Assembly (NCBI GenBank): GCA_021825655.1
Contig: JAKAGU010000001.1
Coordinates: 50,358 to 114,357, forward strand
From: a bacterium
GTDB taxonomy: Bacteria; Patescibacteriota; Doudnabacteria; UBA920
Direction of reading: 5' to 3'
DNA length: 64,000 nt
Shown here: piece after piece, positions 1 to 64,000 of the stretch
Layout: every line of letters starts with the position of its first letter
How positions within the stretch are numbered: the first letter of the stretch is position 1
Position numbers and translations under genes: made by a program
Notes under the pieces: generated by a model
What the model was told of the DNA's origin: nothing
Database searches by the model: none
Seen by the model: the letters and a program-made list of their open reading frames with translations, nothing else

Positions 1-207
1 GCCACCAACAGCACGCCATTTTTCAAATCCATGGCCCGGGTTAAGTCTTTAGCTTCAAGAATGAACCCTGAAGCGGCCTTTTCCCAATTCTTTAGAACCT
101 TATACCGATTAAAGGCTCCAACCAGTTTTTTTTCTTTGGCCGCATGACCAATAGCGCGCTCCAGGCTTTCAAATGATTTGTACATTGTGTTTGTTTTTTA
201 AATAAAT

Positions 208-1302
208 TTATTCCTGCGGTTTCTCCTCCACCGTAGCCGGGCTCAGAGTAATATGCTGGGCGGGCATTTCCAGGGGGTGGGTGGTGGTGATAAAAGTTTG
301 AAAACGGTTTTGCAGGTACTTCAGCAAAAAGGTTCTGCGGGTATCGTCCAGTTCGGAAAGCACGTCATCTAAAAGCAAAATCGGCTTATCTTCTCCGCGG
401 CTCAGGTAGTCGAGTTCCAAAATTTTTAAAGCCAATACCTGGCTTCTGAGTTCGCCGCGGGAAGAAAACGGGGACAAAAATAAGCCCTCGCTTTTCAAAG
501 AAAAATCGTCCCGGTGAGGCCCGACCAGGCAGGAACCGGCTAACGTTTCCCTGCTTTTTAGCGCTTCGAGTTTGACGCTAAAAGCCTGAGTTATTTCCTC
601 TAAAGTTTCGCCGGCTAAACTGTCGTAAGTCACCTCAACGGGCCGATGGAACCCCGAGATGGTGGTGTAAATATCGGAGATGCTTTGGTTGAGAAAATTT
701 ATAAACTGGCGGCGGGCAAAAATCAAACGGCTGCCAAGTGCCACCAACTGCTGGTTCCACTCGTGCAGGCTGTTTACCGCCCCGGTGTTGCCTGCGCGAA
801 TATCGGCCAACAGGCGGTTTTTTTGGTAAAGAACTTTTTTATACTGGGCAATGTCTTCCAGGTACTCCGGGCTTTTTTGGGAAAGCACCATGTTCAAATA
901 CTTGCGCCGGGTTTCGGGCGACTTGCTGAACATGTCCACGTCCGATGGGTCAAAAATAACCACCCGTAAAAACCCCTGGGCTTCGCGCCTTTTGGTTTTT
1001 ACCCCGTCAATTAAAAAATTGGCGTAAATTTTTTCCCGTCTGGAAAGGAAAATATCCAGCTGATGGCTCTCCCCTTCTCTTTCCACCAACATGCGGATTT
1101 CGGCACTAGCGGAGTCTTTTAAAAAAATAAATTCGTTATCGTCCCGAAAAGACTTGAATAAAGAGGCAAAATAGATGGACTCCAGCAGGTTGGTTTTACC
1201 CACGGCGTTCGGCCCGGTCAAAACCACCGTGTCGCTGGAAATTTTTAAATCTAAATCGGGGTAATTGCGGAAGTTTTTTATCTGAATATTTTTTACTTTC
1301 AT
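208..1302 (-). CDS. recF: DNA replication and repair protein RecF
   Basis: 364 aa with an N-terminal Walker A (GPNAVGKTN) and SMC-like RecF architecture. Sits next to dnaN and dnaA. Confidence 0.9.
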   Translation of the reverse strand: MKVKNIQIKNFRNYPDLDLKISSDTVVLTGPNAVGKTNLLESIYFASLFKSFRDDNEFIFLKDSASAEIRMLVEREGESHQLDIFLSRREKIYANFLIDGVKTKRREAQGFLRVVIFDPSDVDMFSKSPETRRKYLNMVLSQKSPEYLEDIAQYKKVLYQKNRLLADIRAGNTGAVNSLHEWNQQLVALGSRLIFARRQFINFLNQSISDIYTTISGFHRPVEVTYDSLAGETLEEITQAFSVKLEALKSRETLAGSCLVGPHRDDFSLKSEGLFLSPFSSRGELRSQVLALKILELDYLSRGEDKPILLLDDVLSELDDTRRTFLLKYLQNRFQTFITTTHPLEMPAQHITLSPATVEEKPQE

Positions 1303-1306
1303 GAAA

Positions 1307-2407
1307 TTAGTTCTTGATGGGCATTACCAAATAAAGATAACTGTCATTGTTTTCAGGGGTAAGCAGGCTGGGAGAACTGTCGTTGGTAACTTTTATAACC
1401 ACGTTTTCAGCAGTCAGGTTAGCCAAGCACTCCAACAGATAGTGAAAGTTCACCATCAGTCCCCCGTTTTGGCCTTCCACCCGCGAAGGCAGCTCCACTA
1501 CGCTTTTCCCCAACTCACCAGACTCGGTGTGCAGAACCAAAGCCTGGGCGCTGCTGTCATACTCAACCTTAACACTGGCGTTGTTTTGGCTAAACACCCC
1601 ACCCGCCCGCAAGCCATTAACCAAAGCCTGGCGGTTGGTGGTAATGGTGGTGGTGAACTCGCTGGGAATAATTTGTTCATAAGGCGGATATTCCCCGTCA
1701 ATTAAGCGGCTGACAATCTGGGTGTTGTTTAAAGTAAAAGAAATCTGGGTCTCGTTTACGGCAATCTGCACCTGGCCTTCTTGGGTACCAATATTCCTGG
1801 ACAGCTCAATGATTGTTTTTTGGGGTAGGATCAAACTGTGCGGTAGGTTGGGGTTTTCGCTTAAATTCAGCTTTTTTTCTGCCAGGCGGTACCGGTCGGT
1901 GGCAGCAATTTTCAAAACACCACCCTCAGTCTTAAACAATACCCCGGAAATTTCCGGCTGGGTTTGGTTGGTAGAAACCGCAAACACCACCTGGGTTAGG
2001 GCCTGCTTCAGCTCTTGGGAGGAAAGGGAGAAGTTTTTTACATTTTCCACCTCTGGTATCAGCGGGAACTCTTCCGCGGGCAAGGTCTTGATGGTGGTGT
2101 GGTAATTTTCTGTTTCCACCGACAACTCTGTTTCTTTGGTTTCAAGGGTAATGTTTTTGTTGGGAAGGCTACCAACCAGGTCACTTAGGGTTTTACAAGC
2201 TACTGTAACAACCCCCTCTTCTTCCACCTTGCACCTCACATAGGTTGTTACCGCAATCTCCAGGTTGGTTGAAGATATTTTCAGCAAGCCATTCTCGGTT
2301 TTTAACAACACGTTGCTTAAAATCGGCAGACTTACACTTGAAGAAATAATTCTTCCCACAGAGACTAAACCGGTTTTTAGGTTTTCCTGGGTGCAGATTA
2401 CTTTCAT
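1307..2407 (-). CDS. dnaN: DNA polymerase III beta sliding clamp
   Basis: 366 aa with beta-clamp fold signatures, in the canonical dnaA-dnaN-recF order. Confidence 0.9.
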   Translation of the reverse strand: MKVICTQENLKTGLVSVGRIISSSVSLPILSNVLLKTENGLLKISSTNLEIAVTTYVRCKVEEEGVVTVACKTLSDLVGSLPNKNITLETKETELSVETENYHTTIKTLPAEEFPLIPEVENVKNFSLSSQELKQALTQVVFAVSTNQTQPEISGVLFKTEGGVLKIAATDRYRLAEKKLNLSENPNLPHSLILPQKTIIELSRNIGTQEGQVQIAVNETQISFTLNNTQIVSRLIDGEYPPYEQIIPSEFTTTITTNRQALVNGLRAGGVFSQNNASVKVEYDSSAQALVLHTESGELGKSVVELPSRVEGQNGGLMVNFHYLLECLANLTAENVVIKVTNDSSPSLLTPENNDSYLYLVMPIKN

Positions 2408-2632
2408 ATATTTATATATAAATAATTTAATACAAAATAATAATAAGCGCTGTGGATTTGTGGATTAGCGGGATATACCAGTAATTTATCAATTTTTTCG
2501 TTTTGGCTTGTTGATAAAACAAGAACAAGTGTGGAAGATTTTATCCGCAGGAAAGTGAAGAAGAAACAAAAAACTTCATCCCCAACAATACCAACAGACA
2601 ACTACCATACAAATACACAACCTTACCCCCAG
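2408..2632. promoter_or_regulatory. dnaA-dnaN intergenic origin-type region (DnaA-box cluster plus AT-rich unwinding element)
   Basis: Tandem TGTGGATTTGTGGATTAG at about 2451-2468 and a TTATCCGCA variant at about 2541-2549. A nearly pure AT stretch (atatatttatatataaataatttaatacaaaataataataa) at about 2405-2445 matches a DNA-unwinding element. Confidence 0.6.
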
Positions 2633-3979
2633 CTATATAAACAGTTTATCCAGAATTAAATCCATCTCCTGTTTGAAGCCGTCTTTATCCTTAACTAAAG
2701 TCTCCATTTTTTCTACTGCATGCATTACAGTCGTGTGGTCACGCCCCCCAAAAAAATCACCAATTGAAGGGAAGGAGCTGTCCAGCTCCCGGCGAATAAG
2801 ATACATGGCTATCTGCCTTGGTTTTACAAATTCTTTTTTTCGCGACTGTTTTACCAGGTCTTCCATAGAGATGTTGTAGAATTCGGCGACCACCTCGGCA
2901 ATTTTTTTCGCTGAGGTGACTTTCTTTTTAGCCCCGACAATACTGGCCAAAATCCCTTTAGCCTGCTCCAAAACCAACCCCCGGTTATCCATTTGTTGAT
3001 AAATCGCCAGGCGGTTAAGTGCCCCTTCCAACTCTCGAACGTTATTTTGGATGTTTTCCGCGATATAAAAGAGGATTTCTTCCGGCATCTGCACCCCGCG
3101 TTTTTCCATTTTAGTGCGTAAAATTGCCATGCGGGTTTCGAGATCGGGCGCTTGGATATCCGCAATCATCCCCCACTCAAACCGGGAGATCAGCCGCTGT
3201 TCTATGGCCGGAATTTCTTTCGGCGGCCGGTCGGAGGTGATGATGATTTGCTTTCCGTTGTCGCGTAATTCGTTGAAAGTATGGAAAAATTCTTCCTGGG
3301 TGCCTTCCTTGCCCGCCAAAAATTGGATATCGTCTATAAGCAAAGCATCCACTTCACGGTAGGCTTTTTTAAAATCATCCATGCGCTTCTGGCTGATAGC
3401 GTTAATATAGTCGTTGGTAAATTTTTCACTTGTAACATATAGAATTTTTTTATGGCTGGATTCCAGAATGCGGTGCCCCACAGCCTGCATTAAATGGGTT
3501 TTACCTAAACCCACCCCGCCGTAAATGAAGAGCGGGTTGTATTGCGTGCCCGGATTTTTTGCCACAGCCTGGCTGGCTGCGTGGGCAAGCTCGTTATTTT
3601 TTCCGATTATCAGGGTTTCAAAAGTGTATTTTGGGTTTAAACCAGAGGTAAAAGCCGAGGGTCTCTCCTTGGTAAGGCCGGCACTCTCGGATTTTTTGAA
3701 CATATTGGTTTGCTGGCTGGCCTGTGTTGTGGGTTGGTTGCCAAGTTGGTATCTAATTTCTTTAATCTCTGGGGCAATCCCTTTCAGGCTTTTAAGCATT
3801 TCTTGGTGGTACTTAGCAGAAATCCAGTCGCGGTTGAAAGCGCTGGGTACGCCGATGATGATATGGTCCGCACCTCTTTCTAGGATGAGTGTGTTCTTAA
3901 ACCAGGTATTAAAGTTGGCCTTGCTCAGTGAAACTTCTAGACTGCCTAAGATTGCTTGCCAGAGCTGCTGATTAGTCAT
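2633..3979 (-). CDS. dnaA: Chromosomal replication initiator DnaA
   Basis: 448 aa with AAA+ Walker A ([10 protein letters not shown]) and the C-terminal DnaA DNA-binding signature. Confidence 0.95.
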
Positions 3980-4234
3980 ACTTTTGTTTCTAAAAATGGC
4001 GGTTCAATGGTTAAAAACACGTGTCTTATCTATTCTAACAGCCAGTTATCAACATGTAAAATTCATTTTTTTGCGCTTATTAATAAGGAAAAACTATTTA
4101 TCTGTTTATATCGTGTGGATAAATTGTGGGTTGGTCCAGGTTCCGAATTATCTTTGGCTTAGAATTGACTTTAACACCTGTTTTTTAGTATAATTAGCCA
4201 AGATATTATTAAAAAGTGAGAGAGGATTTCGCGT
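3980..4234. promoter_or_regulatory. rpmH-dnaA intergenic region with DnaA boxes and rpmH promoter
   Basis: Perfect DnaA box TGTGGATAA (reverse complement of TTATCCACA) at about 4114-4122. TTATCAACA at about 4046-4054 and several TTATCT-type half matches. rpmH promoter TTGACT, 18 nt spacer, TATAAT at about 4165-4194. Confidence 0.6.
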
Positions 4235-4369
4235 ATGAAGCGAACTTATCAACCCAAAGTTAAGCGCAGAAAGCGCAGGCATGGTTTCATGAAGCGCATG
4301 CAAACCAAAACCGGCCGCAATGTTTTGGCCAGAAGAAGGGCAAAAGGCAGAAAAAAATTGAGCGTTTAA
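4235..4369 (+). CDS. rpmH: 50S ribosomal protein L34
   Basis: 44 aa ([44 protein letters not shown]). Below the ORF-track size cutoff. Canonical position upstream of rnpA. Confidence 0.85.
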
Positions 4370-4378
4370 TTTTTCAGA

Positions 4379-4735
4379 GTGATGTTTAAAAAAGAACACC
4401 GCCTGGCCAAAACCAAAGATGTAAAAGCGGCATTTGAGCAAGGTCGGGGTTTTTTTAACCCTTATTTTTCAGTCAGGCATAATGCCAAAACAGGGCAGCA
4501 AAGGCGTTTTACAGTCGTGGTTTCTACTAAAGTGTCAAAAAACGCCACCCGACGTAATCGTTTAAAAAGGTTAGTAAGAGAGTTTGCCCGCATAAATATG
4601 GCAAATTTTTTACCCGGTGACTATATTTTGGCCTTAAAACCAAAAGCCAACCAATTACCAGACCCAGAAGTGGTGGTGGTTTTGAGTAAGCTCCTTATCC
4701 AAGCCAAAGTTTATGAAAATAAGAGAATTGTCTAA
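4379..4735 (+). CDS. rnpA: Ribonuclease P protein component
   Basis: 118 aa basic protein with an RnpA-like RNR motif region, immediately after rpmH. The first Met in the ORF track is a GTG. Confidence 0.85.
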   Translation: MMFKKEHRLAKTKDVKAAFEQGRGFFNPYFSVRHNAKTGQQRRFTVVVSTKVSKNATRRNRLKRLVREFARINMANFLPGDYILALKPKANQLPDPEVVVVLSKLLIQAKVYENKRIV

Positions 4736-4970
4736 AAATTTATTACTGGGATTGATTGGTTTGTACCAAAGATCCCTCTCCCCCGATCATGGCTGGTTTA
4801 AGCACCGACATCCCCATGGCTATTGTCGGTTTTACCCGAGTTGCAGCGAGTATGCTCGCCAGGCGGTAACCAAGCACGGCGCGGTTAAGGGGGCTGGTTT
4901 GAGCGCAGCACGGCTCTTAAGGTGCCACCCCTGGGCTCAGCCGAAGGTTGACAATGTACCCAATTCTTAA
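4713..4970 (+). CDS. yidD: Membrane protein insertion efficiency factor YidD
   Basis: 85 aa with the conserved YidD/haemolytic-domain motif (HGYCRFYPSCSEYA). Overlaps the rnpA 3' end as in many bacteria. Confidence 0.85.
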   Translation: MKIRELSKNLLLGLIGLYQRSLSPDHGWFKHRHPHGYCRFYPSCSEYARQAVTKHGAVKGAGLSAARLLRCHPWAQPKVDNVPNS

Positions 4971-4985
4971 TTTTAAACCAAACCC

Positions 4986-5696
4986 ATGTTTCTTGTTTCT
5001 CTGTACAACGAAATCATCTATCGTCCCCTTCTAAACCTTTTGGTTTATTTTTACCACTACATTCCCGATATTGGAGTGGTGATTGTGCTTTTAACCATAC
5101 TGATTAGGCTGCTTATGGCGCCCAGCTTCCATAAGTCTTTAAAGAGCCAGAAGGCAATGACCGAGCTGCAGCCTAAGCTTAATGAGGTTAAGGAAAAGTA
5201 TAAGGATGACAAGGAAGGCCAGGCGCGGGCTATGATGCAGTTGTATAAAGACCACCAAATTAACCCGCTTTCTTCCTGTTTGCCTCTTTTGGTCCAGTTT
5301 CCCATCTTAATTGCCCTTTATCAGGTTTTCAGCAAGGCTTTAAACAATCACTTAACCGGTTTGTATGCTTTTGTACCCAAACCGGAGACCATCAACCCCT
5401 TCTTTTTACACCTAATGGATTTGTCCAAACCCAGCATAGTTTTGGGCGTGCTAGCCGGCTTGGCCCAGTTCTGGCAGTCGAAAATGATGCTGCCCAAAAC
5501 TTCAGCAGCTTCGCAGGATGCAACCACCAAAGCAATTCAGATGCAAACCACCTATTTTTTGCCTATTGTTTCCGTGGTGATTGCCATTAAGTTGCCGGCT
5601 GGCCTGCCTTTGTACTGGCTGGTGACAACTCTCTTCGCCGTCGGCCAGCAGTATTGGCTGGTGAAAAGACAGCAACCCCAGGCTCCGCGTTCTTAA
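4986..5696 (+). CDS. yidC: Membrane protein insertase YidC/Oxa1 family (short form)
   Basis: 236 aa polytopic protein of Oxa1/YidC type in conserved rnpA-yidD-yidC synteny. Confidence 0.85.
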   Translation: MFLVSLYNEIIYRPLLNLLVYFYHYIPDIGVVIVLLTILIRLLMAPSFHKSLKSQKAMTELQPKLNEVKEKYKDDKEGQARAMMQLYKDHQINPLSSCLPLLVQFPILIALYQVFSKALNNHLTGLYAFVPKPETINPFFLHLMDLSKPSIVLGVLAGLAQFWQSKMMLPKTSAASQDATTKAIQMQTTYFLPIVSVVIAIKLPAGLPLYWLVTTLFAVGQQYWLVKRQQPQAPRS

Positions 5697-5764
5697 ATTT
5701 TGGCGATTAGTTTCAGCGGCCATACTTTTCGCCGCTGGCTACTAATTACTAAATCTCGAAATCC

Positions 5765-6235
5765 ATGACCGACTACAATAAGATAGAAGCCGTCAAACAG
5801 ATAATCGGCCAAACCTTAGACCATCTCGGCGTACCCGGCAAGGTGGAGTTTGAAGAAAGTATTACCAAAGGGCTGATTTTTAATATTTCTTCCCCGGAAT
5901 CTTTTATGTTGATCGGCCGCCAGGGCGCCACCCTGCATGCTTTGCAGGTTTTGGTGCAGAATATCGCCGTCAAACAATTGGGCGGCCAGGAGCCGTTTTG
6001 GTTTACCTTAGACGTGGATGATTATAAGCGCAAGCGGGAATGGTATTTGAAAGAAACAGCCAAAGCTGCGGTAGACCATTTGAAAAAAACCGATAAGCCG
6101 GTGCGGCTGGAGTCGATGCCGGCTTACGAGCGCCGGTTTGTACATGCTTATCTGCAGGAGCATTTTCCCGATGTGGAAAGCGAGAGCCAGGGCGAAGACC
6201 CCCATCGGAAAATTGTTATTCGGTTTAGACGCTAA
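5765..6235 (+). CDS. jag: Jag/KhpB-like RNA-binding protein (KH plus R3H domains)
   Basis: 156 aa with a C-terminal R3H-like motif (ERRFVHAYL...HRKIVI). Conserved position after yidC. Confidence 0.75.
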   Translation: MTDYNKIEAVKQIIGQTLDHLGVPGKVEFEESITKGLIFNISSPESFMLIGRQGATLHALQVLVQNIAVKQLGGQEPFWFTLDVDDYKRKREWYLKETAKAAVDHLKKTDKPVRLESMPAYERRFVHAYLQEHFPDVESESQGEDPHRKIVIRFRR

Positions 6236-6243
6236 CCCATTTA

Positions 6244-6279
6244 AAAAACCCCGTCCTCCTTAGGAGGACGGGGTTTTAT
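6244..6279. terminator. Bidirectional intrinsic terminator
   Basis: aaaaaaCCCCGTCCTCCttaGGAGGACGGGGtttta lies between the convergent jag (+) and aldo/keto reductase (-) genes. Confidence 0.7.
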
Positions 6280-6280
6280 T

Positions 6281-7165
6281 TTAAGCCAGCGGGATGGTGT
6301 CTGAAATGTTTTCTTGGTGCGAAAAGTCTGTTTGCAGTTTTTTTACGTCTTCGGGCGCCATTGCCCAATCTAAAGCCCCCAGGTTTTCTTTTAAATGTTC
6401 CTGGTTGCTGGTTTTGGTCAGGGTAACAACGTTGGGTTGCATAACTAGCCAGTTGATGGCAATTTGGGCAGGTGTTTTTTTGTATTTGCCACACAACTTT
6501 TGAATCAAAGGTTCGCTGTCCAGGTCGGTTTTTCCTCGGGTAAGACTGCCCATGCCCAGCGGGCGCCAAGCAACCAGAAAAATGTCATTCGCCTGGCAAT
6601 ATTCAAGCAGTCCGGACTTTTCAGGTTCTCTAAACCTTACGCTGTAGTGGACCTGGGTTGCCTCAATAGGGTGCCGGGCCAGGTCCTGGGCCTGTTTGGT
6701 GTGCTCAAGGTTGAAATTACTGATACCCAGGTGTTTAATCAGCCCTTCATCAGCCAGCTCGTCCAAAGCTTTCATGCACTCCCCAATTTTTTCCTCTCCG
6801 GGGTAGCGGTGGAGGTAATAAAGGTCCAAGTAATCCGTGCCCAGTCTTTTTAAACTTGCCAAAGCCGCTTTTTTGATGTCCTGGTAGTTTAAGTGGGTCT
6901 GTTGCGCTTTGGAAGAAATAAATAGTTTTTTTCTGTCCTGGCCTAAAATTGCCTGGCCCACAAATTTTTCAGCCTGCCCGGCGGCGTAAACTTCGGCCGT
7001 ATCGATTGCGGTAATGCCTGAGTTAAGGGCTGATTTTATGGCCCCAATGTCTTTTAAATCGTCGTTATTTGGATCAGGTTCGTTGCGCCCGCCCATTGCC
7101 CAAGTGCCCAGTCCTAGCACGGGCAGCTCAAGTCCGGTTTTAAGTTTTTTTATGGGGATACTCAC
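6281..7165 (-). CDS. Aldo/keto reductase family oxidoreductase
   Basis: 294 aa. The N-terminus (LPVLGLGTWAMGG) and overall pattern are typical of the AKR family. Confidence 0.8.
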   Translation of the reverse strand: MSIPIKKLKTGLELPVLGLGTWAMGGRNEPDPNNDDLKDIGAIKSALNSGITAIDTAEVYAAGQAEKFVGQAILGQDRKKLFISSKAQQTHLNYQDIKKAALASLKRLGTDYLDLYYLHRYPGEEKIGECMKALDELADEGLIKHLGISNFNLEHTKQAQDLARHPIEATQVHYSVRFREPEKSGLLEYCQANDIFLVAWRPLGMGSLTRGKTDLDSEPLIQKLCGKYKKTPAQIAINWLVMQPNVVTLTKTSNQEHLKENLGALDWAMAPEDVKKLQTDFSHQENISDTIPLA

Positions 7166-7168
7166 GGT

Positions 7169-8359
7169 CTAGATGATTAAGGAGAGGGTGAGCCAAAATA
7201 TTAACGCCAAATCATTTTTAAAATATGGGTTGTCAATCTGGCCTTGGACCAGCAGGGTTATTATAAACAGCACCGCTCCTAAGCCGAAGGCGTTCCGGCG
7301 GTTTTTAACGCCCTGGTACAGCGCCAGAACAGATAAGCCAATAAAGCTTAACATGCCCAACAGTCCGGTTTCCACCCAAAAATCCAAGAAGATGTTGTGG
7401 GGGAAATTGTGCGTGTCCAGGTTGGGGTCGGTGTTGAGCTGCGGCCATTTTGTGGCAAAGCCGGTTAATCCCAAGCCGAAAATCGGTGACTGTTTTACGC
7501 CCTTAAGCCCTGTATTCCAGAGCGATAGGCGCGATACGGCCGATTTCTCGCCCAGGAAAGGCAAGATTACTCGATAACGGAGGTTGGGGGTAATTAATAC
7601 TATACCCGCCAGCGCCACGCCCGCCAGCAAAGCTGCGTACCTGAGCTTTTTATCTCCAGCGATTAGCACGTACAAGCCTATCCCCACTGCCAAACCCAAC
7701 CAGCCGGCCCGGGACATGGACAAAAATAACCCGACTGCTCCGAGCAGCCAGAACATAAAAAGTTTTTGGGTTAGCGGCAGGTGTTTGTAGCTGCGCACCC
7801 GTTCCATGAGGTCGGGCACCAGAAAAGCGAGCAATGGGGCGCTAAATAAAGCATAAAAATTTGGGTGCCCAAAAAAACCCAGTGCGCGCTTGGGTTCTAC
7901 GGCATTGCCCCAGTATTGGGGCGGCAGGCCGAAAAGCGTAAAGTATTGGACAATTGACCAGACGCCCATAATTCCCAGCAGCAAATAGGCGGCGTAAGTC
8001 CAAGCGTTTTTTGTGCCAGGGTTTCTGTGGAAAAGGTAGCCAAATAAAAAGAACAGGCTGATAGGCTGGAAAATAAGCACGATAAATTGCCCCAGGTTTT
8101 TTTGGGAAAAGCCCGGAACAAAAAGCGAGATCGCGCCTGCCAAAAAAAACAGGCCTACCAGCCCCAGCCACCATTTATTTAAGGACTTCAGCCAGAACCA
8201 AAAATCAGCCAGTTTTTGCTGCCGGGCAAAGTAATAGGCGAAACATAGCCAAACCAAGGCCACCCAAACCATTAACAGGTTTAGGGGCACTGGCCCGATG
8301 CTAAAACGTAATGCGTAAGCGGGGGCAAGGAGTAGGGTACAAAAGATTAAGTAAGACAT
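7169..8359 (-). CDS. O-antigen ligase (Wzy_C) family polytopic membrane protein
   Basis: 396 aa with about 10-12 predicted TM helices and a Wzy_C-like central loop (SMSRAGWLGLAVG). Tightly packed with the AKR and PBP1A genes, 3-4 nt gaps. Confidence 0.6.
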   Translation of the reverse strand: MSYLIFCTLLLAPAYALRFSIGPVPLNLLMVWVALVWLCFAYYFARQQKLADFWFWLKSLNKWWLGLVGLFFLAGAISLFVPGFSQKNLGQFIVLIFQPISLFFLFGYLFHRNPGTKNAWTYAAYLLLGIMGVWSIVQYFTLFGLPPQYWGNAVEPKRALGFFGHPNFYALFSAPLLAFLVPDLMERVRSYKHLPLTQKLFMFWLLGAVGLFLSMSRAGWLGLAVGIGLYVLIAGDKKLRYAALLAGVALAGIVLITPNLRYRVILPFLGEKSAVSRLSLWNTGLKGVKQSPIFGLGLTGFATKWPQLNTDPNLDTHNFPHNIFLDFWVETGLLGMLSFIGLSVLALYQGVKNRRNAFGLGAVLFIITLLVQGQIDNPYFKNDLALIFWLTLSLII

Positions 8360-8362
8360 GGT

Positions 8363-11245
8363 TTAAGGCACAGAGACTTTAATTTTAGGTGTGGTCAGGC
8401 CGGTGCTGGTGCGGGCAAATACCGAATATTCACCGCTGCCCGGCGACTTGGTCCAATCAATGGTGTATTGGTAGCGGCCGCTGAAGTTGCCCAGGTTTTG
8501 CGCCTGGCCAATTGGTTTGGGTGTGCCGCCTTTCGTGTTTTGGTAATAGAAATTTACGGCGTCGTAGTTCTCGGCGCTTTCAGCTTTCAAGCTGACCGGG
8601 AAAAGAATGAGGCTGGAGCCGCTGGGCTCGGTGATGGTAATGGGTTCGTTCAGAGCAAACTTAAGATTTATGCTGGTGTCCGCGGTTTTGTTGTAAACGT
8701 CCGTGGCGCGCACGGCCAAAATGTGCGTACCATCGCTGTACTTTTTATTTATATCTAGAATGTACGGGCTGGCAGTGAGGGTTGCCGCCTCCTGGCCGTC
8801 CACAGATATGGTAACTTTGCTTAACTGGTTTTCGGAACTGGCCGAAACCACAACCCGCAAAGGCAGGCTGGAAATAGTCTGGCCGTCAACGGGCTCGACA
8901 ATGTCCACGCTAGGCGGTCCGCCGGGCGTACCGTTGTTGCTCTGGGGATTGTAGGTAATGGTGCTGGGCGGGTAGACATAACCCTGCGCCTGAGCCCAGG
9001 CGATAACCGGGTTCTCCCAATCGGGATTGTCCGGTCGCTCGCTGTGAAAGACGGTAAAATTTTTGTAGACAATCTTGTCTTTGGGTGTGTCCTGGGTCGC
9101 GGGCTGGTCTGTGGTGCTGTCGTATGGCAGGGAGATGTGCACGTCGTCATACTGCGTGGGGGCATTGTAGCTGGCAAACGTTTCCACTTTGGTGGAGGGG
9201 GTTAAGCCGGTGGGGAGCTTGCCGGAAACCGCATCCACAGTTACTTGCTGAATGCCGTCCGGAGCTTTAAATTCTTCTGCGGGCTTGCCTTTTAAAGCCT
9301 CTTTCATAAAACGGTTCCAAATGGGCGCGGCCACCAAAACGCCGTCCGCGCCTTTTTTCATGTCTGTATTGGGCGTGCCGGCTCCGGGGTTGTTACCTGC
9401 CCATACGCCGGCAACCAAACTGGGAGTAAAGCCCATAGTCCAGCCATCGTGCCAGTTCTGGGTGGTGCCGGTCTTGGCAGCCACTGGCCGGTCAGGCAGG
9501 GTGAGCGGCGAATTAGGGCCAAAGACATAAGTGCGCGCAGCATTATCGCTCATTACGTTTGTCAGCAGGTACACCGCTTCAGGGTTGAGTATGGGCTGGC
9601 TGTGCTGCTGGTATTCTTCCAGGGTGTTGCCGTCCTTGTCCTCAATTTTTAATATAAAAGCTTTTTCGTTTTTTACTCCCCCGTTGGCCAGGGTGGCATA
9701 AGCAGAGACGTGGTCGATAAGCTTAACTTCACAACCGCCTAAAACCAGAGATAAGCCGCAGTCGGCCATGGGACTGGTGATGCCTAAGCTTCGCGCGGTT
9801 TGGACCACATTATCGACGCCGACCAAAGACAGGGTTTTGACGGCCGGAATATTTAAGCTGCCGGCCAAAGCCTGGCGCATGGATACCGGGCCGCGCTGTT
9901 TGCCGTCGTAGTCTTGCGGTTTGTATTCCTTGTCCCCGAATTTGCCGAAATTGGTTTCTACGTCCATCAGCATGGTGGCGGGGGCGTATTTGTAATCAGG
10001 GCCAAAGGCGGTCACGTATGCGTAGGGTTTAAAGCTGCTGCCGGGCTGGCGCGGCGCAATGGCTACATTGTAATTGGGTTCAAAAAGGCAGTCCCGCCCG
10101 GGCGTGCAATTTTTTGGCTCCGGGTCGCCAAAGTAATCCTTACTGCCCACCATGGCCAGAATTTGGCCGGTCTTCGGGTCTTCAGCCACCAAGGCGGCGT
10201 TATAAGCGTTGTATTTTTTTGCGTTCGCTTCGGCGCCTTGCTTCACTGCGTCTTCAGCAATTTTTTGCAGGTTTAAGTCCAGGGTGGTATAAACTTTTAA
10301 TCCGCCTTCTTCCAGAGTTTTTTCACCGTACTTTTTAGCCAGATAGTCCTGGACCATCATGGAAAAATGAGGGGCCTGGATGCCGGTGGTGACGTTCAAG
10401 AAGGCCACCTCTTCCTGCCGGGCTTGGGTTTCCTGGTCTTTGGTGATGTAGCCCTGGTCGCGCATTAGCGAGAGGATAGTGTTTTTGCGGTTGTCCAAAG
10501 CCTGGCGGTTGGGACCAAAAGGATTGTAATAAGTGGGGGCCTGGGGCATGGCGGCCAGGTACGCGCTCTCCGCCAAATCCAGGTCCTTTGCCGACTTGTT
10601 AAAATAGGACCGGCTGGCCGCCTCTACGCCGTAAGCGTTGCGGCCGTAAGGGATTTCATTCAGGTACATCTGCAGTACCTGGTCTTTGGTAAAGCGCGAA
10701 TCTATCGCCACGGCCAAAATCAATTCCCGGATTTTTCGGTCCCAGGATTTGTTGTTGGTAAGAATCGCGTTTTTTACCAGCTGTTGGGTAATTGTGCTGC
10801 CGCCCTGGGCTTTGCGGCCGCTGAGTACATCCACCACTGCCGAACGCAGAATCCCGGTTATAGAAATCCCCCCATGTTTGTAAAAGTCCTTATCTTCCAC
10901 CGCAATCGTGGCGTGTTTTAAGTTGTCCGTAATTTGGTCAAGGTTAACCTGGGTGCGCTTAATTTCGCCATGAATTTCATACAGCAGTTGCCCGTCGCGC
11001 GCAAAAATTTTTGTTGATTCAGCCACGTTGCGGTCCATGAGCCGGTTCGGGTCGGGCAAATCTTTGGCATAATATAAAAATAGGATGGCAATGCCCAATA
11101 CGCCCAAAGCAGCGAGTCGGAACAGCCAGGTTAAGGTTTTTCGCCAGTTCCAGCGGAAAGGTAATTTAGCTTTTCCCGTGGTGCGGCTTTTAACCACCGG
11201 CTTGGACGCGGGCCGGTCTTTGGTTTTAAACGAGTAAATTTTCAT
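8363..11245 (-). CDS. Penicillin-binding protein 1A (bifunctional transglycosylase/transpeptidase) with a roughly 300 aa C-terminal extension
   Basis: 960 aa with an N-terminal TM anchor, GT51 motifs (EDKDFYKHGGI...GGSTITQQLVKN), a transpeptidase domain, and a Ser/Thr-rich beta-rich C-terminal tail. Confidence 0.85.
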   Translation of the reverse strand: MKIYSFKTKDRPASKPVVKSRTTGKAKLPFRWNWRKTLTWLFRLAALGVLGIAILFLYYAKDLPDPNRLMDRNVAESTKIFARDGQLLYEIHGEIKRTQVNLDQITDNLKHATIAVEDKDFYKHGGISITGILRSAVVDVLSGRKAQGGSTITQQLVKNAILTNNKSWDRKIRELILAVAIDSRFTKDQVLQMYLNEIPYGRNAYGVEAASRSYFNKSAKDLDLAESAYLAAMPQAPTYYNPFGPNRQALDNRKNTILSLMRDQGYITKDQETQARQEEVAFLNVTTGIQAPHFSMMVQDYLAKKYGEKTLEEGGLKVYTTLDLNLQKIAEDAVKQGAEANAKKYNAYNAALVAEDPKTGQILAMVGSKDYFGDPEPKNCTPGRDCLFEPNYNVAIAPRQPGSSFKPYAYVTAFGPDYKYAPATMLMDVETNFGKFGDKEYKPQDYDGKQRGPVSMRQALAGSLNIPAVKTLSLVGVDNVVQTARSLGITSPMADCGLSLVLGGCEVKLIDHVSAYATLANGGVKNEKAFILKIEDKDGNTLEEYQQHSQPILNPEAVYLLTNVMSDNAARTYVFGPNSPLTLPDRPVAAKTGTTQNWHDGWTMGFTPSLVAGVWAGNNPGAGTPNTDMKKGADGVLVAAPIWNRFMKEALKGKPAEEFKAPDGIQQVTVDAVSGKLPTGLTPSTKVETFASYNAPTQYDDVHISLPYDSTTDQPATQDTPKDKIVYKNFTVFHSERPDNPDWENPVIAWAQAQGYVYPPSTITYNPQSNNGTPGGPPSVDIVEPVDGQTISSLPLRVVVSASSENQLSKVTISVDGQEAATLTASPYILDINKKYSDGTHILAVRATDVYNKTADTSINLKFALNEPITITEPSGSSLILFPVSLKAESAENYDAVNFYYQNTKGGTPKPIGQAQNLGNFSGRYQYTIDWTKSPGSGEYSVFARTSTGLTTPKIKVSVP

Positions 11246-11308
11246 AACTTAATTATAACGGTTTTCCTCTAAAAATGGTATAATGCAGAAAGCATTAAGA
11301 ACTATGCC

Positions 11309-12475
11309 ATGGACAACATTCAAGAACTGCTTAGCCGGGGGGTGGAAGAGGTTATCGAACGTGAAAAACTGGAAGCTGTGCTGAAGGGCAAAAAGAAACT
11401 CAGAGTCAAGCTGGGGATTGACCCAACCAGCCCCAATATCCACATTGGCCGGGCGGTGGTGCTGTGGAAGCTGCGTGCTTTTCAAGAATTGGGCCACAAG
11501 GTGATATTTATTGTGGGGGATTTTACCGGCCTGATCGGCGACACCTCGGACAAGGATGCGGAACGGCCCATGCTTTCGGAAAAACAGATTGCGGTTAACC
11601 TGAAAACTTACTTTGAGCAGGCCTATAAAATTTTGGACAAGAAAAAAACTGAAGTTTATTACAATTCCAAATGGCTGAAGAAGCTTGGTTTTGCGGAAAT
11701 CGGCCGCCTGGCCGACTTATTCAGCTTGCACGAGTTTGAAGCCCGGGAAAATATTGCCAAACGCCTCAAATCCGGCAAGCGCGTGTCTTTGCGCGAGCTG
11801 CTGTATCCCCTGATGCAGGGCTATGACAGCGTGGCCGTGAAAGCTGATGTGGAATTGGGCGGTACCGACCAACGGTTTAACCTGTTGGCGGGCCGGGTTA
11901 TCCAGCCCGCATATGGGCAGTCTCCCCAAAATATTTTGACCATGACTTTAATGGAGGGCACGGATGGCCGCAAGATGTCGTCTTCTTGGGGCAACACTAT
12001 TAACATTACTGCCGAACCCAATGATATGTTCGGCAAGGCCATGTCCATTCCGGACGACTTGATAAAAAAATATTTTATCTTAGCTACGCGCGTGCCTCTT
12101 GCTGCGATAGACGAGATTGTCCGCAGCAATTCCAACCCGCGTGACCAAAAAATGCGCCTGGCCCTTGAAATTACCAGATTGTACCACGGCGCAAAAAAAG
12201 CCGAGATTGCAAAACAGGCTTTCGTAAGCCAATTTAGCAAAGGCGAATTGCCTGAAGATATCAAAACAAAGACATTAAAGGCCGGCAGATACCAGCTTTT
12301 GGATATTTTAATTGAAACAGGCATAGTGGGCAGCAAGTCCGAAGGACGGCGGTTGTTTGAACAAAACGGCGTTAAGTTAAACCAAAAAACAACCAAAGAC
12401 GCTTTGGTGGTTTTGGATGGAAAGAGTGAGATTTTGCTGCAGGTGGGAAAAAGAAAATTTCTTCGCGTAAAATAA
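11309..12475 (+). CDS. tyrS: Tyrosine--tRNA ligase
   Basis: 388 aa class I aaRS with a HIGH-type motif (PNIHIGRAV), a KMSSS variant of KMSKS, and a C-terminal S4-like domain. Confidence 0.8.
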   Translation: MDNIQELLSRGVEEVIEREKLEAVLKGKKKLRVKLGIDPTSPNIHIGRAVVLWKLRAFQELGHKVIFIVGDFTGLIGDTSDKDAERPMLSEKQIAVNLKTYFEQAYKILDKKKTEVYYNSKWLKKLGFAEIGRLADLFSLHEFEARENIAKRLKSGKRVSLRELLYPLMQGYDSVAVKADVELGGTDQRFNLLAGRVIQPAYGQSPQNILTMTLMEGTDGRKMSSSWGNTINITAEPNDMFGKAMSIPDDLIKKYFILATRVPLAAIDEIVRSNSNPRDQKMRLALEITRLYHGAKKAEIAKQAFVSQFSKGELPEDIKTKTLKAGRYQLLDILIETGIVGSKSEGRRLFEQNGVKLNQKTTKDALVVLDGKSEILLQVGKRKFLRVK

Positions 12476-12508
12476 AAAAAGCCCTCCGTTTAACGGAGGG
12501 CTTTTTGT
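12474..12508. terminator. Bidirectional intrinsic terminator
   Basis: aaaaaaaGCCCTCCGTTtAACGGAGGGCtttttgttt. The stem overlaps the ruvC stop codon. Confidence 0.7.
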
Positions 12509-12984
12509 TTGGGGAAGTGCCAGCCCGCGCAGAGGGCAATGGCCAGCGCATCAGCCGCATCATCAGGTTTGGGGATTTTTGTAAGACCGAAGGTTTTTTG
12601 CACCACGTATTGGACCTGTTTTTTGTCGGCTTTCCCGTAGCCGCAAATAAAGTTTTTTACCTGCAACGGCGTAAATTCCAGAATCGGCAGTTTATGCTTT
12701 TGGGCCAGAAACAGCACCACTCCCCTGGCTTGGGATACGGTCATCACCGTTTTCTGGTTGGTGGTAAAAAAAAGTTTTTCTATGCCTACGGCCGCGGGCC
12801 TGTGTTTTTTTATAAGGCTTTCCAGGTCCTGGCCTAAAATTTCCAAGCGCTCCGCGTCAGAAAGCATTTTTTTTGTGGCAATAACCCCGTATTCCAGAAT
12901 TCCAAAGCCGTTTTTGGCCTTGGTTTTTTGGATAACACCGTAACCGGTTGTGGCAGTGCCCGGGTCAATCCCTAAAATTACCAT
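12490..12984 (-). CDS. ruvC: Crossover junction endodeoxyribonuclease RuvC
   Basis: 164 aa. The N-terminal MVILGIDPGTATTGYGV motif is diagnostic of the RuvC/RNase H fold. Confidence 0.85.
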   Translation of the reverse strand: MVILGIDPGTATTGYGVIQKTKAKNGFGILEYGVIATKKMLSDAERLEILGQDLESLIKKHRPAAVGIEKLFFTTNQKTVMTVSQARGVVLFLAQKHKLPILEFTPLQVKNFICGYGKADKKQVQYVVQKTFGLTKIPKPDDAADALAIALCAGWHFPKQKALR

Positions 12985-12987
12985 ACA

Positions 12988-13491
12988 TTATTTGCCGATT
13001 AGCCCCGGCAAGGCTTCAATGCTCAAGATAGGCGAATAAATATCCTCCAGGTTTTCGCGCTCAATTAGGAGGGTAAAATGTTCCTTAATCCGCCAGTTCC
13101 GCTGCTCCCAGGCTTCCAAGAAGATTTTAGCCGTAGGAATGAGCGGCAAAAAAGCCAGTTGTGCCACTGGTACGGTTTCTACCCGGCCTTCGTTGCAGAC
13201 TAAAGGCTCGCCAATATACAGGCCGGAAAATTGGTAGAGAATTTTTTTTTGGTTGATTATTATCCGGCCAAATTCCTTGAGTTTTATCTGGGTCAAGCCC
13301 GTCTCCTCGGTCAGTTCGCGGTAGGCTCCCTGGACGTGGGTCTCCCCCACTTCTACTTTCCCACCGAAACCGGTAAACAGGTTGGGGGCAAACTTCTTAT
13401 TTGGCGACCTCCTGAGCAGGTGGAAGCAGGTGGGTTTGCTCTTGTCGGCCAGGAAAATGGTGGTATATTTTTCTGTGTCTGTTTCATTCAT
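12988..13491 (-). CDS. NUDIX hydrolase
   Basis: 167 aa with a Nudix box (GGKVEVGETHVQGAYRELTEETGL). Confidence 0.75.
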   Translation of the reverse strand: MNETDTEKYTTIFLADKSKPTCFHLLRRSPNKKFAPNLFTGFGGKVEVGETHVQGAYRELTEETGLTQIKLKEFGRIIINQKKILYQFSGLYIGEPLVCNEGRVETVPVAQLAFLPLIPTAKIFLEAWEQRNWRIKEHFTLLIERENLEDIYSPILSIEALPGLIGK

Positions 13492-13500
13492 GGGCTGTGT

Positions 13501-14223
13501 TTAAAGGTTGGCTGAGGTATGTACGGAAATAACGTCTTCGTCGTTCTCCAATTCAGCAAATAAGGCGTCCACTTTGGGTTTTTGCTCCTCAGTGAGGTCG
13601 ACGCCCTGGCTGGACTCTTTGATAATATCCGCTCGGGCAATTTTAGCACCTGCAGCCAAAAGCGCGGTTTTGGTTTTTTGTAAATCATTGGGCAGAGTGT
13701 AGACTTCCAGTCCTTCTTCGGATTCGCGCACGTCGTCTGCGCCTGCGTCTATGGCGGCCAGTTGGATTTCTCCCAAGTCAGGTCGGTCTCGTTCCACCAA
13801 AATTTGGCCTTTGGTGTTAAACTGCCAGGCTACGGAACCCTGTGCGCCCATGTTACCGCCATGCTTGGCAAAAATATGTTTAATGTTATTGGAAGTGCGA
13901 TTGGTGTTATCGGTGGCAACTTCCACCAAGAAAGCCGTGCCGAACGGGCCATAGCCTTCGTAAGCGACTTCTTTAATTTGGCCTGCGCTGCCTCCGGCGG
14001 CAGCTTTGATGGCCCGGTCGATGTTATCGTTGGGCATCCCCTGGTCTTTGGCATAATCCACGGCGGCTTTTAGTTTGTAGTTAACCATGGGGTCACCGCT
14101 GCCTCCGCCTTCTTTCACGGCAATGGAAATTTTTTTAGAAAGTTTGGAAAACAGCAGGCCGCGCTTTTGGTCGGCTGCGCCTTTAGTCCTTTTAATCTGT
14201 GCCCATTTGGAATGTCCCGACAT
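13501..14223 (-). CDS. YebC/PmpR family DNA-binding transcriptional regulator
   Basis: 240 aa. The N-terminal MSGHSKWAQIKRTKG is a YebC family signature. Confidence 0.85.
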   Translation of the reverse strand: MSGHSKWAQIKRTKGAADQKRGLLFSKLSKKISIAVKEGGGSGDPMVNYKLKAAVDYAKDQGMPNDNIDRAIKAAAGGSAGQIKEVAYEGYGPFGTAFLVEVATDNTNRTSNNIKHIFAKHGGNMGAQGSVAWQFNTKGQILVERDRPDLGEIQLAAIDAGADDVRESEEGLEVYTLPNDLQKTKTALLAAGAKIARADIIKESSQGVDLTEEQKPKVDALFAELENDEDVISVHTSANL

Positions 14224-14224
14224 G

Positions 14225-14890
14225 CTATTTGAATGAAATTAAGACTGTAAATTCTCCTTTTATTGCGGGCCTGTCCTTCAGCTGGTTCAAGACTTCGTAG
14301 GGCGAGCCACGCAAAAATTCTTCATGAAGCTTGGTCAGCTCCCGGGCAACGGCAACCTGGCTATTGGGAAAGGCGTTAGCTACGTAGTTGAGGGTTTTTA
14401 TGATGCGTTCAGGGGATTCATAAAAAATAGCCGTAGCCTCGGCATTTTGGGCTGCCTGGAGCGCGGACACGGTTTTAGCCGCGGTCTTCTGCAAGAAGCC
14501 TAAAAATAAGAATCTGTCCGTGGGCAGGCCGGAGGCGGACAGCGCGGTTACGGCTGCGTTGGCCCCGGGCAGGGGCACCACGCTCACATTTTCTTTCACG
14601 CATTCCCGCACCAGGCGGAAGCCCGGATCCGAGACGCCGGGCGTGCCCGCATCTGTAATCAGACAGCCGTCGGCTTTGCCCAAGCGCCGGGTAAGGTCTT
14701 TGACCACTTGCTGTTCATTATGCTCGGCAAACTGTACCATTTCTTTTGGCCAGGCGCCAATGTGTTCCAATAGCCGCCTGGAATAATGCGGATTTTCAGC
14801 AATTATAAACTCGCACGCTTTAAGGCTTTCAATAGCGCGCTGGGTAATATCTTTCAAATTGCCGATGGGTGTGGCGACGATGTATAACAT
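14225..14890 (-). CDS. rsmI: 16S rRNA (cytidine1402-2'-O)-methyltransferase RsmI (tetrapyrrole methylase fold)
   Basis: 221 aa with an RsmI-like N-terminus (LYIVATPIGNLKDIT...). Confidence 0.8.
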   Translation of the reverse strand: MLYIVATPIGNLKDITQRAIESLKACEFIIAENPHYSRRLLEHIGAWPKEMVQFAEHNEQQVVKDLTRRLGKADGCLITDAGTPGVSDPGFRLVRECVKENVSVVPLPGANAAVTALSASGLPTDRFLFLGFLQKTAAKTVSALQAAQNAEATAIFYESPERIIKTLNYVANAFPNSQVAVARELTKLHEEFLRGSPYEVLNQLKDRPAIKGEFTVLISFK

Positions 14891-14921
14891 ACACCTTATT
14901 TTAACCTAAATTCTCAAATAG

Positions 14922-14985
14922 AAAAACCCCTGCGGGTTCGCCTAGCCGTCGGGCTTATTGGCGAAACAGGGGTTTTGAAAAGCGA
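14922..14985 (-). terminator. Long hairpin plus U-tract terminator downstream of the cofE-like/protease operon (minus strand)
   Basis: aaaaaCCCCTGcgggttcgcc...ggcgaaaCAGGGGtttt read on the minus strand is followed by tttttctatttg. Confidence 0.5.
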
Positions 14986-15177
14986 AAGAAGAGTCCTTTA
15001 ACCTAAAGATTCACCTTTAGGCCAATTACCTCGAAATTGAAGTAATTATAGCGCACCCTGACGGGTACGTGGTTAAAACCTATTTAGTTGGGTTTTATTT
15101 TTGTTTCTTCTTTGAAAGACAAGAAGAACTCACTTTTCTATAGGTATTATAGCAAATTTTTCGGCACTTGTAAAGAC

Positions 15178-15885
15178 CTATCTGACCGGTTTAAAAACTT
15201 TGAGCAGGGGCGCGTACTTGTCTTCTGTTCTGGGCACAACTATTTTTTTGTAAGCGGACTTTTGCGTAAATTCCGCAAACTTTGCGTTGCGCAGAATTAA
15301 CAGCGGAGTGCTTTCGCCGCTCTCCCCCATAAGCAGTACGGCCATGGCAGCCAGCGAGTCGAGCGCATTGGCCCGGGTAAATTTCAGCGGCCGGCGGAAC
15401 ACATCGTTTTTTCCGCGGTAGTCAATTAACGGCTCTAAGCCAAAACTGCCGATAGCTGTGCCTACCGTGCCGTACCTGAGCGGCGTGGAATGCGTGTCTG
15501 TGGCGATTATTGCCAGGCGTTTCAGCTGGTGGCGGTTTTTAAGTTTTTGCCATATTTGTTTCAAAGTGGCTTCAATCCGGTTAGGCCATAGCACGTAATA
15601 GCCGTTGCCGTTGCTCGAATCAATGCCGGCATTGGAAACCAAAATATTGTTTTTAATGGTCAGGCGGGTTTTTGGAACATATTCATCCGCCTCTTTTTTT
15701 ATTAGGGCCAGCTTGTCGGTGCCGGGGCCGTCCTTTATGCACCGGCCTTGGCCGATGGCCATAACCTTGGAGGTGATGAAAACAATATCGCCTTCGCGCA
15801 GCCGGGGCAGGTGCTGTTCCAGCAGCTGGAACAGGTCGTCTTTAGGCGGCAGGAATTTTCGGGTTTTGATTTTTATAAAGTGCAT
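15178..15885 (-). CDS. CofE-like gamma-glutamyl ligase family protein (F420-0:gamma-glutamyl ligase fold)
   Basis: 235 aa. Motifs resembling CofE/pfam01996 (ITSKVMAIGQGR, SNAGIDSSN, ATDTHS). The substrate is unknown in a non-F420 organism. Confidence 0.5.
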   Translation of the reverse strand: MHFIKIKTRKFLPPKDDLFQLLEQHLPRLREGDIVFITSKVMAIGQGRCIKDGPGTDKLALIKKEADEYVPKTRLTIKNNILVSNAGIDSSNGNGYYVLWPNRIEATLKQIWQKLKNRHQLKRLAIIATDTHSTPLRYGTVGTAIGSFGLEPLIDYRGKNDVFRRPLKFTRANALDSLAAMAVLLMGESGESTPLLILRNAKFAEFTQKSAYKKIVVPRTEDKYAPLLKVFKPVR

Positions 15886-15887
15886 AA

Positions 15888-17516
15888 TCAGGAATGCGCA
15901 AAAGCTTGGTTGATCTCGGTTTCTTCCCAGCCCGCCCGCTGCAGTTCTTCCCGGATTTGCTGGTCAGTCAGTTCTACATTTCGGGCCTGTGTGATGAAGT
16001 CCACCAAGTGGGGGTGGGGCAGGTTTAAGGATAAGCGGCTCTGGGCATGCAGCTCTGTTTCCGGCAAAGGCAGGGGCGTGCCCGCGGCCTCCATTTTTTT
16101 AAGCAGCTCGTTTTTATGGTCTTCTTCGGCCTGTAGTTCAATTTCCAAAGCTTGGATTTGCTGCTCATCTTTTTTTAGGCGCCGGTAGAGGTGTTCTAAG
16201 GCCAGCAGGGCCAGGAGGATTAAAAGCAGCCGCCCGCCGACTACAAACCAGGTAAAAGCGTCAACCTTTTTGATGCTGGCCCAGAACTGCTGCCCCGCGC
16301 TGTCCAGGGATGTCCCGGCCGCAATTAAGTTTTCGCAGTTGGTGGTGTAATTGTCGAAGATCTTAGTACTGGTAAAATTTGGGTTTAGTTCCGCCGCTGC
16401 ATCAAAACTCTTCATAGCTTTTTGGCACTGCCGGGTGCGATAGTAGCCCGCAGCCTGTCGGAAGATTTCTGCGTACGGCCCTTCCGTATTGTTGACGTTG
16501 TTCTTTGTCAAAAACTCTTTGGCCAGATTAATAGGGATGGCAAAAGCAAAGTTGTCGCCTTTTTGCCTTAAGGCGTCGCCGGTCTGGAACGTAATAATGC
16601 CGATTACCCGGCCGTCTTTGTCCAAGAGGGGGCCGCCCGAAGAACCTTGGGAAATTTTAGCGTCGGTTTGAAAAATTTTAAACTCTTTGCTCTGGGCGAA
16701 CTTCAGCGCGCTGACCAGCCCTTGGGTGAGGGTGGCTTCGAGCGGGCTGCGGCCGTTGACTTCCGCGGTGGACGGAAAACCAAAGACCAGAATTTTATCA
16801 CCCGTGCTTACTTGGTTGCTGTCTCCCAGCAGTAGGGCCGGCAAGTTGCCCGCCTGGATTTTAATCAGGGCAACGTCCTTTTCGTCCGCGGCAAAATTAT
16901 TATTGGCACTGACTATGCTGGCCTCAAAACCGGTTTTCAATAACGAGGTCAGGTATTCCTGGGAGTCCGAGGGGTTGAGCACAGTGAGTTTGCTGACAAT
17001 ATTAAACTGTACCCGGTTTTTTAATGCTGCCAGGGAGTTTTGGTAAAAGTTATTAAAATTGTCAGCGTCTTTAAAATTTTGAAGCAAGGTTTGGTCGTCG
17101 AGACTGCCGAGTTTGGCTTGGAGCGCATTGTTTAAGAGTTCTTCCAAATAGCTTTCTTTAATGCTCTCTTCCGTGGCCACGTGGGCGTTGGTCAAAATAT
17201 AGCCGTCGGGGTTGACTACAAAGCCGCTGCCGCTCAGGTAGACATCAACTTTTTCCGCTTGTTGTGGCTGGTTGTCGGGAAAAACCAAAGCCGCTGCCGC
17301 CAAGTTTATTTCAAAATTCGGCAAAGTAACCTGGCCGCTGGCATGGTTGATAATCCGGACAATGCTCGGCTTGATCATTTGAGCCAGGTCCTGTTGGTCC
17401 AGCGGCTGGGCCGGGCCAGGCGCTTGAGCCTTTAAGCTGAGGTAGGCAGCCAGGCCGCATAAAAAAACGGCAAAAACCGCCACCAAGAATTTGGAATTGT
17501 ATTTTAGTTTCGTCAT
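15888..17516 (-). CDS. Membrane-anchored trypsin-like (S1C, HtrA-like) serine protease with a C-terminal TM helix and cytoplasmic tail
   Basis: Catalytic motifs GYILTNAHV and DAKISQGSSGGPLL. No PDZ domain is apparent. Start placed at the internal ATG (MTKLKYNSKFLVAVFAVFLCG, a signal anchor). The ORF-track extension up to 17738 is antisense to tRNA genes and is rejected. Confidence 0.7.
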   Translation of the reverse strand: MTKLKYNSKFLVAVFAVFLCGLAAYLSLKAQAPGPAQPLDQQDLAQMIKPSIVRIINHASGQVTLPNFEINLAAAALVFPDNQPQQAEKVDVYLSGSGFVVNPDGYILTNAHVATEESIKESYLEELLNNALQAKLGSLDDQTLLQNFKDADNFNNFYQNSLAALKNRVQFNIVSKLTVLNPSDSQEYLTSLLKTGFEASIVSANNNFAADEKDVALIKIQAGNLPALLLGDSNQVSTGDKILVFGFPSTAEVNGRSPLEATLTQGLVSALKFAQSKEFKIFQTDAKISQGSSGGPLLDKDGRVIGIITFQTGDALRQKGDNFAFAIPINLAKEFLTKNNVNNTEGPYAEIFRQAAGYYRTRQCQKAMKSFDAAAELNPNFTSTKIFDNYTTNCENLIAAGTSLDSAGQQFWASIKKVDAFTWFVVGGRLLLILLALLALEHLYRRLKKDEQQIQALEIELQAEEDHKNELLKKMEAAGTPLPLPETELHAQSRLSLNLPHPHLVDFITQARNVELTDQQIREELQRAGWEETEINQAFAHS

Positions 17517-17621
17517 GTTTTCTTTTTTGCAGTGTAACATAAAGCTGTAGAAAAAGCATCCCGGGGGGCGTTGAAAAAGCCCGCTAAATAAACTATAATA
17601 AGGTGAGCCAGAAAATTTTCG

Positions 17622-17690
17622 GGCGTAAGCTTGGGTTGGTAGAGCGGACGTCTTATACACGTCTGGTCCTAGGCCCGCCCCGTCACCCTT
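17622..17690 (+). pseudogene. Truncated or degenerate copy of tRNA-Ile(UAU): 5' two-thirds retained, no T-arm or acceptor 3' strand
   Basis: About 36 nt (ggttggtagagcggacgtcttatacacgtctggtcc) are identical to the downstream tRNA, and the flanking 5' portion is similar. The 3' part diverges (ctaggcccgccccgtcaccc) and cannot form a T-arm. Confidence 0.5.
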
Positions 17691-17698
17691 TAGTAAAT

Positions 17699-17774
17699 GC
17701 GCGCGTAGCTCAGTTGGTAGAGCGGACGTCTTATACACGTCTGGTCCCAGGTTCGAGTCCTGGCGCGCGCACCA
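17699..17774 (+). tRNA. tRNA-Ile (anticodon UAU), CCA encoded
   Basis: Folded by hand: acceptor gcgcgcg/cgcgcgc, D-arm gctc-agttggta-gagc, anticodon stem gacgt/acgtc, loop cTTATac (U33, anticodon TAT, A37), T-arm ccagg-ttcgagt-cctgg, then ACCA. Confidence 0.8.
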
Positions 17775-17824
17775 ATAACCAACAATTTTGGGTGACTGGG
17801 TGAAAGTCCTAGTACGCCCACCAA

Positions 17825-17850
17825 AAACCCCCGAAAGGTCGGGGGTTTTT
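17825..17850. terminator. Bidirectional intrinsic terminator
   Basis: aaaaaCCCCCGAaaggTCGGGGGttttt between the tRNA-Ile gene and the convergent HAD hydrolase gene. Confidence 0.7.
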
Positions 17851-17851
17851 A

Positions 17852-18445
17852 TTATGCGCTCACTTTGAGTTTTTTGAGAAAAGCTTCGAGCTTATGAACG
17901 TTCTTTTTGTATTGGAACGTGTGCATGCCCAAGCGTTTGGCTGGGATGAGATTTTTTTTCTTGTCGTCGACCAGAATGGTTTGTGCGGGTTTGAGTTTGA
18001 ATGTTTTAATCACGTAGTTATAAATATTCAAATTCGGTTTGCGCATGCCGACTTTGGAAGAATTTACAAAAGGCAGGCTGCCAAAAGTTATTCCGAGTTT
18101 TTTGGCAATAAAAGCGGGCCCGTTTTTGCTGTTGTTGGACAAAATAATGACTTGGTATTTTTGCGCGAGCCGGTTGGCCAGCTTCCAAGTGGGTTTAAAT
18201 AATTTGAAGCCGGTGATGACTTGCCTGATTTGGGTTTCGGCCACCTGGGGCGTGACTTGCTGGCTCAGTAATTTGCAGTATTCTTCAATCGTACATTGGT
18301 TCAAGTCATCCATGCGGCAAATTTTTCGAAAGGCCAGAGCCTGTTTGGCGCTCCAAAGCCGGGAGTATTTGTTTTCAAATTCTTTGGATGTGTCGCTGAC
18401 TAGCACATCGCCAAAGTCAAAAATAATGGCTGTGATATCGGGCAT
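17852..18445 (-). CDS. HAD superfamily hydrolase
   Basis: 197 aa with an N-terminal DxD motif (IIFDFGDVLV) and HAD core motifs. Confidence 0.75.
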   Translation of the reverse strand: MPDITAIIFDFGDVLVSDTSKEFENKYSRLWSAKQALAFRKICRMDDLNQCTIEEYCKLLSQQVTPQVAETQIRQVITGFKLFKPTWKLANRLAQKYQVIILSNNSKNGPAFIAKKLGITFGSLPFVNSSKVGMRKPNLNIYNYVIKTFKLKPAQTILVDDKKKNLIPAKRLGMHTFQYKKNVHKLEAFLKKLKVSA

Positions 18446-18484
18446 CTTTTTAAAAAGGGCTCTTTTAGGAGCCCTTTGTTATGG

Positions 18485-20950
18485 TTAGATGATTGTTGCA
18501 GAAGCGACCTTGTCCCCTTCGTCCAGGCGCATGACGCGTACGCCCTGGGTGGCGCGGCCGAGGGTAGAAACCGAATTGAGCGGCGTGCGGATGGTTTGGC
18601 CCGCTTTGGAGATAATTACCAAATCATGTTCTTCTTTGTTGTTTAGAATATACATGGCCACAATTTTGCCCGTTTTAGGCGTAACCTTCAGTGTTTTAAT
18701 GCCGCTGCCCGAACGCTTCTGGACTTTGTAATATGCGGCTTCGGTTTTTTTACCCAGCCCGTTTTCAGTAACAATTAGAACTTCCAGGTCTTTGACGTTT
18801 ACTTCTTTGCGGATAATGTCCATGGAAATAATCTGGTCGCCCTTCTTAAGGCGCATGCCCGTCACTCCGGCCGCAGACCGGCCCATGGGGCGGACGTCTT
18901 TTTCCGAAAAGCGGATGGCTTGGCCGTTTTCCGTGGACAGCATTACCTGGTCGTCGCCCGCGGAAATATCCACCCACTTGAGTTCGTCCCCGTCTTTCAG
19001 GTTTAAGGCAATCATACCCGTGCGGCGCACTTTTGCAAATTCTTCCCGCGCGGTTTTCTTAATCAACCCGTTCCGGGTGGCCATAATGAAGTATTTGGCC
19101 GAAGTTTTTTTGGACATGGTGAGCACGGCCTGGGCGGTTTCGCCGCCTTGCAGCTGCAAAAAGTTAACCAGTGCTTGGCCTTTGGAGGTCCGGCTGCCCT
19201 CGGGCAGCTCGTATACCTTGGTTTGGAAGACCCTTCCCCGGTTGGTGAAAAACAGGATGTCGTCGTGGGTGTGGGAAGAAATAAGTTTGTCGACCACATC
19301 CTCCTCTTTCAGGGTTTGGCCAATCACCCCTTTGCCGCCGCGAGCCTGCTGGCGGTATGTGTCCGGAGCCAGCCGTTTGACGTAGCCGGACTTGGTAATG
19401 GTAATAATCACATTTTGTTCCGGGATCAGGTCTTCGGCCGAGAAGGTGCCGACCGCATGTTTGACGACCTGGGTTTTCCTTTCATCGCCGTATTTTTCTT
19501 TGAGCTCCAACACTTCGTTTTTAATGATGCCTAAAATTAACTTTTTGGAAGAAAGGATTTTCTCCAGTTCCGCAATCAAAGCCTTTTTTTCTTTAAGTTC
19601 ATCGTCGATTTTTTTCCGTTCCAGTCCGGCCAGTGTCTGCAAGCGCATTTCCAAAATTGCGTCGGCCTGGATTTCGCTGAGCTTGAATTTTTTAATCAAA
19701 TTCGCCTTGGCTTCTTCCTTGGTCGGGCTTTTTTTGATGGTGTTAATAACCTCGTCAATGTGGTCCAGGGCTTTTTTCAGACCTTCCAGAATATGGGCCC
19801 GTTCCTTGGCTTTTTTCAGTTCATACTCCGTGCGGCGGCGCACCACAATCTGGCGGTGCTCCAGGTATTTTTCTAACACGGTTTTCAGGTTGAGGACATG
19901 GGGTTCAATGCCATCCACCAGGGCCAGCATATTCATGTGGAAGGTTTCCTGCAGCTGGGTGTAGGAAAACAGCTGGTTTAAAATTTTGTTGGGCAGGCCG
20001 TCTTTTTTAATGTCCACCACAATACGCACGCCGTCCTTATCGGATTCGTCGCGCACATCACGGATACCCTCGATTTTTTTATCTGAGACCAGTTGTGCAA
20101 TTTTTTCCAGCAGGGTGGCCTTGTTAACGCGGTACGGAATTTCGTGGACGAGAATTTGGAAAGTACCGCTTTTGGTTTCCACAATGTCGGTTTTGGCCCG
20201 CATGACGATGCTTCCCTTGCCGGTGGCATAGGCGTTTTTAATGGCGTTGATGTCATAGATGATGCCGCCAGTGGGGAAGTCCGGGCCTTTAATGAATTCC
20301 AACAAATCTTCCACGGTAATTTCCGAATCGTTAATCAGTGCCACGACGGCATCGCAGACTTCGGTCAGGTTATGGGGCGGGATGTCGGTTGCCATGCCTA
20401 CGGCAATGCCCAGAGTCCCGTTTAGTAATAAATTCGGCAGCTTGCCGGGCAGCACGGCCGGTTCCTTGCGGGTGGCGTCATAGTTGTCGCGCCAGTCCAC
20501 AGTTTCCTTGTCGAGGTCCAGGAGAATCTCTTCCGCGGGCGCAGACATGCGGGCTTCCGTGTACCGCATAGCCGCAGCGCCGTCACCGTCCATGGAACCG
20601 AAGTTGCCTTGGCCGTCAATTAGCCGGTAGCGCATGGCAAAGCTTTGGGCCATGTGAACCATGGAGTCGTATACGGCAATATCCCCGTGCGGGTGGTATT
20701 TTCCCAGCACATCACCCACCACAGCCGCTGACTTTCTGAATTTTACATTGTGGCGCAGGCCCATTTCATGCATGGCGTAAAGAATTCTGCGGTGCACAGG
20801 CTTCAGGCCGTCGCGAACATCGGGCAAGGCACGGGAGACAATCACGCTCATCGCATAATCCAAATAGGATTCTTGCATTTCCGTCTGAATGTCGCGGTCT
20901 TTCAGCAAGCCGATGTTATCCTTTAGAGGTTCGTTGGAGTCTTTGGGCAT
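18485..20950 (-). CDS. gyrA: DNA gyrase subunit A
   Basis: 821 aa. Region around the active-site Tyr ([28 protein letters not shown]) and a C-terminal beta-pinwheel. Confidence 0.9.
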
Positions 20951-20970
20951 AGGGTTTAAGAGGTGTTGAG

Positions 20971-21534
20971 TTAGATGTTTTGGACTTTAGTTTGTTGTGA
21001 AATTTTTTGCAGAACGCTGCGCGTTTTTTGAATTCTCTCCATCCAAATTGAGACGCGGAAAGGAAATTTTTCTAAATCTTGGGGCAGATCCTCTGCCAGC
21101 CAGTGCTGTTCCAGTTCCTGGAAAAGCGCGTTTGTCAGATTTTTTATGCTCGGGGTCTCAGGTTCTCCTTTTGAGCTGTTACCCAAGAGCCGAAGCTCTT
21201 TTTCCCAGTTTTCCAGAAGCCTGGCCTGCTCCGCCTGTTCCTGGGGTGTGCCGGTAAAATTAGCCGGCTGCATCAGTAACTGTTTTTTCCAGACGTTTTC
21301 CTGAAAGCTTTGCCAGAGTTGGTTTTGGGCTTTGCGCCGCTCGTGTAAGTTGCCCAGTTGGTGGCTATCACCCAGTTTTTTTACAATGGGCCGGCTGGTT
21401 AACAGCCATTCGTAGAGTGCGGAGAGTTCTTTGTCTTGTTTTTTCAAGTAATCGGCGCTGGCCTGGGAAATTGACTCAGAAGACTCTGGGGTTTCCACGG
21501 ACAGGAGATTCTCCCTGTTCCCTAAGTATTTCAT
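20971..21534 (-). CDS. Hypothetical coiled-coil protein
   Basis: 187 aa, Gln/Glu/Leu-rich with heptad-like spacing. No recognisable motif. Confidence 0.4.
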
Positions 21535-21537
21535 GCG

Positions 21538-21747
21538 CTATTGTTTTTTCCCGAAACTGTTTTTTACGTCGCCAAAACCCCGGTAGATAACCTGGAAGAG
21601 CGAAGTGTCTTTGGGAACGTTTTTGGAATAGCGGCTAGTCAGAACCCAAACCAACACCAGCAGCGCAGCCGTAATTATAACCGCTCCCCAGATGATGCGG
21701 ATTTTTTCCGAATGGGATTTTTTTTGCAGGCGTTCTAAGAGTCCCAT
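21538..21747 (-). CDS. Hypothetical small membrane protein (1 TM)
   Basis: 69 aa with one hydrophobic helix (IIWGAVIITAALLVLVWVL). Tightly packed between neighbouring genes. Confidence 0.35.
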   Translation of the reverse strand: MGLLERLQKKSHSEKIRIIWGAVIITAALLVLVWVLTSRYSKNVPKDTSLFQVIYRGFGDVKNSFGKKQ

Positions 21748-21749
21748 GG

Positions 21750-22376
21750 CTATCTTAAGGGTTCAAGGATGATTAATTTTACACCTTCTTCCACCAGATC
21801 TTTTTTCTTCAAAGTCAGCTTGTCGGTCTCCTCTTTCTTGCCGCCCATTTCCTTGATGAATTTTTCCAGGGGATCCAGATCCAAGATTAAATCCTTCATT
21901 CTGTAATGGGAAGGGATGATTATTTTTGGCTCGATGGCGTTTACCGCTTTGCTGGCCGCGCTGGCCGACATGACGGTGTTCCCGCCCACCGGTAGGATTA
22001 AGATGTCGATGTCCCCTAAAGATTCCAACTCCTCTTCTTTCAGGTTCATTTCTTTTATATGGGTAAGGTTCAGGATGCGGATGTCTTCGCTTTCAATCAA
22101 AAAAGCCGTGACATAGTGGTCTTCCTGTTTTAGGGGTAGGCCGGTGATGGTGACGCCTTTGATATCGTATTCACCCGGGTCGAACACCTCAAAATATTCG
22201 CCGGAGATGCCCGAAACCGCGCTATAAAGGCTTTTATTTTTTTGGGATAAAACTAAAATATCGGCTTGGCCCCTTGGCGGCACCAGTCCGGAGTCTTTAT
22301 GAAAAGGGTCGGTAATAATGGTGGCGTTTTTGGTGGAGATTTTAAAACTGGACAGGCCGAAGTATTGGATTTGCAT
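21750..22376 (-). CDS. MBL-fold metallo-hydrolase (UPF0173-like)
   Basis: 208 aa with beta-lactamase-fold features (ADILVLSQKN...ILPVGGN...IIIPSHY). Confidence 0.6.
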   Translation of the reverse strand: MQIQYFGLSSFKISTKNATIITDPFHKDSGLVPPRGQADILVLSQKNKSLYSAVSGISGEYFEVFDPGEYDIKGVTITGLPLKQEDHYVTAFLIESEDIRILNLTHIKEMNLKEEELESLGDIDILILPVGGNTVMSASAASKAVNAIEPKIIIPSHYRMKDLILDLDPLEKFIKEMGGKKEETDKLTLKKKDLVEEGVKLIILEPLR

Positions 22377-22507
22377 AAGTAGGACTTTTCGGGTTAAACA
22401 AAAATAAAAAACCTTAATGAATTGAGGGTTTTTAACCCGATGTAGGTACCTCCATTATAGCCTTTTTTATGCCAAAAAGCAAAGGTTTTTTCTCTTTTTT
22501 AGGCCTT

Positions 22508-22536
22508 GCCAAAAGGCCCGGTTTTTGGTAGAATAC
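22508..22536 (+). promoter_or_regulatory. Putative sigma70-type promoter for rpsA
   Basis: TTGCCA, 17 nt spacer, TAGAAT upstream of the rpsA leader. The leader contains a long-range inverted repeat (aagtgcct ... aggcactt). Confidence 0.4.
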
Positions 22537-22720
22537 GAGAGCTTACATTGGGTAAGTGCCTGCAAGTAAAAAATATTAATCCCCGGTAAGCTTTAAGTTT
22601 TTTAGGCACTTTAATAATTAATCGTGTGGTTATTAATATTGCTCTTATTCCATCGGCTGCAATAGTCGATTTTTATTTGGATTAGCAAAGTAATACGCGA
22701 TTAAAGAAAGTATAATTATT

Positions 22721-23914
22721 ATGTCAGAAGAAGCACAAGTTACCCCACAGGTCCCGCAGCCAGTGGTGTACAGCCCAGCAGCCCAGAAAGCCCAGACCAT
22801 GCAGGAGTTGCTGTCCTCGGGTGTGGAAATTAAGGTCTTAAAGGCCGGCGACATGGTGGAAGGCTCGCTTATTTCCGTGGGCAAAAACGAAGTTTATGTG
22901 GACTTGGAAGGCTATGGCGTTGGCGTGGTCCGCGGCCGCGAACTTTATGACGACCAGGCTACCCTAAACGCCTTGAAGCCCGGCGACAAGGTGTTTGTGT
23001 CTGTCGTGGACCCGGAAAACAAAGATGGTATTGTGGAGTTGTCCATGCGCCAGGCCGGCCAGGAGCGGGTATGGCAGACCATCAAGGACAAGATGGACAA
23101 AAAAGAAGTGGTCCGCACCAAGATCCTGGAAGCCAACAAGGGCGGTTTAATGGTGGAGATAAACGGCGTTGTTGGTTTTTTGCCGGTCTCCCAGCTTTCC
23201 CTGGAGCATTATCCCCGGGTGGAAGATGGCGACAAGAACAAAATCTTGCAAGTGCTGCAGTCTTACGTCGGCCAGTTGTTCGATGTTCAGATTATTACCG
23301 CTGACAGCGAAGAAGAAAAGCTAATTGTCAGCGAAAAAGCCGTGTTTGAAGAAGAAATGGAAGCCAAACTGTCCAAACTTAAAATCGGCCAGGTGGTGGA
23401 AGGTATGATTACCGGCGTGGTGGATTTTGGCGCTTTCGTGAAGTTCGGCGAACTGGAAGGTTTGGTGCATATTTCCGAATTAGCCTGGCAGCGCATTGAA
23501 AATCCCAAAGACATTGTGCATGTTGGCCAGAAAGTCACGGCCAAAGTTATTTCCATCGATAAGGGCCGGGTTTCCCTGTCCATTAAACAGCTCATGGAAG
23601 ACCCTTGGCTGGAAGCCGTGAAAAAATACCAGATCGGCCAGAAGATTACGGGCCGGGTTACCAAGTTGATGCCCTTTGGCGTGTTTGTGGAATTGGATAA
23701 AAACATCCAGGGTTTGGCCCATATTATGGAATTGTCCCACGAAGCGGTTAAAAATCCGGAAGAAGTGCTGAAAGTCGGCGAAGAAAAAGAATTTAAAATA
23801 ATTTCCATTGAGCCGGCGGAGCACCGTTTGGGTTTGTCTTTGCGGGCTTTGCAGGAGCCGCCGAAAAAAGCAGAAGAGAAGCCGGTGGCAACCGAAGCGG
23901 CACCTCAGGCTTAA
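22721..23914 (+). CDS. rpsA: 30S ribosomal protein S1 (4 S1 domains, short form)
   Basis: 397 aa with repeated S1 OB-fold motifs (GxV...GAFV.F/L...GLVH.SE). Confidence 0.85.
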   Translation: MSEEAQVTPQVPQPVVYSPAAQKAQTMQELLSSGVEIKVLKAGDMVEGSLISVGKNEVYVDLEGYGVGVVRGRELYDDQATLNALKPGDKVFVSVVDPENKDGIVELSMRQAGQERVWQTIKDKMDKKEVVRTKILEANKGGLMVEINGVVGFLPVSQLSLEHYPRVEDGDKNKILQVLQSYVGQLFDVQIITADSEEEKLIVSEKAVFEEEMEAKLSKLKIGQVVEGMITGVVDFGAFVKFGELEGLVHISELAWQRIENPKDIVHVGQKVTAKVISIDKGRVSLSIKQLMEDPWLEAVKKYQIGQKITGRVTKLMPFGVFVELDKNIQGLAHIMELSHEAVKNPEEVLKVGEEKEFKIISIEPAEHRLGLSLRALQEPPKKAEEKPVATEAAPQA

Positions 23915-23930
23915 GCCTGTTTCCGCTAAC

Positions 23931-23967
23931 CTAAAACCCCCTCTCCGCATTAGGAGAGGGGGTTTTA
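23931..23967. terminator. Intrinsic terminator after rpsA
   Basis: aaaaCCCCCTCTCCgcattaGGAGAGGGGGtttta. Confidence 0.7.
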
Positions 23968-23978
23968 GTATTTCGGCT

Positions 23979-24203
23979 TTACATTGCCGGTTTGGCATCG
24001 CACATCTTGCAGGTCTTTTTGTGGGTGAAGGCTTCGTACAAAGCGGCTAAGCCTACGAGGAGGTAGACGAGCATTTCCAAGGTTGGCCACTTGCCAACCA
24101 GGACATTGACCAGGTTAAACTTAAAGGCCACCAAGCCCCAGTTCAGCCCGCCGATGACAAGCAGGACAAAACTAATCATATGCATCATTTTCATTTTAGT
24201 CAC
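23979..24203 (-). CDS. DUF378-family small membrane protein
   Basis: 74 aa. IGGLNWGLVAF...LVGLAALYEAF matches the DUF378 two-helix pattern. Confidence 0.6.
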   Translation of the reverse strand: MTKMKMMHMISFVLLVIGGLNWGLVAFKFNLVNVLVGKWPTLEMLVYLLVGLAALYEAFTHKKTCKMCDAKPAM

Positions 24204-24290
24204 CCCCTCTCTTTCAAGGTTTGAGTAAAATATTCTCTATCTATAGTATACCAGCTTTTGGCAAGTTTTCTGGCGGAGTTATCCAGTTCT

Positions 24291-24324
24291 ATAAAAAAAT
24301 CGCCTTATTTAGGCGATTTTTTGA
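24291..24324. terminator. Bidirectional intrinsic terminator
   Basis: aaaaaaAATCGCCttatttAGGCGATTttttg between the DUF378 gene and the decarboxylase gene. Confidence 0.6.
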
Positions 24325-24326
24325 AT

Positions 24327-25715
24327 TTACCAGCCAAACATTTTCCCCACTTCTTCCGGGTTTTCCCGGCGGCGGGCCACTTTTATTTCCCCGTTTTGGG
24401 CAATCAGCTTAGCCGGGCTGGACAAGAGGCAGTGATGGGAGGCCAGCGAATCTTGGTAGGCGCCAGTGTCTAAAAAGGCAATGTAAAGTTCGTCAGTCTC
24501 CGACAGCCGGGGCAGCAGGATGTAGCCGCCGCCAGCCGTGTATTTGTCGTCAGAGTCACAGGAGCTGCCGGCCAGCCAGACTTTCTCCAGCTTTCTCGTA
24601 GTCATTTGGTTAATGGGGACCACGTGCCATTTTTGATGTATGGCCCAGGTGTCAATGAGGTCGTTCATAAAACTGCCGTTGACCACGTACCATTTGTTTT
24701 TGCCTTTATTCTCCACGGTCTTTTCAGCCAGGATTTTGTAAATAGTCAGCTGCGCCGGAGCGGCCACATAACGACCCCACTCCACGATTAGGTTGGGATG
24801 TTTGACGCCCAAACGGTCGCAGTGGCTCTTGGCATTTTTAATTAAGTGTTGAATCAGGTTTTTAGCTGAATAGAAATGTTTGCGCTTCTCGTAAGGCACG
24901 CCCGCTCCCCCGCCCATATCAATCGTGTCCAGGCCCGGGTTTTTTTCCCGCAGCTTGGCATAGAGCTCGATGGCGCGTTTTAGGGGCTTGACCAGCCCGT
25001 CCATTTTTTCGATCTGGCTGGAGATGTGGTAGTGGAGCACGGACAGGCCCCTGACTTTGCCCAGGCGCAGCAGCTCTTCTTCCGTAAAGCCGAAACGGTT
25101 GAACTTTTTATCCCAATGGCTGTTGATTTTGATGTTGAGGTTGACCCGGATGCCGACTTCGCCTTTGAACTTTTTTAAGCGCTCCAGCTCCGTATAGTCT
25201 TCAATAATCGGGATAACAATCAGGCCCTTGCCTTTCAGCTCCTCAATCAGGCTAATGTATTTTTCCGTCTTGGGGCCGTTGCAGATAACCCGGATTTTGG
25301 CATTAAACTTGTCTTGCTCAATCATGCGTTTAACCAAAAACAGCTCATTGGCGCTGGAAACTTCCAAGTTGGCGCCTTCGGCTACGGCCGGCAGGACAAA
25401 TTCCTTGTTCTGGTTAACCTTCATGGCATAGTGGTAGTAGAAGCGCGCCTTATAATTCAGGACTTTAATGTAGGCGTTGAAGGTTTCAATCAAATCCCGC
25501 ACCCGGTTTTCGATAATCGTCGGAAACATGATTTCCGTGCTGGAGCCGTATTTTTTGACAATGTCAAAAATGTTGTATTGGAAGTTGCCTTCCCTTACAA
25601 TCAGTTCGCCGTCAGGGCTGATATCAAAATTTTGGGTATTGTATTCTTCAATGCCCAGCTTCCAGAATTTTTTGAACCCGTTCTTTTTTTTGGCTGCGGT
25701 CTTGGTGGTCATCAA
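24327..25715 (-). CDS. PLP-dependent decarboxylase of the Orn/DAP/Arg decarboxylase fold, arginine decarboxylase (SpeA)-like
   Basis: 462 aa. The N-terminal region resembles SpeA (YNIFDIVKKYGSSTEIMFPTIIENRVRDLIETFN). Also has Gly-rich GGGAGVPY and a C-terminal SSCDSDD motif. Starts at TTG/ATG. Confidence 0.6.
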   Translation of the reverse strand: MMTTKTAAKKKNGFKKFWKLGIEEYNTQNFDISPDGELIVREGNFQYNIFDIVKKYGSSTEIMFPTIIENRVRDLIETFNAYIKVLNYKARFYYHYAMKVNQNKEFVLPAVAEGANLEVSSANELFLVKRMIEQDKFNAKIRVICNGPKTEKYISLIEELKGKGLIVIPIIEDYTELERLKKFKGEVGIRVNLNIKINSHWDKKFNRFGFTEEELLRLGKVRGLSVLHYHISSQIEKMDGLVKPLKRAIELYAKLREKNPGLDTIDMGGGAGVPYEKRKHFYSAKNLIQHLIKNAKSHCDRLGVKHPNLIVEWGRYVAAPAQLTIYKILAEKTVENKGKNKWYVVNGSFMNDLIDTWAIHQKWHVVPINQMTTRKLEKVWLAGSSCDSDDKYTAGGGYILLPRLSETDELYIAFLDTGAYQDSLASHHCLLSSPAKLIAQNGEIKVARRRENPEEVGKMFGW

Positions 25716-26000
25716 ATTTAAATTAATTAACTGCTAAGAGTACAGTATTTTTTGGAATTAGTCAACCCTTTGAGCCGGATAAAAAAAGACCCGTTCAGCT
25801 GGAACGCGTCTCATGTTGAATTAAGCCATTGGCTTGACCGCTTTGGTTGTGGACGGAGAAGGCTAAGTTGTAATTTTGGTTCAACTCCAGAAAATGAATA
25901 ACAAACGTAATTTATCACCAAAGAAAAACCTTGTCAAATTGAGCTTTTGAGCTTGATTTTATGAGGTATTTTGAGTAGAATTATAAGGCTTTATGCTCCG

Positions 26001-26076
26001 GGCGCATGGGCGAAGCATCTAACGCAGCGGTCTGCAAAACCGCGATTCATGGGTGCAAATCCCATCTGCGCCTCCA
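26001..26076 (+). tRNA. Probable tRNA-Cys (anticodon GCA), non-canonical D-loop and T-loop
   Basis: Hand fold: anticodon stem gcggt/accgc with loop cTGCAaa, T-arm atggg-tgcaaat-cccat, acceptor ggcgcat/ctgcgcc with one mismatch, discriminator U73 typical of tRNA-Cys, CCA. The D-loop lacks GG and position 54 is G, so confidence is lower. Confidence 0.6.
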
Positions 26077-26083
26077 AAAGCTT

Positions 26084-26170
26084 GCCCAGGTGGCGGAACT
26101 GGTATACGCTACAGACTTAAAATCTGTCGCCCGCAAGGGATTGAGGGTTCGATTCCCTCCCTGGGCACCA
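26084..26170 (+). tRNA. tRNA-Leu (anticodon UAA), class II with long variable arm
   Basis: Acceptor gcccagg/cctgggc, anticodon stem acaga/tctgt with loop cTTAAaa, variable arm cgcccgcaagggat, T-arm gaggg-ttcgatt-ccctc, ACCA. Confidence 0.85.
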
Positions 26171-26206
26171 CGTGTTTCCGTAAAATCTATAAATAGCAGT
26201 TTACAT

Positions 26207-26248
26207 AAACAACACCCCCGCCTAAAAGGCGGGGGTGTTGTTTATTGT
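26207..26248. terminator. Bidirectional intrinsic terminator
   Basis: AACAACACCCCCGCCtaaaaGGCGGGGGTGTTGTTtattg after the tRNA pair. Also serves the convergent secreted-protein gene. Confidence 0.7.
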
Positions 26249-26252
26249 AATA

Positions 26253-26954
26253 TTATTTAATAGCCAGTTCCGGAAAAGTGGTTAAGGCTTCGGCCGGAGC
26301 TTGGGTGTTGTTCTGGGCCGCCAAAGCGAGTTTCTCGTTTTGGGCTTCAGAAGTAAGCACCATTAATTCAGCGTATTTCTGTTTGGCTCCGTACACCCAG
26401 GCGGCTGAACCGGGCTGTACGTATACGCCCCTCATTTTTTCAAAAGTGGCGTATTTATCTTTGTAGATGGGCTTTTCCAGCAATTGGCACATGTCTTTAA
26501 ACCACTCTAATTTGCTGGAATATTTGCGCCAGGACGGATGCCCCGGCTCCACGCCAATGCCGCTGCAGTTATTGTCTGCGCAGTAACGGCCGAAATTGCT
26601 TTCGACCCAGGAAACCGCTAGCGCTCTCTGCCACTGGGGCTGCTGGATAATCTCGTTTGAGTACTGGGCCAGCGGCGAGTCGTGTTCTTCCAGGTAAGCC
26701 TTTAACTTAATGGCAAGCGGGTCAGTGGAGGTAATTTGCTCAAAAGCAATGGAATTTTGGTTTTCAGTCTGATTGGCTGATAGTTTTGAAGAATCGTTGA
26801 TTTCAAAAACTAGAGCGCCATTTTCCCTATTGACCGGACCTTCTGCGGCTAAAGTGATTTCAGGATAAATCGCAGGGGTCAGCGCAACCAGTGCCACAAG
26901 AACTGACAAAACGTGCTGGTTGCAGGCGGCCTTGAGGGCTAAAAGAGCTTTCAT
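26253..26954 (-). CDS. Hypothetical secreted protein (signal peptide, Cys-containing domain)
   Basis: 233 aa with an N-terminal signal sequence (MKALLALKAACNQHVLSVLVALVAL) and a conserved-looking WVESNFGRYCADNNCSGIG segment. Preceded by a roughly 350 nt structured leader. Confidence 0.5.
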   Translation of the reverse strand: MKALLALKAACNQHVLSVLVALVALTPAIYPEITLAAEGPVNRENGALVFEINDSSKLSANQTENQNSIAFEQITSTDPLAIKLKAYLEEHDSPLAQYSNEIIQQPQWQRALAVSWVESNFGRYCADNNCSGIGVEPGHPSWRKYSSKLEWFKDMCQLLEKPIYKDKYATFEKMRGVYVQPGSAAWVYGAKQKYAELMVLTSEAQNEKLALAAQNNTQAPAEALTTFPELAIK

Positions 26955-27294
26955 TTATAGAATCAAACCCCTTTCTCCCCTATTGCCTTATTTGTCCTAC
27001 TTAGGACAAGAAAGACAATCAGTCTATTAAAGTGCGACCGTTGACCGGTATCAGCTTTTTGGTGAAATGGTAAAAAGTGGATACCACAGTCGCCCCGCCT
27101 TAGCGGGGTAAAATGCCTTTTGGCCTCTTTTTTATAAGGATATTCAGTAATAAAAAAGAGTGCCATCTAGCACTTTCTGAATTAATTATACCCTTTTTAG
27201 CCTAGTTTTTCAAGCCCTTTTTATCGATTTATGGCTTAAATAAGCCAAACAACCTTTTTTCGGTTACAAGCATGGGAAAAACAGGTAAAAAAAT

Positions 27295-27327
27295 TAAGAA
27301 AAAAACCCTCTTGTTTAAGAGGGTTTT
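27295..27327 (-). terminator. Intrinsic terminator downstream of the 27344..28225 gene (minus strand)
   Basis: Minus strand reads AAAACCCTCTTaaacaAGAGGGTTttttttt. Confidence 0.6.
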
Positions 27328-27343
27328 AGTCAGTTTTATTAAA

Positions 27344-28225
27344 TCAAACTTTTTCGCCCCGCAAGGCTCGATAGAGCACGTAGCCGTAAACGAGCGTGAG
27401 CGGAGTGAGTACAAAAGATATAAGATTGCTTAATAAAGGGATAAATGAGGTGATAATTGCGATTCCGTAAACTATGACCCCGATCAAAAGGTACTTTTTA
27501 AACACCTCCCATAACCTGCCTTGGACATAGGCTTTGCTTTTTTTAAGCGCAACCGTGTTGTAAAGGTTTTCGCAGATCACGACAAACATTGCCTGGCTGA
27601 ACCAGAGGGCAAAAAGTATGCCCGGAATGATAAAAAGTATCATGCCGCCGGCGATTGCCAGTCCAGCTAGCAGGCTGGTGGTGAAGAAAGTGCCCAAGTG
27701 GGGTTGGGCCCGTTTAAAGGCTTCCTGGAAAGTCAGGTTTTCCTGATGGTCTTTTATTACGAAAATTTGGGCCACCGAGCTCCAGACTCCGAAATAAACC
27801 AGCACGACCAACATTATCAGAAGCAGGATAGCGCCGGTGCCAACAGAGGTAAAAAAGCCGCCATGGCCGGTTCTGGTCAGGAACACTCCTCCGCCGAACA
27901 GCAGGCCGAAAACCAGCATGATGGCCCCAGGCACCGCAGTGATGCCCAAAAGCAACCAGAATTTTTCCTGGTAAATTTTCCAGGCAGTTTTAAGGATTTC
28001 CGTGGCCGGGGGGAGGGCCGCTTCTCCGGCCGGGCCAGCAGGAGCTGCGCCCAGACCCAGCTGGATGTCGGCTTCTTGCCAACCGGACTGTCTTAAGGCT
28101 TGGGCAATTTGTTCGCTGGTTTTGCCCGCCTGTTGTTGCCGCTTGATGTAATCAAGCATTTCCGGGGTTGTCATTTTAGTTTCGTTAAAGATAACTTTGT
28201 TCCAGTATAGCATTTTAACCAACAA
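27344..28225 (-). CDS. Hypothetical polytopic membrane protein with an N-terminal cytoplasmic ~35-aa GW-motif domain
   Basis: 293 aa. The likely true start is an internal ATG (MTTPEMLDYIKRQQQAGKTSEQIAQALRQSGWQEADIQ), followed by 5-6 TM helices. The N-terminal domain is homologous to the C-terminal tail of the protease at 15888..17516. Confidence 0.5.
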   Translation of the reverse strand: MLVKMLYWNKVIFNETKMTTPEMLDYIKRQQQAGKTSEQIAQALRQSGWQEADIQLGLGAAPAGPAGEAALPPATEILKTAWKIYQEKFWLLLGITAVPGAIMLVFGLLFGGGVFLTRTGHGGFFTSVGTGAILLLIMLVVLVYFGVWSSVAQIFVIKDHQENLTFQEAFKRAQPHLGTFFTTSLLAGLAIAGGMILFIIPGILFALWFSQAMFVVICENLYNTVALKKSKAYVQGRLWEVFKKYLLIGVIVYGIAIITSFIPLLSNLISFVLTPLTLVYGYVLYRALRGEKV

Positions 28226-28254
28226 AAAACACCTCTATGTAGAGATGCTTTTTG

Positions 28255-28328
28255 TGGAGCGGCTAAGGGGAATCGAACCCCTATCCTCTCCATGGCAAGG
28301 AGAAGTTCTACCATTGAACCATAGCCGC
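28255..28328 (-). tRNA. tRNA-Gly (anticodon GCC)
   Basis: Reverse complement folds as acceptor gcggcta/tagccgc, anticodon stem tctcc/ggaga with loop tTGCCat, T-arm agggg-ttcgatt-cccct, then TCCA. Confidence 0.85.
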
Positions 28329-28367
28329 AAGTAGAAAAATTATATCAAACGTACTGATTTTTTCAAA

Positions 28368-28442
28368 TGGTGCCTCGGGTCAGAATCGAACTGACGACGC
28401 CAGCCTCTTCAGGGCTGCGCTCTGCCACTGAGCTACCGAGGC
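28368..28442 (-). tRNA. tRNA-Phe (anticodon GAA)
   Basis: Reverse complement folds as acceptor gcctcgg/ccgaggc, D-arm gctc-agtggca-gagc, anticodon stem cagcc/ggctg with loop cTGAAga, T-arm gtcag-ttcgatt-ctgac, then ACCA. Confidence 0.85.
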
Positions 28443-28468
28443 GCAATAGTATTTGTGTAAGTTTACAC

Positions 28469-28545
28469 TGGTGGGCGGTATAGGATTCGAACCTATGACC
28501 TCCTCGGTGTAAACGAGGCGCTCTAACCAGCTGAGCTAACCGCCC
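28469..28545 (-). tRNA. tRNA-Val (anticodon UAC)
   Basis: Reverse complement folds as acceptor gggcggt/accgccc, D-arm gctc-agctggtta-gagc, anticodon stem cctcg/cgagg with loop tTTACac, T-arm atagg-ttcgaat-cctat, then ACCA. Confidence 0.85.
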
Positions 28546-28563
28546 TCGCGCCCACATAATATA

Positions 28564-28881
28564 TCAAAACATGACGTTTTTGGCAAGACTCTCAGAGAGT
28601 CCGGTTAAGGCTTCGATGCTATCCTCGGGCACGCTTTTACAGCGGGCGCGGGCGCCGCAATCCTGGCAAACATGGAGAATGTGGTATTCGCCCTTTTGGT
28701 ATTCTACGCCCACCGGCTCCATCATGCCGCCGCAAGGGTTGCCCCGGTCGCCGGGGTAATTGTCCACGTGCCGGCTCCACAGGCATTTGGGGCAGTGGTT
28801 GGTGTAGCCGTTGCCTTTGACTTTGGTTTTGCAATGTCCGCAAACAAAGTCTTCAATGGTACGTTGGAATTTTTTAGGCAT
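28564..28881 (-). CDS. RNHCP-domain zinc-ribbon protein
   Basis: 105 aa with CxxC...NHCPKC...CxxC cysteine pairs (FVCGHCKTKV, YTNHCPKCLW, CQDCGARARC) matching the RNHCP motif. The gene is GC-rich, about 57-60%. Confidence 0.6.
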   Translation of the reverse strand: MPKKFQRTIEDFVCGHCKTKVKGNGYTNHCPKCLWSRHVDNYPGDRGNPCGGMMEPVGVEYQKGEYHILHVCQDCGARARCKSVPEDSIEALTGLSESLAKNVMF

Positions 28882-29033
28882 GTTTATATTTTACCAAAAT
28901 ACTTATAAATGTTAAGGAGCGCGAGTCCTCTGCTTTTTTGGGCAGAGAAATCGCGCTCCTGGTTGTAGGGTTTGCTGTACGTACGGTGTCGCCGGCTGCT
29001 TCCTTGTCAGCCGCTAGCCGCGCAGGTTGGTGG

Positions 29034-29798
29034 TTAGACTGCGCTTGGTGCTTCCATTGCAGCCTTGAGTTCCGGCCAGTGATCTTTGGGTTTTTTCACC
29101 CATTGGCCGGCTGCGATGTACCTTGCAACCATCGGGTCGTCCTGCCGGTACTGAGCGGTTGGAATCCACTTGTAGCAGAGGATGGGCACGCTGGTCCCGT
29201 CCGGGCATTCGAACAGATCTTTGCCGGAACGGTTGAACGCGCAGGTGATGGCCACCAGTTTGGCGCCGAAGCTTTGGATGACTTCCCAAGCTTTGCCCGT
29301 GGTTGACAGGTTGTTGACCACGTCCTCGCTGAGGACGGCGAGGTCGCCCGAGAAGAGTTCGTGCCGATCCATAATGAGGTGCGATTTTTCCCGGCTAGTT
29401 GCCGTCTCGGCCTCGTCAACCTTCTTTTCCATGAACACGGTGCGGCGGTTGGCCAGCCGACCGATGTCCCCGGAAAGCAGTATCCCGCCCATGGGTGCGC
29501 CGATGACCGCGTCGAAATCAATTTCTCCGCCGGCAAGCATCCCAAGGATGCCTCTGGCGAAGAGGTCGCGGACATGGGGGAAGCGTTCAGCCCGGGCAAA
29601 GTTGTAGTACACATCGCCGACGTACTGAAGCTGATGGCCGTGGCCGTCGTCGTAACGGCCGGCGTAGCCGACCAGGGGCCCGGCGTAGTTGCCTGCCGAA
29701 TCCTTGGGGCACTGGTAGTAGCCGTCGCATTTGGTCAGAATATCCAGAGCTTCGTCGTCCTGGTTAATCTGCGCAGCGAGGGTGGCTTTTCGATGCAT
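29034..29798 (-). CDS. Type I phosphoribosyltransferase-like protein (orotate phosphoribosyltransferase-like)
   Basis: 254 aa with a PRPP-binding-loop-like motif (DLAVLSEDVVNNLSTTGKA) and a PRTase-like core (AVIGAPMGGILLSG). Translationally coupled to the upstream gene (TAAccATG). Confidence 0.55.
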   Translation of the reverse strand: MHRKATLAAQINQDDEALDILTKCDGYYQCPKDSAGNYAGPLVGYAGRYDDGHGHQLQYVGDVYYNFARAERFPHVRDLFARGILGMLAGGEIDFDAVIGAPMGGILLSGDIGRLANRRTVFMEKKVDEAETATSREKSHLIMDRHELFSGDLAVLSEDVVNNLSTTGKAWEVIQSFGAKLVAITCAFNRSGKDLFECPDGTSVPILCYKWIPTAQYRQDDPMVARYIAAGQWVKKPKDHWPELKAAMEAPSAV

Positions 29799-29800
29799 GG

Positions 29801-30619
29801 TTAGTCGTCTCCTTCGCTGTGTTGGTTAACGGCTTCGAGGATGTTGTCCGCTACGAGTTCGGCGGCCGCCACTACGTCTGTCGCGCCGGTAATATCCCGG
29901 CCCACGACTACGCCATTGGCGCCGTCACGGATGGAGTTGCCCGGGGCGCTGACTGCCTTTTGGTCTTGCTTGCTGGAGCCAGGCAGACGCACGCCGGGGG
30001 TGTAGATGAGAAACAGCGGTCCGCAGGCTGCGCGGATTGCCGTAACCTCCAGGGGTGAGGCAATGACGCCATCGCAGCCATGTCGTTGGGCCAGCTTGGC
30101 AAGCCGGACCACAATTTCCAGGCGGCGCGGCTCAGTATCGTCTTCGGCTTTGAGCCCGAGTTGGACGAGGTCGTCTTCACCCAGGCTGGTGAGCAGGGTC
30201 ACTGCAATCAGCAGGGGCTTCTGTTCCAGGCCGAGCTGGGCCGATATCTCATCCACGGCCTGTCGTGCCGCCTTGAGGGCAGGCGGCCCGGCAAAAGCGT
30301 GGACGTTGAACATGAGCGGCTGGAGCCGACAGATGGCCTTGCTGGCGCCGGCAACGGTGTTGCCGATGTCCGCGATTTTGCCATCCACGAACTCGAGGTT
30401 GTTGAAGGCGGAAAACAGCGTCCGCAGTCGGACCAGGGTATGGAAAGCGCTGTCCTGGCCGGTCGTGATGAGGGTTGAGAACATGGAGTAAATGAACTCA
30501 AAGCCGATCTTGAATCCGCCGACGTAGCCCTTGAGCTTGGCTACGAGCTCGATCGCCTTCTCCACGTCATTAACGTCGAGTGCTACAATAACGCGCTCGC
30601 GCGCGCCTTGTCTGGTCAT
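29801..30619 (-). CDS. Orotidine 5'-phosphate decarboxylase-like protein (type 2-like)
   Basis: Start chosen at the internal ATG (MTRQGARERVIVALDV...). Active-site motif DxKxxDIG.T (FVDGKIADIGNTV) and N-terminal VIVALDV...GGFKIG are diagnostic of the OMPDC fold. Gene GC about 60-63%. Confidence 0.7.
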   Translation of the reverse strand: MTRQGARERVIVALDVNDVEKAIELVAKLKGYVGGFKIGFEFIYSMFSTLITTGQDSAFHTLVRLRTLFSAFNNLEFVDGKIADIGNTVAGASKAICRLQPLMFNVHAFAGPPALKAARQAVDEISAQLGLEQKPLLIAVTLLTSLGEDDLVQLGLKAEDDTEPRRLEIVVRLAKLAQRHGCDGVIASPLEVTAIRAACGPLFLIYTPGVRLPGSSKQDQKAVSAPGNSIRDGANGVVVGRDITGATDVVAAAELVADNILEAVNQHSEGDD

Positions 30620-30728
30620 GATTGTTCTCTCTTTCACGTGAAATGAAAAGAAGACACGACTTGTACAGCTTATCGTGCCTCCTTTAAGGTGGGGCAATTA
30701 TATACCCTAAAGACCTTTTAATCAAGGC

Positions 30729-30757
30729 TTGAAAAAAGGTTTGGATTTGGGTATAAT
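30729..30757 (+). promoter_or_regulatory. Sigma70-type promoter for tRNA-Leu(GAG)
   Basis: TTGAAA, 17 nt spacer, TATAAT about 20 nt upstream of the tRNA 5' end. Confidence 0.5.
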
Positions 30758-30777
30758 TGGTAAGCAATTTTGCATGA

Positions 30778-30864
30778 GCCCAGGTGGCGGAATTGGTATA
30801 CGCACTACCTTGAGGTGGTAGCGCTCGCAAGGGCATGGAGGTTCGAGTCCTCTCCTGGGCACCA
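30778..30864 (+). tRNA. tRNA-Leu (anticodon GAG), class II
   Basis: Acceptor gcccagg/cctgggc, anticodon stem ctacc/ggtag with loop tTGAGgt, long variable arm cgctcgcaagggcat, T-arm ggagg-ttcgagt-cctct, ACCA. Confidence 0.85.
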
Positions 30865-30929
30865 AAATACTCCGGTAATTCGGAGTGTTTTTAATTTCAA
30901 GGTATAATATAGGTAATTAAACTTATCTT

Positions 30930-31490
30930 ATGTATAACATCCCGGTAATCTTAGGCAGTGTGCGCGAAGGCCGCCGGAGCCTCGCTCCAGCCCAGTATCT
31001 TGTTAAGAAGCTGCAAGGCCTGGGCCACCAGAGCCAGCTGGTGGACTTTAAAGAAATGCCGTTGCCGTTTTATAACGCACCCACCGTGCCCGTGGTCTAC
31101 TATAAAACCGCTTACCCTGACCCCAATGTCCAGAGGTGGAGCGAGCTTGCCCGTTCAGCCCACGGTTTTATTATTGTGACGCCCGAATATAACCACGGTT
31201 ATCCGGCTGTGTTGAAAAACGCCCTGGATTGGCTGTATTTGGAATTTGAGCATAAGGCGTTTGGTTTGGTCGGGGTGTCCAACGGGTCCGTGGCCGGAGC
31301 CAGGGTCATTGAGCAGCTCAGGACCGTGATAGAAAATTTTGGCGCACTGGCTGTAAGGGAAACCGTAATGCTGGGACCGATTGATAAATATTTTGATGCA
31401 ACTGGCAAGCTTTTGGACGATGCGCTGGATAAGCGCGTAACCGGGCTTATTGAGAGTGTGGTTTGGTGGTTAAAAAAATTGCAAGCATAA
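30930..31490 (+). CDS. NAD(P)H-dependent FMN reductase (flavodoxin-like fold)
   Basis: 186 aa with family motifs (ILGSVREGR...IVTPEYNHGYPAVLKNALDWL). Confidence 0.75.
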   Translation: MYNIPVILGSVREGRRSLAPAQYLVKKLQGLGHQSQLVDFKEMPLPFYNAPTVPVVYYKTAYPDPNVQRWSELARSAHGFIIVTPEYNHGYPAVLKNALDWLYLEFEHKAFGLVGVSNGSVAGARVIEQLRTVIENFGALAVRETVMLGPIDKYFDATGKLLDDALDKRVTGLIESVVWWLKKLQA

Positions 31491-31520
31491 AAAGACCCCG
31501 CCGCCGGCGGGGTCTTTTTA
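31489..31520. terminator. Bidirectional intrinsic terminator
   Basis: aaaaGACCCCGCCGccggCGGCGGGGTCttttta between the FMN reductase gene and nrnA. Confidence 0.7.
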
Positions 31521-31522
31521 TG

Positions 31523-32476
31523 CTAACTGATTTGCAGTTCGCCGCTGAGCTTCCGGCTGATTTTGCCGTTCAACGAGAAGCCGGCTGCCAGTTTGTGGCC
31601 GCCACCGCCGAAGAGCCGGGCGATTTTGGAAACATCCACGTCCTTGTGCGTGTCGCTTCTTAGGCTGCCTTTGATAACCGCACCATCCTGCCTGATGAAG
31701 AGGGCAAACCGGGCTTCCGGCATGGTGTTTAAGGTTTCTACAAAGCCTTCAAAAGCTGACTTGGGCAGTTCGCCCAAATCCAACAAATCTTCCTCGGTAA
31801 TGGCCGCGCTGATAATCCGGCTGCTTGGGTCAAAACGGGAGTTTTCCATGGCCCGGGCCCAGGCTTTTAGCACCTGGGGCTTTTTGTTTTTAAAAGTGTG
31901 CCGGGTAATTTTGTTGGTGCGCGCCCCTTTGTGCATCAAGTCTGCCGCTGCCATAAGGGTGGAGCTCTGTGTATTGGCGTGCATAAAGCTGCCGGTATCG
32001 GTAATGATCCCGGTCAGCAAACAAGCGGCGATATCCTGGGTGATAGGCCATTGGCAGAAATTAAAAAAATCATAAACAAGTTCGGCAACCGAGGACTTGG
32101 TCTTGTCCACCAGATTTACCTTACCGAAAAAAGTGTTGTCCGGATGATGGTCAATGTTGATGCTGGGGATGTCCAAGCTGACAATCTCGTCCAGGCCGCT
32201 GCGCTCTTTATTGGAACAGCCAAATGTAATTAGCAGGTCATAGTTGTTGGGTTGGGGCACGCTGTCTTGTATTTTGCCGCTGCCGGGTAAAAATTTTAGC
32301 GCTTCAGGTACGCCGTACTTGATGACGGCCGTAACTTGTTTGTCCTGGCTTTCCAAAAAGTGCGTGAAAGCCAAAAGGCTTCCGCCGTCATCCCCGTCCA
32401 TGCGTTCGTGCATGGAGAGCAGGATTTTGCGGGCCTGTTCAATGAGTTTTTTTGCATTTATAAAATCTGTTTCCAT
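31523..32476 (-). CDS. nrnA: DHH/DHHA1 phosphoesterase, NrnA-like oligoribonuclease/pAp phosphatase
   Basis: 317 aa with a DHH motif (NIDHHPDN), a DGDxxGS-like motif (MDGDDGGSLLAF) and a DHHA1 GGGH motif (FGGGGHKLAAG). Confidence 0.75.
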   Translation of the reverse strand: METDFINAKKLIEQARKILLSMHERMDGDDGGSLLAFTHFLESQDKQVTAVIKYGVPEALKFLPGSGKIQDSVPQPNNYDLLITFGCSNKERSGLDEIVSLDIPSINIDHHPDNTFFGKVNLVDKTKSSVAELVYDFFNFCQWPITQDIAACLLTGIITDTGSFMHANTQSSTLMAAADLMHKGARTNKITRHTFKNKKPQVLKAWARAMENSRFDPSSRIISAAITEEDLLDLGELPKSAFEGFVETLNTMPEARFALFIRQDGAVIKGSLRSDTHKDVDVSKIARLFGGGGHKLAAGFSLNGKISRKLSGELQIS

Positions 32477-32492
32477 ATCCTGAAATTTGGTG

Positions 32493-32888
32493 TTAGGCGG
32501 CTGTTTTTTTCCTTTTTTTTGTTGCGGGCTTGTTCTGTTCTTCTTCAGCGTGCACGCGCCTTACCAGCTCGTCGATATGCTCGGCATAGCGGGGGCTGGT
32601 GTCCAGGAAAAATTGCAACCGCGGGACGATTTTGGTGGTAAATTTTTGGTTGAGTTCGCCCTGGATGTGGTACAGGCTGCGGTTAATATGGTCCAGGATT
32701 TTCTGGTCATCGCCGCCAAAAATAGAGATCCAGACTTTGGCCCAGCGGAGGTCGCGGCTGGCTTCCACTTTGGAGATGGTTACCAGGCCGTTTGCCGGCT
32801 CCAAGAATTCCAACAAAATCGGGCCCAGCGCCTGCTGGATGAAGGAGTTGACTTTGGCAATGCGGTTAGTATCTTTTTTGGGTTGCAT
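32493..32888 (-). CDS. rbfA: Ribosome-binding factor A
   Basis: 131 aa with an RbfA KH-like fold pattern. Immediately downstream of infB. Confidence 0.85.
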   Translation of the reverse strand: MQPKKDTNRIAKVNSFIQQALGPILLEFLEPANGLVTISKVEASRDLRWAKVWISIFGGDDQKILDHINRSLYHIQGELNQKFTTKIVPRLQFFLDTSPRYAEHIDELVRRVHAEEEQNKPATKKRKKTAA

Positions 32889-32989
32889 AAGTTTAAGCTT
32901 TTAACATTAGAGTATATCGAAAAACGCCCCTGCTGGCAAGGGCGCTATGTGATAAGACTCGTTAAGACAAAGATATTGCCCACTTTTTG

Positions 32990-34921
32990 TTAGAGGGTTT
33001 TGGGTTTAATTTTTTCCTCGAAGCTTTCCAGAATATCATTAACCTGCAGCTTAACCGGCGTTTTTATCCGCATTCCGAACTCGTTTCCTGCAGTAACGCT
33101 TTTGGCCATTACCTTGCTTTGCTGCAGTTCCAAAATTTCGCCCCGGCCCAGTTCTGCGCCTTCCCGGGAAACCAGGATTTGTCCGTTCTTTTTAATTTCG
33201 CCGTCATTAACCCGGCCGCCAATAATCATTTCGCCTTTTTCCGTCCGGAAGATTGCCAGGATTTTGGCGCGGCCAAAACTGACCTTTTCCAGCTCGGGGG
33301 TAAACATTTTAATTACAGCGCTGGTGACGTCTTCAATCAGTTCGTAAATTACGTCGTAAGGGTCAATTTGGACGTTTTTTTGTTTGGCCAGGCTAATGGC
33401 TTTCGGGTTAATTTTGGTGCGGAAGGCAATCACGCTGGCGCGGGAGTTGCCGGCCAGCAGCACATCGGATTCGTTAACCTCGCCTACGCCTTCGCTTAAA
33501 ATGTTGATTTTGACCTCATCATTTTTGAGTTTGGAAATCGATTGTTTGATGGCTTCCAGCGACCCGGCCACATCCGTTTTCAGTATCAGGTTGAGAGTCT
33601 TGGTTTCCATGTCACCAGACAGCCGCAGAGTGTGGGAGAGTTTGTGGCTGCGGTTCTTGCGCTGGGCGGCTAGGGCGATGTTTTTGGCTTCGTCCAAAGA
33701 GGCGATGGTCTGCAAAATATCCCCGGCCTGGGGCAGTTCGGAAAAGCCGGAAATTTGCGCGGGCTGGGCAGGCAGGACTTCTTTCAATTTGCGGCCGTTT
33801 TCGTCTTCCAAAGACCTGACCCGGCCAAAGGCCGGCCCGGCGGCAATAATGTCCCCGACCCGCAAAGTGCCGTTTTGGATAACTACCGTGGCGGTTGGGC
33901 CTTTGCCCTGAGTGACCTTGGATTCAATAATCGTACCCACGGTTTTGCCCGCTGGATTGGCTTTGAAGTCTTCCAGGTCCGCAGTCAGCAGGATCATTTC
34001 CAGCAGCCCGTCGATGCCCTTGTTCTGTTTGGCGGAAATTTCGCAGGCAATGGTTTTGCCGCCCCATTCTTCGGTCAGGACGCCGTGGCCGGCCAATTCT
34101 TGCTTGACCTTCATGACGTTGGCTTCGGGTTTGTCCACTTTGTTGATGGCCACAATCATGGGGGTGCCGGTAAACTTGGCGCGGTTGATGACTTCCAGGG
34201 TTTGGGGGCGCACGCCGTCATCAGCTGCCACAACCAGGACGATTATATCCGTAACGTTGGCTCCGCGGGCGCGCATTTCGGAAAAAGCCTCGTGTCCCGG
34301 GGTGTCCAAAAAAGTAATATAGCGCCCGTTCTTTTTAATCTGATAGGCGCCAATGTGCTGGGTGATGCCGCCGCTCTCCCCTTCCGCGACTTTGGTTTTG
34401 CGGAGGGTGTCGAGCAGGGTGGTTTTGCCGTGGTCTACATGGCCCATAATGGCGACAATCGGCGGCCGGCTTTTTAGGTTTTCCGCTTTTTCTGCGTCCG
34501 AAACTTCCTGTAAAAAACCCGTACCGTACTCTTTTACTGTCTGGTCAGTTTCCGTCGCCACTTCAAAACCCAAGTCCTGGGCCACAATGCTGGCGGTTTC
34601 AAAGTCCACCTCTTCGTTGATGGTAGCCATGATGCCGTTTTTAATCAGCACTTTAATCACATTAACGACAGGCAGTTTTAAGAGTTCGGCAAAATCCCTC
34701 ACTTTTATAAAACTGGGCAGTTTGATGATTTTAGGTTCAACGTCTTGCTCTTGGGGCTTTTGGCTGCCGCTGTTCTCCGTCAAGGTTTCCAGAATTTTTT
34801 TGGCCAAATAGTTGTCGACTTTGTTGGCTTTGGGCGAAATGAAAAACCCTTTCTCGCGGGCGCGGGAACGCAATTCCTGGATGGATAGATTGAGTTGTGA
34901 GGATAGAGAGGAAAGGTTCAT
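32990..34921 (-). CDS. infB: Translation initiation factor IF-2
   Basis: 643 aa with a GTPase domain ([27 protein letters not shown]) and C-terminal IF2 domains. Confidence 0.9.
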
Positions 34922-35096
34922 AATGCGGAAAAACTATTTATAACTTATTAACTTTACCAGAATTTTTAATAAAAATCAAGGAAGGTTTTTGCCTGCCGGA
35001 AGTTGGGTTCGCGCGCAAAAAACCCGCCGTTCCCTTCTTTGGGTGCGGCAGGCGCCGTATTAAAGCAAAGTGGTTTTTAGAAAAACCAGCGGGGAA

Positions 35097-35939
35097 TTAA
35101 AAAGTCCGGTTTTTGCCTACTATCAGGCGGAGGCGCTGTGGAATCAATTCAACGGCCGCCGGGAATTTGGCCACAATCCTGCCCAGCATGGTCAGGGGCG
35201 TGCCTCGGGGCTCCAAAAAGTCAATCTTGCGGCATTTAATAACCGTGGTGTTGGGGATTTTTTCCAAATTACCCGAAACGATATCCTGCCGGTACCTTAA
35301 GATTTGCATTTTGGACATTTTTTCCAAAATCAGGAGGTCAAGGTGGCTGTCCGTAGGGTCCGCAATTTTTTGGCCGGAGGCCGAAGCGGAACGGATGTTA
35401 ACGGCTAAGCCGCCCAGGGCAGCAATGCTTAGGTTGTAGGAATCATCAATGCGGATGGTGTAGTTTTTGGCTTCAGAGGAGAGTAGTTTTAGGGCTGCAT
35501 ACCAGCTCAGGCTTTTTAAATTGTGGCTGGTCACCCCAAACTCCAGGTAGTTGATAAAAAAATTGTTGGAAATTTTTGCCAGGTCGATTTTTTCAATTCT
35601 CCTGGCCGCAATGGTTTTGGCCCCGATATAAATATTTTCAATGCCCAGGATTTTGGAAAGGAAGGATTTTTCGTCCAGGGGAACAAAACCCAAGGTAAAA
35701 TCGCGGCCTTTCAAAGAGGCCAGCATGAGGTTAAAAGTGTCGTCAGAGCCGCAGGCAACCAGGGTTTTGGCGCCGCGCTGGCTGGCCGTATCGACCAGGT
35801 CAGCGACGGAGCGCAGGGGGGTAACCCGCGCCGCTTCGCCCGAAATTTTAAATTCCGCAAAGTAACCCAAAGCTTCGGTCTGCAGCCTTTCGAATTTGTC
35901 CATGGGCAGGTTGCCCTGGTCGAAAATATAGTAGTACAT
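35097..35939 (-). CDS. Diacylglycerol-kinase-catalytic-domain (YegS/DAGK_cat)-like lipid kinase family protein with a degenerate GGDG motif
   Basis: 280 aa. LVACGSDDTFNLM sits in the position of the GGDGT motif. Overall DAGK_cat-like organisation. Assignment is tentative. Confidence 0.45.
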   Translation of the reverse strand: MYYYIFDQGNLPMDKFERLQTEALGYFAEFKISGEAARVTPLRSVADLVDTASQRGAKTLVACGSDDTFNLMLASLKGRDFTLGFVPLDEKSFLSKILGIENIYIGAKTIAARRIEKIDLAKISNNFFINYLEFGVTSHNLKSLSWYAALKLLSSEAKNYTIRIDDSYNLSIAALGGLAVNIRSASASGQKIADPTDSHLDLLILEKMSKMQILRYRQDIVSGNLEKIPNTTVIKCRKIDFLEPRGTPLTMLGRIVAKFPAAVELIPQRLRLIVGKNRTF

Positions 35940-35999
35940 AGGCGCAGTCTGTGTAACCGCGCAGGCCTGTTATTGCCTGCGTTTAGAACGAAGCCGGGT

Positions 36000-36407
36000 T
36001 TATTCTTCGCTTTCCGGTTCTTCGTGGGTGGGCGTAACAGCCTTTTTGCCGTTACCGTTGCTCGGGTTCATAGTGCACTTGCCGGTAAACTGGGCCCCGT
36101 CTTCGACCCTCAGAATCTGGCAGGAGATATCTCCGGTGATTTTAGCCGTATTTTGCAGGATGAGGTGGCCGGTAACTTTGATGTTGCCTTGGACTTCCCC
36201 GCCGATTACGCTATTGCCGGCCAGAATGTCGGCGGTAATATGCGAGCCGTTCATTACGAATACGCTTTGGCTGGTCTTTACCTTGCCGGTAACATAGCCT
36301 TCGATTTTTATATTGCCGTCGCTGTTCAGGTCGCCCTGTATTTTAACACTGGGGCCAACCACGGTTTCCGCCTGTTGATTCAGGCTTTCGTCTGAAAACT
36401 TGTCCAT
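36000..36407 (-). CDS. Bactofilin family cytoskeletal protein
   Basis: 135 aa beta-helical repeat pattern (G.V.G.I.G...) flanked by N- and C-terminal tails, typical of bactofilin/DUF583. Confidence 0.7.
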   Translation of the reverse strand: MDKFSDESLNQQAETVVGPSVKIQGDLNSDGNIKIEGYVTGKVKTSQSVFVMNGSHITADILAGNSVIGGEVQGNIKVTGHLILQNTAKITGDISCQILRVEDGAQFTGKCTMNPSNGNGKKAVTPTHEEPESEE

Positions 36408-36461
36408 AGGATTCCTTTTTCGCTGAAGACTCAGCGGTTAATTGCGGATGCGGTTTTGGTT

Positions 36462-36986
36462 TTAGTTAAATTTGGTGTTAGCCAGAGCAATGGCGTGCTC
36501 TTCCTCTTCGGTGAGCTGGGTTTCGGCCTTGCCGTGAGCCAGCTGTTTGGCGTAAATGCGGTTTTGCTCCCGGCCGTGCATGGAAGTGATTACCACTCCG
36601 GTGTTGTGCCCGTCGAGCAGTGCCAAAGTGAAACTAAAATTGCCCCCGCCATCTGCGAATGGGTTAAACCGGTGTACGCCAATTTGCTGGATGGCAAAAG
36701 TCGAGCTGGTCTTCAGGGAGGCCAAGCTAGCTTCCAGCACGGTTTTTTCGTCTTCCAGGAGCTGGAGTTTCTGCGTAAGTTCCATAAGGACGTTTTCCAG
36801 ATCGCGCCCGTTCCGGCCTGCAAAAAAAGCCTTGCGCACCCGGTTGAAAGCCAGGTTTTGCCAAAACAAAAACCCAATCAAAAACAGGCAGATTAGGCTT
36901 AAAATCAAGGCAAAGAGGCTTAGGTTGGTGATGGTGGTTGGCATTTTTGGCTTTGTTATTGTAACACTCTTAAAGGTTGCTTTCAA
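36462..36986 (-). CDS. DUF4446-family membrane-anchored protein
   Basis: 174 aa with an N-terminal TM helix, then VHRFNPFADGGGNFSFTLALLDGHNTGVVITSMHGREQNRIYAKQL, which matches the DUF4446 conserved core. Confidence 0.5.
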   Translation of the reverse strand: MKATFKSVTITKPKMPTTITNLSLFALILSLICLFLIGFLFWQNLAFNRVRKAFFAGRNGRDLENVLMELTQKLQLLEDEKTVLEASLASLKTSSTFAIQQIGVHRFNPFADGGGNFSFTLALLDGHNTGVVITSMHGREQNRIYAKQLAHGKAETQLTEEEEHAIALANTKFN

Positions 36987-37068
36987 ATGGCTAAAATGTT
37001 AAAATACCCCTGCTTCTCTCCTGCCATCCAAGGCAAAAGCAGCGTTAATTTAGACTTAAAGCAACCTT

Positions 37069-37272
37069 ATGAGCAAGAACCGAAATTCTTCTAGCCCCAA
37101 ACCCGTGAGTTCTCCGGAACTGCAAGCGGCCGAGCATGTGATTATCAGCCACGACTTGTGGAAAGTGCTTATTTTAAATGTGATTTATCTGGCGGGCCTT
37201 TTGGCTTTGTATTATGCCAACCAACAAACCCATTTTTTGGAAAATTGGTTCAGCAAACTCATGAGCATGTAA
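37069..37272 (+). CDS. Hypothetical small membrane protein
   Basis: 67 aa with one TM helix (VLILNVIYLAGLLALYY). Followed by a strong terminator. Confidence 0.35.
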   Translation: MSKNRNSSSPKPVSSPELQAAEHVIISHDLWKVLILNVIYLAGLLALYYANQQTHFLENWFSKLMSM

Positions 37273-37285
37273 GCTTTCGGATTTA

Positions 37286-37316
37286 ATAACCGGCCACTCT
37301 GGCCGGTTTTTTGTTT
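37286..37316 (+). terminator. Intrinsic terminator
   Basis: AACCGGCCactctGGCCGGTTttttgttttt. Confidence 0.65.
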
Positions 37317-37318
37317 TT

Positions 37319-38875
37319 GTGATACAATATATCATATATGATATATTAACTTTTATTACTATGACTACCCAAAAGATGATTGGCCAGCTAATCTCCAGAC
37401 TCCGCGAACAAAAGGGTCTGACCCAGGCGCAGTTTGCGAGAAGCCTTAAAACCAGCCAGTCCGCCGTGGCCCGCATGGAAAACGGTTTGCAGAACCTGAG
37501 TACGGAAATGCTGGAAAAAATTGGGGACATACTGAAAAAACCCCTGATTGCGCTGGCGGGAGACTCGGTTAATTTAAGGATTGAGGGCGGCCACAAATTG
37601 TCCGGCCGGGTTGCCACCAACACTTCCAAGAACGCCGCCATGGGCCTTTTGGCCGCCAGCTTGTTGAACGCCGGGCAGACTACCTTAAAAAACGTGCCAA
37701 GAATTGAAGAGGTTAACCGGATGCTTGAGGTGCTTTCAAGCATCGGAGTCAGGGCTGAATGGCAGGGCCAGGATTTAAAAATTACACCCCCGAAAAAATT
37801 CAATCTCAAGAACCTAAATGCCGAAGCCGCGGTCAAAACCCGCAGTATTTTAATGCTTATCGGGCCGTTGGTGCATTTGTTTAGGCATTTTAAGTTGCCG
37901 GTTGCCGGCGGCTGCAAGTTGGGTGCGCGCACTATCCGCCCGCATTTATATGCTTTAGAGAAGCTGGGTGTGAATATCCAGACCAGCCACGACCAGTATG
38001 ATATTAGCGTGCAGGGTTTGGCGTCCGCAGAGGTAGTTCTTTATGAAACCGGCGATACGGTAACGGAAAACGCTCTGCTGGCCGCGGCCAAATTGCCGGG
38101 TAGGACCGTTATCAAATATGCCTCCTCGAATTATATGGTCCAGGATGTATGCTTCTTTTTGGAAAAGTTGGGCGTGCGGGTTGAAGGTTTAGGCACTTCC
38201 ACTCTGGTTGTTCATGGCAAGCCGGAAATTAAGGCGGACGTGGAGTACTATTTAAGCGAAGACCCGATTGAGTCCATGCTTTTTTTGTCCATTGCTGCTA
38301 CCACGAATTCCAGCATCACCATTGAGCGCTGCCCTATAGATTTTTTGGAACTGGAACTGCTTAAGCTGGAAAAGATGGGCTTGAAATTCCAAATCCAAAA
38401 ACACTATAAAGCCCGCAACGGCCGGACTAACCTGGTGGATATAAAAACTTTGCCTTCCAAGCTTACGGCTTTGGAAGAAAAGATTCATCCCCTGCCTTAC
38501 CCCGGCATTAACATAGATAACTTGCCGTTTTTTGTCCCAATTGCCACGCAGGCCGAAGGCTCTACCCTGATTCATGATTGGGTCTACGAAAACCGGGCCA
38601 TCTATTATTTGGAATTATCTAAACTTAGGGCCAATATCATCCTGGCCGATCCGCATCGGGTGTACATTGAGGGGCCTACGGAGTTGCGCGCGGCCGAGGT
38701 AATTTGTCCCCCAGCCTTAAGGCCAGCAGCAATTATTCTGATTGGCATGCTGGCGGCCAAAGGCACTTCGGTGTTGCGGAACGTGTACTCCATTTCCCGC
38801 GGCTACGAGGATCTGGTTAACCGGTTAAAAAAACTGGGCGCAAAAATTGAAATCATCAACAGTCTTGGTATATAG
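37319..38875 (+). CDS. murA: UDP-N-acetylglucosamine 1-carboxyvinyltransferase (MurA) with an N-terminal XRE-type helix-turn-helix fusion
   Basis: The likely start is the internal ATG near 37358 (MTTQKMIGQLISRLREQKGLTQAQFARSLKTSQSAVARMENG, an HTH_3/XRE pattern). The EPSP-synthase-fold MurA body begins at LRIEGGHKLSGRVATNTSKNAAMGLLAASLL. The catalytic Cys loop is retained (LPVAGGCKLGARTIRPH). Confidence 0.8.
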   Translation: MIQYIIYDILTFITMTTQKMIGQLISRLREQKGLTQAQFARSLKTSQSAVARMENGLQNLSTEMLEKIGDILKKPLIALAGDSVNLRIEGGHKLSGRVATNTSKNAAMGLLAASLLNAGQTTLKNVPRIEEVNRMLEVLSSIGVRAEWQGQDLKITPPKKFNLKNLNAEAAVKTRSILMLIGPLVHLFRHFKLPVAGGCKLGARTIRPHLYALEKLGVNIQTSHDQYDISVQGLASAEVVLYETGDTVTENALLAAAKLPGRTVIKYASSNYMVQDVCFFLEKLGVRVEGLGTSTLVVHGKPEIKADVEYYLSEDPIESMLFLSIAATTNSSITIERCPIDFLELELLKLEKMGLKFQIQKHYKARNGRTNLVDIKTLPSKLTALEEKIHPLPYPGINIDNLPFFVPIATQAEGSTLIHDWVYENRAIYYLELSKLRANIILADPHRVYIEGPTELRAAEVICPPALRPAAIILIGMLAAKGTSVLRNVYSISRGYEDLVNRLKKLGAKIEIINSLGI

Positions 38876-38883
38876 GCTGAAAT

Positions 38884-38914
38884 AAAAATACCCGCCGTTC
38901 GGCGGGTTTTTTTA
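38884..38914. terminator. Bidirectional intrinsic terminator
   Basis: aaaaatACCCGCCGttcGGCGGGTttttttatt between murA and the convergent tRNA-Ala. Confidence 0.6.
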
Positions 38915-38918
38915 TTAT

Positions 38919-38992
38919 TGGTGGACCTGGGGGGAATCGAACCCCCGCCTCGGCAATGCGAATGCCGCGTAATACCACTTTACTACAGGCCC
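38919..38992 (-). tRNA. tRNA-Ala (anticodon CGC)
   Basis: Reverse complement folds as acceptor gggcctg/caggtcc with the G3:U70 alanine identity pair, anticodon stem cggca/tgccg with loop tTCGCat, T-arm ggggg-ttcgatt-ccccc, then ACCA. Short D-loop and variable loop give 74 nt. Confidence 0.75.
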
Positions 38993-39036
38993 TAAATTAC
39001 TGTCTAATTTTATCTGATTATGTTAAATTAGTAAAT

Positions 39037-39507
39037 ATGTTAAAGGTACGGATTATAACTCTAGGCAAGTTTAAAGAAAAAGCTTTTTTGGAATTGGAAA
39101 AAGAGTATTTAAAGCGCCTCTCCCCTTTCGCTAAAATAAAAATTGTCGAATTGCCCGAAGAGCCCTACCGCAGCCACGATGACGCGGAAAAAATTAAGCA
39201 GAAAGAAGCGGAAAAAATCGTTAAGCAGCTGCCGGAAGATGCTTTGGTAATGCTTTTGGAAGAAAAAGGCACCCTCAGGAGCTCTAGAGATTTTGCGAAT
39301 TTTGTTGAACGCGTGGGCGGTTTTGGCAGAGAACTGGTGTTTGTGTTGGGCAGCGGTTTGGGGTTGCATAGCAGCCTGAAAGAACATGCTAATTATTCCA
39401 TTTCGCTTTCCCCTCTTACCTTTACCCATAATTTTGCCCGCGTGCTTTTGGAAGAGCAGCTCTACCGGGCCTGTACACTAATTAACCACAAAGACTACCA
39501 TAAATAG
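39037..39507 (+). CDS. rlmH: 23S rRNA (pseudouridine1915-N3)-methyltransferase RlmH (SPOUT)
   Basis: Start at the internal ATG (MLKVRIITLGKFKEKAF...). RlmH-like C-terminal motifs (FVLGSGLGL...ISLSPLTFTH). The longer ORF-track N-terminus overlaps the tRNA-Ala gene and is rejected. Confidence 0.8.
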   Translation: MLKVRIITLGKFKEKAFLELEKEYLKRLSPFAKIKIVELPEEPYRSHDDAEKIKQKEAEKIVKQLPEDALVMLLEEKGTLRSSRDFANFVERVGGFGRELVFVLGSGLGLHSSLKEHANYSISLSPLTFTHNFARVLLEEQLYRACTLINHKDYHK

Positions 39508-39525
39508 ACAGTGGATTTTGCAGAA

Positions 39526-39561
39526 TAAAAAAACAGCCCGTTGGAATGGGCTGTTTTTTTA
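39526..39561. terminator. Bidirectional intrinsic terminator
   Basis: aaaaaaACAGCCCGttggaatGGGCTGTttttttag. Confidence 0.65.
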
Positions 39562-40875
39562 GTTTGCGGAAGCTTGGGCAGGCGGTTTCGTGGCCAGCGC
39601 AGCTGCGCCCAGAAAAACCCAAAGCAGTAGCTGGGTTTGTTCAAGCGTGTAAAAATAGTGGTCAAACTGCATGAGGACAAAAATGGCAAAATAAAGCGAA
39701 AGTAACAGCATGCCCAAAAGACTGCCTTGCTTGGCAAGCCGTATCGCGGCTGGAACGTCTCGCCAAAACAGCCACAGTAGTATAAGCATGCCCGGCAAGC
39801 CTAATTCTGCGGCTGAGAGCAAAAAGTAGTTATGTACTGGTTGTTTTTCCCAGGGCTGCAACCTTTGGTTCAGGAATTGTTCCATATGAAGCACGCTCTC
39901 CCCTATTCCAACCCCAAACACTGGGTGGGTTTGAACCATTTTTAAACCAGCTTCGTTGTATTTCATTCTTTCCAGCGTGGAATTATCAGTGATTGTTGCC
40001 CGGGTGGAGAGCCAGGGCCAAAAAATTAACAAGCAAGAAATTATTGTGAGCGTAATGGCGAGCACAGGCAAACGCAAGCCCTGTGTTTTTTTTAGAATCA
40101 AAAAAATAAGCAAGGCCCCAAGCCCCCCAAGCCCTGCCAAATAGCCTGCCCGGGAAAAGGTTACCGTAAGACCAAAAAGGTTAAGCACGAGGAGGCAGGT
40201 GGCAAAAACTTGTCCAAATTTCTTTGGTGCGCTTAGAAGTAGGTATAGGGATATTACAGCAGATATTGCCAGAAAAGCTGAAAGCAGGTTGGGGTGGGGA
40301 AAGGTTCCATAACTGCGGATGTATACTGTTCCACTTGAAACAATTTTTGCTACCCCAGAAATACTGGGCCCAATCAGGTTTTCGCCCAGCCACTTTAGTC
40401 CAACTGACCTTTGCAACCAGAACTGAACCAGCCCCAAAATTGATTCAAGTGAACCTAGGCTGGCAAAAAGCCAAGCTAGCTGTTGTTTATTGGAAATCTT
40501 TCCAAGCATGATAACCGTTGTTCCATATGCAACAAGTAATTCCGCATATTTAAAGAAAAAATATAGGTTTAAGGATTTATAATCTTGAAAATGGATAATT
40601 AAGCCTAAAATAAGCCAAAAAATGAGTATTACAGGCTTTCTCACCACGTGGTAGAATGACTTTAATTCTCCACCACGTGGTAGAAATAAGCAGCACCACG
40701 TGGTGAGAAGTAATAAATCGCTTAAATATAAGGAAAATGAAGTAAAATCTGAATATGCCCCGGTTTGGTAAGCTGAATTTGAAAAAAACACATGCCTTAG
40801 GGGCAGGAACATACTAATAATGAATAAAAAAAAGCTTATTTTAGCGGCTTTTTGGAAAGTTTCCCGTGAAAACAT
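39559..40875 (-). CDS. O-antigen ligase (Wzy_C) family polytopic membrane protein (second copy in window)
   Basis: 438 aa with multiple TM helices and a Wzy_C-like loop (TFSRAGYLAGLGGLG). The 5' end of the ORF contains three ACCACGTGGT palindromes in different reading frames, so the N-terminus is uncertain. Confidence 0.55.
   Translation of the reverse strand: MFSRETFQKAAKISFFLFIISMFLPLRHVFFSNSAYQTGAYSDFTSFSLYLSDLLLLTTWCCLFLPRGGELKSFYHVVRKPVILIFWLILGLIIHFQDYKSLNLYFFFKYAELLVAYGTTVIMLGKISNKQQLAWLFASLGSLESILGLVQFWLQRSVGLKWLGENLIGPSISGVAKIVSSGTVYIRSYGTFPHPNLLSAFLAISAVISLYLLLSAPKKFGQVFATCLLVLNLFGLTVTFSRAGYLAGLGGLGALLIFLILKKTQGLRLPVLAITLTIISCLLIFWPWLSTRATITDNSTLERMKYNEAGLKMVQTHPVFGVGIGESVLHMEQFLNQRLQPWEKQPVHNYFLLSAAELGLPGMLILLWLFWRDVPAAIRLAKQGSLLGMLLLSLYFAIFVLMQFDHYFYTLEQTQLLLWVFLGAAALATKPPAQASAN
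40636..40705. repeat. Three direct copies of a ~16-bp element, each centred on the perfect 10-bp palindrome ACCACGTGGT (CACGTG core)
   Basis: tCTCACCACGTGGTAGAAtg, tCTCCACCACGTGGTAGAAat and agCAGCACCACGTGGTGAGAAg. Core-to-core spacings are about 29 and 23 bp, not multiples of 3. Confidence 0.6.
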
Positions 40876-40988
40876 ATATACTATTTACAAAATAAACAAT
40901 TTATGGTATAATATATTATAAAGAAATTTGCCGAATCCATAGGCATTTTATCATGCTCTGGGTTTATGATATAATTTTCGGGTCTAAC

Positions 40989-41063
40989 GCCTTCGTAGCT
41001 CAATGGATAGAGCAAATCCGTCCTAAGGATGAGATGTAGGTTCGATTCCTACCGAGGGCACCA
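40989..41063 (+). tRNA. tRNA-Arg (anticodon CCU)
   Basis: Acceptor gccttcg/cgagggc (one G-U pair), D-arm gctc-aatggata-gagc, anticodon stem aatcc/ggatg with loop gTCCTaa, T-arm gtagg-ttcgatt-cctac, then ACCA. The upstream region has a TATAAT-like -10 (tatggtataat). Confidence 0.8.
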
Positions 41064-41081
41064 AAATTAAACAAAAAAACC

Positions 41082-41345
41082 ATGATTGAGCCAGAACTCA
41101 AGACCCAATTAGAAAAAATCGACAACCATTTGGTTGGTATTTTTCATAAGACCGAGAGTCTGTGGCGGGCTTTTGTTCGGGGAATGCTGCAGGGCATTGG
41201 GAGTATTGTTGGGATTGCGCTGGCAATTTTGGTGATTGGCTGGATTCTGAATGTTTTGGGTATAATTCCCGGGATCAGAGAACAGGCCCAAGAGTGGCAG
41301 AGTTTGTGGAAGCAAACACTTGAACAAGTTCAAAAAGTCAGGTAA
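41082..41345 (+). CDS. Hypothetical small membrane protein
   Basis: 87 aa with one TM helix (IGSIVGIALAILVIGWILNVLGII) flanked by charged segments. Sits between two tRNA genes. Confidence 0.4.
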   Translation: MIEPELKTQLEKIDNHLVGIFHKTESLWRAFVRGMLQGIGSIVGIALAILVIGWILNVLGIIPGIREQAQEWQSLWKQTLEQVQKVR

Positions 41346-41364
41346 AATTAGGCGTACCTAGTCA

Positions 41365-41440
41365 GGGCCATTAGCTCATTTGGTAGAGCGCTTCCATGGC
41401 ATGGAAGAGGCGACCGGTTCAAATCCGGTATGGTCCACCA
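41365..41440 (+). tRNA. tRNA-Ala (anticodon GGC)
   Basis: Acceptor gggccat/atggtcc with G3:U70, D-arm gctc-atttggta-gagc, anticodon stem cttcc/ggaag with loop aTGGCat, T-arm accgg-ttcaaat-ccggt, then ACCA. Confidence 0.85.
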
Positions 41441-41443
41441 TCA

Positions 41444-41473
41444 CAAAACCCGCGTTAAGCGCGGGTTTTGTGT
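41444..41473 (+). terminator. Intrinsic terminator after tRNA-Ala(GGC)
   Basis: caaAACCCGCGttaaGCGCGGGTTttgtgt. Confidence 0.6.
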
Positions 41474-41516
41474 ATCTGTATAGTATAATAAAGATAAGAA
41501 GTTTAAATACAAAAAA

Positions 41517-41747
41517 ATGGCAGACTATAACCAGGAACAAGCCGACGCCAGGCACCGCGAAAGGCGCGACCGGCTGCAGTCCATGAGAAACGAGCTGAGC
41601 GATGTTTTGAATGATTATTACGAAAGTTTTCCGGAAAACGAAACAGGGGAGAGGGACTTGGAATACAGGATCGAGGAAAGGCTGAGAAGGCTGGAGCGGG
41701 AAATGGACGCCTTTATTGCAGATTTTAGAAACCTGGCCAACAGATAA
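41517..41747 (+). CDS. Hypothetical small highly charged protein (predicted helical/coiled-coil)
   Basis: 76 aa, Arg/Glu/Asp-rich (RHRERRDRLQSMRNELSD...RLRRLEREMDAF). No recognisable motif. Lies between tRNA-Ala and tRNA-Pro. Confidence 0.35.
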   Translation: MADYNQEQADARHRERRDRLQSMRNELSDVLNDYYESFPENETGERDLEYRIEERLRRLEREMDAFIADFRNLANR

Positions 41748-41816
41748 CTGGCCCGTGTTTTTATGGGCTTGCTGTATTGCCAAAAACCCAATAAATCTTT
41801 ATAATTAGGGCTGTTT

Positions 41817-41890
41817 CGGGATGTAGTATACCGGTAGTACGCGCGCTTCGGGTGCGTGAAGACAGGGTTCGATTCCCTGCATCCCGACCA
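41817..41890 (+). tRNA. tRNA-Pro (anticodon CGG)
   Basis: Acceptor cgggatg/catcccg, anticodon stem cgcgc/gcgtg (one G-U pair) with loop tTCGGgt, T-arm caggg-ttcgatt-ccctg, then ACCA. The D-stem is short. Confidence 0.75.
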
Positions 41891-41896
41891 TGATTG

Positions 41897-41925
41897 AACC
41901 CCGGCAAAACCGGGGTTTTGTCTTA
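41897..41925 (+). terminator. Intrinsic terminator after tRNA-Pro
   Basis: aaCCCCGGcaaaaCCGGGGttttgtctt. Confidence 0.6.
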
Positions 41926-41950
41926 GGTTGACTAGTGTTATGATTTAAAT

Positions 41951-42712
41951 ATGGATCAACAGGTAATTATAGGTAGCCATCTTATTAGTTTTAAGAGTCT
42001 AAATTTTCAAGCGGGCAGGACCGCGATAGTGTTTTTGCATGGATGGGGAAGCAGCAAAGAAGCTTGGCAGGGGATTGAGACGCGATTGAAAACTACGGAC
42101 CAAGCCGTCCTTGCTTTGGATTTGCCGGGTTTTGGCGCATCCCCTTTGTCCAGGCAGGATTTGTCCATTGCGGATTACGCGGCCATTGTGGCCGGGTTTG
42201 TAAAGAAGCAGGATTTGGCCAAAGTTAATATTGTGGGACATTCTTTTGGTGGCCGGATTGGTATAAAGCTGGCCGCCCAGTATCCCGAGTTGGTTGCGAA
42301 ATTGGTTTTGGTGGACAGCGCGGGCTTTGCCATGGAAAGCAGAAAAAAAAGCGGATACGGATTTGTCGCCAAGCTGGTAAAGCCATTTTTTAAGCCCGCC
42401 TCTATGCAGGGTTTAAGAAAGTGGGTTTACAAGCTGATTGGTGCAGAAGACTATTTGGCCACTCCGGCCCTGCAAAAAACTTTTATAAAAGCGGTGGGCG
42501 AGGATTTGGCCGGGGACATGAAAAAAATTGCGTGCCCCACGCTTGTTGTTTTTGGCGAAAAAGACACGGATACGCCCCTGGAGTTTGGTGAACGCATGCA
42601 TAAGCTGATTGCGGGCTCTGAGTTTCACGTGTTGGCCGACGCGGGGCATTACAGTTTTTTGGACAAGCCTGAGGAATTTACCATACTTTTAAAAGAATTT
42701 ATTAGGCAATGA
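41951..42712 (+). CDS. Alpha/beta hydrolase fold protein
   Basis: 253 aa with HGWGSS, nucleophile elbow GHSFGG, and a C-terminal Asp/His region (DAGHYSF). Confidence 0.7.
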   Translation: MDQQVIIGSHLISFKSLNFQAGRTAIVFLHGWGSSKEAWQGIETRLKTTDQAVLALDLPGFGASPLSRQDLSIADYAAIVAGFVKKQDLAKVNIVGHSFGGRIGIKLAAQYPELVAKLVLVDSAGFAMESRKKSGYGFVAKLVKPFFKPASMQGLRKWVYKLIGAEDYLATPALQKTFIKAVGEDLAGDMKKIACPTLVVFGEKDTDTPLEFGERMHKLIAGSEFHVLADAGHYSFLDKPEEFTILLKEFIRQ

Positions 42713-44133
42713 AATTTTTTACCGCTGTACCCAAATATCAGCTGTATTTGCTGCAGCTGGAAAATTACGAACTAACCAGGTTCTGGAAGCTGCTTTTTAA
42801 AAAAGGGTTTTTACCCCAACCTCAGCAAAGAAAGAACCTGGTCTGGACAGGGAAAGCCGCGGCAATTTTCGTCCTGGCAGAGCTTTTTAATGTGCTAATG
42901 GGCGCCCTGTTTTTTTTGTTCTACAGGTTTGGTCTGGGCATTTTTTATGCCGCTGGTTTGGGCGTGCTGCTCTTTTTTGTTTTGAAAAGCCTGCCGTTTT
43001 TCGCTTACAGTTTGGCTGTAATAATCTTGTGGCCGTTGGACTGGTTGTTGAAACGAGTTTTGGTTTTCAGGGCGCGCCATAAGATTAACGCCATGCCGAC
43101 GCTAAAAGTTATCGGCATAGCGGGCAGCTACGGCAAGACTACCATGAAGGAGGTTCTGTCAGGGGTTTTAAGCACGAAACTGAAAGTGGCAGCCACGCCG
43201 GAAAGCGTAAACACGCCCGTGGGTATTGCCCGATGGGTGCTGAAAAACATAAACCCTTCGGTTGAGGTGGCTGTGGTGGAGATGGGCGAGCACTACAAAG
43301 GCGATGTGGAAGAAGTGTGCGCCATTGCCAAACCTGACATTGCTGTAGTCACTGGCATTAACGAGGCGCATTTGGAAAGAATGAAAAGCCCGGAGAGTGT
43401 GATTGATACCATTTTTGAAATTGTTTCTTCTTCTAAGCCCGGCGCTTTGGTGCTGCTGAATGCGGACGATGAGAATGTGGCCGGGAATTTTAAGCAGTAT
43501 ATCTGGCCGGACCACAAGGTTGAAAGGTACAAGACGGAAGATTTAAGGAACAGCAGTTTTAATTCACAAACTTTACAGTGGGAAGCGGAGGTGGAGAACT
43601 TCGGACAAATAAAGATTAGTTTGCTCGGAAGTTATGCTTTGGGCGATGTAAGTGCAGCCATAAAAATTGCCAAAAGCCTTGGTATAAGTAATGAAGAGGT
43701 TAAGAAAGGCGTGGAAAAAATTCAGCCGGTGGAACACCGTTTGCAGCCCATTAAATCCGCTGGCGATATTTTGGTGATTGATGATGCCTATAATGGCAAT
43801 TCAACCGGGGTGACTGAGGCAATTAGGGCCCTGTCACGTTTTTACGGCCGGAGAAAAATTTATATTACACCCGGCCTGGTGGAAACTGGCAGCCGGGCTG
43901 CGGAGGTGCATAGACAAATTGGCCGGGAATTGGCAAGCACGGCGGATTTGGTTATCCTGATAAAGAACAGCGTGACGCCGTTCATTGCGGAAGGGCTTAA
44001 AGCGGCCGGGTATGCTCCGGAAAAAATTGTTTGGTTTGATACGGCCCAGGCAGCGCATGAAGATTTAAAAAATATTTTGAAGCCCAAGGATGTTGTTCTG
44101 TTCCAGAATGACTGGGGCGACCAGTATTTATAG
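42709..44133 (+). CDS. murF: Mur ligase family protein, MurF (UDP-MurNAc-tripeptide--D-Ala-D-Ala ligase)-like, with an N-terminal membrane-spanning extension
   Basis: 474 aa. The first ~120 aa contain 2-3 hydrophobic helices. The ATP-binding motif IGIAGSYGKTT and Mur-ligase middle and C-terminal domains follow. Immediately upstream of ddl, the classical murF-ddl arrangement. Confidence 0.65.
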   Translation: MKFFTAVPKYQLYLLQLENYELTRFWKLLFKKGFLPQPQQRKNLVWTGKAAAIFVLAELFNVLMGALFFLFYRFGLGIFYAAGLGVLLFFVLKSLPFFAYSLAVIILWPLDWLLKRVLVFRARHKINAMPTLKVIGIAGSYGKTTMKEVLSGVLSTKLKVAATPESVNTPVGIARWVLKNINPSVEVAVVEMGEHYKGDVEEVCAIAKPDIAVVTGINEAHLERMKSPESVIDTIFEIVSSSKPGALVLLNADDENVAGNFKQYIWPDHKVERYKTEDLRNSSFNSQTLQWEAEVENFGQIKISLLGSYALGDVSAAIKIAKSLGISNEEVKKGVEKIQPVEHRLQPIKSAGDILVIDDAYNGNSTGVTEAIRALSRFYGRRKIYITPGLVETGSRAAEVHRQIGRELASTADLVILIKNSVTPFIAEGLKAAGYAPEKIVWFDTAQAAHEDLKNILKPKDVVLFQNDWGDQYL

Positions 44134-44147
44134 GTAATCATATCCAT

Positions 44148-45338
44148 ATGGAAAAAAATAAAAAAACCATTGGCGTGTTCTTTGGCTCCGGCAGCCCGGA
44201 ACATGATGTGTCTATCATTACAGCGCAATTAATCATCTCCGGGCTTAAGGGTTTGGGCTATCCCGTGGTGCCCGTGTACATTACCAAGAAAGGCCAGTGG
44301 CTCCTAGGCGAGGATTTGGGCAATTTAAAGATGTTCACCGATCCCAACAAGAAAGTGGAAGAGGTTAAAAATTTTGCCCACTATTTTTTGGATATGGAAG
44401 AATCGTCCGGCAAAATGGTGTTTAAGAAAAAGGGTTTGGCCGGCAAGACCGTTACTATCGATTTGGCTTTCCCCGCGCTTCACGGTTCGTTTGGCGAAGA
44501 CGGGACCATCCAGGGGATGTTTGAAATGCTGGGTGTGCCCTATGTGGGGTGCAATGTGCCGGCTTCGGCTGTGGCCATGGACAAAGCCCTGACCAAACAG
44601 GTCATGCAGGCAAGCCAGATACCCACCACCAAGTTTGTGGTCTTTACCAAAACTGATTGGGAAGGGGATAAGCAGGGCGTGCTGACAAAGGTGAAAACCA
44701 ATTTGGCTTGGCCTATGTTTGTAAAACCCGTGCACTTGGGCTCATCCATTGGCATTGGCAAAGCCAAAGACGACAAGGCCTTGGAGGAAAAAATTGAAGT
44801 GGCGCTATTTTATGACCACAAGGTTCTGGTGGAAGAAGGAGTTAAGGAAGTTATGGACGTGACCTGCTGCCTGATTGGTAACGAAAAGTTACGGACCTCG
44901 GCGCTCCAGGAGTCGGTCTACAATGCCGACCTGTTTGATTTCGAAGAAAAATATCTGAAAGACGGCGGGGCGCAGACAGGTAAGGCGCAAAACAGCCTGG
45001 TGATTCCGGCGCGCCTGGATGAAACAACCACGAAACAGATTCAGGAAACGGCCAAGCAGGTGTACCGGGCTTTGGGGTGCACTGGTATTGCGCGCGTGGA
45101 TTTTCTTTATGACAAACAATCTAAAATGTTTTACGCCAACGAAGTTAATCCTTTGCCGGGCACTTTATACCACCATTTGTGGAAAGCTTCGGGTTTGGAG
45201 TTGCCGGAGCTTTTGCAGCAGCTTGTGCGTTTGGCTGAAGAGCATTACCAAAAACAGCGCGAAGTGAACTACACTTTTGAATCTTCTTTGTTGAAGAGCC
45301 TGAATTCGACCAAGCTCAATTCGCAAAAGCTGAAATAG
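44148..45338 (+). CDS. ddl: D-alanine--D-alanine ligase
   Basis: 396 aa ATP-grasp protein with an N-terminal Ddl pattern (IGVFFGSGSPEHDVSI) and C-terminal ATP-grasp motifs. Confidence 0.85.
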   Translation: MEKNKKTIGVFFGSGSPEHDVSIITAQLIISGLKGLGYPVVPVYITKKGQWLLGEDLGNLKMFTDPNKKVEEVKNFAHYFLDMEESSGKMVFKKKGLAGKTVTIDLAFPALHGSFGEDGTIQGMFEMLGVPYVGCNVPASAVAMDKALTKQVMQASQIPTTKFVVFTKTDWEGDKQGVLTKVKTNLAWPMFVKPVHLGSSIGIGKAKDDKALEEKIEVALFYDHKVLVEEGVKEVMDVTCCLIGNEKLRTSALQESVYNADLFDFEEKYLKDGGAQTGKAQNSLVIPARLDETTTKQIQETAKQVYRALGCTGIARVDFLYDKQSKMFYANEVNPLPGTLYHHLWKASGLELPELLQQLVRLAEEHYQKQREVNYTFESSLLKSLNSTKLNSQKLK

Positions 45339-45416
45339 CGTTACATAACTAATTTGGGCCTGCTTGAAATAAACACGGTGAAACGCTTTAAGCTTTCGCC
45401 GTGTTTTATATAGAAC

Positions 45417-46034
45417 ATGAATTTAAAATTTGAAAAAGCAAAACTTAATAGCGGTGTCCGCTATGTTATTGGCTGCGACGAAGTCGGCCGTGGCAGTTTG
45501 GCCGGACCGGTGGTTGCGTGCGCGGTCGCGCTGGACATAAATTGTAAGAGCATGGGTTTGGGAGAGGTCAAAGACAGCAAGCAGCTGCTGCCTGCCAAAA
45601 GACGCGAGTTAAGTGCGCTTATTAAAGAAAGAGTTTGTGCTTGGGCCGTGGCGGAAGTGCAGCCGGCAACAATCGATAAGATGAATATCCATCACGCAAC
45701 TTTGCTAGCCATGAGGCGGGCCGTGGAAAAAATCTTGAAGGCTGTTCCATCCGAAACATGTTTGGTTTGCGTGGATGGAAAATTCATCATTCCAAAGTTT
45801 GGTATAAAACAGCAAGCAGTTGTGGGCGGCGACAATAAAATTTTTTCCATTGCCGCAGCTTCTATAGTTGCCAAAGTGCATCGCGACAAGTTAATGGAAA
45901 AGTTGGACAAGGTTTATCCGGAGTACGGCTTTGCCAAGCATAAAGGTTATGGAACGTTGCATCATAGGCAGGCGATTAAAAAATCCGGCATGAGCCCCGT
46001 GCACAGGAAGACTTTTTGCAGCCATTTGGTCTAG
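45417..46034 (+). CDS. rnhB: Ribonuclease HII
   Basis: 205 aa with an N-terminal GCDEVGRGSLAGPVV motif diagnostic of RNase HII. Confidence 0.85.
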   Translation: MNLKFEKAKLNSGVRYVIGCDEVGRGSLAGPVVACAVALDINCKSMGLGEVKDSKQLLPAKRRELSALIKERVCAWAVAEVQPATIDKMNIHHATLLAMRRAVEKILKAVPSETCLVCVDGKFIIPKFGIKQQAVVGGDNKIFSIAAASIVAKVHRDKLMEKLDKVYPEYGFAKHKGYGTLHHRQAIKKSGMSPVHRKTFCSHLV

Positions 46035-46056
46035 GTGCACCTTTAAGAAACGTTTC

Positions 46057-46086
46057 ATCAGCCGCTTTATTAAAAGCGGTTTTTTG
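46057..46086 (+). terminator. Intrinsic terminator after rnhB
   Basis: tcAGCCGCTTTattaAAAGCGGTttttttg. Confidence 0.6.
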
Positions 46087-46241
46087 ATTATAATAGTGTA
46101 AGTTTGTAGGGTTCCCAAAAATTAGGAGCGCAGGCATCCGAAGGATGGCGAGCACGGATTTTTGGGAAAGAGGAAGGCTTTCGGGGCTAGTGAGTTTTGA
46201 GCCGAAGGCCAAAACGAACAAGCATAAGATAAGCCTGACGA

Positions 46242-46332
46242 GGAGAGGTCGCATAGTGGTCTAGTGCGCTGGTCTCGAAAACCGGTAAGGGCCAAAAGCC
46301 CTTCGAGGGTTCGAATCCCTCCCTCTCCGCCA
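46242..46332 (+). tRNA. tRNA-Ser (anticodon CGA), class II
   Basis: Acceptor ggagagg/cctctcc, anticodon stem ctggt/accgg with loop cTCGAaa, long variable arm (taagggccaaaagcccttc), T-arm gaggg-ttcgaat-ccctc, discriminator G, CCA. Confidence 0.8.
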
Positions 46333-46343
46333 GTAAATAACCA

Positions 46344-46601
46344 TTGATGCATTATTTTTATATTTTGAAATGCCGGGACAAGAGCCTCTATAGCGGCGTG
46401 GCTAAGGACTTGGAGAAAAGAGAAGCGGTTCATAATTCAGGCAAAGGCTCCAAGTACGTTTGGGCGCATGGGGGCGGCAAAATTATTTACTCGGAAAAAT
46501 TTAAGACAATTGGCAAGGCTTTACGTAGGGAAGCGGAAGTGAAGAAATTTTCCAGGCGAGAAAAATTGGGTTTGATAAAGCTTGCCAAAAGGAAGAAATA
46601 A
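46344..46601 (+). CDS. GIY-YIG nuclease family protein (small, YhbQ/UPF0213-like)
   Basis: 85 aa. YFYILKCRDKSLYSGVAKDLEKR matches the GIY-YIG core. Starts with TTG or ATG immediately after tRNA-Ser. Confidence 0.65.
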   Translation: MMHYFYILKCRDKSLYSGVAKDLEKREAVHNSGKGSKYVWAHGGGKIIYSEKFKTIGKALRREAEVKKFSRREKLGLIKLAKRKK

Positions 46602-46959
46602 TTCTATGGATTTCAAATTCACCGACCAGGCTTTTGAAAACGAGTATCCCAAACTGGTCAGGGACAATATTCCGGCACTCTACAAAGCACGGACAGGCAA
46701 GGATGCGAAAATTGAAACCATCAAGTCAGACGAGGAGTTTTTGAAGTTCTTGCTAAAAAAGATGGTGGAAGAAGCCAGGGAATTGGAGTACTCTGTAAAA
46801 GCGGGCAATACGCAGGAAGAGCTGGCGGACATTTTCGAAATTATTGCGGCAATTTTGGACCTAAAAGGTTGGAGCCTTGAAGGTGTTGCAAGAGTCCAAA
46901 AAGACAAGCGGGCCAAGAATGGCGCGTTTGAAAAGCGGATAATCCTTTTGGAAAAATAA
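46582..46959 (+). CDS. MazG-like nucleotide pyrophosphohydrolase (all-alpha NTP-PPase) family protein
   Basis: 125 aa. EYPKLVRDNIP...EELADIFEIIAAI...RAKNGAFEKRIIL resembles the MazG/HisE-type NTP pyrophosphatase core. Overlaps the 3' end of the GIY-YIG ORF. Confidence 0.55.
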   Translation: MPKGRNNSMDFKFTDQAFENEYPKLVRDNIPALYKARTGKDAKIETIKSDEEFLKFLLKKMVEEARELEYSVKAGNTQEELADIFEIIAAILDLKGWSLEGVARVQKDKRAKNGAFEKRIILLEK

Positions 46960-46979
46960 CCAATAACCATCTAATTAAC

Positions 46980-47714
46980 ATGCAAAACAAAACCATACTT
47001 ATAAGCGGGGGAGTTACGGGCATTGGCGCGGCCACGGCTTTGGAGTTTCTGGAGCACGACTGGCAGGTTTCGGTTTTTAGCAACATGAAGGAAAATAACG
47101 AAGAATTTTTGAGGCTCGCCAAGTCGCAGGGCCTCTCCAGGGGCTTGTTAGTTTTAGATGCCGATATCACCAGGGAAAAAGATTTAAAAAAAGTCGTGGC
47201 TGAGACTAAAAAGAAGTTTAAGACAATTGACGTGCTGTTTAACAACGCCGGCATGGGCTATTTTACGGAAGCCGACAAGGTGGATGTGAAAAAGTTCGAC
47301 CAGATGATGGAGGTGAATGTGATCGGCATGGCGGATTTGACCAAGCAGGTTATCCCAATAATGAAGAAGCAGAAGCACGGCCAGATAATCAACAACTCCT
47401 CCATTGCGGGCAAGGTTGGGCATGCCAAAAGCGAATTCTACGCGGCTACCAAGTCCGCGGTTATGCGCTACTCGGAAGGCCTTAGGGCCGAACTGCAAAA
47501 GTTCGGCATCAAAGTCGCGGTGATTTATACCAGCACGGTGAAAACCGGCTTTTGGAGCAAAAAAGAATACAGCCGCCGCAAGAAAGAAAACTGGAAAGGC
47601 AAAGACCCGGTATTCTTAACTACCCAGGATTTGGCACGCACCGTGCAGTTTATAGTGGATCAGCCGGATCACAGTGCGGTCGAGGAAGTTACTATTATGC
47701 CGTTCGGCAAATGA
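46980..47714 (+). CDS. SDR family NAD(P)-dependent oxidoreductase
   Basis: 244 aa with a Rossmann motif ISGGVTGIG, NNAG, and the catalytic Y...K (YAATKSAV). Confidence 0.8.
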   Translation: MQNKTILISGGVTGIGAATALEFLEHDWQVSVFSNMKENNEEFLRLAKSQGLSRGLLVLDADITREKDLKKVVAETKKKFKTIDVLFNNAGMGYFTEADKVDVKKFDQMMEVNVIGMADLTKQVIPIMKKQKHGQIINNSSIAGKVGHAKSEFYAATKSAVMRYSEGLRAELQKFGIKVAVIYTSTVKTGFWSKKEYSRRKKENWKGKDPVFLTTQDLARTVQFIVDQPDHSAVEEVTIMPFGK

Positions 47715-47715
47715 T

Positions 47716-49038
47716 ATGGAAAAGTATTTTGGTGAAGAGACAAAAAAAGCCCTGCGCAATTTTCCATTTTCCACGCACCCCGTGAAAATGGAATTTATTT
47801 TGGCTATAGTAAAAATCAAGAGAGCCGCCGCCCTTGCAAATTTTAAGGCCGGCAACTTTAAGCGGCCGGTAAGCAACGCGATTATTAAAGCTTGCGATGA
47901 GGTTCTGTCCGGCAGGATAAAAGGCCAGTTTCCGCTATCTTCGTTCCAGGGCGGCGCCGGCACGGCCATTAACATGAATGTAAATGAGGTACTGGCTGCG
48001 CGGGCCACGGAAATTCTGGGTGGAAAAACTTTAGTGCACCCCAATGACCATGTGAATTGCAGCCAGTCCACCAACGATGTTAACCCTTCGGCCATAAAAG
48101 TGGCAGTGCGCGGTTTGCTTTTGGAACTGGACGCAGCTTTGGCCGGGCTTATAAAAACTTTCGAAACCAAAGCCAGGGCATTTTCCGGAACCGTCAAGCT
48201 GGGCCGGACACATTTGCAGGACGCAGTGCCTACGACTTTGGGGGCGGAGTTTGGGGCGTATGCGGAAAATTTGAAGGGCCACAAAAATACCTTGGAAGCT
48301 GCCCGTGGCTATTCAGAAATTTTGAATTTGGGCGGCACCGCCATCGGCAATTCAGCTAATGCCAGCCCTAAATATATAAAAGAAGTTTTTGCGGAATTAA
48401 ACAGGGTAACTAGGAGCCGGTTTGCGCCAGCGAAAAATTTTATGGCCAAAACGGGGTCGCACACGGACTTTGTAGCAATTTCTCAGGCAGTCACGGCCTT
48501 AAGCGTTGAACTGTCCAAAATTGCCAACGATTTTAAGCTTATGGCTTCGGGCCCGCGCGGAGGACTTGGAGAGCTGGTGTTGCCTGAATTGCAAAAAGGC
48601 TCATCCATTATGCCGGGTAAAATAAACCCGGTCCTGCCGGAAACCTTGAACCAACTGTATTTTTTGGTTTCAGGCAATAATTTGACGATAGAAAAAGCGT
48701 CCGAAGCTTCGCAGTTGGAACTGGGCGTAATGCTACCCGTGATTGCCGATCGTTTATTGGAGTCCGTTAAGCTGGCGGCCGAAAGCGTAAGGCAATTTGA
48801 TAAGTTTTGCGTAGCCAAGGTTAAAGCGGACGCCAAGCAATGCCGCGAACATTTGGAAAATTCGACTGCTTTTGCAACTTTCCTTACCCCAAAGTATGGG
48901 TATGACCGCATTAGCCAGCTGGTGAAGGCGGCGGTCAGAAATCACACCTCGTTCAAACAAGAGGTGCTGTCCAGCGGCCTGATGAAACCGGCTGAATGGC
49001 AGAGTTTCGTGCAGGGCGTAACCAAAAAGATAAGGTGA
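47716..49038 (+). CDS. aspA: Aspartate ammonia-lyase-like protein (fumarase/aspartase class II family)
   Basis: Start at the ATG (MEKYFGEE...) one nt after the SDR stop. Family signature GSSIMPGKINPVLPE. N-terminal FQGGAGTAINMNVNEV and overall similarity favour aspartase over fumarase C. Confidence 0.7.
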   Translation: MEKYFGEETKKALRNFPFSTHPVKMEFILAIVKIKRAAALANFKAGNFKRPVSNAIIKACDEVLSGRIKGQFPLSSFQGGAGTAINMNVNEVLAARATEILGGKTLVHPNDHVNCSQSTNDVNPSAIKVAVRGLLLELDAALAGLIKTFETKARAFSGTVKLGRTHLQDAVPTTLGAEFGAYAENLKGHKNTLEAARGYSEILNLGGTAIGNSANASPKYIKEVFAELNRVTRSRFAPAKNFMAKTGSHTDFVAISQAVTALSVELSKIANDFKLMASGPRGGLGELVLPELQKGSSIMPGKINPVLPETLNQLYFLVSGNNLTIEKASEASQLELGVMLPVIADRLLESVKLAAESVRQFDKFCVAKVKADAKQCREHLENSTAFATFLTPKYGYDRISQLVKAAVRNHTSFKQEVLSSGLMKPAEWQSFVQGVTKKIR

Positions 49039-49643
49039 AATATATTGATTTAACCCAGGTGCTCCGGGCGGGTATGCCGGTGTTTCCCGGCGACCCGGCT
49101 GTGGGGCTAAAAACAGCAACGGCCTCCCCCCAGGTGACGGAAGTTATTTTTGGCACGCACAGCGGGACCCATTTGGACGCGCCTAGCCATTTTTTTCCAG
49201 ACGGCAAAAAGTTGTCCGACTTTGCCGTGGAGAGCTTTGTGGGAAAAGGGGTCCTCTTGGATGTGCGCGGCAAAAAAAATATCGACAAAGAAATTTTATT
49301 GCATGCGGAAATTAAACCCGGAGATATTGTACTTATATACACAGGCTGGCAAGGAAAATATGGGACTAAAGAATACTTTAAGGATTATCCGGTTGTATCG
49401 GAGGGGCTGGCAAAAGAACTCGTGCGCCTACAGGTTAAAATGCTGGGGATAGATACTCCAAGCCCGGATAAAGAGCCCTTTTTGGTCCACGAGACCTTGC
49501 TCCAAAAAGAAATTTTAATTTTGGAAAATTTGTGCAACTTAGAAAAATTGTTAAAGACTAAAGATTTTGGAATTATCGCTTTGCCCTTAAGGCTGGAAAC
49601 GGACGGCGGCCCGGCCAGGGTGGTGGCAAAAATTTATGAATAA
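49035..49643 (+). CDS. Cyclase family protein (kynurenine formamidase-like, PF04199-type)
   Basis: GTG start overlapping the lyase stop (GTGA). HxGTHxDxPxH metal-binding motif (HSGTHLDAPSHF) and an N-terminal MPVFPGDP pattern. Confidence 0.6.
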   Translation: MKYIDLTQVLRAGMPVFPGDPAVGLKTATASPQVTEVIFGTHSGTHLDAPSHFFPDGKKLSDFAVESFVGKGVLLDVRGKKNIDKEILLHAEIKPGDIVLIYTGWQGKYGTKEYFKDYPVVSEGLAKELVRLQVKMLGIDTPSPDKEPFLVHETLLQKEILILENLCNLEKLLKTKDFGIIALPLRLETDGGPARVVAKIYE

Positions 49644-49980
49644 ATTCGGTGTGGTGCTTATTGTATTTTTCGGTGAGGCGCTAATGATCCTTGCCGAAAT
49701 GTGGGGCGCCAGGCACTACCAGCCCGGCGCATTTTGGAATGTTTTTTTCAAAATGCTGGCGGTCATGGGGGCGGGCGGAGCTTTGCTGGTGGCGGGGTAT
49801 GTGCTGGGCTATTCCAGCTTTAAGAACATCTGGGTGGTCAGCGTAGTTTCCATCACCTCGATTTTAATTATTGAGCCAACCTTAGCTTATGTGATTTTTC
49901 AGCAGACTCCCACCAAGGGGGCTGCCGCGGGCCTGCTGCTTGGTGCGTTGGGCTTGGCCCTGTCCTTATTTTGGAAATAG
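49636..49980 (+). CDS. Hypothetical 4-TM membrane protein
   Basis: 114 aa with four hydrophobic helices. Its start overlaps the cyclase stop (ATGAATAA). Confidence 0.45.
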   Translation: MNKFGVVLIVFFGEALMILAEMWGARHYQPGAFWNVFFKMLAVMGAGGALLVAGYVLGYSSFKNIWVVSVVSITSILIIEPTLAYVIFQQTPTKGAAAGLLLGALGLALSLFWK

Positions 49981-49985
49981 CTTTT

Positions 49986-51089
49986 ATGAAAAAAGTTTTG
50001 ATTTTTTACACCTCGGTGGGCCTGGGCCACAAGTACATTGCGGAAAATATCGGCTGGCAGCTGGGGCAGGCCGGGTTAGAGGTGCGCCTGGAGGATGTTT
50101 CCAAAGTACAGGACGGCAAGTTTGCCAGAACCCTGATCGGGGTGCATTGGTTTATAAACCGGTACCTGCCTTTTGTCTGGAGCTGGCTGTACAAAAGCCG
50201 GCTGGTTAATTTTTTAATCTCACCCCTGCGTTTGCCGCTGGCCGCCCGGAATTCCGGGCGCGTTGAAAAACTGATTCTGGCATACCGGCCTGATATGGTC
50301 ATTACCACCCAGACCACGGCCTCCGCTGCGGTTGCGTATTTGAAAAAGCGAGGGGTCTACACCCGGCCGTTTGGCATTGCCTTTTCGGATTTTCACCTGC
50401 ACCGTTTCTGGTTGTATGACCAGGCGGATTTTTACCTGGCTAATATTTTGGAGCAAAAAACAGAAATGCTGCGCCTGGGCATTTTGCCTGAAAAAATTTA
50501 CGTGTGCGGCATGGCCCTGCAGCCGCAGCCGGAAGTGGATACGGCGGCGATAAAAGAAAAGTTGGGCATAGTCCCAGTAGAGAAGGTAGTGCTTGTCGGC
50601 AGCGGTTCTTTGGGCACGGGTTTGAATGAGGAGTTAATCCGAAATATATCCAGCCTGCAAAAGGTAAGGGTGCTTGTGGTGTGCGGCAAGAACGAAGGTT
50701 ACAAAGAACGCCTAATGCAAAAATTTGTCCAAACCAATATCAAGATCTTCGGTTTCTATTCGCCCATGAGCGAACTTTACGCGATTGCGGATATATATGT
50801 CGGCAAGCCGGGCGGTCTCACCACGGCTGAGGCTTTGTCCTGGAATCTCCCACTGCTGGTCACCCACTGGTTGCCGGGGCAGGAAGAGCTGAATGTCGAA
50901 TATTTAAAAAACCGCCGTTTGATTATGCTGGCAGGCAATGCGGTCGCTCAGGTTAAACAGGAAATTGACACCGGCGAGTTTAAAAAGCAGCTGGCCATAA
51001 ATTCGGCGGCGGCCCGGTTGGTTAGGCCCGAATTTAGCGTTCAAACGGCCGTTTTGCGGGTGCTTCACGGTTTGACTAATCGCGGCTGA
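49986..51089 (+). CDS. GT28-family diacylglycerol glycosyltransferase (UgtP/MGDG-synthase-like)
   Basis: ATG start (MKKVLIFYTSVGLGHKYIAENIG...). MGDG-synthase-like N-terminal domain plus GT28 C-terminal domain. Confidence 0.65.
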   Translation: MKKVLIFYTSVGLGHKYIAENIGWQLGQAGLEVRLEDVSKVQDGKFARTLIGVHWFINRYLPFVWSWLYKSRLVNFLISPLRLPLAARNSGRVEKLILAYRPDMVITTQTTASAAVAYLKKRGVYTRPFGIAFSDFHLHRFWLYDQADFYLANILEQKTEMLRLGILPEKIYVCGMALQPQPEVDTAAIKEKLGIVPVEKVVLVGSGSLGTGLNEELIRNISSLQKVRVLVVCGKNEGYKERLMQKFVQTNIKIFGFYSPMSELYAIADIYVGKPGGLTTAEALSWNLPLLVTHWLPGQEELNVEYLKNRRLIMLAGNAVAQVKQEIDTGEFKKQLAINSAAARLVRPEFSVQTAVLRVLHGLTNRG

Positions 51090-51141
51090 TTGTTTATCAT
51101 AACCTTGCAAAGGTTTGAGGATTAATTTCGCGCGAGATTTT

Positions 51142-51702
51142 ATGGCAAAGAAAGAAAAAACTTCGTTTTTTGGGAAAATTATGGGCGGTAATGTTACGGA
51201 AGAAATGCCTGAAAAAGTCGCTGTTTCACATATCCAAGAAACCGAATACGAAGAAGAGCTGACTCCGGAAGAAGAAGTTGAAGAGCAAGATATGGTTGTG
51301 GAGGCCGTGGAACCCGTGCCCACAAAACCGGAACAGCCTGCGCAGCAGGGCGATGACTGGATGGCTGACTACGAAGGACAGCTGAATATTGATATGTACC
51401 AGACCAAGGACAACGTTATTATCAAATCGACGATTGCCGGCGTCCGGCCTGAGGATATTGATATCACGGTAGCCAACGACATGGTTACGGTAAAAGGCGC
51501 CCGCAGGAAAGAAGAGAATGTGGCGGAAGATGACTATTTCTACCAGGAATGCTATTGGGGCGGTTTTTCCCGCAGCGTGATTGTGCCGGTGGATATTGAC
51601 AGCGAGCATATTGAAGCCGATTTGAAAGACGGAATATTAACCATAATTATTCCCAAAGCGGCCAAGGCCAAAACCAAAAAAGTGAAAGTTAAGGGCCTGT
51701 AA
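51142..51702 (+). CDS. Hsp20/alpha-crystallin family small heat-shock protein with an acidic N-terminal extension
   Basis: ACD motifs (DMYQTKDNVIIKSTIAGVRPEDIDITV...FSRSVIVPVDIDSEHIEADLKDGILTIIIPK). The ATG start is chosen over the upstream TTG. Confidence 0.75.
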   Translation: MAKKEKTSFFGKIMGGNVTEEMPEKVAVSHIQETEYEEELTPEEEVEEQDMVVEAVEPVPTKPEQPAQQGDDWMADYEGQLNIDMYQTKDNVIIKSTIAGVRPEDIDITVANDMVTVKGARRKEENVAEDDYFYQECYWGGFSRSVIVPVDIDSEHIEADLKDGILTIIIPKAAKAKTKKVKVKGL

Positions 51703-51716
51703 TCCAATACTTTTTT

Positions 51717-51754
51717 CCCCTGGAAACCTTTTGGTTTCCAGGGGAATTTCTTTT
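51717..51754 (+). terminator. Intrinsic terminator after hsp20
   Basis: CCCCTGGAAACCttttGGTTTCCAGGGGaatttctttt. Confidence 0.6.
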
Positions 51755-51820
51755 GCCGGACGTGTGGCAAGGCCGGAGGAAAAATGCTAAAATAAACCTG
51801 CTGAATATAACTCTTATATA

Positions 51821-54064
51821 ATGAAAAAAGACAAAAAGCCTGAAGAAAAAAACAAGCTCCAGCCGCCCCGACTCAACCTTTCAGCCGAAGCTAAGCGCGG
51901 AATAGCCGTTGTGGTTTTTGCTACCCTTGCCGTTATTACTTTTTTGGCTGTGGTAGAATTGGCCGGCTCGCTGGGAGCGGCTCTGCTTTCGGGGCTGAAA
52001 TGGATTTTTGGGGTACTGGCCTATTTCGTACCGATTTTTTTGCTGCTGATCGCCTGGCTGTTGGCCAACCACCGCATGCCGCATGACGATGAAGACCGGG
52101 GAGAGGACCGCGGGTTTTATTGGCGGGTCTATCTGGGCTCCCTGCTGATGCTGGGCAGCATTGCGGGCCTGGTCCATATTTTTTATTTGAAAAACGGCAG
52201 CACGGCCTGGGATTTGGTGGCTGCCGGCAAGGGCGGAGGATTTTTGGGTGCCGGTTTTGGCGGCGCAGCTTTTGGCTTGCTGGATTTTTGGGCGGGCGGC
52301 AGCCTGCTTTTGGCCATTTTGGTGATTGGGGCTTTGATGGCCTTCAATGCGCCTTTGCACAAATTGTGGTTTAAGGACAAAGAGCAGCAGCCTGAAGAAG
52401 CGGAAAAGAAAGCCAAGGCGGGCGAGGTGAAGATTAATGCCATGGCCAGCGAGGGGTTTGTGAGCAATAAGGTTTTGGATCGGAACAAAAAATTGAAGGA
52501 AGACTTGGACGAGGGAGAGGTTTCTGTACCTGAACCGGTCCGGGAAAAACTTGAAACCAAAATTATCAACGCGGGCGGCGCTTCTAAGGCTATTGAGCTG
52601 GATACGGTCAAGGTAGACAATAAAATAGACTACAAGCTGCCCTCGTTTGACCTTTTAGAACAGGGCGCCAGCGACGTGGATAGCGGCAACATTGAAGTGA
52701 ATATTGAAATTATCAGGAAGACCTTGGCCGATTTCGGCATTGAGGTGGAAATGGGTGAGGTGAATGTGGGGCCGACCGTTACCCAGTATACTTTGCGTCC
52801 GGCCACGGGCGTCCGACTGAACCAGATTGCCGCGCTGCAAAACGACCTGGCTTTGGCGCTCTCCGCGCATTCTATCCGCATGGAATTGCCCATTCCGGGC
52901 AAGGCCTTGGTCGGTATTGAAGTGCCGAATAAATCTACGGCCATCGTGCGCTTGCGCGATGTCATGCAGACGCAAGAATTTGTAAACCACAAAAGCAAGT
53001 TGGCCTTTGCTTTGGGCAGGGACGTGGCCGGACATACCATGGTCGCGGATTTGGCCAAGATGCCCCACCTGCTGATTGCAGGCGCCACTGGCACGGGCAA
53101 GAGCGTGGGGATTAACAGCCTGCTGATTTCCCTGCTGTTCCGCAATACGCCGCAAGACGTGAAGTTTATTGTTGTGGACCCAAAAAGGGTGGAGCTGAAT
53201 TTGTATAACGGCATTCCACACCTACTGACTCCGGTCGTCATTGACCACGAAAAAGCGGTGAATGCCCTGAAATGGGCGGTTTCGGAAATGGAACGGAGGT
53301 ATAAGCTGCTTTCCGAGGTCGGCAAGCGCAATATTATAGAGTATAACGAGTCGAACGAGCTGAAGATGCACTACATTGTTATCATTGTGGACGAATTGGC
53401 CGACTTAATGGCTGTTGCCCAGGCTGATGTGGAAGCGGCGATTGTGCGTTTGGCGCAAATGGCCCGCGCTGTGGGGATTCATCTGGTCTTGGCCACGCAG
53501 CGGCCCAGCGTGGAAATTATTACCGGTTTGATTAAAGCCAACATCACTTCCCGCATTGCCTTTGCCGTGGCCAGCCAGATTGACAGCCGGACTATTTTGG
53601 ACGGCTCAGGCGCGGAAAAACTGCTGGGTAACGGCGACTTACTGTTCACTTCCGCGGAATTCAACAAGCCCAAGCGCGTGCAAGGCGCATACATAGGCGA
53701 AAAAGAAGTTAAGAAAGTGGTGGACTTTTTCAAAAACCAGGCGGGCGCGGTTATTTATAACGAGGAGATTTTGGAAAAGCCGAAAAAATCCATGGGTATT
53801 CCTGGTTTCGAAGGCGACGAGGATACTGACCCGTTGTTCGAAGAAGCCAAGGAAGAGGTTCAGCGCATGGGCAAGGCTTCCACAACTCTACTGCAGAGGC
53901 GGCTGAGGATTGGTTATGCGCGCGCGGCCCGGATTATGGACATGCTGGAGCAGGCCCAGATTATTGGTCCGGGCGAGGGTGCCAAGCCCCGTGAAGTTTA
54001 CGGGGCCATTCCCCAGGCAGAGAAGGCCGAATACGGGGTGGAAGAGGATAGCGAGGAAGTGTAA
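51821..54064 (+). CDS. ftsK: DNA translocase FtsK/SpoIIIE
   Basis: 747 aa with N-terminal TM helices, linker, motor domain Walker A (GATGTGKSV) and Walker B (IIVDELADLM), and a C-terminal gamma winged helix. Confidence 0.9.
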   Translation: MKKDKKPEEKNKLQPPRLNLSAEAKRGIAVVVFATLAVITFLAVVELAGSLGAALLSGLKWIFGVLAYFVPIFLLLIAWLLANHRMPHDDEDRGEDRGFYWRVYLGSLLMLGSIAGLVHIFYLKNGSTAWDLVAAGKGGGFLGAGFGGAAFGLLDFWAGGSLLLAILVIGALMAFNAPLHKLWFKDKEQQPEEAEKKAKAGEVKINAMASEGFVSNKVLDRNKKLKEDLDEGEVSVPEPVREKLETKIINAGGASKAIELDTVKVDNKIDYKLPSFDLLEQGASDVDSGNIEVNIEIIRKTLADFGIEVEMGEVNVGPTVTQYTLRPATGVRLNQIAALQNDLALALSAHSIRMELPIPGKALVGIEVPNKSTAIVRLRDVMQTQEFVNHKSKLAFALGRDVAGHTMVADLAKMPHLLIAGATGTGKSVGINSLLISLLFRNTPQDVKFIVVDPKRVELNLYNGIPHLLTPVVIDHEKAVNALKWAVSEMERRYKLLSEVGKRNIIEYNESNELKMHYIVIIVDELADLMAVAQADVEAAIVRLAQMARAVGIHLVLATQRPSVEIITGLIKANITSRIAFAVASQIDSRTILDGSGAEKLLGNGDLLFTSAEFNKPKRVQGAYIGEKEVKKVVDFFKNQAGAVIYNEEILEKPKKSMGIPGFEGDEDTDPLFEEAKEEVQRMGKASTTLLQRRLRIGYARAARIMDMLEQAQIIGPGEGAKPREVYGAIPQAEKAEYGVEEDSEEV

Positions 54065-54101
54065 GCCATTAATTTTTTCCGGCTGAATCCAGGAAACAAG
54101 C

Positions 54102-55076
54102 ATGGTTTTTGAAAAGAAAAAAATTCGAATGGAAACTTTGTCTGAATATCTGTCAGCCGTCCGGCAGGGTGCCGGGCTGTCATTGGCTGAGGTTTCCGGC
54201 AAGACCGGCATTAAGCAGGTGTTTTTGGAAAATCTGGAAGCCGGCAATTTTTCGCATTTGCCAGCCGATGTATATGTGTGCGGTTTTCTCAGGCAGCTGT
54301 CGGAAATGTACCGCGTGGAAGCCGCCAGCCTGATTGAACAGTTTAAAAAAGAAAAAGGCATCTACGGCCAGCTGCAGGGCAAAGTGCTGGCCAGGCAGCG
54401 CGGCTGGAAAAGGTTTTTTGACCGCCTGACAATTACGCCCAAGATTTTAACCCTGGTGCTGGCCGTAATTTTTGTCAGCGCCAGCGTGGCTTACATTGTC
54501 TGGCAGGTCTTTTCCATCAACCGCATGCCGACCCTGGAAATAACAGAGCCCCAGCCGAACCAGGTGATAAAAAATTCTTTTGTGAAAGTTAAGGGCAAGA
54601 CCGATCCCGGCATGTCCGTAACGGTAAATGGCCAATCGGTTTTTGTGGAAAGCGACGGCGGTTTTGAGACCCAGCTCAGCCTGACTTCCGGACCAAAAGA
54701 TATTACGGTAGCGGCTAAAAACAAGTTTGATAAAAGCGTGGCTAAAAACGTAACCATTATCGGCGAAGTGGACTCTGCGGTATTGGCTGCCAGCATTCAA
54801 AACAAGGTTCAGCTGGTGCTGAATTTTTCGGGTAATGTGGATTTGGCTTATGTTTTAGACGACGGCCAGAAAAATAAGATTGCCTTTCACAAAGGCGACG
54901 CCAAAACCCTTTTGGCAGAAAATAAAATCAGCATATCAGTCTCTGATGCGGGGGCGACATCGGGGGTGCTAAACGGCCAAGCGCTGGGGGCTCTGGGCCG
55001 CCCAGGGGAAGCCCTGTCGGATATTCCGTTCTCCGCAGATGCGGTTGCGCCCACAGGGGACAAAAACGGCAAGTAA
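54102..55076 (+). CDS. rodZ: RodZ-like cytoskeleton-associated protein (HTH_XRE plus TM plus C-terminal beta domain)
   Basis: 324 aa. N-terminal HTH (LSEYLSAVRQGAGLSLAEVSGKTGIKQVFLENLEAGNF), a single TM (ILTLVLAVIFVSASVAYIVW), and a Ser/Thr-rich extracytoplasmic domain. Preceded by a good SD-like aggaaa. Confidence 0.6.
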   Translation: MVFEKKKIRMETLSEYLSAVRQGAGLSLAEVSGKTGIKQVFLENLEAGNFSHLPADVYVCGFLRQLSEMYRVEAASLIEQFKKEKGIYGQLQGKVLARQRGWKRFFDRLTITPKILTLVLAVIFVSASVAYIVWQVFSINRMPTLEITEPQPNQVIKNSFVKVKGKTDPGMSVTVNGQSVFVESDGGFETQLSLTSGPKDITVAAKNKFDKSVAKNVTIIGEVDSAVLAASIQNKVQLVLNFSGNVDLAYVLDDGQKNKIAFHKGDAKTLLAENKISISVSDAGATSGVLNGQALGALGRPGEALSDIPFSADAVAPTGDKNGK

Positions 55077-55226
55077 ACTTTTTTTGAGTGGATATCTTTT
55101 ATTTTCCCTCGTATTTTTCCAGGAAAATGGGCGAAATTAAGCCATTGACTTTTGGTGAACGATTGTATACCATTATTATATTGAGCAATAACAGCCAGAA
55201 ACCAAAATACTAACAGGTTAAAATAT

Positions 55227-56282
55227 ATGGCCAAAAATACCAAAGCCCCTGCTGAAACGGGCAAATGGAAAGCGGTTGAGTCAGCGCTTGACCAGATAAA
55301 AGACAAGTTTGGCGACGGGAGCATTATGAAGCTCTCGGACACCAAAACCTTGGACATTGAAACCACGCCGTCCGGCAGCATTTCTTTGGATATCGCCTTG
55401 GGCGCGGGCGGCATACCCAAAGGCCGGGTAATTGAAATTTATGGTCCTGAGAGTTCAGGTAAAACCACTTTAACTTTGCATATGATTGCGGAGGTGCAGA
55501 AAAAAGGCGGCCTGGCGGCTTTTATTGATGCCGAGCACGCGCTTGATCCGGAATACGCAAGACGCATCGGCGTCCGCTTGGAAGACTTGTTGATTTCACA
55601 GCCGGACAACGGCGAGCAGGCTTTGGATATTTGCGAAACTCTGGTGAGGAGCAACGGGTTGGACCTAATTGTCATTGACTCTGTGGCCGCGCTGACTCCG
55701 CGCAACGAAATTGAAGGCGAGATGGGTGATTCGCACATGGGCTTGCAGGCCCGGCTAATGAGCCAGGCTCTAAGGAAGCTGACCGCCATAATTTCCAAAA
55801 CCCATACCACCGTGATTTTTATCAACCAGATTCGCATGAAAATCGGCGTGATGTTCGGCAACCCGGAAACCACCACGGGCGGCAATGCTTTGAAATTTTA
55901 CGCTTCGGTCAGAATCGAGGTTAGGCGGATTGCCCAGATTAAAGCCGCGGAGAAAATTATCGGCAACCGGGTGAAAGTGAAGATTGTAAAAAATAAGATT
56001 GCCCCGCCTTTCAAAACCGCTGAATTTGATATTATGTATAACGAAGGTATCAGTGCGGCCGGCGACCTGCTGGATACGGGGGTGGCCCTGGGGGTGATTG
56101 AGAAGTCCGGCAACACCCACCTATTCGGTGAAGTTAAGCTGGGGGTGGGCCGGGAAAACGCCAAAAATTTTTTGAAAGACAATCCGAAAGTTTTTAAAGA
56201 CGTGGACAAAGCCGTGCGCGATAAAGTCAAAAGCGGGGAGGCGGTGCCAAGCAAACCGGAAGCCGCTGACGAGTCCGAATAA
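55227..56282 (+). CDS. recA: Recombinase RecA
   Basis: 351 aa with Walker A (GPESSGKTT) and the RecA signature ([14 protein letters not shown]). Confidence 0.95.
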
Positions 56283-56288
56283 GATTTT

Positions 56289-56321
56289 GGCCCCTGCGGC
56301 TTGCCGCAGGGGCTTTTTTAT
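56289..56321 (+). terminator. Intrinsic terminator after recA
   Basis: GGCCCCTGCGGCttgCCGCAGGGGCttttttattt. Confidence 0.65.
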
Positions 56322-56340
56322 TTGAAAGTTAAATGATAAA

Positions 56341-58797
56341 ATGCAAGCTATGGGCACTGACAGACAAAGAAAATTAGCCAAAACTGGTTTTGTAAAGACT
56401 ATGAAAAAGCCTGGTATAAAAAAAATTGTTGAACCAGAAAACGAGGATGACGGCGCGCCGGTTTATTGCAGTCTGGATATTGAAACTACCGGTTTTGATC
56501 CGCTGACTGAAGAGATTTTGGAAGTCGGGTTCGTTTTCTTTAAAGCAACATCCGAGGGCCTGAAGCCGTTTCAGGAGTGGACTCAGGTTTTTTGCCCCAG
56601 CAAGCCGGTCAGTCCGAAAATTCTTGGCTTGACCGGGATTACTCCCAAAGAGCTGGCGGCCGCCCCGCAGTTTAAGGAGTTTAAAGATTTTTTGCAGGAA
56701 AAACTTGGCAATGCGGTGATTGTCGGCCACAACATAGCGTTCGATATTAAATTTTTGGAAAATTTCGGGATTAAGTTTTCTGGGGGCCAGCTGGATACTT
56801 TAGAGCTGGTGCAGTGGCTGCTGCCTTCCCACCATTCGTACAACCTGGAAAACTTGATGCACTTTTTTAAAATCCCTCATGAAGAGGCTCACCGGGCATT
56901 GGCTGACGCCAAAGCCGCGTTGCTGGTTTTGGAAAAACTTCTAGGACTTTATGCCGGGCTGCCCAGCCAAACCAGCGCCAGAATTTTAGAAATTGTCAAA
57001 CCTTTTCATTTTTCCTGGGCGCGGCTGCTTCCGGCTGCGGCCAATTTTAAGCCAAAGGCAGCGGCTTTGGGCAAAAAAAAAGCCCCGGAACGCAAAAAAC
57101 CAGCGAAGGCTGCCGGGGAATTCGAAGCTTTTAAACTTGCTCCGGGGATTTTGTATGACTTTCCTCTGTTTTCGCAGTATGCCGGTTGTTTGCTGGAAAA
57201 ACTAAAAGCCGCAAAACGCAAGAGTTTGCTGGTTGTGCCAAAGAAACAGCAAGTGATGGACATTTGGCGCTCCGGCCAGGCCCAAAGCGTATTTTTACCT
57301 GCTGAAAGTTTTGACCCCGCGCGTTTTGAAGCCATGCTGAATAAGGGCCAGCACACGCCGGAAGAAGCTAAGTTCTTGCTCAAGCTTTTGGTCTGGCAGG
57401 CTACGAATTGGCAACAACAGGGCTTGGGCGATTTAAACCTCACTTTTTTTGGAGGCCAGTTCAAATCCGCCGTTGCCCGGAGCGAGTTTTTGTTGGACGA
57501 AACAGCCAAGGTTTGGGTATGCGACACCCACACTTTTTTATCGCTGAGCCGCAATGGCGGGGCGCTGGCCGAACGCCTGGTCACGGTCATAGGCTTGCCT
57601 GAACTGGAAAACGCTTTAAGCCTGGGAATTAGCCACCGGGTTTCGTGGAGTTTTATCACCTATCTGCTAAAGTCCTATTACAATCCGGAAACTCAGACAG
57701 GCAGCCTAAGCTATGAAGCTACGGTGCAGAACGCCATTAATGAGGCCGATTTATTTTTTGGCTTGGCTAACGCTCTTTTAAAACAGAATCCCGCGGGGTT
57801 TGAATATTTTAAGGTTTTACCCGGCACGGAGCAGGCGGATAATTTTCAAAAGGTGAAACAAGCAGCCGCAAATTACGCTTTGAAATTATTGGAAACAGCG
57901 CAAAGCCTTGAAGCCGAAGCCTTGGCGGACACGGCGCGCAATTTGCAGGCATTTTTTGAAAACGTGCCCAATAGAGTAAAGTGGGTTGAATTGGCAGAGG
58001 GCCGTTGCATTTTTTATGACAATCCGGTGAATTTGAAAGAGCCTATGGAACGGGTAACGGCGGCCTGCGGCCAGTTGTGCTTTGCCGACAGCCTGTCCCA
58101 GCCCAAGGTGGTGGAGCTGTTTTTGTCCCGCTTGGGCCTGGATACTTTAAAAGTTAAAGGGGTACAGGCTGCTGCCCAGACCAGGCGTTTGCTCCAAGGT
58201 GATCTGTTTTCAGGCTGGCTGGGCCGGATAAAAGCCGAATGCCAGCTGCAGGCCAGCGGGCTTTTAGATTCTGAACTTAAGGCCTACCTGCAGCCCAGCA
58301 GCTTGCCTGCTGCGGTCCTGTTTGCCGGTCCCTTACAGGTTAAGGAATTTTATGAGAAGAACTACGAAGATCTCCAGGCGTATGCCAATGTCTTGAGCCA
58401 AAACCATTCCGGAGGCAGTAACAAGCTTTTTAGGAACTTTGAAATTTATCCGGAAAGCATCTTGCTGGCCACAGACAAGCTGATTTTGAAATATTTGACC
58501 GAGTCCGCGGGCAGCGCCTTAGATTTTTTGTCTGTAAAAACTCTGATTTTGGGCCACCTGCCTTTTGAACAGTACACGCACCCCTATTTGGAAGCGGTAG
58601 CAGGCACCTATGAACGGCCGTTTGAACAGTTCAGTCTGCCTCGGGCTGTATACAATTTAATCAGAATTTTACGCTTTTTCTATACTAACAAGCTAAAACA
58701 CGTGGTAATAGCCGACCCTAAGCTTTCTAAGGAATATGCCAGTGCCTTTGTTGCTTTGGTCCAAAAAATCCCGGGTTTTCGGGTTAAAGTGGGTTAA
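56341..58797 (+). CDS. DinG-like protein: N-terminal DEDDh 3'-5' exonuclease domain fused to a Rad3/DinG-like helicase-like domain with degenerate ATPase motifs
   Basis: 818 aa. Exo I DIETTG, Exo II HNIAFDIKFL and Exo III HRALADAKA are intact. The C-terminal ~600 aa resemble the DinG helicase C-region (motif VI-like RILRFFYTNKLKHVVIADPKL, motif V-like AAVLFAGPL) but no Walker A GxGKT/S is found, and WVCDTHTF replaces DEAH. Confidence 0.6.
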   Translation: MQAMGTDRQRKLAKTGFVKTMKKPGIKKIVEPENEDDGAPVYCSLDIETTGFDPLTEEILEVGFVFFKATSEGLKPFQEWTQVFCPSKPVSPKILGLTGITPKELAAAPQFKEFKDFLQEKLGNAVIVGHNIAFDIKFLENFGIKFSGGQLDTLELVQWLLPSHHSYNLENLMHFFKIPHEEAHRALADAKAALLVLEKLLGLYAGLPSQTSARILEIVKPFHFSWARLLPAAANFKPKAAALGKKKAPERKKPAKAAGEFEAFKLAPGILYDFPLFSQYAGCLLEKLKAAKRKSLLVVPKKQQVMDIWRSGQAQSVFLPAESFDPARFEAMLNKGQHTPEEAKFLLKLLVWQATNWQQQGLGDLNLTFFGGQFKSAVARSEFLLDETAKVWVCDTHTFLSLSRNGGALAERLVTVIGLPELENALSLGISHRVSWSFITYLLKSYYNPETQTGSLSYEATVQNAINEADLFFGLANALLKQNPAGFEYFKVLPGTEQADNFQKVKQAAANYALKLLETAQSLEAEALADTARNLQAFFENVPNRVKWVELAEGRCIFYDNPVNLKEPMERVTAACGQLCFADSLSQPKVVELFLSRLGLDTLKVKGVQAAAQTRRLLQGDLFSGWLGRIKAECQLQASGLLDSELKAYLQPSSLPAAVLFAGPLQVKEFYEKNYEDLQAYANVLSQNHSGGSNKLFRNFEIYPESILLATDKLILKYLTESAGSALDFLSVKTLILGHLPFEQYTHPYLEAVAGTYERPFEQFSLPRAVYNLIRILRFFYTNKLKHVVIADPKLSKEYASAFVALVQKIPGFRVKVG

Positions 58798-58918
58798 TTC
58801 AACAGGTTATCCACAAGTTATAAAAAAGCATTATAATAGCTTAAATCAGCATATTTAATCAAGAAAATTTGAATTTTTCTTATAAATAAGCCATTTATTT
58901 TTAGCATCAGAGCATATT

Positions 58919-58952
58919 CTTGACACGCCGTAAATACCCTGATATGATGAAT
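58919..58952 (+). promoter_or_regulatory. Near-consensus sigma70-type promoter
   Basis: TTGACA, 17 nt spacer, TATGAT. Perfect DnaA boxes at about 58808-58816 (TTATCCACA) and about 58963-58971 (TGTGGATAA) flank it. Confidence 0.5.
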
Positions 58953-58954
58953 AT

Positions 58955-59395
58955 ACTGAAGTTGTGGATAAAGAGCACTTTAAAAACTCAATAACTGGAC
59001 TGAGGAAAATAGCCTTAAATTGTTGAGATTGAAGGTTGCTTTCCTCTTAACTCCTCGTCATAGCCTGTCCAATCCAGGCTGATTGCAAAACAAAAACAAA
59101 AAAATGAAGTTGCCTCTCATCCCCATGAAGGCAAAAGGCTGTTTCAAAATAAAACATGCCCCAAAAATTGTTAGGTCTTCGGACCCCAAGAGGAGTTTTG
59201 AGTGCAGTTTTAAAGCAGATTGGGCATAAAACGCTTCTCTTTGGCTGTTATGCCAAAGAAGGCCTGAATCGCCAGAGTGTTGGCTTCTGCGTAACTAGTT
59301 TACGCGGATACCATCCGAGTGATTTGGGTTACAAGCGCCCAAGGACGGCTGACATATTATTTTAATTTGCAGCGCCCGTCGGGGCGCTTTTTCAT
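58955..59395 (+). ncRNA. Candidate unclassified structured RNA (~440 nt) or long regulatory leader
   Basis: No ORF of 60 aa or more on either strand across about 660 bp. Bounded by a consensus promoter and an intrinsic terminator (AGCGCCCgtcgGGGCGCTttttc). Contains at least five perfect hairpins (agcctg/caggct, GGTC-UUCG-GACC, ctttggc/gccaaag, gcgtaa/ttacgc, and the terminator). Confidence 0.3.
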
Positions 59396-59461
59396 TTGTA
59401 TTGGAATTTCGGGTGGGTTATAATATCGGCACAGCCTAAAAAATTTAAAAAGACTCTATAT

Positions 59462-59767
59462 ATGTTATCGCAAACATTTGTTGAAGAAATGAAGCAGAAG
59501 CTGCTTGACGCCAAGGCCAAGTTTGAGCAGGACCTGGCCGGGCTTTCGCCGCACACCGAGCTCGGCAACGGCATGGACGAAAGCGCTGAAGAGCTGGAAA
59601 TAGACGAGGTTAACCAGGATATGATTGTGCGCCTCAATGCGGATCTGGCAAAAATTGCCAAAGCCCTGGAGAAAATTGAAAAGGGCACCTACGGTACGGA
59701 TGACGCGGGCCAGGAAATTACCGAAGCCCGGCTGAAAGCTTTACCCTGGGCTGACAAGGCAATGTAA
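59462..59767 (+). CDS. DksA/TraR (YocK-like) family protein lacking the Cys4 zinc finger
   Basis: Start at the internal ATG (MLSQTFVEEMKQKLLD...). The C-terminal EKIEKGTYGTDDAGQEITEARLKALPWA aligns with the DksA/TraR zinc-finger region, but all Cys are replaced. Confidence 0.5.
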   Translation: MLSQTFVEEMKQKLLDAKAKFEQDLAGLSPHTELGNGMDESAEELEIDEVNQDMIVRLNADLAKIAKALEKIEKGTYGTDDAGQEITEARLKALPWADKAM

Positions 59768-59789
59768 AGGGCGCAAACCAGCAAGTTTT

Positions 59790-60209
59790 ATGATAAAAGA
59801 CTCGATATCCAAATTATGGCAAGGGTGGGCTTGGGTTCCGGTCTTTTTTTTATTGGTGGCCGCCGACCAGTACACCAAATTCTTTGCCCGCAACATTTTT
59901 TTAAACAACCGCTTTGCCTTTAGCCTACCGGTTCCCGTTTGGGCCATGTATGGAATTTATGCCGCTGTGCTGTGCAGCAGCATGGCGTATTTTTTAAAGC
60001 GCCGTGAAAGTATGGGCTTGTGGCCGCGCCTGGCTTGGGTGCTAATCTGGGCCGGGGCTGTGTCAAACGTAGGCGAACGCCTGGTGCTGGGCTACGTTCG
60101 GGATTGGTTCTATATTCTAAACGGCGTGTTCAATCTGGCCGACGGTTTTATCATATTGGGTATACTTATATTATTGCTTCGGCATAATCCAGCCGATAAT
60201 AACGCGTAG
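59790..60209 (+). CDS. lspA: Lipoprotein signal peptidase (signal peptidase II)
   Basis: 139 aa 4-TM protein with LspA motifs (GAVSNVGERLVLGYVRDWF, FNLADGFI). Confidence 0.8.
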   Translation: MIKDSISKLWQGWAWVPVFFLLVAADQYTKFFARNIFLNNRFAFSLPVPVWAMYGIYAAVLCSSMAYFLKRRESMGLWPRLAWVLIWAGAVSNVGERLVLGYVRDWFYILNGVFNLADGFIILGILILLLRHNPADNNA

Positions 60210-60223
60210 GTATTTTTAAATTT

Positions 60224-61729
60224 ATGATTGCCAAGGTTTATTCCGCTGCGGTCATTGGCCTGGATGCAGCGCGGGTAGAAGTGGAGGCCGATGTGTCCAA
60301 CGGCCTGCCAACAACTATAGTGGTGGGGCTGCCTGATGCGGCAGTGCAGGAATCCCGCGAGCGGGTGAAAGCCGCAATCAAAAATTCCGGGCTAAACTAT
60401 CCGCCCACGCGCGTGTCTGTGAACCTCGCGCCGGCCGACGTGCCGAAACTGGGTACGGTTTTCGACCTGCCCATTGCCCTAGCCGTGCTCTTGGCTTCCG
60501 AACAAGTGGCTTTTTCGCCTGAACACCGAATGTTTTTAGGCGAACTTTCCTTGGACGACCGCCTCCGCAGCGTGCCCGGCGTTTTGGCTGTGGCTTTAGC
60601 CGCCCGGGCCAGAGGAGATGTGGAAATTTTTGTACCGGCGGAAAATGCCGCAGAAGCGGCCCTGGTGGCGGGGCTCAAAGTTTTTGCCGCGCCCAGCCTG
60701 AAGGTTTTGCTGGAACATCTTTTGGGCGTTAGGCTAATTGTGCCGGAGCCGGAAATCCAAGCAGATAAGATTTTTAAAAATAGCCAGCCCATTTTGGACA
60801 TGAAAGATATTGCCGGACAGGAAATGGCCAAGCGGGCTTTGGAAATTGCAGCTGCGGGCGGCCATAATGTGCTGGTCAGCGGTCCGCCCGGCAGCGGCAA
60901 AACCCTATTGGCCCGAGCCATGACGGGCATTTTGCCCGATTTGTCCATGGAAGAAGCTTTGGAGCTCACAAAAATTTACAGTATTTCCGGAAAACTTGCC
61001 GGCAGTTTTGTGACCAGCCGGCCCGTGCGCAGCCCGCACCATACAACCTCGAATGTGGCCTTGGTCGGCGGCGGCGCTTTTCCCCGCCCGGGCGAGATTA
61101 CCTTGTCCCACCGGGGTATTTTATTTTTGGACGAATTTCCCGAATTTCCCCGCAACGTGCTGGAAGCCTTGCGCCAGCCTTTGGAGGACGGCGTGGTAAC
61201 GGTTTCCCGCGCTTCCGGCAGCCTGACTTTCCCCGCCAAATTTACTTTGGTGGCGGCCCAGAACCCTTGTCCCTGCGGCTATTATGGCGACAGTCAAAAG
61301 CGCTGTCAGTGCACGCCCGCGCAAATTTTTAAATACCAGAAGAAAATTTCCGGTCCGCTTTTGGACCGGATAGACTTGCACGTGGAGGTGCCGCGGCTGC
61401 CTTACGAAAAATTGGCCGCTGAAAACCGGGGAGAGGTATCGGCGGTGTTTAAGGCCCGGGTGGAGAAGGCGCGCGGCGTGCAGTCTGCCCGGTTTGGCCG
61501 CGCCAAAACCAATTCCGAAATGAGCCTGGTGGAATTGAGGCAATATTGCGCTTTGGCTGAACCCGAACAGGTACTGCTCAAGCAGGCCATGAAGCAGTTT
61601 GGGTTTTCGGGCCGCAGCCTTCACCGCATTTTGAAAGTGGCCCGCACTATTGCCGATCTTTCCAGCAGCGAAAGTATTGCCCTTGAGCACCTGGCCGAAG
61701 CCGTGCAGTATCGGCCAAAAACCGAGTGA
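60224..61729 (+). CDS. comM: YifB/ComM family Mg-chelatase-like AAA+ ATPase
   Basis: 501 aa. N-terminal Lon-like domain (MIAKVYSAAVIGLDA), Walker A GPPGSGKT, C-terminal ChlI-like domain. Confidence 0.85.
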   Translation: MIAKVYSAAVIGLDAARVEVEADVSNGLPTTIVVGLPDAAVQESRERVKAAIKNSGLNYPPTRVSVNLAPADVPKLGTVFDLPIALAVLLASEQVAFSPEHRMFLGELSLDDRLRSVPGVLAVALAARARGDVEIFVPAENAAEAALVAGLKVFAAPSLKVLLEHLLGVRLIVPEPEIQADKIFKNSQPILDMKDIAGQEMAKRALEIAAAGGHNVLVSGPPGSGKTLLARAMTGILPDLSMEEALELTKIYSISGKLAGSFVTSRPVRSPHHTTSNVALVGGGAFPRPGEITLSHRGILFLDEFPEFPRNVLEALRQPLEDGVVTVSRASGSLTFPAKFTLVAAQNPCPCGYYGDSQKRCQCTPAQIFKYQKKISGPLLDRIDLHVEVPRLPYEKLAAENRGEVSAVFKARVEKARGVQSARFGRAKTNSEMSLVELRQYCALAEPEQVLLKQAMKQFGFSGRSLHRILKVARTIADLSSSESIALEHLAEAVQYRPKTE

Positions 61730-61772
61730 TGGTGGCGGCGGGCACCTCGGTGTTGTATAATAAGGTTAAGTT

Positions 61773-62681
61773 TTGAAAATTGAATTACCCAAACAATTAC
61801 CCACTATGGCGCAAAAGAAAGTTCGTAAAGCAATCATTCCCGCAGCAGGTTTTGGCACCCGGTTTTTGCCGGCAACGAAAGCCATGCCCAAAGAGATGCT
61901 GCCCATCGTCGACAAACCCATCATCCAGTACGTGGTGGAAGAGGCGGTTGCTGCAGGCATTGAAGATATTGTAATAGTGACCGGCTGGCATAAGCGCACT
62001 ATTGAAGACCATTTTGATTATCCGTTTGAACTGGAAAAACGCTTGGAGCAGGCCGGCAAGCACGAGCAGGCGGAAGAAGTCAGGAAGATTGCCGAGCTTG
62101 CGAATTTTATTTATATTCGCCAAAAGGGCACGTACGGCAATGGCACGCCCGTGCTTAACGCCCGCCAGGTTATCGGCGACGAGCCGTTTGCCGTGCTGTG
62201 GGGCGATGAATTTATTTACTCCAACCCTCCGCGGCTCAAACAGATGATGGACGCCTGGGAAAAGTACGGGGTCCCCAATATTTCCGCAGTCCGGGTTCCC
62301 GAGTCATCGGTGGATCGTTATGGCATTGCGGATATTTCAGACGTCGCACCCGGGGTGTTTAAAATCAACAAGATGGTGGAAAAACCGGCTATTGGCACGG
62401 CGCCTTCCAATTTGGCCGCGCATGGCGCCTATATTATGCCGCCGCGGATTTTTGACCTGCTGTCCGAAGCCAAACCGGGCAAGGGGGGAGAGATTTGGCT
62501 GCCCGAAGCCGTGGACAAGCTGGCTCAGGAACAGGATGTTTACGCGATTGAAATTCAAAACGGCCGCTACTATGACACGGGCAACAAGCTGGAATATTTG
62601 AAAGCCGTGGTGGAGTTCGGTCTCAAGCATGAAGATTTGCGCCAGGAATTTTCCGGGTATTTAAAAAATTTGAAAATATAA
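61773..62681 (+). CDS. galU: UTP--glucose-1-phosphate uridylyltransferase
   Basis: 302 aa. KAIIPAAGFGTRFLPATKAMPKEMLPIVDKPIIQY is the GalU signature. The likely ATG start is 11 codons into the tracked ORF. Confidence 0.85.
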   Translation: MKIELPKQLPTMAQKKVRKAIIPAAGFGTRFLPATKAMPKEMLPIVDKPIIQYVVEEAVAAGIEDIVIVTGWHKRTIEDHFDYPFELEKRLEQAGKHEQAEEVRKIAELANFIYIRQKGTYGNGTPVLNARQVIGDEPFAVLWGDEFIYSNPPRLKQMMDAWEKYGVPNISAVRVPESSVDRYGIADISDVAPGVFKINKMVEKPAIGTAPSNLAAHGAYIMPPRIFDLLSEAKPGKGGEIWLPEAVDKLAQEQDVYAIEIQNGRYYDTGNKLEYLKAVVEFGLKHEDLRQEFSGYLKNLKI

Positions 62682-62694
62682 AACCAAATCTTTT

Positions 62695-63999
62695 ATGAAA
62701 CAAAAACCTTTAGCCCGTTTTTATAAAATCGCCGCCGTAGTTATGTCCGTAGCCTTTCTGGCAGCGGGCTGCGGCTCAAAGAGCACCGGCAACACCGGGC
62801 CGATAACCATCAAAATTTGGAAGACGTTTGAAGACAGCGACAACCTGCAGGCGCTTTTTGACGAGTATCAGCAGAAGCACCCGAACGTGCAAATTGTTTA
62901 TACCAAGAAAAACGTCGACACTTATGAAGCCGATTTGGTGGACGCCCTGGCTTCCGGCAGCGGACCGGATATTTTTTCCATCCACAATGACTGGCTGCCC
63001 AGGTACTTGGACAAGATTTCGCCCGCGCCCGACGCCACTTTTTTGTACAAGGACTACAAGAACACCTTCGTAGATACGGTGGTGCAGGATTTCACCAAGG
63101 ACAATAAAATTTACGGCACAGCCATGGCTGTGGATTCTTTGGGCCTTTATTACAACAAGGACATTATGGGCAGCGCAGGTATTGCCGTGCCGCCAAAAAC
63201 TTGGGACGAGCTGGCCGCGCATGTCCAACGGCTTAAGAAGAGCGACGGCAAGGGGTATTTTACCCGCAGCGGCGTAGCCATGGGTACCAACAGCAATGTG
63301 AACCGGGCCGTGGATATTTTGTATTTGCTCATGCTGCAGAAACGGACCGTACCGTTTAATGCGGACGGTACTGAGCCCATGTTCAACCAGGACATCAGCG
63401 CTAACGGTAACCGGGTTTATCCCGGGCAGGCGGCTTTGGACTTTTATACTTCGTTTGCCAATCCGGTCAGTATGAATTACAACTGGAACGCCCGCAGCGA
63501 CTACTCCATTGATGCGTTTGCCAACGGCCGGGCTGCCTATCTCTACTCTTATTCCTATACCCGGCAGTCCTTGCTGCAAAAAAACCCTAACCTGAATTTT
63601 GATGTGGCGCCGGTGCCCCAGCCGGATTTGGACCAGCCCGCCGTCAACTTTTCCAACTACTGGGGCGAGGTGGTATCCAAGCAGAGCAAAAACCAGGCCG
63701 TGGCCTGGGATTTGCTTAAATTTTTGTCCAGCAAAAATTCCCTGGACAAGTACTATGCCAAAAACAAGCAGCCGTCTTCCCGGAAAGACATGATTGAGTT
63801 GCAGATTAACGATCCGGAAATTGGCGTGTTTGCCAATGCCAACTTGACGGCCAAGTCTTTTTATAAGCCCAGCCAGGTGAAGATTGATGATATTTTTGCC
63901 AAGGCTATCGACAATGTCATCCTAAACGGCGTGAGTATTAATGACGCCATGTCGCAAGCCGAACAGCAAGCCGCAGTGGTGGCCAGGAGCTACCAGTAG
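62695..63999 (+). CDS. ABC transporter extracellular solute-binding lipoprotein (family 1, carbohydrate-type)
   Basis: 434 aa with a lipoprotein signal and lipobox (VAFLAAGCGS). SBP_bac_1-like fold. Complete within the window (stop at 63997-63999). Confidence 0.75.
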   Translation: MKQKPLARFYKIAAVVMSVAFLAAGCGSKSTGNTGPITIKIWKTFEDSDNLQALFDEYQQKHPNVQIVYTKKNVDTYEADLVDALASGSGPDIFSIHNDWLPRYLDKISPAPDATFLYKDYKNTFVDTVVQDFTKDNKIYGTAMAVDSLGLYYNKDIMGSAGIAVPPKTWDELAAHVQRLKKSDGKGYFTRSGVAMGTNSNVNRAVDILYLLMLQKRTVPFNADGTEPMFNQDISANGNRVYPGQAALDFYTSFANPVSMNYNWNARSDYSIDAFANGRAAYLYSYSYTRQSLLQKNPNLNFDVAPVPQPDLDQPAVNFSNYWGEVVSKQSKNQAVAWDLLKFLSSKNSLDKYYAKNKQPSSRKDMIELQINDPEIGVFANANLTAKSFYKPSQVKIDDIFAKAIDNVILNGVSINDAMSQAEQQAAVVARSYQ

Positions 64000-64000
64000 C

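Follow-up and report, generated by a model that had tools for sequence, protein, structure and literature searches.

A DinG-like protein of Doudnabacteria with an intact DEDDh exonuclease and a degenerate helicase ATPase site

The locus and the layout of the protein

The window is a 64-kb (64,000-nucleotide) stretch of a Doudnabacteria contig. It contains recA and, directly downstream on the same strand, an open reading frame for an ExoDinG-like protein (Table 1). In the spacer between the two genes a terminator-like hairpin (56289-56314) precedes a T run, in line with the terminator named in the preliminary description of this locus. Nine other large open reading frames in the 64-kb window were scanned and none was a canonical DinG.

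Homologs of the protein are 754-823 residues long and span 93-98% of the 818-residue reading frame. The true start codon is probably M21 (position 56401), since M21 aligns with the first residue of the 92%-identical homolog P0001, no family member shows conservation before residue ∼38, and residues 1-37 have a pLDDT below 50 in the predicted model. The linker that follows the exonuclease domain is the least conserved region of the protein, with a mean pairwise identity of 26%, and its residues 244-258 also have a pLDDT below 50. The first half of the motor-domain-1-like lobe was modelled as strand-loop-helix-strand-helix (strands 270-273 and 295-299, helices 281-290 and 302-310) and aligns with motor domain 1 (MD1) of canonical ExoDinG.

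Table 1. Coordinates of the features in the window (position 1 is the first letter of the window)
Feature	Position	Strand	Basis or remark
recA, upstream neighbour	55227-56282	+	ORF translation; RecA_N/RecA_C (Pfam) on orthologous neighbours
Intrinsic-terminator-like hairpin (11 bp, 9 G-C pairs) and T run, between recA and the ExoDinG-like gene	56289-56324	+	Terminator scan
ORF of the ExoDinG-like pseudo-helicase exonuclease	56341-58797	+	818 aa as listed
DEDDh 3'-5' exonuclease domain, residues 42-200	56464-56940	+	Pfam RNase_T, DEDDh_C
Linker, residues 201-268: three helices, then a Lys/Ala-rich segment predicted disordered	56941-57144	+	DSSP, pLDDT
Motor-domain-1-like lobe, first half, residues 269-335 (boundaries approximate)	57145-57345	+	Model and alignment
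Walker A (P-loop) position, putative remnant F274-P-L-F-S-Q-Y280	57160-57180	+	MAFFT including transitional sequences
pFeS-like insertion, residues 336-390 (KLLVW..TNWQ..LNLTFFGGQF)	57346-57510	+	Aligned with canonical ExoDinG
Motor-domain-1-like lobe, second half, residues 391-445	57511-57675	+	hhalign map, MAFFT
DTHT (D395-T398), within the second half of the MD1-like lobe	57523-57534	+	Equivalent to the canonical NHAL strand
Motif II remnant T415-E423 (DEAH replaced by I-G-L-P)	57583-57609	+	hhalign, MAFFT, column statistics
Arch-like helical domain, residues 446-545 (boundaries approximate)	57676-57975	+	
Motor-domain-2-like lobe, residues 546-818	57976-58794	+	Family profile against S. 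aureus DinG
Kept ssDNA-contact positions H739, F742, F761, K794, Y799 (MD2-like lobe)	58555-58737	+	
Motif VI remnant N772-T782, in which no Arg is conserved (MD2-like lobe)	58654-58686	+	

The gene neighbourhood is housekeeping and syntenic, with no CRISPR or defence genes of the kind that accompany CasDinG. A defence-system identity was ruled out by the PADLOC matches: the typeIV_DinG model matched the protein only at an E-value of 0.006, and the other hits covered the exonuclease domain alone.

A highly conserved structured RNA gene of ∼440 nt lies 150-300 nt downstream in 52/52 Doudnabacteria-type genome loci. Rfam returned nothing for this RNA at gathering or permissive thresholds (the window and 25 related loci), and ARAGORN returned nothing in 53 copies. 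Assignments made by eye to the P4 strand of RNase P or to a tmRNA tag region failed against the covariation-supported structure.

The exonuclease and the helicase-like body

The exonuclease module is complete, as had been read from its motifs. RNase_T (Pfam) covered residues 45-196 with an E-value of 4e-20, and the motifs DIETTG (D46, E48), HNIAFD (D135) and HRALAD (H184, D189) supply the full catalytic set expected of an N-terminal ExoDinG exonuclease. These five residues were invariant in 223-225 of 225 aligned relatives. The domain matched by sequence the PolC exonuclease (2p1j) and the exonuclease domain of S. aureus DinG.

Searches of the C-terminal region with Pfam, NCBIfam and PDB phmmer matched the exonuclease domain only, so profile-profile and fold comparison were needed. 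Alignment with canonical ExoDinG in hhalign gave full-length homology (probability 100%, E-value 2.9e-51; in global mode, 1.9e-77 across 760 columns). The AF2 model was confident (pLDDT 85.6, pTM 0.81), and its top Foldseek matches were the S. aureus DinG structures 9ii8 and 8zef, with E-values of 4e-31 and 3.5e-30 and TM scores of 0.59-0.64; E. coli DinG, CasDinG and XPD came next. Helicase_C_2 was matched weakly by 27/40 family members, and the family profile gave a marginal match to residues 636-878 (motor domain 2, MD2) of S. aureus DinG 8zef (i-Evalue 0.47). In the predicted model two RecA-like lobes, the Arch and a cysteine-poor pFeS-like domain are all kept as fold. The likeness of the C-terminal ∼600 residues to DinG/Rad3 helicases, first proposed from the letters, was thus recovered both by profile-profile alignment and in the RecA-like lobes and DinG/XPD fold of the model.

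The pFeS-like insertion aligned in hhalign with the canonical ExoDinG segment KILIWL..T.TGDLDELNL. Residues 330-399 contain one cysteine here and one or two in other members, as against the four (or three) that hold the 4Fe-4S cluster of DinG and XPD. The insertion is therefore of the pFeS type, as in ExoDinG of Bacillales, and with a single cysteine no Fe-S cluster is expected.

The ATPase motifs of the helicase are absent: Walker A GxGK[ST], DEAH and QxxGRxxR are all missing from the protein. No Walker A was present in any of 223 full-length non-canonical relatives (223/223 lacked it), as had been noted for this protein, and none of the 223 had G-K-[ST] at the aligned P-loop columns. Walker B D-E was kept at its aligned columns in just 3/223, and no Arg was conserved at motif VI. 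In at least 220/223 members the losses coincide: the Gly-rich loop and its Lys, the two Walker B acids and the arginine finger are all gone. Among 259 retrieved proteins, two longer canonical ExoDinGs alone have GTGKT, DE[AG]H and QxxGRxxR.

The alignments place no P-loop at the Walker A position in either of two arrangements: MAFFT sets F274-P-L-F-S-Q-Y280 opposite canonical A-G-T-G-T-G-K-T, whereas hhalign puts the P-loop in a deletion. As these placements differ, the exact remnant is uncertain. An alternative assignment of LLVVPK as strand beta1 with a shrunken P-loop was dropped for ILYD-FPLFS-QY, which is preferred because the partly decayed sequences EAGPGTDR, EAGVGTEK and EAGVGTGKY align there and residues 270-290 are modelled as strand-loop-helix. 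GK[ST] strings occur here and there in homologs, all of them within the exonuclease domain or linker and out of P-loop register. The preliminary description had taken DTHT for the DEAH box, but this segment aligns instead with the canonical VNHALL strand after the (p)FeS domain. By hhalign, MAFFT and column statistics the canonical DEAH position (IIDEAHHLE) corresponds to T415-V-I417-G418-L419-P420-E-L-E423; since this segment is degenerate as well, the conclusion of a degenerate ATPase still stands. The motif VI-like segment RILRFFYT...ADPKL had been located correctly and aligned with canonical QGFGRLIR...ILDSRL.

Sequence comparison within CPR points to graded decay of these motifs. L066 (Peregrinibacteria) and L070 (Peribacteria) are canonical ExoDinGs, and P0258, P0206 and L064 appear transitional between the two states: P0258 has kept DEAH and lost the P-loop, and L064 has EAGVGTGKY and LEAE. 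None of the best 120 hits to a canonical CPR ExoDinG helicase was labelled Doudnabacteria.

In S. aureus DinG, the MD2 residues K801, F804, F823, R858 and Y864 contact ssDNA; mutating them abolishes unwinding, and mutations of K801, F804 and F823 clearly weaken DNA binding (PMC12345164). They correspond to H739, F742, F761, K794 and Y799 here, and each of these five positions is kept by 114-130 of the 149 core members, so that the sequence positions of the ExoDinG ssDNA-binding track on motor domain 2 are retained. Mean pairwise identity is 41% across the scaffold as against the 26% of the linker, and reaches 53.5% in the pFeS-like segment, its most conserved part. This conservation indicates that the helicase-like scaffold is under constraint.

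Function and alternative readings

The evidence is best explained by an active DEDDh exonuclease on an ATPase-dead DinG/XPD scaffold, an ExoDinG descendant kept for nucleic-acid binding, a reading that we consider likely. It is also essentially that of the preliminary description, and homology, motif loss, invariant catalytic residues and retained contacts agree with it. The scaffold would bind single-stranded nucleic acid along the conserved MD2 track. By the precedent of XPD-family members and of S. aureus DinG bound to ssDNA, the strand would be threaded with fixed polarity toward MD1 and the pFeS/Arch region, so that its 3' end is offered to the DEDDh active site. Such an enzyme would digest ssDNA tails, and possibly free RNA or the RNA of hybrids, in the 3'-5' direction, with high affinity and independently of ATP. 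It would presumably bind no ATP, unwind no duplex and be free of regulation by ATP; the motif losses predict that ssDNA-dependent ATPase and 5'-3' helicase activities are absent. By analogy with Firmicute ExoDinG, its cellular role may be 3'-end processing in replication stress or repair. Crosslink repair in S. aureus depended on the helicase as well as the nuclease activity, and may therefore be beyond an ExoDinG that is a nuclease only.

A 3'-5' exoribonuclease for quality control or maturation of rRNA or structured RNA, with the scaffold as an RNA-binding module, is an unlikely alternative. It departs from the preferred reading in substrate only. Listeria ExoDinG removes unprocessed rRNA (PMC12774634), RNA or the RNA strand in hybrids is a further substrate of the S. 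aureus and B. subtilis enzymes, and the structured RNA gene downstream is a constant neighbour in Doudnabacteria-type loci. The retained contact positions, however, were defined on ssDNA, and in the B-type loci of a sister lineage the same RNA directly follows recA although the ExoDinG-like gene is missing, so the RNA needs no adjacent copy of that gene.

The same loci bear on a role as a RecA-pathway accessory, in which the dead helicase body would be a platform for recruiting RecA or the replisome and the adjacency to recA would be functional. We regard this as improbable. RecA binding in vitro has been shown for B. subtilis DinG and for K290A, its Walker A mutant (PMC12525004), and in 48 loci recA precedes the gene in the same orientation. 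Other genes lie between the two in 22/48 of these (insertions of 0.5-4.1 kb), the strong terminator places them in separate transcription units, and in distant homologs of the Peregrinibacteria type no recA lies within 5 kb. The adjacency is also not specific, since the whole FtsK-RodZ-like-RecA-...-LspA-ComM-GalU block is syntenic. The link to recA implied by the preliminary description is accordingly weak, and a shared operon or functional link has no support other than synteny.

A further proposal, to which we give a slim chance, is that the former helicase body was repurposed. YNFPL, TNWQ, LNLSFFGGQF and DLFFGL would form a new ATP-independent module for threading or recognising structured RNA, and the enzyme would be a dedicated nuclease for 3'-end maturation or quality control of CPR RNAs, possibly including the downstream RNA.

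It is very improbable that the core still works as an ATPase or translocase by means of non-canonical residues. In favour of this, conservation of the scaffold is strong, R775 and R778 lie near motif VI in this protein, and P300-K301 is conserved after strand beta2. Against this stand the joint loss of P-loop Lys, Walker B acids and arginine finger, the variability of the candidate residues across the family, and the lack of the Pfam DEAD, ResIII and DEAD_2 matches that canonical CPR ExoDinGs show. Since K or R is frequent at position 778 in the family and YNFPL is moderately conserved at the old position of the P-loop, the former ATP site may be a remodelled ligand pocket.

A DnaQ/Pol III epsilon-type proofreading subunit, or a C-terminal part that is a functionless decaying remnant, can be dismissed almost entirely: several source annotations name it in this way (JGI, "DNA polymerase III epsilon subunit-like protein") and structures of epsilon and of the PolC exonuclease are matched by its exonuclease domain, but the NCBIfam scores fall below the curated cut-offs (TIGR00573, 54.0 against 71.5; TIGR01406, 42.2 against 222.7), ∼550 extra residues homologous to the DinG helicase body take the place of a ∼240-residue protein with a C-terminal polymerase-binding tail, and the identity of the scaffold and its invariant motifs argue against decay, given that the linker drops to 26% over the same lineages.

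Comparison with known systems

The question at stake is whether ExoDinG proteins need a helicase motor to do their work in the cell. The initial report on S. aureus DinG found no helicase activity, and unwinding of DNA was demonstrated later; degradation by B. subtilis DinG is not affected by its ATPase. A whole lineage of ultra-small CPR bacteria with reduced genomes that dropped the ATP site and has long retained exonuclease, fold and ssDNA track would be a natural separation of function, and suggests that a core function of ExoDinG is that of an ATP-independent nuclease on a helicase-shaped clamp. Database entries that label these proteins "Pol III epsilon-like" or "3'-5' exonuclease" are also corrected by this assignment.

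No exonuclease domain is present in E. coli DinG, in archaeal and eukaryotic XPD or in CasDinG, all of them ATP-driven 5'-3' helicases; a 4Fe-4S cluster is found in DinG and XPD, and CasDinG is CRISPR-associated. The Firmicute ExoDinGs (S. aureus DinG 8ZEF/9II8, B. subtilis, L. monocytogenes) have kept Walker A, DEAH and motif VI and hydrolyse ATP, and the S. aureus enzyme unwinds 5'-tailed duplexes, whereas the family described here has lost all three motifs and is ∼80-100 residues shorter. Canonical CPR ExoDinGs (L066, L070, Gracilibacteria and others) belong to the same superphylum, share the architecture and align over the full length, but are ∼870-1000 residues long, have kept GTGxGKT, DEAH and QGFGRLIR and match Pfam DEAD, ResIII, DEAD_2 and Helicase_C_2.

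A review of DinG-like proteins lists no dead-helicase subgroup and makes no mention of Patescibacteria (PMC11981726). Literature searches on DinG with Patescibacteria, or pseudohelicase with exonuclease, returned no earlier description, part of the results being clouded by author names. The closest parallel is pExoDinG, for example of Caulobacter vibrioides (PMC11981726), in which one catalytic module is likewise a pseudo-enzyme with its fold kept. There the exonuclease centre is incomplete and dead and the ATPase/helicase, with its Fe-S cluster, is intact; here the situation is the opposite. The family thus adds to the DinG-like classification a missing class, an active exonuclease with a pseudo-helicase, as the mirror image of pExoDinG.

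Domain architecture of the ExoDinG-like protein

Hundreds of Patescibacteria homologs of ∼750-820 residues, many labelled Candidatus Doudnabacteria, aligned over 93-98% of the 818-codon ORF with 39-92% identity, so the reading frame is not a chance one. The nearest homolog begins at the residue matching M21, residues upstream of ∼38 showed no conservation among homologs and residues 1-37 were predicted to be disordered; the true start is probably M21 (56401). All three DEDDh exonuclease motifs quoted in the preliminary description were present, with Pfam matches to RNase_T (residues 45-196, E 4e-20) and DEDDh_C, and the five catalytic residues were invariant in 223-225 of 225 sequences. The top NCBIfam models, the DnaQ-exonuclease/DinG-helicase fusions TIGR01407 and PRK08074, matched only the N-terminal ∼200 residues, with scores far below their cut-offs.

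Searches by sequence alone yielded next to nothing for the C-terminal part: a family profile gave a colinear, only marginal match to the last 250 residues of S. aureus DinG (SaDinG), and Pfam Helicase_C_2 was weakly matched in 27 of 40 family members. The proposed DinG/Rad3 likeness of the C-terminal part was settled by hhalign of the family against two canonical ExoDinGs from an exhaustive search, P0223 and P0239 (probability 100%, E 2.9e-51, 737 columns; global mode, E 1.9e-77, 760 columns). The protein thus has the complete ExoDinG architecture: an exonuclease, motor domain 1 (MD1) into which a cysteine-poor FeS-like (pFeS-like) segment is inserted, an Arch domain and motor domain 2 (MD2). 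Constraint spans the entire scaffold: mean pairwise identity was 65% in the exonuclease domain, 53.5% in the pFeS-like segment, 41% in the scaffold and 26% in the linker. The pFeS-like segment of the family carries TNWQ...LNLSFFGGQF and, having a single cysteine, is not expected to hold an Fe-S cluster.

Motor motifs and nucleic-acid track

Among 259 retrieved proteins AGTGTGK[TS], DE[AG]H and QGFGRLIR were found only in two longer canonical ExoDinGs. Motif columns were read from a MAFFT alignment of 223 full-length non-canonical relatives and two canonical proteins. The reported absence of Walker A was confirmed: neither hhalign nor MAFFT revealed a phosphate-binding loop, and G-K-[ST] occupied the Walker A columns in 0/223 relatives. 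MAFFT placed canonical EAGTGTGKT opposite YD-FPLFS-QY (F274-Y280) and hhalign placed the P-loop in a deletion, so that the alignment is not unique here; the MAFFT placement has support from transitional sequences as well as from the AF2 model, in which residues 270-290 form a strand-loop-helix. At motif II, canonical IIDEAHHLE lay opposite TVIGLPELE (D to I417, E to G418, A to L419, H to P420), the D-E pair being kept by only 3/223 relatives. DTHT had been assigned to the DEAH position; D395-T398 aligned by hhalign with the canonical VVNHALL strand, and the conclusion that motif II is degenerate holds. Motif VI, canonical QGFGRLIR, was matched to RILRFFY, in which the arginine is not conserved.

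SaDinG contacts ssDNA on MD2 through K801, F804, F823, R858 and Y864; mutation of any of these abolishes unwinding, and DNA binding is clearly weakened in K801A, F804A and F823A (PMC12345164). The family-profile alignment and hhalign map equated these residues with H739 (R, H or K in 114/149 core members), F742 (F in 123), F761 (F in 130), K794 (K in 126; R in the distant group and canonical proteins) and Y799 (Y in 127). As read from these alignments, the family pattern is one of selective loss of the motor with the nucleic-acid track kept, not of general decay.

Gene neighborhood and downstream structured RNA

The gene was found next to recA with a terminator-like hairpin between, as first described. 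The order HSP20-FtsK-RodZ-like-RecA-[ExoDinG-like]-gap-101-aa ORF-LspA-ComM-GalU was kept around homologs of 41-47% identity. Upstream recA on the same strand was present at 48 loci, directly adjacent (≤450 bp) in only 26 and separated by insertions of 0.5-4.1 kb in 22. A metagenome scan with the downstream RNA motif yielded copies at 77 loci; among those whose upstream sequence extended for 1.3 kb or more, the ExoDinG-like gene preceded the RNA in 32, and in 10 FtsK-RodZ-like-RecA was followed by the RNA within 170-630 nt without that gene. These 32 and 10 loci indicate that the gene fills a slot within an older recA-RNA-small ORF-lspA block. Given the syntenic order, the insertions and the loci without the gene, synteny is the best explanation of the adjacency to recA, which is not functionally informative. 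A functional link may still exist, since RecA is bound in vitro by B. subtilis DinG and also by its Walker A mutant (PMC12525004); the genomic data contribute little to that case.

The 650-960 bp between the ExoDinG-like gene and the next ORF were conserved at nucleotide level in 52/52 genome loci (nhmmer E 1e-13 to 1e-110), with flanking proteins of only 35-47% identity. One RNA copy was present in each of these 52 Doudnabacteria-type loci, all of which have sequence reaching the next ORF. RNAalifold of 37 sequences predicted 70 pairs, 49 with compensatory double changes. In the proposed structure 95.8% of cells were paired; shuffles gave 81.8% and slid controls 32-50%, and 0/500 shuffles reached the observed values. 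Besides a long-range helix and an A-rich tract, CAAAACAAAAACAAAAA, the RNA has a conserved hairpin (AGCCUG-UCCAAUC-CAGGCU). The terminator 3′ half can either form the local hairpin or pair with an AGCGCC segment located upstream. Neither the window nor 25 related loci matched any Rfam 15 model, whether thresholds were gathering or permissive, and ARAGORN called neither a tmRNA nor a tRNA in any of 53 copies. The element is an independent structured RNA of ∼440-620 nt and may deserve its own study. A copy in retrieved locus L085 (318 bits) is an exception to both arrangements, with neither an ExoDinG-like gene nor recA detected in the ∼1.5 kb upstream.

The 101-aa ORF had no Pfam match at E≤1e-5 and probably has its own promoter, judged from sequence. 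Its C-terminus, GTYGTDDAGQEITEARLKALPWA, appears DksA/TraR zinc-finger-like by eye but lacks cysteines. The UAU anticodon of the tRNA-Ile is an uncommon bacterial means of reading AUA; this gene overlaps the listed 5′ end of a 616-aa trypsin-like protease ORF, which therefore probably starts further downstream. The 518-aa ORF is either an unusual fusion or has an over-extended GTG start. The rest of the window is ordinary chromosome (DnaA, class A PBP, GyrA, IF-2, Mur ligases), and no helicase was found among nine other large ORFs scanned in it.

Coordinates of features in the window and in retrieved loci (L) and proteins (P)
Feature	Position	Strand	Description
tRNA-Ile	17699-17774	+	anticodon UAU (gene TAT); ARAGORN
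Protease ORF	15888..17738	-	616 aa, trypsin-like
518-aa ORF	37319-38875	+	N-terminal HTH_3/HTH_31 (residues 22-76) and full EPSP-synthase-fold (MurA/AroA-type) domain
recA	55227-56282	+	directly upstream of ExoDinG-like ORF
Hairpin and T run	56289-56324	+	11 bp, G+C-rich; between recA and ExoDinG-like gene
ExoDinG-like ORF	56341-58797	+	818 codons, from ORF listing; directly after recA
RNA locus	58920-59393	+	near-consensus promoter 58920-58948, RNA ∼58955-59393
RNA promoter -35	58920-58925	+	TTGACA, ≥90% conserved
RNA promoter extended -10	58940-58948	+	TGATATGAT, ≥90% conserved
RNA terminator	59371-59388	+	conserved
Probable 101-aa ORF promoter	59395-59423		TTGTAT-17-TATAAT
101-aa ORF	59462-59767 (listed 59396..59767)	+	conserved; after RNA gene in all related loci
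Homologous RNA segments, among others	L005:7490-7964, L012:7518-8010
RNA copy, L085	L085:1148-1686	-	318 bits
B-type RNA copies, among others	L127:12818-13222, L149:5348-5571		divergent; sister lineage lacking the ExoDinG-like gene, RNA directly after recA
L066	5001-7646		Peregrinibacteria; canonical ExoDinG, GTGxGKT, DEAH, QGFGRLIR
L070	5001-7667		Peribacteria; canonical ExoDinG, GTGxGKT, DEAH, QGFGRLIR
L064	5001-7307		partly decayed: EAGVGTGKY, LEAE
L063	5001-7334		fully degenerate
P0258			partly decayed: IDEAHHLE kept, Walker A EAGPGTDR (P-loop lost)
P0206			partly decayed: EAGVGTEK

Probable origin, proposed mechanism and known DinG proteins

A scan of species-representative genomes located full-length relatives (34-66% identity) in ∼57 genomes, all labelled as Patescibacteria-type MAGs or 'bacterium' (Doudnabacteria, 'Patescibacteria group', the generic 'uncultured Saccharibacteria', 'MAG: bacterium'). 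Distant CPR genomes hold both canonical and degenerate states: the canonical form is common among Gracilibacteria, Peregrinibacteria and related groups, and the proteins at L062, L063 and L064 are degenerate to differing degrees. This graded series outside the Doudnabacteria type would be useful for reconstructing the order of motif loss. Descent of the family from an ATPase-active CPR ExoDinG via stepwise loss is the simplest reading. The earlier reading of an exonuclease on an ATPase-dead helicase scaffold is supported, with the DEAH and recA corrections: the motif data point to an ExoDinG variant, shared throughout a CPR lineage, whose exonuclease is predicted to be active and whose helicase body is a pseudo-helicase.

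XPD-family helicases bind the strand with its 5′ side on MD2 and its 3′ side towards MD1 and the FeS/Arch pore. In the SaDinG structure, MD2 carries seven nucleotides and the exonuclease site four. Since the MD2 contacts are kept and the motor is lost, a passive, polarity-defining clamp is the most likely mechanism. Such a clamp would bind single-stranded nucleic acid and deliver the 3′ end into the DEDDh site, and the enzyme would act as an ATP-independent 3′-5′ exonuclease. The substrate may be an ssDNA tail, the RNA strand in an R-loop or free RNA; Listeria DinG acts on the last of these.

A recent review of DinG-like proteins (2025) defines ExoDinG and pExoDinG, the latter with a dead exonuclease and live helicase, and contains no dead-helicase class and no mention of Patescibacteria (PMC11981726). 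Literature searches found no earlier description of such a protein. A family that has lost the motor motifs speaks directly to the question of whether ExoDinG requires a motor. In B. subtilis DinG the ATPase neither stimulates nor inhibits degradation, in agreement with a nuclease that would work independently of ATP, whereas the crosslink-repair role of S. aureus DinG requires both activities and is at odds with it.

Follow-up and report, generated by a model that had tools for sequence, protein, structure and literature searches.

A probable stand-alone gene for a large structured RNA, with predicted DnaA-gated transcription, in Doudnabacteria-like Patescibacteria

OLE, GOLLD, ROOL, raiA and HEARO are large structured noncoding RNAs of bacteria that are several hundred nucleotides long, narrow in their range and encoded by stand-alone genes. 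The RNA described here, encoded in a Doudnabacteria genome, resembles them in having many covarying helices and pseudoknot or kissing contacts (and in that its function is not deducible from sequence). It differs from them in its lack of an Rfam 15 match, in its host phylum (CPR) and in the phased DnaA boxes that surround its promoter, an arrangement that is to our knowledge not seen in any of these classes. Pseudomonas CrcZ and CrcY, which bind Hfq via AAnAAnAA motifs, are a second point of comparison. Like them, this is a stand-alone RNA of approximately 400 nt with a putatively regulated promoter, a terminator and one or more unpaired (AAN)n tracts (AACAAAAACAAAAA) between hairpins. Unlike them, it has one or two such tracts rather than about six and a far more elaborate conserved tertiary structure, and no homology to them was detected (the Rfam CrcZ model gave no hit). 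6S RNA and Ms1 are comparable as stable RNAs with strong promoters, and the RNA described here adjoins a gene for a DksA-like protein, presumably an RNA polymerase secondary-channel factor. It is, however, branched and two to three times larger than 6S RNA or Ms1, and it lacks a rod with a central open-promoter-like bubble. As 6S RNA is a rod of approximately 180 nt with a large central bubble, identity with it was rejected based on this branched 440-580-nt fold and the absence of an RF00013 (6S) hit.

DnaA regulates promoters as well as replication origins, including those of dnaA, nrdAB, mioC, guaB and rpoH in E. coli and of dnaA and sda in B. subtilis, and DnaA bound to a box just past the transcription start can block RNA polymerase. 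The RNA locus resembles these promoters in having consensus boxes (TTATCCACA) that overlap a sigma70 promoter or lie close to it, one of them just past the start. It differs from them in that the putatively controlled gene specifies a large noncoding RNA and in that there are exactly two boxes, inverted and 157 or 148 bp apart. We know of no precedent for a large noncoding RNA under DnaA control.

The locus was identified in a 64-kb stretch of genomic DNA (hereafter the window, to which all positions refer). The segment from 58798 to 59461 is the longest in the window without ORFs of at least 100 amino acids and, by this measure, is the longest noncoding stretch, as an earlier note on this DNA had stated. 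That note offered two readings of the segment: a structured RNA, so far undescribed and linked to DnaA, or a leader or attenuator for the genes downstream. The first is supported by homologues, covariation, conserved boxes and the lack of an Rfam match, whereas the second is disfavoured by a terminator and by a promoter belonging to the downstream gene. It is likely that the locus is an independent gene for an undescribed, highly structured noncoding RNA that would act in trans, with DnaA-gated transcription, in a Doudnabacteria-like lineage. The gene is placed at 58955-59392 on the plus strand (approximately 438 nt, with both ends predicted from sequence) and is supported by its folding energy and by a 27-sequence alignment, designated A3.

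The region is conserved in relatives. Twenty-six further distinct homologues were recovered from Patescibacteria contigs, giving 27 sequences with the window RNA; they derive from four genome loci (one of which, L001, ends after approximately 140 nt of RNA), 16 metagenome loci found with an RNA-core pattern and 10 loci found through helicase homologues. The homologous RNAs are 443-578 nt long (measured from 3 nt past the -10 element) and, as far as sampled, appear to be confined to a Doudnabacteria-like lineage of the Patescibacteria. The gene order common to the homologues is recA, a DEDDh exonuclease/DinG-like gene, the RNA, the DksA-like gene, lspA, comM and galU. Because the sequences come from a single clade with strongly conserved gene order, this synteny (recA, dinG, dksA, comM) is weak evidence of function. 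A viral or mobile origin was rejected because the RNA core has no match in IMG/VR and chromosomal synteny around the locus is kept.

The RNA is preceded by a near-consensus sigma70-type promoter (58920-58948, plus strand), confirmed here with 11 of 12 matches. It consists of a -35 element (TTGACA, 58920-58925), a 17-bp spacer and a -10 element (TATGAT, 58943-58948) that is extended by a TG at 58940-58941 (reading TGaTATGAT); transcription probably starts near A58955. The pattern TTGACA (or TTGACG)-17-TGnTAnnAT is retained in 26/27 loci. Nine promoters in the 64-kb window, this one included, have at least 11/12 matches, and six of the other eight are followed within approximately 130 nt by tRNA genes or the rpmH/rnpA region. 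On sequence grounds, the RNA promoter appears to belong to the strength class of tRNA genes. A conserved AT-rich palindrome (CTTATAAATAAG, 58879-58890) lies approximately 30-40 bp upstream of the -35 element, with the consensus cTT.TAaatAag when 25 loci are lined up on their -35 elements. At several loci the perfect palindrome is longer (such as CCTTCTTATATAAGAAGG in L023). The palindrome may be a site for a second regulator, an UP-like element or the remnant of a terminator of the upstream gene.

The predicted transcript is strongly structured. Its minimum free energy is -145 kcal/mol, compared to -114.7 +/- 5.7 kcal/mol for shuffled sequences (z = -5.36, with 0/100 shuffles as good), and the minus strand folds more weakly (z = -3.86). 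Alignment A3 contains 112 pairs in 13 helices, with 92.2% of cells paired (82.7% in shuffles). Covariation, which the earlier note had proposed as a check, is strong: 59 pairs show double (compensatory) changes against 38.3 +/- 3.0 in shuffles (0/500), and the covariation score is 0.348 against 0.177 for shuffles and 0.06-0.11 for slid controls, although part of this signal is shared ancestry because all 27 sequences come from one clade. Invariant G-U pairs (such as columns 634:697, U-G in 27/27) identify the plus strand as the RNA strand.

The 5' core of the RNA is closed by two long-range helices that stack on each other, H0 and H2. In H0, GCACTTTAA (58975-58983) pairs with TTTGAGTGC (59197-59205); in the RNAalifold prediction on A3, 93.5% of its cells are paired, with one-sided changes only (GC/GU, UA/UG) and no double changes. 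H2 is formed by ACTCCTC (59050-59056) and GAGGAGT (59190-59196). It is 98.9% paired, and 3/7 pairs have double changes (CUCCUC/GAGGAG vs CUUUUC/GAGAAG). Between the 5' strands of H0 and H2 lies hairpin H1 (59002-59046; 17 pairs, nine compensatory), whose base (GAGGAAA/TTTCCTC) is invariant and whose tip varies, with a 100-nt insertion in L019. H2 encloses hairpin H3, an A-rich tract, variable hairpins and hairpin H4. H3 (TAGCCTG-TCCAATC-CAGGCTG, 59061-59081) has three covarying pairs (columns 350:359 are AU in 16 sequences and GC in 11). H4 (GGTC-TTCG-GACC, 59174-59185), which the earlier note had singled out among several perfect-stem hairpins, is present as described; its fourth pair is GC in 11 sequences, CG in five and AU in one, and its base is 96% paired. 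Downstream of H0 are H5 (GTTTTA...TAAAAC, 59207-59232) and H6 (GCTTCTCTTTGGC...GCCAAAGAAGG, 59233-59262), the latter a perfect stem in the window with double changes at three pairs across the alignment. The conserved loop of H5 (GATTGGG, 59218-59224) forms a 7-bp kissing interaction with the loop of H3 (59068-59074). This contact is 97.4% paired and covaries, with CCAACC/GGUUGG in L030 (a compensatory change of U-A to C-G) and a U-G intermediate in L026.

The A-rich tract (CAAAACAAAAACAAAAAAA, 59086-59106) is nearly invariant and consists of AAN triplets followed by TG. Columns A136-A151 of A3 are invariant and unpaired in all predicted folds, which makes the tract the most conserved unpaired segment of the RNA. 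No pairing partner was found for it, as invariant columns give no covariation signal. Several homologues have a second, CAAAA-rich tract ahead of H4. The tract is a candidate interaction or working surface; by analogy with CrcZ, a protein like Hfq or S1 might fit its (AAN)n pattern, although this is speculative.

The second part of the RNA is a long 3' arm (H7-H9, 59263-59327) in which 33/37 pairs have compensatory changes. Most homologues have an additional tip helix, H10, and a GUUU/GCA internal loop; both are missing from the window RNA, which is accordingly truncated here in A3. The arm is followed by a terminator domain (59333-59392) in which segment alpha (AAGCGCCC, 59333-59340) pairs with segment gamma (GGGCGCTT, 59382-59389), next to a T-run that ends at 59392. 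Alpha and gamma form 7-9 of 9 pairs in 27/27 sequences, with compensatory variants including AGCGCCUC/GAGGCGCU, AGCGGCC/GGCCGCU, AGCCCC/GGGGCU and AGGCCC/GGGCCU. In the window, this helix would enclose a small hairpin (GACGG, 59344-59348; CCGTC, 59376-59380). Gamma can alternatively pair with a local arm, beta, to form the GC-rich stem AGCGCCC-GTCG-GGGCGCT (59371-59388) ahead of the T-run; this is the intrinsic terminator that had been recognised earlier. A conserved GC-rich helix followed by a U-tract forms the 3' end of the RNA in 27/27 sequences. A pairing of AGUGC with the 3' arm of the terminator, predicted in the first RNAalifold run, was dropped because H0 and alpha:gamma have compatible or compensatory changes.

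These alternative pairings bear on the reading of the locus as a riboswitch-like leader or attenuator in cis, in which the 3'-arm pairings would act as a switch controlling read-through into the DksA-like gene, lspA, comM and galU. Such a role would fit the position of the RNA, which in most loci immediately precedes the DksA-like operon and shares its strand, as well as the choice of gamma between local beta and distal alpha. However, both pairings set a helix against the U-tract and neither antiterminates, so there is no antiterminator logic. In addition, 26/26 loci have a predicted TTGnnn-TATAAT-like promoter (spacer 16-18) after the RNA terminator and ahead of the next gene, which argues that the RNA is not a leader of the DksA-like gene. 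In the window, this promoter (TTGTAT-17-TATAAT, 59396-59424, plus strand) lies outside the RNA and delimits the transcription unit. In approximately 10 loci it is found at the same offset, approximately 2 nt past the RNA reference end, and it often overlaps the T-run. Furthermore, L010/L012, L015/L018 and L020 lack a recognisable DksA-like reading frame after the RNA, no Rfam cis-regulatory family matches, and known leaders fall far short of 440-580 nt, two domains and a kissing loop. A leader function is thus improbable, though it is the strongest of the alternatives considered.

The proposed independent RNA does not correspond to any family in Rfam 15 (4227 families), and the scan against all models suggested by the earlier note yields no family that explains it. 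At gathering score, only tRNAs were detected in the window and 19 homologous loci (the models for OLE, GOLLD, ROOL, raiA, HEARO and CrcZ gave no hit). In E-value mode, the 1-kb region produced chance-level hits only (E 1-8, with a threshold of E <= 10) and the whole window produced no RNA family match to the locus. The previous by-eye judgement that conserved RNase P and tmRNA blocks are absent is upheld by ARAGORN, Rfam and a motif search, in which no signature motifs of RNase P, tmRNA or SRP RNA were conserved in the 27 homologues. Identity with tmRNA was rejected because ARAGORN detected no tmRNA in the window or 24 homologous loci and because neither a T-arm motif nor a tag-peptide frame is conserved among the 27 homologues; the RNA has a terminator helix at its 3' end in place of the tRNA-like end of tmRNA. 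As literature searches on structured RNAs of CPR, Patescibacteria and Doudnabacteria also turned up no description of this RNA, it probably represents a previously undescribed family.

RNase P RNA requires separate consideration, since the RNase P RNAs of CPR bacteria are divergent and score under Rfam thresholds (PMC8172020), and the locus could in principle be an extremely divergent rnpB of this lineage. The genome encodes RnpA (4379-4735; Pfam PF00825, E = 2.4e-19), and relaxing the threshold to E <= 5 revealed no RNase P RNA in the 64 kb; however, the window is only approximately 6% of a genome of approximately 1 Mb, so the absence of rnpB from it is expected. The RNA is of the same size class as RNase P RNA and has a strong promoter and a terminator, and its nested order of H0, H1 hairpin and H2 resembles P2-P3-P4. 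Against this identity, RF00010 and RF00011 gave no hit, whether at gathering score (window and 19 homologous loci) or at E <= 10 (1-kb region, with a floor of approximately 14 bits). The universally conserved CR-I (GAGGAAAGUCC) and CR-V (ACAGAA..GGCUUA) are absent: approximate matching found each in 1/27 sequences, at non-homologous positions and at chance level, and a P4-like helix with conserved sequence is therefore lacking. AAGGAAA, rather than being a P4 strand, forms the base of covarying hairpin H1. The architecture of the enclosed domain does not fit either, as H2 encloses nothing but hairpins in series and an A-rich linker. Nor does the large 3' arm fit, and approximately 230 nt of conserved structure outside H0 has no counterpart in RNase P. 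A radically divergent rnpB is therefore very unlikely.

The two perfect DnaA boxes reported in the earlier note are both present. The upstream box (TTATCCACA, 58807-58815, plus strand) begins 113 bp upstream of the first base of the -35 element, and the downstream box is inverted (58963-58971, minus strand; TGTGGATAA on the plus strand) and lies at approximately +9 to +17 of the transcript. Only three perfect copies of TTATCCACA occur in the 64 kb, the third being at 4114 in the oriC region. Since DnaA-box-like 9-mers with no more than one mismatch are not enriched in the whole window (16 vs 11.6 expected), the weight of the two boxes rests on their conservation across loci rather than on their number. 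A perfect upstream box is found in 26/27 loci and only at -112/-113 (22 loci) or -102/-103 (four loci) from the -35 start. The AT-rich spacer between this box and the promoter is not conserved in sequence, while its length keeps helical phase. In 21/27 loci, an inverted downstream box with no more than one mismatch is located at +43 to +45, counted from the -35 start, within a 5' leader that varies in length and sequence. The spacing between boxes is 156-158 bp or 148 bp, placing them 15 or 14 helical turns apart. Both features by which DnaA regulons are recognised, consensus boxes near a promoter and box conservation at orthologous promoters, are thus found here. The genome encodes a canonical DnaA, and the same 9-mer is used at the dnaA/dnaN origin region 55 kb away. 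Binding of DnaA to both boxes, and with it a link to replication status, would be expected from these sequences. The UGUGGA of the +13 box falls within the transcript and may also have a role at the RNA level; by eye, local stems are seen around this box in some sequences, with no consistent covarying hairpin.

Phase-locked boxes joined to the promoter by an AT-rich spacer and conserved in 26/27 and 21/27 loci could instead mean that the DNA itself is functional, as a datA/DARS-like locus that titrates or reactivates DnaA or as a secondary origin, with the transcript being incidental. An origin at the RNA locus was rejected: there are only two boxes, the GC skew stays positive across the locus, and the skew minimum and a cluster of boxes accompany dnaA, dnaN and recF at 200-4400 of the window, which is where GC skew puts the origin. 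Conservation and covariation are highest in the 440-nt transcript and not in the box region, and L030 keeps the RNA while having lost both boxes. A purely DNA-level function accordingly has very little probability. L030 and five other loci without the downstream box also indicate that DnaA control is not obligatory for RNA function.

Contrary to the earlier statement that no ORF exceeds 41 codons, the locus contains a 69-codon ATG ORF (59156-59365) and a 48-codon TTG ORF (59083-59229), and in most homologues the unstructured A-rich tract leads into an AUG. A small-protein gene is nevertheless the least credible alternative, as the longest ORFs of the 27 homologues do not agree in strand, frame or position (neither of the two above is conserved), many sequences have UAG after the AUG, which is AUA in L023, and substitutions follow the pattern of base-paired helices; the noncoding conclusion therefore stands.

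The model proposed for an independent, DnaA-gated RNA gene can be outlined as follows. The RNA would be transcribed from its near-consensus sigma70 promoter, with transcription stopping at the two-tier GC-rich terminator domain. The 5' core, closed by stacked H0 and H2 and locked by the kissing of the H3 and H5 loops, would display the nearly invariant single-stranded A-rich tract (CAAAACAAAAACAAAAA), and the long covarying arm would form the second part of the molecule. The inverted DnaA boxes, at approximately -144 and +13, would bracket the promoter on the same helix face; their retention in helical phase across the lineage suggests looping. DnaA at both sites would most likely repress or time transcription, probably through looping or oligomerisation together with a roadblock at +13, although the sign of this effect is deduced from box placement. 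RNA output would thereby be coupled to the DnaA and replication-initiation state of the cell. It is possible, though a tentative suggestion, that the RNA represents a new functional class: a DnaA-gated riboregulator, ribonucleoprotein scaffold or ribozyme that couples replication-initiation status to another process. In such a class, the (AAN)n tract may sequester an RNA-binding protein, or the RNA may act on transcription together with the DksA-like factor.

Large, intricately folded RNAs are rare in bacteria, and those that are understood often carry out unexpected biochemistry. The 27-sequence alignment, secondary structure model and kissing loop presented here are ready for use in an Rfam-style family, in metatranscriptome look-ups and in structure determination. 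The phased DnaA boxes provide a testable hypothesis, namely that the replication initiator controls a structured RNA, in ultra-small CPR bacteria that are without most known cell-cycle regulators. The genomes of this lineage are reduced and contain very little noncoding DNA; the conservation in them of a 440-580-nt RNA with a promoter of apparent tRNA-gene grade therefore suggests that this RNA is very likely important to its hosts.

The intergenic region at 58798-59461 had been singled out as the longest non-coding stretch of the window, and no longer ORF-free run is present at an ORF cut-off of at least 100 aa. It holds a predicted RNA gene of about 440 nt (58955-59392, + strand) that occurs once in the window. 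The + strand at 58955-59396 has a folding energy of -145 kcal/mol, z = -5.36 relative to its dinucleotide shuffles (-114.7 +/- 5.7); folding of the minus strand is weaker (z = -3.86). The RNA region is found in four genome loci (one of which, L001, ends after approximately 140 nt of the RNA), 16 metagenome loci recovered with the RNA core pattern TCGTCATAGCNNNTCCAATCNNNGCTG and 10 more loci identified through helicase homologues (39-47% identity). Once duplicates are removed, 27 different RNA sequences remain, 443-578 nt long, of which L006 is truncated at the 5' end. A search of IMG/VR did not find the element.

The gene order recA - exonuclease/helicase - element - 101-aa DksA-like gene - lspA - comM - galU is common to all loci. 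The upstream gene (56341-58797) encodes an 818-aa protein with an N-terminal DEDDh exonuclease domain (Pfam RNase_T), the sole domain recognized by Pfam; the approximately 600 remaining residues have no confident Pfam domain and are DinG-like at best. Relatives of this protein come only from Patescibacteria MAGs, with faint Helicase_C_2 matches among them, and the named homologues belong to "Candidatus Doudnabacteria".

RNAalifold predictions from 17 and then 27 sequences agree on a multi-domain structure. In the model used here, a kissing loop is added as a pseudoknot and three small clashing or doubtful helices are dropped, giving 112 pairs in 13 helices as counted on the 27-sequence alignment. 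Conservation and covariation, proposed as a check in the earlier note, are both evident. Standard pairs are formed in 92.2% of cells (shuffles: 82.7 +/- 0.4%) and 59 pairs are changed on both sides (shuffles: 38.3 +/- 3.0, with 0 of 500 reaching 59). There are 307 double-change cells (shuffles: 108), and the covariation score is 0.348 (shuffles: 0.177; partners slid by 1-3 columns: 0.06-0.11). Support is especially strong for helices 9-11 of the 3' arm, where 33 of 37 pairs have compensatory changes. Invariant G-U pairs assign the RNA to the + strand.

The core is modelled as closed by H0 (58975-58983 with 59197-59205) stacked on H2 (59050-56 with 59190-96). It encloses H1 (59002-59046), H3 (59061-59081), the nearly invariant single-stranded tract CAAAACAAAAACAAAAAAA (59086-59106), H4 (59174-59185) and variable hairpins, all on the + strand. 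H5 (59207-59232, +) directly follows the core, and the loops of H5 (GAUUGGG, 59218-24) and H3 (UCCAAUC, 59068-74) are complementary, forming a 7-bp kissing interaction that is paired in 97% of the alignment cells. In the GC-rich relative L030 the pairing reads CCAACC/GGUUGG, with U-A replaced by C-G in a compensatory change, and L026 has the U-G intermediate. Beyond H5 lie H6 and then the long H7-H10 arm, which in the window lacks its tip (H10). The 3' domain completes the RNA; there, a distal segment (alpha, 59333-40) pairs with one just before the U-tract (gamma, 59382-89) at 7-9 of 9 positions in all 27 sequences, with several independent compensatory variants (AGCGCCUC/GAGGCGCU, AGCGGCC/GGCCGCU, AGCCCC/GGGGCU and AGGCCC/GGGCCU). 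The terminator-like element reported earlier is present: a GC-rich stem of 7 bp (59371-59388) with a T-run behind it. In this local hairpin the 3' arm (gamma) takes another partner. Either pairing sets a GC-rich helix against the U-tract.

Rfam 15 (4227 families), run on the window and 19 homologous loci at the gathering score, returns tRNAs only, and no family matches the region itself beyond chance level (E about 1-8). Scanned permissively, the window as a whole yields no RNase P RNA, tmRNA, SRP RNA or 6S RNA, and ARAGORN finds no tmRNA. ARAGORN does call a tRNA-Ile with the anticodon UAU (17699-17774), which is unusual because in most bacteria AUA is decoded by a tRNA with a lysidine-modified CAU anticodon. 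RNase P was examined explicitly because the genome encodes RnpA (4379-4735, +; PF00825, E-value: 2.4e-19) and divergent RNase P RNAs are documented in CPR bacteria (PMC8172020). Rfam detects no RNase P RNA in the window, even with the cut-off relaxed to E <= 5. As the window is only ~6% of a roughly 1-Mb genome, an unseen rnpB is expected; that gene may lie elsewhere or be divergent, as reported for other CPR genomes. The CR-I and CR-V motifs, universally conserved in RNase P RNA, are missing from the homologues, as the earlier inspection by eye had indicated. Furthermore, the AAGGAAA segment forms the base of a covarying hairpin, and the H2-enclosed domain and 230-nt 3' extension are incompatible with RNase P RNA. 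It is thus very improbable that this is the lineage's divergent RNase P RNA. We rate the RNA as a putative new class outside every described family, with the caveat that it might be a radically divergent known RNA.

The alternative offered previously, a leader or attenuator of the downstream genes, is disfavoured. A predicted TTGnnn-17-TATAAT promoter lies between the RNA U-tract and the next gene in 26/26 loci. In the window this promoter (TTGTAT-17-TATAAT, 59396-59424) directly follows the RNA terminator next to the T-run; across the loci it often overlaps the T-run at a fixed offset, which about ten homologous loci share. No recognizable DksA-like reading frame follows the RNA in three lineages. 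The 101-aa downstream protein (59462-59767) has no Pfam match and lacks the zinc-finger cysteines, with its C-terminus just past an LPWA motif. Since it matches solved DksA structures (6ptg, E-value: 5e-6) and, below threshold, the NCBIfam yteA/DksA models, the name DksA-like is reasonable for this short form. It belongs to a small, close-knit family (156 database matches, the best 120 of which are all at least 55% identical). A small-protein gene is rejected. The region was said to lack ORFs above 41 codons, but a 69-codon ATG ORF (59156-59365) and a 48-codon TTG ORF exist; neither is conserved, and the longest ORFs vary in strand, frame and position between homologues.

The near-consensus sigma70 promoter noted earlier (TTGACA at 58920, 17-bp spacer, TATGAT at 58943-58948) has 11/12 matches and an extended -10 TG. 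It is one of just nine promoters in the window with at least 11/12 matches, the others being at 15174, 17571, 27213, 28366, 30729, 40884, 41777 and 4165. By gene coordinates, most of these precede tRNA genes or the rpmH/rnpA region by 40-130 nt. Near-consensus promoters seem to mark stable-RNA and ribosomal genes in this genome, company that would fit a highly expressed stable RNA. The two perfect DnaA boxes are also present: the window has just three perfect copies of TTATCCACA, at 4114, 58807 (+) and 58963 (-). The pair flanking the promoter is rejected as oriC, the origin region being ~55 kb away. That placement follows from recF (208-1302, -), dnaN (1307-2407, -) and dnaA (2633-3979, -) at the window start, near yidC (4986-5696, +) and jag (5765-6235, +), from clustered DnaA-box-like sites (2459-2654 and 4046-4122) and from a cumulative GC-skew minimum near 4-6 kb. 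The dnaA-rnpA spacer, the dnaN-dnaA spacer or both probably contain the origin.

The boxes and promoter are the most striking part of the finding. The -35 TTGACA and extended-TG -10 are found in 26/27 loci, spaced by 17 bp wherever measured. Upstream, the distance from a perfect TTATCCACA to the -35 start is 112-113 bp in 22 loci and 102-103 bp in four, never an intermediate value, and the AT-rich spacer is otherwise unconserved. In 21/27 loci an inverted box, TGTGGAnAA (at most one mismatch), is located at +43 to +45 relative to the -35 start, about +9 to +18 of the transcript, within a 5' leader variable in sequence and length. Given these fixed offsets, the boxes are 156-158 or 148 bp apart (~15 or 14 helical turns); a change by one whole turn is as expected if proteins bound at both sites must face each other. 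L030 (5278-5771), where the upstream gene runs right up to the promoter, keeps the RNA and has lost both boxes, so the DnaA module can disappear while the RNA is kept. Another conserved feature is an AT-rich palindrome (CTTATAAATAAG, 58879-58890), located 30-40 bp before the -35; in some homologues it is longer, perfect and followed by a T-run. It may bind a second regulator, act as an UP-like element or be what is left of a terminator belonging to the upstream gene.

Boxes at or after the transcription start are established sites of repression at several E. coli promoters, and we infer that DnaA may control transcription of the RNA. The proposed model is as follows. DnaA would bind both consensus boxes; the downstream one, at about +13, would hinder promoter escape and the phased upstream one would stabilize binding through looping or oligomerization. 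RNA synthesis would then follow how much free DnaA there is or which nucleotide it carries. The reading preferred in the earlier note, a novel structured RNA linked to DnaA, is supported as far as sequence analysis reaches. Within the rigid core, locked by the kissing loop, the invariant (AAN)n tract stays unpaired and is the obvious candidate for the RNA's working surface; several homologues have a second such A-rich tract. The leading guess, by analogy with CrcZ-type A-rich protein sponges, is that the RNA sequesters a protein; it may equally be a ribozyme or scaffold.
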